IMG/VR virus record: IMGVR_UViG_2609459804_000029
Source: a virus
Lineage: Duplodnaviria > Heunggongvirae > Uroviricota > Caudoviricetes
Length of the DNA stretch: 6,037 nt
Direction: 5' to 3' (one strand)
This document shows positions 1 to 6,037 of the stretch, one piece after another; positions within the stretch are counted from its first letter, which is position 1, and each line of letters begins with the position of its first letter. A program made the translations under genes and the position numbers. The notes beneath the pieces are model-generated. The model was not told where the DNA came from, made no database searches, and saw only the letters and a program-made list of their open reading frames with translations.

Positions 1-6
1 ATGCCA

Positions 7-30
7 TTTATGTACATCACTTTATGTACA
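7..30 (+). promoter_or_regulatory. Direct repeat TTTATGTACA (7-16 and 21-30), each containing the palindrome TGTACA, just upstream of the likely integrase start
   Basis: Read directly from sequence; position relative to ATG at 61 suggests int promoter or operator. No functional evidence. Confidence 0.2.
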
Positions 31-60
31 CACCTCTATTCAATGTTTAGGGATGCCTTA

Positions 61-1323
61 ATGCCAAAACTTACAGATATTCAGATCCGTGCCTGGATAA
101 AGGCAGACGAGAGGTTTGACGGCAAAGCTGACGGTAACGGCCTGTATCTCTGCTATCCTAAAAATTACACAATGCCCTTCTGGCGATTCCGCTATAAGTT
201 TGCTGGCAAACAACGGGCGATGGTTATCGGGTCATATGCAGAGTTATCACTATCCAGAGCCAGAGAAACAGCAAAGGAACTATCCGCCCGCGTCGCACTT
301 GGGTACGACGTAGCAGCGGAGAAACAGGAGCGTAAAGCCGAAGCACTGGCAAAAATGGAGGCAGAAAAAAACGCCATACGAGTATCAGAGCTTGCCGCCG
401 AATATTTCGAACGCCAGATCCTGCCGCGCTGGAAACATCCCGATATCCTCCGTCGTCGCATCGACAAGGACATAAACCCGCGTATTGGTCATATGAAGGT
501 TGAGGATGTAAAACCACGACACGTTGACGAGATGCTAAAAGCAATTGTTGACCGTGGAGCGCCAACCATAGCAACGGACGTTCTGCGCTGGACGCGTCGC
601 ATATTCGACTACGGGATAAAACGTCATGTGCTGGAGATTAACCCGTGCTCGGCGTTTGAAGTCTCTGATGCTGGTGGCAAGGAGTCATCCCGCGATCGCT
701 GGCTGACCCGTGAAGAGTTAATCCGGTTCTTTCAGGCCATGCGTACCGCAAAGGGATTCAGCCGACAGAACGAGCTAACCTTCAAGTTGCTACTGGCGCT
801 TTGCGTCAGGAAGATGGAGTTGTGCGCCGCCAGATGGGAAGAGTTCGACCTTGATAACGCCGTGTGGCATTTGCCAGAGGAACGCAGCAAAAACGGCGAC
901 CCCATAGATATTCCACTTGTTCCCCCCGTTATTGAATGGCTGAAAGAACTGCGCGTCTTGTCATGCAATAGCGCGTGGGTACTTCCGGCGCGGAAAATGC
1001 AGCACAGGATGATCCCCCACATTCAGGAGAGCACCCTACCCGTTGCACTGCAAAAAGTTCGCGCAGAGATGTCGGAGGTTCCAGATTTCACTATTCACGA
1101 CTTCCGCCGTACAGCACGCACACATTTAGCCGCGCTTGGTGTTGATCCGGTAGTCGCTGAAAGATGCCTCAATCACCGCATCAAGGGAGTCGAGGGCATA
1201 TACAATCGCTATCAGTATTTCGATGAACGGACTTCGGCGCTGGCGAAATGGACCAATCTGTTAGTGTCGCTGGAACGCGGGGAACGCTACAACGTGACAC
1301 CAATCAGAAGGGCCAAAGCATGA
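61..1323 (+). CDS. int: Tyrosine site-specific integrase, P4/CP4-57 (IntA-like) family
   Basis: 420-aa ORF; N-terminus MPKLTDIQIRAWIKA matches the LTD..I.A.K start typical of P4-type integrases; C-terminal HDFRRTARTHL and GIYNRYQY resemble the box II region and catalytic Tyr. RBS-like AGGGA 8 nt upstream of ATG 61. The ORF is open from position 1, so an in-frame start at 1 or upstream cannot be excluded. Confidence 0.9.
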   Translation: MPKLTDIQIRAWIKADERFDGKADGNGLYLCYPKNYTMPFWRFRYKFAGKQRAMVIGSYAELSLSRARETAKELSARVALGYDVAAEKQERKAEALAKMEAEKNAIRVSELAAEYFERQILPRWKHPDILRRRIDKDINPRIGHMKVEDVKPRHVDEMLKAIVDRGAPTIATDVLRWTRRIFDYGIKRHVLEINPCSAFEVSDAGGKESSRDRWLTREELIRFFQAMRTAKGFSRQNELTFKLLLALCVRKMELCAARWEEFDLDNAVWHLPEERSKNGDPIDIPLVPPVIEWLKELRVLSCNSAWVLPARKMQHRMIPHIQESTLPVALQKVRAEMSEVPDFTIHDFRRTARTHLAALGVDPVVAERCLNHRIKGVEGIYNRYQYFDERTSALAKWTNLLVSLERGERYNVTPIRRAKA

Positions 1324-1970
1324 TTAATATCCTGAAAAAATCGCCAATAGAACGCCTGTGCGCTTCTGTTTCAATCACTCCGCACGAAATGGCCCTTGCA
1401 CTGGCTGGCCTTAATCCGTCAATGAGAATAGGCGACGTGCCGCAGGACAAGTTCGAACAGGTCGAATCAGCCAGAACGATGATAGCCCGTGCTATCTGGT
1501 TGCATAGCGGCAGGAAAGCGGGAAAGGATGAGCCATACAGAGCAGGGGATATATTCCTTGCGTCCTTCCCGTTCATTGAGGCAGGAACGCCAGAGGCAAT
1601 AATTACGGCGGTAACTGATGCCATTGATGATTTACGAGGAACAAAAAATTGGGAAGAAAAAGCACTTAATCTTGGTGGGCGGCGGCTGGTCAGCCACATC
1701 AAAGAAACAAGCCGCAGCGGAAGGGGGCAGTACAGGAAACTCGACGAAGAACAGGGAAACATGAAGATGATGGGGTTGCTGGTTTTACTGCTCGTGAAGA
1801 AATCAGGCACAACCGCATACATTCAGGACGGAGAACCAAACCGTTCAGCCATTTACCGCGACGTGGAAGCGCTGATGAAGGAGAAAGGGATATCGCCAAA
1901 AGGGATCGCCAAATCCACGTTTATGCAAAAAATATCAGCCGCATTACTGGCAGTAAGCCAGGCAGATTAA
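1320..1970 (+). CDS. Hypothetical protein (216 aa), translationally coupled to int
   Basis: ATG 1320-1322 overlaps the int stop TGA 1321-1323 (ATGA); AAGGG 7 nt upstream. Antisense ORF 1304..1822 is S/C/P-rich and looks spurious. No motif I recognise (no HTH; GRKAGKD is not a canonical Walker A). Confidence 0.6.
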   Translation: MINILKKSPIERLCASVSITPHEMALALAGLNPSMRIGDVPQDKFEQVESARTMIARAIWLHSGRKAGKDEPYRAGDIFLASFPFIEAGTPEAIITAVTDAIDDLRGTKNWEEKALNLGGRRLVSHIKETSRSGRGQYRKLDEEQGNMKMMGLLVLLLVKKSGTTAYIQDGEPNRSAIYRDVEALMKEKGISPKGIAKSTFMQKISAALLAVSQAD

Positions 1971-2050
1971 CCAGCCAACACGCCCTGTATTCACGGGGCT
2001 GTAATCCCCATACATCCCCCACCAGCAAAATTTACTCACCGTTCTTAATC

Positions 2051-2110
2051 GTTATAAATCGGTATAAACAGGATTAGCACGTTAAAGACTGGCAAAAGAT
2101 GGCAAAACAT
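2051..2110. repeat. Six phased decamers (gttataaatc/ggtataaaca/ggattagcac/gttaaagact/ggcaaaagat/ggcaaaacat); the last two are a 9/10 tandem repeat
   Basis: Read from sequence; 10-bp phasing of A-rich blocks in the int-alpA gap suggests bent DNA or phased protein-binding sites. Confidence 0.3.
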
Positions 2111-2188
2111 AACAACGCATAACGGCGCAGTAGGAGTATTACGGTATCAGAACGTATACGGCTTCAATGACTTATCACCAATAAAGCA

Positions 2189-2205
2189 AAAACTTTCAAA
2201 GTTTT
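2189..2205. promoter_or_regulatory. Perfect 17-bp palindrome AAAACTTT-c-AAAGTTTT upstream of alpA; half-site AAAGTTTT recurs at 2267-2274
   Basis: Reverse complement is identical except the central base. Lies about 150 bp upstream of the AlpA start, alongside direct repeats TCAATAGATT (2252-2261) and TTAATAGATT (2273-2282). Confidence 0.35.
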
Positions 2206-2356
2206 AGCACTCTATCCCGCCTGTTCAATCTTTTACTGGAAGTATGTTTTTTCAATAGATTTTCGGAAAGTTTTAATAGATTCCAGATTTGGTGGAATGC
2301 TGTACAAACAACCAATAGAATGGAGAAAACATCAACTTTTAACCCATGAGGGAATC

Positions 2357-2572
2357 ATGACAGCTAACCATCAAGAAGCTATCCCTACCACGGGCTATAT
2401 CCGCCGCTGCAACCTGGCTAAGTTGCTTGATACCAGCGTGTCAACTATCGACCGCTGGGTGCGTATCGGCAAATTACCGAAGCCCACGAAGCTGGGGGAG
2501 AAAAACACCGTATTTAATGCGGTGGAGATCAACCACTGGCTGAACGAGCGCCGCAACAACACCAAGCAGTAA
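2357..2572 (+). CDS. alpA: AlpA-family (phage-type, MerR-like HTH) transcriptional regulator
   Basis: 71 aa; segment IRRCNLAKLLDTSVSTIDRWVRIGKLPKPTKLGEKNTVFNAVEINHWL fits the AlpA pattern (HTH, then G.FP.P.K.G, then E.W). RBS GAGGGA 4 nt before ATG 2357. An in-frame ATG at 2297 is an alternative start but has poor RBS spacing. Confidence 0.8.
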   Translation: MTANHQEAIPTTGYIRRCNLAKLLDTSVSTIDRWVRIGKLPKPTKLGEKNTVFNAVEINHWLNERRNNTKQ

Positions 2573-2578
2573 TCAGCA

Positions 2579-2606
2579 TGACGGGCGTACAGTTCCGCGC
2601 CCGTCA
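2579..2606 (+). other. GC-rich hairpin (9-bp stem, 10-nt loop) 7 nt after the alpA stop, with no following U-tract
   Basis: GACGGGCG (2580-2587) pairs perfectly with CGCCCGTC (2598-2605), plus a T-A pair at 2579/2606. Not a canonical intrinsic terminator; possible RNA stability or attenuation element. Confidence 0.3.
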
Positions 2607-2639
2607 GCACCAAACCTGATTCTACAGCAGGAGTTTTTA

Positions 2640-3488
2640 ATGAAACGTCCGAATATGCCCGTACAGGGGCAGGGCTTCGTTCAGCCCGAAGAACTGAGCC
2701 AACAGTATTTCGCCGCAATTATTCCGGTATCACCTGGCATTATTGGCGGATATGAAACGGGCATTGTCAGCGCACGCGCACTGCATAAAGCGCTCGGTGT
2801 AGGCCGTGATTTCACTACCTGGATCAAAGGGCGTATTGAGGAGTACGGATTTAAAAAAGGTGTGGATTTTGAGGTTGTAGAAAATTTGTACTTTGATTCC
2901 CCGAAACGGGGGAGCCAAAGTGTAAATATTGAACAGTTTGATTCTGGCTGGACAACAAAGCGCGGCGGTGATCGCCGCAGTGAAGACTATTTGATCTCCA
3001 CGAACATGGCTAAAGAACTGGCGATGGTCGAACGCACTGAACAGGGCCGCGCAATTCGCCAGTACTTCATCAAATGTGAAGAAGAGCTACACAAGGCAGC
3101 GCCGGAACGTGCCGCAGCTTTGCGCCGTGAACTGAAAGCGCGTGTCACCGTTGCCAGTTTTTTTAAGCCTATGTGCGCTGCGCTGGAGTTGTACCGCGCA
3201 GAGCTGGGAAAAGAGACTCATCAACACCACTACACCACAGAATCAAATATGCTGGCGCGTATCGTGCTGGGCGGCATGACGGCGAAACAATGGGCGCAGG
3301 AGAACGGCATCAAAGGAAAACCGCGTGACAGCATGAGCGTTATGCAGCTTGAACACCTTTCCTACCTTGAGCAGAGCAATATCACGCTGATTGAGTTGGG
3401 TATGACTTACCAGCAGCGAAAAGCCGAATTAATCCGCCTTTCACAGCGCTGGCTGGCCCGTCGCATGGGAGAGCATGAACATGCCTGA
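2640..3488 (+). CDS. Phage antirepressor-like protein (AntA/AntB-type N-terminal domain)
   Basis: 282 aa; N-terminal SARALHKALGVGRDFTTWIKGRIEEYGFKKGVDFEV matches the AntA-domain signature; central STNMAKELAMVERTEQGRAIRQYFIKCEEEL resembles the conserved antirepressor C-terminal core. RBS AGGAG 6 nt before the ATG. Confidence 0.75.
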   Translation: MKRPNMPVQGQGFVQPEELSQQYFAAIIPVSPGIIGGYETGIVSARALHKALGVGRDFTTWIKGRIEEYGFKKGVDFEVVENLYFDSPKRGSQSVNIEQFDSGWTTKRGGDRRSEDYLISTNMAKELAMVERTEQGRAIRQYFIKCEEELHKAAPERAAALRRELKARVTVASFFKPMCAALELYRAELGKETHQHHYTTESNMLARIVLGGMTAKQWAQENGIKGKPRDSMSVMQLEHLSYLEQSNITLIELGMTYQQRKAELIRLSQRWLARRMGEHEHA

Positions 3489-3739
3489 CATCCTCAAACC
3501 TGCTGTCCGGTACATCGACACGGCGGATAAGTTCGCACTACTGAACATCAACCATGCGGATTACATGCGCCATATCGTGAGCCATTTCGCCGCTGAGCGC
3601 ATGAAACACGTTAAGCAATACTTGGGGGAGGTTTTATCAAATTATCGCGCTGGTGGCCCTGTACGGCGCGAATATCCGCATGATGCAGGAATGGCAGGCA
3701 AAACAAAGGCGACCACGAAAGGGTCGCCAGTGGAGATAA
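3475..3739 (+). CDS. Hypothetical small protein, possibly frameshifted at a G5 run (3624-3628); boundaries uncertain
   Basis: ATG 3475 overlaps the end of the antirepressor gene. The N-terminal ~50 aa look protein-like. A +1 frame entered at the G5 run reads RFYQIIALVALYGANIRMMQEWQAKQRRPRKGRQWR with preferred codons and stops at 3737-3739, leaving a clean gap before the - strand gene ending at 3795. The track ORF 3475..4521 beyond ~3795 is S/R/C-rich antisense-like read-through. Confidence 0.25.
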
Positions 3740-3794
3740 AGGAAATCAAGCGCATCACCAACTATGCCATGAGTGTAGCTGGTGGACAAGGCTA

Positions 3795-3983
3795 TCAGCC
3801 TGGCGGGCGATTTTTGGTTGCTTTTAGCCGCCGTGGGTATTTGTCCAGAAATGCCTCAAGCGCAAGTCGTTTTGGTCTGGTGAGAGGAGAGGGATTAAGC
3901 AAAGACTCTCGCTTCTGGCGTGCTTTTTCGCGCTGGCGCTCAATTATGGATAATGCGATTGCCTGTAATTCTTCGTTGGTCAT
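3795..3983 (-). CDS. Hypothetical small protein (62 aa), downstream of the RHH gene on the - strand
   Basis: Helical, charged N-terminus MTNEELQAIALSIIERQREKARQKRE; sits 57 nt after the RHH gene stop in the same orientation. Weak RBS and mixed codon usage in the second half. Confidence 0.4.
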   Translation of the reverse strand: MTNEELQAIALSIIERQREKARQKRESLLNPSPLTRPKRLALEAFLDKYPRRLKATKNRPPG

Positions 3984-4040
3984 TGTGTGCGCCTGTAAAG
4001 CAATGCGCCGGAGTTCCTCACACCACGGCGCTGATAGTGA

Positions 4041-4346
4041 TTATTCTGATTCTTTGGCCTTGCGGCGCTGGAGTTCTTCGCGTGCAACGGTGATAAGCTG
4101 CCCGATTTCCTCCGCTGCCTTGATGCCGATTTGTTCGACATTAGCTAGGGCATCCAGTGAAGACACAAGGGGATTTTCTCCACTTCCTTCTGCCTGGCGC
4201 CTGGCGATCTCACCGCGTACAGCCGTAACTATAAAATTCGCTTTAGTTTCCCCTGGCTGTAGGGATGCCTCAATGCCACTCACTACTTCATGTGGAAATC
4301 TGGCATTCAGTTGCTGTGACTTATTGTTAACAGAACTCCTGGACAT
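4041..4346 (-). CDS. Arc/Mnt-like ribbon-helix-helix transcriptional repressor (101 aa)
   Basis: Strong RBS GGGAGGTG before ATG (complement of 4344-4346). N-terminal LNARFPHEVVSGIEASLQPGETKANFIVTAVRGEI aligns with the Arc motif FNLRWPREVLDLVRKVAEENGRSVNSEIYQRV as I recall it. A ~50-aa helical C-terminal extension is reminiscent of Mnt. Start chosen at MSRSS rather than the upstream in-frame ATG at 4493. Confidence 0.7.
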   Translation of the reverse strand: MSRSSVNNKSQQLNARFPHEVVSGIEASLQPGETKANFIVTAVRGEIARRQAEGSGENPLVSSLDALANVEQIGIKAAEEIGQLITVAREELQRRKAKESE

Positions 4347-4376
4347 GTTTGCACCTCCCATTAATAACGGGATGCA

Positions 4377-4443
4377 GTGTAATACAAAAGTGAATACCAA
4401 AAAAGACTTGAAATGGTATTCACTTAAATGTAATGTGAATACC
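4377..4443. promoter_or_regulatory. Divergent promoter/operator: GTGAATACC at 4390-4398 and 4435-4443, inverted copy GGTATTCAC at 4415-4423, degenerate copy at 4377-4385; candidate rightward promoter TTGAAA (4408-4413), 17-bp spacer, TAATGT (4431-4436)
   Basis: Motifs read directly from sequence; the inverted copy lies in the promoter spacer and the third copy overlaps the -10. Located between the divergent RHH gene and the Icd-like operon. Confidence 0.45.
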
Positions 4444-4481
4444 ACAAGTGCTGATACATGCAATTCAGCAATTGAAACGAC

Positions 4482-4518
4482 GAAGCCCCGCAAGTGTCGT
4501 TACCACTCGCAGGGCTTC
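4482..4518 (+). other. Imperfect hairpin (13 of 15 positions paired, 7-nt loop) in the presumed 5' leader of the rightward operon
   Basis: GAAGCCCCGCAAGTG pairs with CACTCGCAGGGCTTC with two mismatches. No U-tract on either strand, so not a canonical terminator. Confidence 0.3.
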
Positions 4519-4546
4519 TAACCAACAACGTAAACTAGGAGCCGTT

Positions 4547-4744
4547 ATGGTTGCCGTAAATCATATACCACGTCTGGCGCACACACAAACGGCCTTTGTG
4601 TGGCGTTTTCTGGCCCTGAGTGCCGGAGAATCTCAAATCATCAACGTAACCGCCTGGACGGAACTCGAAGCGCGTAACCGTTGCCCGTCAGGTTGCGTTG
4701 CTGTATTCGCCGCCCGTATCCGTCAGGAGGCATCACATGGATAA
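4547..4744 (+). CDS. Small protein, host cell division inhibitor Icd-like family (tentative), copy 1
   Basis: 65 aa; RBS AGGAG 5 nt before ATG 4547; shares FVWRF...ARIRQE with the paralog at 5031..5201. Family name is recalled from P4-like prophage annotations and is uncertain. Confidence 0.55.
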   Translation: MVAVNHIPRLAHTQTAFVWRFLALSAGESQIINVTAWTELEARNRCPSGCVAVFAARIRQEASHG

Positions 4745-5030
4745 AAACATGTTGATCGCCTCTTCTTTCGGGCTGTATGATGCCGGAGTCGCCCACATGG
4801 CGGCCGGGTTTAGCAGCCTGAATACATCTGGCGGACAGCCGCCCACATCCGATAAGCGGTTTTTTTGTGTCCGTAAACCTACCCATACCCGCATTATGGC
4901 GGGGCGTAACGGGGGAGCCTTTGTGCTCGCTGGTTTCCAGATGACCAGTCTGCTAACCCTGTTACGTCTCGCCACCATGTTTAGCAGCGTAGTAGCGAGA
5001 CTCCTTAAAATTCATCTGGGAGCCTTTCAC

Positions 5031-5201
5031 ATGGCTGTATCCGCACGCCCTTACTTTGTCTGGCGCTTTATGCAGTGCCTGACAGACAGCATTGCAATAT
5101 TCACCGTTACCGCTGCCACTGAGCGCGAAGCACGCGCCCGGCTGCCGCACGCACATCTGATTTTTGTCGCCCGTATCCGTCAGGAGGTGACTCATGCTTA
5201 A
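5031..5201 (+). CDS. Small protein, Icd-like family (tentative), copy 2
   Basis: 56 aa MAVSARPYFVWRFMQ...LIFVARIRQEVTHA; RBS CTGGGAG 8 nt before ATG 5031. The frame is open upstream to ATG 4737 (strong RBS CAGGAGG), so a 154-aa fused product 4737..5201 is an alternative. Confidence 0.5.
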   Translation: MAVSARPYFVWRFMQCLTDSIAIFTVTAATEREARARLPHAHLIFVARIRQEVTHA

Positions 5202-5379
5202 AACCTTCCGCGTCTTTTCCCGTGCTGTTAATAAGCGCGGCTATACCGTTGGCATCACGCAGAACGTGAAGGCCGAAAACGTCCAGGCTGCAATCAGCAC
5301 AGTAATTAACAAATCAGCTAAAGCCGGTTTATCCGGCGTAATTATCCACGCCGTTCATGAAATAAATGGGGTGCAGTAA
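5194..5379 (+). CDS. Hypothetical small protein (61 aa)
   Basis: ATG 5194 preceded by CAGGAGGTG embedded in the 3' end of Icd-like copy 2; start overlaps the upstream stop. Confidence 0.55.
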   Translation: MLKTFRVFSRAVNKRGYTVGITQNVKAENVQAAISTVINKSAKAGLSGVIIHAVHEINGVQ

Positions 5380-5582
5380 TGCAGGAAATAACACTGGCAG
5401 AAGCATCACTGAAAGCGCAGCAGGTCGAAGTAATCAGCCGCATGATTGAGCGCATGATAGAACGTAACCACGAAGAAATTGACGACCATGACCTTTCTGT
5501 TATTGCGGGACTGATTAAACAACTTTCCGCAAATGTGGCGGTATGGTTAATGACGGAGGAAGAAAAACGCGCTGAACAATAA
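5379..5582 (+). CDS. Hypothetical small acidic protein (67 aa)
   Basis: Start overlaps the upstream stop (TAATG at 5377-5381); acidic residues clearly outnumber basic ones; no recognisable motif. Confidence 0.55.
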   Translation: MQEITLAEASLKAQQVEVISRMIERMIERNHEEIDDHDLSVIAGLIKQLSANVAVWLMTEEEKRAEQ

Positions 5583-5639
5583 CGGAGAAAAATAAACAGG
5601 AAATAAAGATTAAGACGACGCCTTCAGGAGATTAATTAA

Positions 5640-5933
5640 ATGAAATCAAAAAATACTGGCTTAACTGCCAGTGGCAAAACTCAACCCGAATTTATGCGCG
5701 GGGATATTTACCGCGATAAGTACGGCGGCATCGTGATGATTATCAGCATGAGGGAACGGCGCATCACCTACCGCCGTGAAGGGTATGACTATGACTGCGT
5801 GATGCCTGTTTGTCAGTTCCGGCGTGATTTTTCCCTGGTGCAGGCCGTACCACGTCGTAGCCCAACCAGCAACAACAAAGCAAAGGCGCATGTTAAGGCC
5901 ATGAAGAAGACGATCAGCAGAGGTAAGAAATGA
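5640..5933 (+). CDS. Hypothetical small basic protein (97 aa), possibly DUF4222-like
   Basis: RBS CAGGAG 9 nt before ATG 5640; central YRDKYGGIVMIISMRERRITYRREGYDYDCVMPVCQFRRDF with a lysine-rich tail. Domain assignment is from memory and uncertain. Confidence 0.5.
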   Translation: MKSKNTGLTASGKTQPEFMRGDIYRDKYGGIVMIISMRERRITYRREGYDYDCVMPVCQFRRDFSLVQAVPRRSPTSNNKAKAHVKAMKKTISRGKK

Positions 5934-6037
5934 AAAGCGCACCGAACTTAAAAAAACAGCCGCGAGGGAAAAAACACGCCGATACGGAAGTGATTATTTT
6001 CGCTGGCAGTGATGCGTGGGCGCACGCGAAACAGTGG
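5930..6037 (+). CDS. 5' end of a larger gene (3'-truncated by the window), function unknown, possibly the replication gene of the element
   Basis: ATG 5930 overlaps the upstream stop (ATGA); RBS GAGGT 5 nt upstream; 36 codons open to the window end (MKSAPNLKKQPRGKKHADTEVIIFAGSDAWAHAKQW). Replication role is inferred only from position after the small-gene operon. Confidence 0.45.
   Translation, partial: MKSAPNLKKQPRGKKHADTEVIIFAGSDAWAHAKQW

Follow-up and report, generated by a model that had tools for sequence, protein, structure and literature searches.

Does a Gram-negative phage satellite carry a repressor of its own? The question is raised by a small minus-strand gene in the 6,037-nucleotide stretch of DNA analysed here (the window). 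The element is an Escherichia coli phage satellite of the kind known as Gram-negative phage-inducible chromosomal islands (PICIs). Gram-positive PICIs are silenced by a master repressor, which their helper phages inactivate. Gram-negative satellites were thought to have no such repressor, and Gram-negative PICIs have been reported to depend on the activator AlpA. The 101-residue product of the gene is probably a sequence-specific DNA-binding repressor of the island, most likely of the ribbon-helix-helix (RHH) type. Judged from its sequence and surroundings, it most likely acts as an autoregulated repressor of the divergent operon that runs from an Icd-like gene to primase, without being that operon's sole control. 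The features discussed below are collected in Table 1.

Table 1. Positions of genes, domains, candidate regulatory sites and RNA elements
Feature	Position	Strand	Basis or remark
Stop-free P4 eta-like frame, 348 codons	3475..4521	+	Operon strand
Intrinsic-terminator-like hairpin with T-run	3700..3728	-	Would end leftward transcript
62-aa ORF	3795..3983	-	Co-directional, 57 nt downstream of repressor gene
YlcI/YnfO-family CDS, 101 aa	4041..4346	-	ORF, family HMM, homologues, pN/pS
Putative RHH DNA-binding domain	residues 9-50		101-aa protein
Gly/Ser linker	residues 51-58		101-aa protein
Conserved helical tail	residues 59-100		101-aa protein
Shine-Dalgarno GGGAGG	4354..4359	-	7 nt 5' of ATG; read from sequence
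O4 position in relatives	4366..4387	.	Aligned loci against window sequence
P_L -10, TACACT	4376..4381	-	Predicted; positional consensus scan, 21 loci
Candidate site O3, GTGAATACCA	4390..4399	+	In P_L spacer beside its -35
P_L -35, weak T-run	4399-4404	-	Predicted
P_R -35, TTGAAA	4408..4413	+	Cross-locus positional consensus
Candidate site O2, GTGAATACCA	4414..4423	-	First 10 nt of P_R 17-nt spacer
P_R -10, TAATGT	4431..4436	+	Cross-locus positional consensus
Candidate site O1, GTGAATACCAC	4435..4445	+	Full GTG-N5-CAC element; overlaps P_R -10 end and expected start
Stem-loop in P_R transcript leader, GAAGCCC...GGGCUUC then UAACCA	4482..4518	+	Conserved
Icd-like protein 1	4547..4744	+	First gene of rightward operon; homologous to P4 Kil/Eta C-terminus
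Second, P4-type immunity module ORF	4698..5201	+	Eta-like
Promoter-like site within second module	4752-4781
a1b1/isrK (seqA-like) target	4775-4866		Downstream of Icd-like 1
C4/CI antisense RNA	4892-4979		72.7 bits (cutoff 45)
Icd-like domain 2	5031-5201		End of second-module ORF

The gene and its product

ORF 4041-4346 is a real, conserved gene. It reads from an ATG at 4346 through 101 codons to a stop, and most aligned loci have AGGAG/GGAGG-like sequence 5' of the ATG. A start at the TTG at 4493, which would give 150 aa, was rejected since the homologues are ~101 aa long and the ATG and Shine-Dalgarno sequence are conserved. The protein has 126 close homologues, is matched over its full length by phrog_6522 and is annotated in RefSeq as a YlcI/YnfO family protein; the NCBIfam model NF041551 (YlcI_YnfO_N) aligns over its full length with residues 9-50 (60.3 bits, cutoff 30; E 1.3e-16). 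pN/pS in the minus-strand frame is 0.12-0.39. No published function was found in the literature searched for any member of this family (NF041551; Pfam DUF3950), and neither the long nor the short form had a tblastn match in 50,697 phage records.

Most members of the family are short forms of 55-65 aa that lack the tail, and such forms occupy the same position in locus L029 and in the island EcCICFT073. The EcCICFT073 protein (59 aa, WP_000190587.1), encoded at 1380473-1380652 of NC_004431.1, shares 45% identity with residues 1-51 (E 2e-16), is likewise divergent from an Icd-like to primase operon and fits an internal, in-frame deletion sparing the C-terminal RRKAKEQE. A similar small ORF follows it, as the 62-aa ORF follows the gene in the window. 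The leftward transcript probably carries this 62-aa ORF, which has no family match, as its second gene. A toxin-antitoxin reading of the pair was rejected, since the downstream gene is variable or absent and the conserved partner is the divergent operon.

An RHH sequence signature, QQLNARF-P-HEVVSGIEAS-LQP-GET-KANFIVTAVRGEIARR, lies within the N-terminal 50 residues. The putative strand, QQLNARF, alternates polar and hydrophobic residues and is followed by P18, helix A, a turn at G32-E33-T34 and helix B. Across the family, strand position 15 is A, I or V, position 17 is F, I or V, and [G/D]-E-[S/T] is conserved in the turn. A sequence-only reading of the locus had this segment aligning closely with P22 Arc, and what stands of this is a short match in register: BLASTP, run as a single comparison, aligned 16 residues, 7 of them identical (E 9e-4), pairing Q12/N14/R16/P18/E20/V21 with Arc Q9/N11/R13/P15/E17/V18. 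The closeness is thus confirmed in part only: in hhalign, the YlcI/YnfO family matched the Arc family with a probability of 14% (P 0.0019, 25 columns), and the protein matches Pfam Arc (PF03869), found in all Arc homologues, not even at E up to 10.

A search against RHH families, suggested by the same reading as a check, gave a divided answer. No Pfam RHH family reached threshold for the 101-aa protein or for other members, ten remote relatives gave nothing above threshold in Pfam, and neither the single protein nor two profiles retrieved Arc, Mnt or any other RHH chain from the PDB by sequence. Yet the DNA-binding families among the members' weak matches are all RHH-type, the remainder of the weak list being unrelated noise. 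These sub-threshold matches include PSK_trans_fac for the window protein (E 0.018) and, among 46 members, RHH_1 (0.0029), TacA1 (0.0032), CB_ParB_C (2.7e-4) and NikA (0.047); PDB entry 3no7 was matched at E 0.64. In an AlphaFold2 monomer model (pLDDT 76), helices 19-28 and 35-52 fit RHH helices A and B, and a low-confidence helix (pLDDT 51-60) occupies residues 8-16, where the strand is expected. A natural relative with tandem domains (P0165), taken to stand in for the dimer in one chain, modelled poorly (pLDDT 57), and fold searches were uninformative. Motif-level and sub-threshold evidence together point to an RHH fold as the most likely one.

Like Arc, the protein would be a small phage-borne regulator. 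It shares the pattern Q-x-N-x-R-x-P-x-E-V, which includes Arc's three base-contacting residues, and a G-x-S/T turn before helix B, and its gene adjoins a divergent promoter region with repeated symmetric sites. Arc, however, has about 53 residues and no extra domain, and binds a 21-bp operator of two adjacent half-sites. The 101-aa protein is twice as long, with a C-terminal domain of 50 residues absent from Arc, and the sites in the window are unrelated in sequence and lie further apart.

The C-terminal tail had also been likened to that of P22 Mnt, in which a helical C-terminal extension forms a tetramerisation coiled coil. Comparison by hhalign with an approximate Mnt sequence does not bear this out: the alignment takes in 24 N-terminal columns only (17-40 with Mnt residues 8-32, P 0.085) and shows no similarity in the tail, which has its own conserved pattern. 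The order of a putative RHH domain and a helical extension is nevertheless common to both proteins, and by analogy it is plausible that the tail oligomerises as in Mnt. AlphaFold predicts the whole tail as a single unbroken helix (pLDDT above 90). Its conserved pattern, L67/I73/G74/A77/I81, resembles a degenerate helix-hairpin-helix motif, and its sole, weak sequence similarity is to helix-hairpin-helix proteins (Hef, E 0.0033; XPF, 1.3; and Pol beta). Six of the seven positions of the consensus L-x2-h-x-G-h-G-x3-A-x2-h coincide with conserved columns of the family (L67, V70, I73, G74, A77/78 and I81); the first Gly is Q, K or E in the family tail.

Candidate operators, promoters and their covariation

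The gene was expected to diverge from an operon headed by an Icd-like gene, and it does so; the first divergent gene is Icd-like in 9/9 loci, and in relatives the operon leads to DUF4222 and then primase. The region that had been named for footprinting (4377-4443) indeed contains candidate operators. The exact 10-mer GTGAATACCA occurs three times within 55 bp (4390-4444), with 0.01 occurrences expected and none in 200 shuffles, the third copy (4435-4444) lying within O1. A fourth site, O4, is degenerate in the window (GTGTAATACAA at 4377-4387; GCATCCCG on the minus strand at 4368-4375). The candidate sites are spaced 21-25 bp centre to centre.

Two back-to-back promoters, P_R for the operon and P_L for the gene, were placed by cross-locus conservation (21 loci); a consensus promoter scan at a strict threshold gave no site in 4347-4547. 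P_R reads TTGAAA-17-TAATGT in the window, and most loci have TTGAC(A/G)-17-TAnnnT there. P_L is a weak predicted promoter, whose -10 element is TATAAT or TATACT in relatives. The candidate operators O1 and O2 bracket the P_R -10, and O3 lies in the P_L spacer. In the leader stem-loop of the P_R transcript, three of seven pairs stay paired through two-sided changes, and the z-score of the stem-loop is -3.4.

The four-site layout recurs in 21 related loci from at least 13 genera, in the order O1, O2, a GTCAAG anchor at the P_R -35, O3, TATAMT and O4, with the sites at about -99, -74, -54 and -29 from the ATG. Moreover, the site sequence covaries with residues 12 and 14 of the predicted DNA-reading β-strand (permutation p ~5e-5), although this is not independent proof since the operators adjoin the N-domain coding sequence, and recombination would transfer both together without any functional link. 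The covariation persists after dereplication. Repeated 6-mers are common only to loci with the same residues at 12 and 14 (Jaccard 0.41 vs 0.00), and loci of different genera with the same β-strand share sites: E. coli L014 with Photorhabdus/Xenorhabdus, E. coli L017 with Klebsiella L012 and Cronobacter L028, and Enterobacter L003 with Klebsiella L023. In L026, L027 and L028 the site types match those expected from residues 12 and 14. These correspondences define a candidate specificity code at the centre of GTG-N5-CAC sites, in which Q/N at residues 12/14 would pair with GTGAATACCA and L/T with GTGTGTTTC. The protein itself is a mosaic of domains: among E. coli elements the C-domain is 91-95% identical and the N-domain 50-54%, and in Yersinia L024 the values are 72% and 83%, respectively. 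Conserved layout and site covariation are the pattern that would be expected of a repressor and its operators.

The arrangement suggests how repression would work. Each dimer would place a two-stranded β-ribbon (residues 11-17) in the major groove of a site of the GTG-N5-CAC type, ~11 bp long, where the invariant R16 would read the outer GTG/CAC and the variable residues 12 and 14 the centre. Neighbouring dimers would sit about two helical turns apart. Occupancy of O2 and O1, on either side of the P_R -10, would keep the Icd-like, DUF4222 and primase operon from being transcribed, and occupancy of O3 (plus O4 in relatives), which overlaps the gene's own promoter, would lead to negative autoregulation. 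The C-terminal helical domain, carried on the Gly/Ser linker, probably joins distant dimers into a higher-order complex.

Other roles for the protein and the repeats

The sequence-only reading took the protein for 'the' immunity repressor, which is too strong for this window because a C4/CI-type antisense RNA and its target lie downstream (4775-4979). The protein might bind its sites as a mere local autoregulator or fine-tuner, with the C4/CI-type antisense RNA silencing the replication operon of this element, as happens in P4 and P1, and AlpA-driven read-through bringing about induction. That the C4 RNA scores above its cutoff and has an a1b1/isrK-like target past the first Icd-like gene speaks for such a division of labour. 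So does a close relative from E. coli O157:H7 (L001), which retains the C4 module and lacks the whole RHH cassette, such that the protein must be dispensable for at least some elements. Furthermore, AlpA is necessary for EcCICFT073 induction, and its overexpression triggers island replication without a helper (PMC6092414); P4 immunity is RNA-based, its determinant lying inside eta (PMC10111431). Against this, C4 is not matched at gathering score in 11 of the 13 RHH-bearing loci scanned, leaving the protein as the only visible regulator at P_R there, and two perfect sites flank the P_R -10 with weaker ones at the gene's own promoter, which misfits pure autoregulation. We consider this account unlikely.

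It is quite improbable that the repeats serve instead to mark an origin, a partition-like site or a packaging site, or to activate transcription. Many RHH proteins are centromere-binding or accessory proteins, with CB_ParB_C and 3no7 among the weak matches above, and a spacing of 21-25 bp is wide and unusual for Arc-type operators. The family's namesake, YlcI of E. coli K-12, is encoded in prophage DLP12 divergent from the terminase-small-subunit-like nohD, outside any immunity region. K-12 YlcI is, however, a very distant member with no detectable pairwise similarity to the N-domain of the 101-aa protein, so its context says little about the window. The sites, moreover, coincide base-for-base with the conserved -35 and -10 elements of the back-to-back promoters in most loci, and sites over the spacer and +1 region, such as these, typically serve repression rather than activation. 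The annotations of the surrounding loci include no partition ATPase.

On the opposite strand, a stop-free frame begins 14 nt before the stop codon of ant, crosses orf62, the repressor gene and all candidate operators and promoters in antisense, and ends 25 nt before the ATG of the Icd-like gene. The opposite strand is stop-free across the whole RHH ORF in 20/21 loci and through the adjacent 171 nt in 19/21 (0.6 expected), and the frame continues into the Icd-like ORF in 14 related loci. Its pN/pS is 0.29-0.41, not far from that of the RHH frame, although dN/dS separates the two overlapping frames poorly because third codon positions are shared. Gene callers picked the long ORF in L021 and L024; it has no Pfam or PHROG match. 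That the 101-codon ORF is an untranslated shadow of this eta-like frame, the sole real gene there, is barely credible given the conserved ATG and Shine-Dalgarno sequence, the curated family HMM well above cutoff, a pN/pS that each comparison puts lower for the RHH frame, the protein-like composition of that frame beside an antisense translation rich in Cys, Ser and Arg, and the in-frame deletion that fits the EcCICFT073 short form. Shared third codon positions let both frames stay open, and by the P4 precedent eta need only be translated, the Eta sequence itself not having to be conserved here (PMC10111431).

A possible P4-like framework and its meaning

Repression by the 101-aa protein can be set within the organization of P4. 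The eta ORF of P4 (214 aa) overlaps vis and has NF033153 at its end. In P4 and here, a long ORF follows an alpA homologue, ends in an Icd-like domain and encloses an early promoter and an immunity determinant, with the replication operon downstream (PMC10111431); the window holds this arrangement in part only. For the RHH module, no internal CI/C4 RNA was found in those 11 of the 13 loci scanned, the C4 RNA of the window belonging to the separate downstream module (4698-5201), which carries a true homologue of the P4 RNA. In the first module the determinant would instead be an opposite-strand protein with DNA operators, not an RNA acting in the leader, and P4 has no antisense gene of this kind. 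As the cassette takes the place of the internal early promoter and CI RNA of P4, it would provide P4-type immunity in protein form. During induction, the eta-like frame could be transcribed and translated from the alpA side across the cassette, and the stop-free frame suggests a P4-style read-through from upstream that would bypass the repressor. The gene also recalls stl/rpr of the SaPIs, which is likewise divergent, lies between the int and replication sides and has a presumed role in quiescence (PMC6092414), though no sequence relationship was found or expected.

More tentatively, YlcI/YnfO-type proteins may be the missing master repressor of many Gram-negative PICIs, EcCICFT073 included, with exchangeable strand and operator specificities, antisense nesting and AlpA-linked head-on induction. 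If so, immunity specificities would be exchangeable and set by cassettes of β-strand and operators. A translated P4 eta-like leader ORF would enclose, in antisense, the repressor gene with its operators and two promoters, and AlpA-linked head-on transcription and translation would at once silence the repressor and bypass its operators. Were the protein only an autoregulator, it would be an ordinary RHH regulator. A small, overlooked gene shared with the model island EcCICFT073 comes with base-level predictions of operators and promoters, a candidate specificity code and a P4-like framework. From its sequence and setting, it is a strong candidate for the repressor that Gram-negative satellites supposedly lacked, and its role in repression, if true, would be the first function for the YlcI/YnfO (DUF3950) family.

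The probable RHH gene and its genomic setting

The window represents the left-hand part of a Gram-negative phage-inducible chromosomal island (PICI), and the 101-codon open reading frame (ORF) on its minus strand is a real, conserved gene (Table). NCBIfam NF041551 (YlcI_YnfO_N) matches residues 9–50 of the protein with 60.3 bits (cutoff 30), phrog_6522 covers it from end to end, 126 close homologues occur in Enterobacterales, and pN/pS against four homologues is 0.12–0.39. The sequence-only reading, which had placed here an Arc/Mnt-like ribbon-helix-helix (RHH) repressor diverging from a rightward operon, was thus right about the gene and also about its orientation: the divergent operon begins with an Icd-like gene in 9/9 loci checked. 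In relatives, this operon goes on with primase, SSB and PerC.

RefSeq labels the same gene in E. coli genomes 'YlcI/YnfO family protein', and the literature searched contained nothing on what YlcI, YnfO or DUF3950 do. Only 78 related clusters were found among 1.84 billion cluster representatives searched; some 15 have the ~100-aa form, and the remainder a 55–65-aa form lacking the C-terminal tail. The family's namesake, K-12 ylcI (NC_000913.3 580251–580445; 8252–8446 in our K-12 locus L032), sits in prophage DLP12 and diverges from nohD, a terminase-small-subunit-like gene. Pairwise similarity between K-12 YlcI and the N-domain of the window protein was not detectable, so the name spans very distant members in differing contexts.

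Downstream of the RHH gene are a 62-aa basic ORF (orf62), which matched no family, and then a terminator-like hairpin. Small ORFs like orf62 also follow the gene in the model island EcCICFT073 and in two further related loci (L002, L015).

Table. Features of the window, in order of position.
Feature	Coordinates	Strand	Remarks
Integrase	61-1323		followed by an ORF of no named product
AlpA/HTH_17 protein	2357-2572
AntA-domain protein	2640-3488		followed by orf62 and the RHH gene on the minus strand
Stop-free frame ORF	3475-4521	+	348 codons; runs through orf62, RHH gene, all operators and promoters
Terminator-like hairpin	3700-3728	-
orf62	3795-3983	-	62 aa
RHH gene	4041-4346	-	101 codons; ATG at 4346, GGGAGG 7 nt upstream of ATG
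Candidate operator O4	about 4366-4387		degenerate in window
P_L -10 (predicted)	4376-4381	-	TACACT
Candidate operator O3	4390-4399	+	within P_L spacer
P_R -35 (predicted)	4408-4413	operon strand	TTGAAA
Candidate operator O2	4414-4423	-	occupies beginning of P_R spacer
P_R -10 (predicted)	4431-4436	operon strand	TAATGT
Candidate operator O1	4435-4445	+	spans -10 end and expected start site of P_R
Leader stem-loop	4482-4518	+	GAAGCCC...GGGCUUC then UAACCA
Icd-like 1	4547-4744
Terminator-like hairpin and T-run	4582-4602	+	inside Icd-like 1 coding sequence
Second module ORF, RNA type	4698-5201	+	promoter-like site 4752-4781, seqA-like element, C4; ends in Icd-like 2
a1b1/isrK-like (seqA-like) C4 target	4775-4866		below gathering score
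C4 antisense RNA	4892-4979		72.7 bits, cutoff 45
Icd-like 2	5031-5201		followed by two small ORFs, then DUF4222

Fold of the N-domain and the C-terminal tail

Sequence patterns make an RHH fold probable for the N-domain. Arc residues 5–20 align with residues 8–23 of the protein with 7/16 identities (BLASTP E 9e-4 in that single comparison; the Arc query was confirmed through its database matches). The alignment is in register, such that Q12, N14 and R16 fall on Arc Q9, N11 and R13, the base-contacting residues of Arc. The likeness to Arc noted in the sequence-only reading is therefore real, but it is short and had been overstated: Arc against the family gives P 0.004 by profile–sequence comparison and P 0.0019, with a probability of 14%, by profile–profile comparison, and no Pfam RHH model scores above threshold against the protein or its relatives. 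Among DNA-binding families defined by structure, every weak match is to one of RHH type (RHH_1, TacA1, PSK_trans_fac, CB_ParB_C, NikA and 3no7). Members of the family also share a generic RHH signature: polar and hydrophobic residues alternate along a strand, which is followed by Pro18, helix A, a [G/D]-E-[S/T] turn that is conserved, and helix B. Sequence searches of the PDB retrieved no RHH chain, the AlphaFold2 monomer model (pLDDT 76) has a low-confidence helix at the expected strand position, and fold searches returned nothing informative.

The tail had been likened to that of Mnt, a likeness that sequence comparison does not bear out. AlphaFold2 predicts a single long helix for residues 59–100 (pLDDT >90 at its centre), and the sole sequence likeness is to helix-hairpin-helix (HhH) motifs (Hef, E 0.0033; XPF; Pol beta). 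Six of the seven HhH consensus positions fit conserved L67, V70, I73, G74, A77/78 and I81 of the C-domain (residues 58–100; window 4044–4220, minus strand). The tail may be a bundle-forming helix or a degenerate HhH.

EcCICFT073 (NC_004431.1) encodes a 59-aa YlcI/YnfO protein, WP_000190587.1, at 1380473–1380652 (12474–12653 in our locus L031), divergent from an Icd-like, DUF4222 and primase operon in the same position as in the window. It shares 45% identity with the window protein over residues 1–51 (E 2e-16) and ends in RRQ-RRKAKEQE; on this comparison it looks like the long form minus its tail by in-frame deletion. The paper that defined these islands describes AlpA as their activator (PMC6092414), and later papers on them in the literature searched do not mention the gene.

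Candidate operators and their covariation with residues 12 and 14

Three exact copies of the 10-mer GTGAATACCA lie in the whole window, at 4390–4399 (+), 4414–4423 (-) and 4435–4444 (+), all inside 55 bp (0.01 expected; three copies in 0/200 shuffles). A common layout precedes the RHH ATG in all 21 related loci, drawn from E. coli, Yersinia, Klebsiella, Enterobacter, Citrobacter-like metagenomes, Serratia, Cronobacter, Raoultella, Pantoea, Erwinia, Photorhabdus, Xenorhabdus and 'Martelella': O1 (~-99), O2 (-74), a GTCAAG anchor, O3 (-54), a TATAMT hexamer and O4 (-29). In the sense of the operon, this anchor forms the -35 element of a predicted TTGAC(A/G)-17-TAnnnT promoter (P_R), its position constant in most loci, and the arrangement at P_L, the gene's own predicted promoter, mirrors that at P_R. 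EcCICFT073 has the same layout, with two copies of GGTGTGGCCCAC followed by GTCAAG, TATACT and GTCCCCCAC. The best candidate sites read GTG-N5-CAC (GTGAATACCAC in the window, GTGTGGCCCAC in EcCICFT073, and GTGATATACAC and GTGAAGTTCAC in related loci L025 and L021), the symmetry expected if one two-fold-symmetric dimer were to bind each site.

Site sequence varies among loci, following the variable, outward-facing strand residues 12 and 14. Proteins with Q/N at these positions accompany the core GTGAAT, L/T GTGTGTTTC, Q/S GTGTGATT, S/T GTGTAAG and I/N GTGTGCAT. Repeated 6-mers are common only to loci of the same class (mean Jaccard 0.41 vs 0.00, permutation p ~5e-5), an association that persists without near-duplicate loci; same-class pairs span genera, and E. 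coli itself holds different classes. Four further loci, for which site expectations were formed before retrieval but went unrecorded, gave ATTCAC/GTGAAT (L026), GTGATT (L028), GTGTGCAT (L027) and a new class (L025). Constant architecture with changing site sequence argues for recognition of the sites by the protein.

The protein is also a mosaic. E. coli elements are 91–95% identical to the window in the C-domain and only 50–54% in the N-domain; for a Yersinia locus (L024), the identities are 83% (N-domain) and 72% (C-domain). Together with the class-wise covariation, this suggests that N-domain and sites travel jointly as a specificity cassette, although the sites lie 30–100 bp from the N-domain coding sequence and linkage alone would co-transfer both.

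Separable modules, an antisense stop-free frame and proposed control

At gathering score, C4, an antisense immunity RNA, is found only in the window, L001 and L002; the 11 other RHH-bearing loci covered by the scan have none. In the E. coli O157:H7 relative L001, C4 is present and the RHH gene, sites, leader hairpin and Icd-like 1 are all missing. The RHH and C4 modules are therefore separable. L001, a relative of the island that sits between yicC and dinD, is a naturally occurring variant by deletion or insertion; its positions 12984–13209 correspond to window 3984–4787, and it retains orf62, the isrK-like element and C4.

In 20/21 loci, the operon strand carries a stop-free frame antisense to the entire RHH gene, where chance would give one with a probability of 0.15–0.5 per locus given each amino-acid sequence; it was noted in the window, L003–L029 and L031. 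In 19/21 loci (only 0.6 expected), the same frame also has no stop in the 171 nt ahead of the RHH ATG that hold the operators and promoters; the other two frames are always closed there. In 14 loci it enters the Icd-like ORF in frame and shares its stop. In the window, it starts 14 nt ahead of the ant stop and ends 25 nt ahead of the Icd-like ATG; its translated sequence abounds in Cys, Ser and Arg and matched no family.

This frame matches the P4 eta design, which would explain it. The 214-aa eta ORF overlaps the end of vis (an alpA homologue) and has the same Icd-like domain at its end. As Forti et al. (1999) are reported in PMC10111431, a promoter that is constitutive and the CI immunity RNA lie within eta, which is translated at full length only from the upstream late promoter; this translation blocks termination and lets late transcription continue past it. 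The RHH cassette occupies the place of PLE and CI in P4. By this analogy, the window carries two P4-like modules in tandem, the first of RHH type and the second of RNA type.

Three further RNA features were seen. The leader stem-loop of the rightward transcript is found in 20/20 aligned loci with some compensatory changes (leader fold z -3.4) and has no Rfam match. The hairpin inside Icd-like 1 overlaps the codons of the conserved FVWRF motif and recurs in L002; it may serve regulated termination, like timm of P4, or be a coding coincidence. The Rfam int-alpA RNA (RF02996) scores above gathering between int and alpA in four related loci (L006 9326–9394, L011 9770–9838, L012 9188–9255 and L024 5844–5914), with no match within the window.

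What the sequences show is the gene, the sites, their overlap with the promoters, the covariation, the synteny and the stop-free frame; fold, DNA binding, repression, oligomerisation and a read-through switch are inferred. We propose, as the most likely mechanism, that dimers of the protein bind O1–O4. Occupancy of O2 and O1 would block P_R, so that the Icd-like-to-primase operon stays silent, occupancy of O3 and O4 would autoregulate the RHH gene, and the tail would bridge dimers two helical turns apart. On induction, transcription entering from the alpA side, coupled to translation of the eta-like frame, could cross the cassette; such read-through would express the operon whatever the operators do and oppose repressor synthesis head-on. 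The sequence-only reading singled out the right gene and the right DNA, which holds the repeated GTGAATACCA sites, and overlooked the RNA immunity module and the eta-like frame; the role it proposed, an immunity or maintenance repressor, is reasonable. In kind, this is an ordinary RHH-type putative repressor with candidate operators. What makes it of interest is the biology: here is a specific candidate, open to experimental test, for the repressor that Gram-negative PICIs had been believed to be without; the gene also occurs in the model island EcCICFT073, and it shows a readable specificity code.

Follow-up and report, generated by a model that had tools for sequence, protein, structure and literature searches.

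The stretch of DNA analysed here, hereafter the window, comprises 6,037 nucleotides and forms the left portion of a phage satellite, one of the capsid-forming PICI (cf-PICI) type. It carries int, alpA and the start of a primase gene, by which PICIs are recognised, as well as DUF4222; of the genes that mark a cf-PICI, those for the capsid lie outside the window. The gene for a P4-type integrase is followed by a rightward ORF with no assigned identity and then by alpA and an AntA-family antirepressor-like gene (Table 1). Further along, the minus strand encodes a 101-aa protein of the YlcI/YnfO family and, downstream of it, a 62-aa ORF; diverging from these is a rightward operon that opens with an Icd-like gene. 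A second icd-like ORF is succeeded by two small ORFs, DUF4222 and the primase start. Judged from its sequence, the segment between the two Icd-like ORFs (4775-4979) is a P4 CI/seqA- or P1 c4-type RNA immunity module, placed downstream of the predicted rightward promoter, P_R. The C4/isrK pair within it is the counterpart of the RNA immunity elements of P4 CI/seqA type that are known from Gram-negative PICIs (PMC10111431). In E. coli elements whose ylcI and intergenic region are near-identical to those of the window, the genes that follow are a primase or DUF927, SSB, major capsid, protease, portal and connectors, a gene order that is the capsid-forming PICI layout of bioRxiv 2022.09.08.507074. 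The YlcI/YnfO family has been described as an accessory 'prophage-associated protein' of cf-PICIs (PMC13612085).

Several side features of the leftward unit deserve mention. A 348-codon open frame (3475-4521, plus strand) starts at the end of the AntA-like gene and lies antisense to the 62-aa ORF, to the ylcI-like gene and to the whole of the putative operator region; most of it is probably no genuine gene. Transcription that continued rightward out of the alpA/antA unit would pass through ylcI in antisense and reach the operon. On the minus strand, a terminator-like hairpin with a T-run (GGCGACCCTTTCGTGGTCGCC TTTGTTTT, 3708-3728) is probably where leftward ylcI-orf62 transcription stops. One E. 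coli O157:H7 cf-PICI (L094, 8743-9380) has an annotated truncated Icd-like pseudogene on the plus strand that overlaps ylcI on the minus strand, as if the ylcI-operator module had entered a unit in which alpA and icd otherwise point the same way.

Table 1. Positions of genes and sequence features in the 6,037-nucleotide window; O1 to O5 denote the candidate operator sites
Feature	Position	Strand	Remarks
P4-type integrase gene (int)	61-1323	+	
alpA	2357-2572	+	Pfam Phage_AlpA/HTH_17
AntA-family antirepressor-like gene	2640-3488	+	
62-aa ORF downstream of ylcI-like gene	3795-3983	-	No Pfam or NCBIfam match at E<=0.01
Gene for 101-aa YlcI/YnfO-family protein	4041-4346	-	Candidate operator-binding repressor
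Shine-Dalgarno GGAGGTG of ylcI-like gene	4352-4358	-	Read from the sequence
O1, decayed site CGGGATGCA	4368-4376	-	6/9 to TGGTATTCA; assigned by positional homology, full site in relatives
Conserved block AGTGTAATACAAAA	4376-4389	-	Class-independent; 47 distinct upstream regions aligned; most relatives have (A)GTATACACAAAA
O2, TGAATACCA, exact	4391-4399	+	About -52 to -44 of the rightward promoter
A-tract AAAAAAGAC	4399-4407	+	Immediately 5' of the -35; A-tracts here in most relatives
-35 of P_R, TTGAAA	4408-4413	+	TTGACx at the same position in all 10 classes
O3, TGGTATTCA, exact, inverted copy	4414-4422	-	Abuts the -35 within the 17-bp spacer, -29 to -21
-10 of P_R, TAATGT	4431-4436	+	TAAnnT 17 bp (16-18) after the -35 in all classes
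O4, TGAATACCA, exact	4436-4444	+	Covers -7 to +2 of P_R
O5, possible weak fifth site TGCAATTCA, 7/9	4459-4467	-	23 bp past O4, alternating orientation; weak evidence
Stem-loop in 5' leader of rightward operon	4482-4518	+	GAAGCCC...GGGCTTC then TAACCA; 11 variants
Icd-like gene, first of rightward operon	4547-4744	+	NCBIfam phage_ICD_like, 2.3e-16
c4-a1b1-like element	4775-4824		Rfam c4-a1b1, 30.2 bits, below gathering score
isrK/seqA-like element	4788-4866		Rfam isrK, 36.6 bits, below gathering score
C4/CI-type antisense immunity RNA	4892-4979	+	Rfam C4, 72.7 bits against a gathering score of 45
Second icd-like ORF	5031-5201	+	After the C4 RNA

The repeat array and its overlap with predicted promoters

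From the letters of the window alone, the initial annotation had described three exact 9-mers in direct-inverted-direct order, together with one degenerate copy. A motif scan of the window finds the exact 9-mer GTGAATACC where it had been placed, at 4390-4398 (+), 4415-4423 (-) and 4435-4443 (+), and the clustering goes beyond chance: three non-overlapping copies of any 9-mer, on either strand, fell within 70 bp in one of 1000 dinucleotide-preserving shuffles of the window. Two-copy 9-mer repeats were common in the same shuffles. Shared flanks extend the copies to A[A/T]GTGAATACCA. The conserved register is shifted by one base to TGAATACCA; four close relatives (L017, L026, L028 and L029) have C at G4435 and keep A4444. 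The three copies in this register are O2, O3 and O4. The sole further match to GTGAATACC with at most one mismatch in the whole window lies at 1986-1994, and neither the remainder of the window nor the full length of related elements contains another exact site. Counting the 1986-1994 copy and the scattered matches with up to two mismatches as extra sites was rejected, their number being at chance level (20 observed against 15.9 expected). A one-mismatch copy, TGAATGCCA at 4301-4309 (-), falls within the reading frame of ylcI at a distance of 67 bp (3 x 22.3) from the O1 centre; loci of the window's own protein class (class A, see below) keep it, and there its conservation is confounded by coding constraint.

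The degenerate copy fared less well. The 9-mer GTGTAATAC is present at 4377-4385, but it is probably not an operator copy, because the block with which it aligns, (A)GTATACACAAAA, is common to relatives with quite different repeats. In place of a three-plus-one layout, of which the three exact copies stand, the array consists of four to five evenly spaced 9-bp sites covering about 95 bp with a period of 22-23 bp. At the position of the decayed O1, a relative of the same beta-strand class as the window (L031) has a perfect TGGTATTCA, and in some other classes an extra site occupies the position of O5.

The same architecture recurs widely. A protein search returned 126 relatives, all of them from Enterobacterales. 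Twelve loci came from one-genome-per-species contigs, 11 of which include the N-terminus and entered the upstream analysis, and 80 came from viral contigs; the comparison covers 93 loci and 47 distinct upstream regions. In every locus a -35 of the form TTGACx begins about 61-64 bp from the start codon and is followed after 17 bp (16-18) by a TAAnnT -10; the promoter common to all relatives reads TTGACx-17-TAATxT. Counted from the start codon, the repeats stand at about 21, 45, 67 and 90, again with a period of 22-23 bp; across loci, one repeat comes right after the -35 in the spacer and another begins at the final base of the -10. This arrangement is seen in Enterobacter, Erwinia, Photorhabdus, Xenorhabdus, Pantoea, Klebsiella and Yersinia-type loci. 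The orientation pattern of the sites varies between classes.

In the window itself, the inverted copy lies in the spacer of TTGAAA-17-TAATGT and the third copy over its -10, as the initial annotation had read them. Transcription from P_R is predicted to start at about 4441-4444. With 8/12 matches to consensus, P_R in the window falls below the threshold of the promoter scan and is hence uncalled; its positional homologues in relatives reach 9-10/12 and are called, for instance TTGACG-17-TAATAT in L005 and TTGACA-17-TAAAGT in L033. The A-tract just upstream resembles a proximal UP-element when compared with the UP-element consensus.

A divergent pair of promoters had been proposed. The rightward one is conserved in position across relatives, but the leftward one lacks a clear identification in the window, where no -35/-10 pair reaches the scan threshold. 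Read on the minus strand, the conserved block at 4376-4389 contains TACACT in the window and TATACT, TATAAT or TATAGT in relatives, a pattern suggesting that it may be the -10 of a leftward ylcI promoter; no convincing -35 accompanies this TATACT-like block. In one relative (L005), the promoter scan gives another leftward candidate, which overlaps the rightward -10.

Two further observations concern the promoter and leader. The stem-loop in the 5' leader of the rightward operon keeps its outer stem in all 11 variants, across classes, species and genera, and its inner stem and loop differ with compensatory changes; lacking a U-tract, it was ruled out as an intrinsic terminator. In two loci of the KQISIRI class (L079 and L086) the -35 is altered to TTTACC or TTTGCC, and both also encode a second YlcI-like protein elsewhere in the locus with a different beta-strand, QKLQARAP.

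The YlcI/YnfO protein and its co-variation with the repeats

The protein encoded next to the array comprises an N-terminal domain (residues ~9-53) resembling a ribbon-helix-helix (RHH) fold, a Gly-rich linker (EGSGENP) and a long C-terminal helix (residues 59-100). It belongs to the NCBIfam family NF041551 (YlcI_YnfO_N), which it matches over residues 9-50 with 60.3 bits against a curated cut-off of 30 (E 1.3e-16); the E. coli orthologue is annotated in RefSeq as a YlcI/YnfO family protein. Curated Pfam models, those for RHH proteins included, gave no family at E<=0.01 for the 101-aa protein. PF07704, of the RHH clan, is matched below threshold by 18 of 25 family members (best E 0.0015), and profile searches of PDB sequences returned no RHH protein. 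Their sole match, a weak helix-hairpin-helix-like one of residues 45-86 to Hef/XPF (E 0.0065), was set aside, as AF2 predicts a single continuous helix. Searching 50,697 phage records with tblastn gave no match to the 101-aa protein, and hence no annotated homologue from a phage to draw on.

Two lines of evidence bear on the fold of the N-terminal domain. Its structural model, a single-chain prediction, matches almost only ribbon-helix-helix proteins, and hhalign places QLNARFPHEV over QFNLRWPREV of Arc (P 9e-4, probability 23%). The aligned Q, N and R would then fall on Gln9, Asn11 and Arg13, the base-contacting residues of Arc. An RHH fold for this domain is probable, not proven. A library-wide profile search yielded 79 clusters, many of them of 52-65-aa proteins that cover the N-terminal domain only, and the domain is therefore a self-contained module.

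Aligned with one another, the relatives vary in the N-terminal third (residues ~11-35) and are conserved over the rest of the protein. Across classes in E. coli-type loci, the C-terminal half (4041-4190, residues ~53-101) is 84-94% identical, compared with 40-55% for the N-terminal 40 residues. The variable part falls into ten beta-strand classes, and each class has its own repeat at the same positions, the repeat sequence tracking the residues just before an invariant R-x-P. The window, with QQLNARF (class A), has TGAATACCA / TGGTATTC; KQISIRI and RQISIRI go with TGTGATTC, QLTTVRV with TGTGTTTC, QMTTIRV with TGTATATC, QSLTARI with TGTAAG(A/C)C, and the K-N-x-R classes with repeats of the GTGTG(T/C)A type. 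When the best 8-mer of each class is compared with the region of every class, the resulting matrix is block-diagonal. A Klebsiella sp. locus (L012, of a class other than the window's) and an E. coli-type locus (L087) have QISIRIP and all four TGTGATTC-type sites in common, and their flanks differ.

Conservation follows the same lines. Within classes, 127 of the 140 site columns are identical (91%), as against 90 of 156 other columns (58%; Fisher p=5e-11, pooling one divergent pair per class). Between classes, site columns (53%) and the rest (48%) do not differ significantly. A reverse search of 2.9 million viral contigs for the O3-N13-O4 pair, TGGTATTCA-N13-TGAATACCA, found 16, and all of them are class-A ylcI loci that had already been retrieved. 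The initial annotation had named the adjacent RHH protein as the likely ligand of the repeats. On sequence grounds this view is supported: the repeats keep their positions throughout, their sequence is conserved within a class and not between classes, and it changes together with the part of the protein predicted to carry the recognition beta-strand.

How far this unit extends can be read from sliding identities. Relative to E. coli-type loci of other classes, the window is 73-100% identical over the 3' two-thirds of the gene, and identity drops to 40-60% from about codon 43 through the intergenic region. In comparison with a locus of its own class (L017), it is 93-100% identical from ~4201 to ~4423 and falls off after ~4440, just past O4. 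These boundaries indicate that the co-inherited unit is the N-terminal ~43 codons plus O1-O4. Sites and N-terminal codons thus form one recombination module, so that their co-variation is partly confounded by physical adjacency and is not fully independent evidence.

A separate observation comes from L031, which is a divergent class-A-like locus. Its O1 and O2 keep TGGTATTCA and GAATACCA, and its O3 and O4 have both switched to another perfect inverted pair, CGATTCAC / GTGAATCG, in what looks like a coordinated change of the promoter-proximal sites.

A candidate operator array and the alternatives

Taken together, these comparisons make it likely that the repeats serve as operators for the YlcI/YnfO-family protein, whose gene is divergent from P_R. 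This reading, which is a probable one as a whole, includes repression of P_R, and with it of the operon of icd-like genes, C4 RNA and replication genes, and a suggested autoregulation. From sequence comparison we infer the binding, its stoichiometry, repression, autoregulation and any role as a quiescence repressor.

An RHH repressor acting on an operator that overlaps a promoter is a textbook mechanism, and bacterial regulators are known to repress from spacer and -10/+1 positions. Mnt dimers associate through their C-terminal domain. Here, one RHH dimer would occupy each ~9-bp site TGAATACCA, and the C-terminal helices would join dimers bound 22-23 bp apart, or roughly two helical turns. The Gly-rich linker EGSGENP and the long C-terminal helix could let such spaced dimers associate in a Mnt-like manner, and a flexible linker would leave the orientation of the sites free to differ between classes with their position fixed. 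RNA polymerase would be excluded because O3, beside the -35, and O4, at -7 to +2, occupy the core of P_R and O2 the upstream A-tract. The operon so repressed would comprise the icd-like genes, the C4/CI-type immunity RNA, DUF4222 and the primase. Autoregulation is suggested by O1 and O2, which flank the conserved block 5' of the ylcI-like gene. Several points count against the model: a spacing of 22-23 bp is unusual for RHH operators, site orientations vary from class to class, P_R of the window has a mere 8/12 matches to consensus, the co-variation is partly confounded by adjacency, the leftward promoter lacks a clear identification, and the published account of Gram-negative PICIs has induction through the activator AlpA and describes no repressor (PMC6092414).

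Four other explanations have been weighed. The sites could mainly autoregulate the ylcI-like gene, in the manner of an RHH autorepressor of the antitoxin or partition type, with no meaningful control of the rightward operon. This is unlikely: the best-conserved sites, O3 and O4, bracket the rightward -10 in every class, and the site that has decayed in the window's lineage is O1. Moreover, the minus-strand ORF that would share the leftward transcript has no family match, and the genes at that place differ between elements.

It is likewise rather improbable that some other class-specific factor, such as AlpA, a helper-phage protein or a host factor, binds the repeats and that the YlcI-like protein is merely linked to them. 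Adjacency alone could yield the co-variation. The Pseudomonas AlpA binds a promoter element and loads onto RNA polymerase. In satellites, AlpA is required for the induction of E. coli PICIs (PMC6092414) and of cf-PICIs (bioRxiv 2022.09.08.507074). Yet the alleles of AlpA, AntA, the Icd-like protein and DUF4222 do not track the motif class, and AlpA was rejected as reader of the repeats for this reason. Against a host factor, at least six motif classes coexist in E. coli elements. The extent of the co-inherited unit argues against AlpA, a host factor or a replication protein as the reader of the sites, and the RHH-like N-terminal domain is the sole protein segment that lies within it.

A role of the repeats as replication iterons, or as sites at which the satellite is packaged or recombines, has a very low probability. 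Evenly placed direct and inverted repeats of ~9 bp with a period of 22-23 bp do resemble iteron arrays, but these are locked to -35 and -10 elements, and the PICI origin lies downstream of pri-rep (PMC6092414). The iteron reading was rejected on the comparison of two loci, L001 and L094, which have the same YlcI protein and identical repeats and whose replication proteins are alike in the first ~160 residues only, their C-terminal domains being unrelated.

Finally, a functionless chance cluster or relic duplication, to which the sub-threshold promoter of the window and the frequency of two-copy repeats in shuffles might point, is strongly disfavoured and has next to no probability in view of the rarity of three copies in shuffles, the within-class conservation of the sites and the recurrence of the architecture across genera.

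Beyond the preferred reading of the repeats as the operator array of the YlcI/YnfO-family protein lies a broader and more speculative one. In a large subgroup of Gram-negative PICIs and cf-PICIs, the YlcI/YnfO RHH protein could conceivably be the master repressor that has so far been missing, with at least ten heteroimmune specificities arising by joint swaps of a ~43-codon head and its operator. The C-terminal helix would then be a common handle through which helper phages, or AlpA-driven read-through of the left arm, lift repression. We put this forward tentatively, as a possibility that may well prove wrong. If it is true, Gram-negative PICIs have an Stl-like tier of control above AlpA and the C4/CI RNA, and interest in the system would rise considerably should the protein be the quiescence repressor of these satellites.

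Comparison with known systems

In Gram-negative PICIs, the activator AlpA is required for induction and the existence of a repressor has been called 'unclear' (PMC6092414). The literature searched characterises no Gram-negative PICI repressor and no RHH satellite regulator, and it likewise holds no characterised function of YlcI/YnfO proteins and no binding, transcription-start or expression data. The kind of system proposed here is familiar; what that literature does not describe is the function of YlcI/YnfO and a repressor of Gram-negative PICIs. With the present comparison, the YlcI/YnfO family gains a concrete proposed role for which the sites and the target promoter are defined and the specificity residues predicted, and the satellite's replication and immunity-RNA operon may be under both protein and RNA control. 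A swappable recognition module of ~43 codons and ~100 bp, in at least ten specificities, is also suitable material for deriving an RHH recognition code, and orthogonal repressor-operator pairs might be drawn from it.

One of the closest parallels is the immI region of phage P22, with Mnt and Arc acting on the overlapping divergent promoters Pant and Pmnt. As is proposed for the window, the gene of a small RHH protein points away from the promoter under its control and the operators lie in or over the core promoter; an antirepressor-family gene is nearby as well (AntA in the window). Mnt combines an N-terminal RHH domain with a C-terminal helical oligomerisation domain, as is proposed for the window protein, and the beta-strand of Arc (QFNLRWP) aligns with the window's QLNARFP. 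Unlike Mnt and Arc, the window protein has no significant family membership among RHH proteins (hhalign probability 8-23%, no Pfam Arc/RHH model above threshold). The operators of Mnt and Arc are single compact palindromes of 17-21 bp with half-sites one turn apart, whereas the window has four to five 9-bp sites over ~95 bp, and the target in P22 is ant, in contrast to an operon of icd-like genes, C4 RNA and replication genes. Arrays of sites are known for another RHH protein, omega of pSM19035, which recognises direct and inverted 7-bp heptads (WATCACW). These heptads are contiguous, with a 7-bp spacing and direct contacts between dimers; the window's sites are two turns apart and its protein has an additional long C-terminal helix.

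In genetic logic, the locus is comparable to the stl-str region of SaPIs and other Gram-positive PICIs, where the gene for the master repressor Stl (Rpr) is divergent from the excision and replication operon and the operators are intergenic. The specificity classes of the window's relatives can be likened to the allelic variants of Stl (PMC6092414). Stl proteins are large HTH repressors unrelated to RHH proteins, and de-repression by a helper-phage protein has been shown for Stl; the resemblance of the window to Stl is confined to the divergent gene arrangement. The immI region of P1, in which the C1-controlled promoter Op51 is followed by c4 RNA, icd and ant, likewise has a protein-controlled promoter, a C4/CI-type RNA with target repeats and an icd-like gene (PMC10111431), but its repressor C1 is unrelated to the window protein and encoded elsewhere. 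The P_LE/CI RNA immunity region of P4, unlike the window, has no RHH operator array.

The exchange of specificity finds its counterpart in the heteroimmune modules of lambdoid and P2-like phages, where the DNA-binding part of the repressor and its operators are swapped together between conserved flanks (P2/WPhi, PMC1904268). The repressors of those phages are HTH proteins, whereas the unit swapped in the window's relatives is restricted to the first ~43 codons and ~100 bp, leaving the C-terminal half of the protein highly alike across the E. coli classes.
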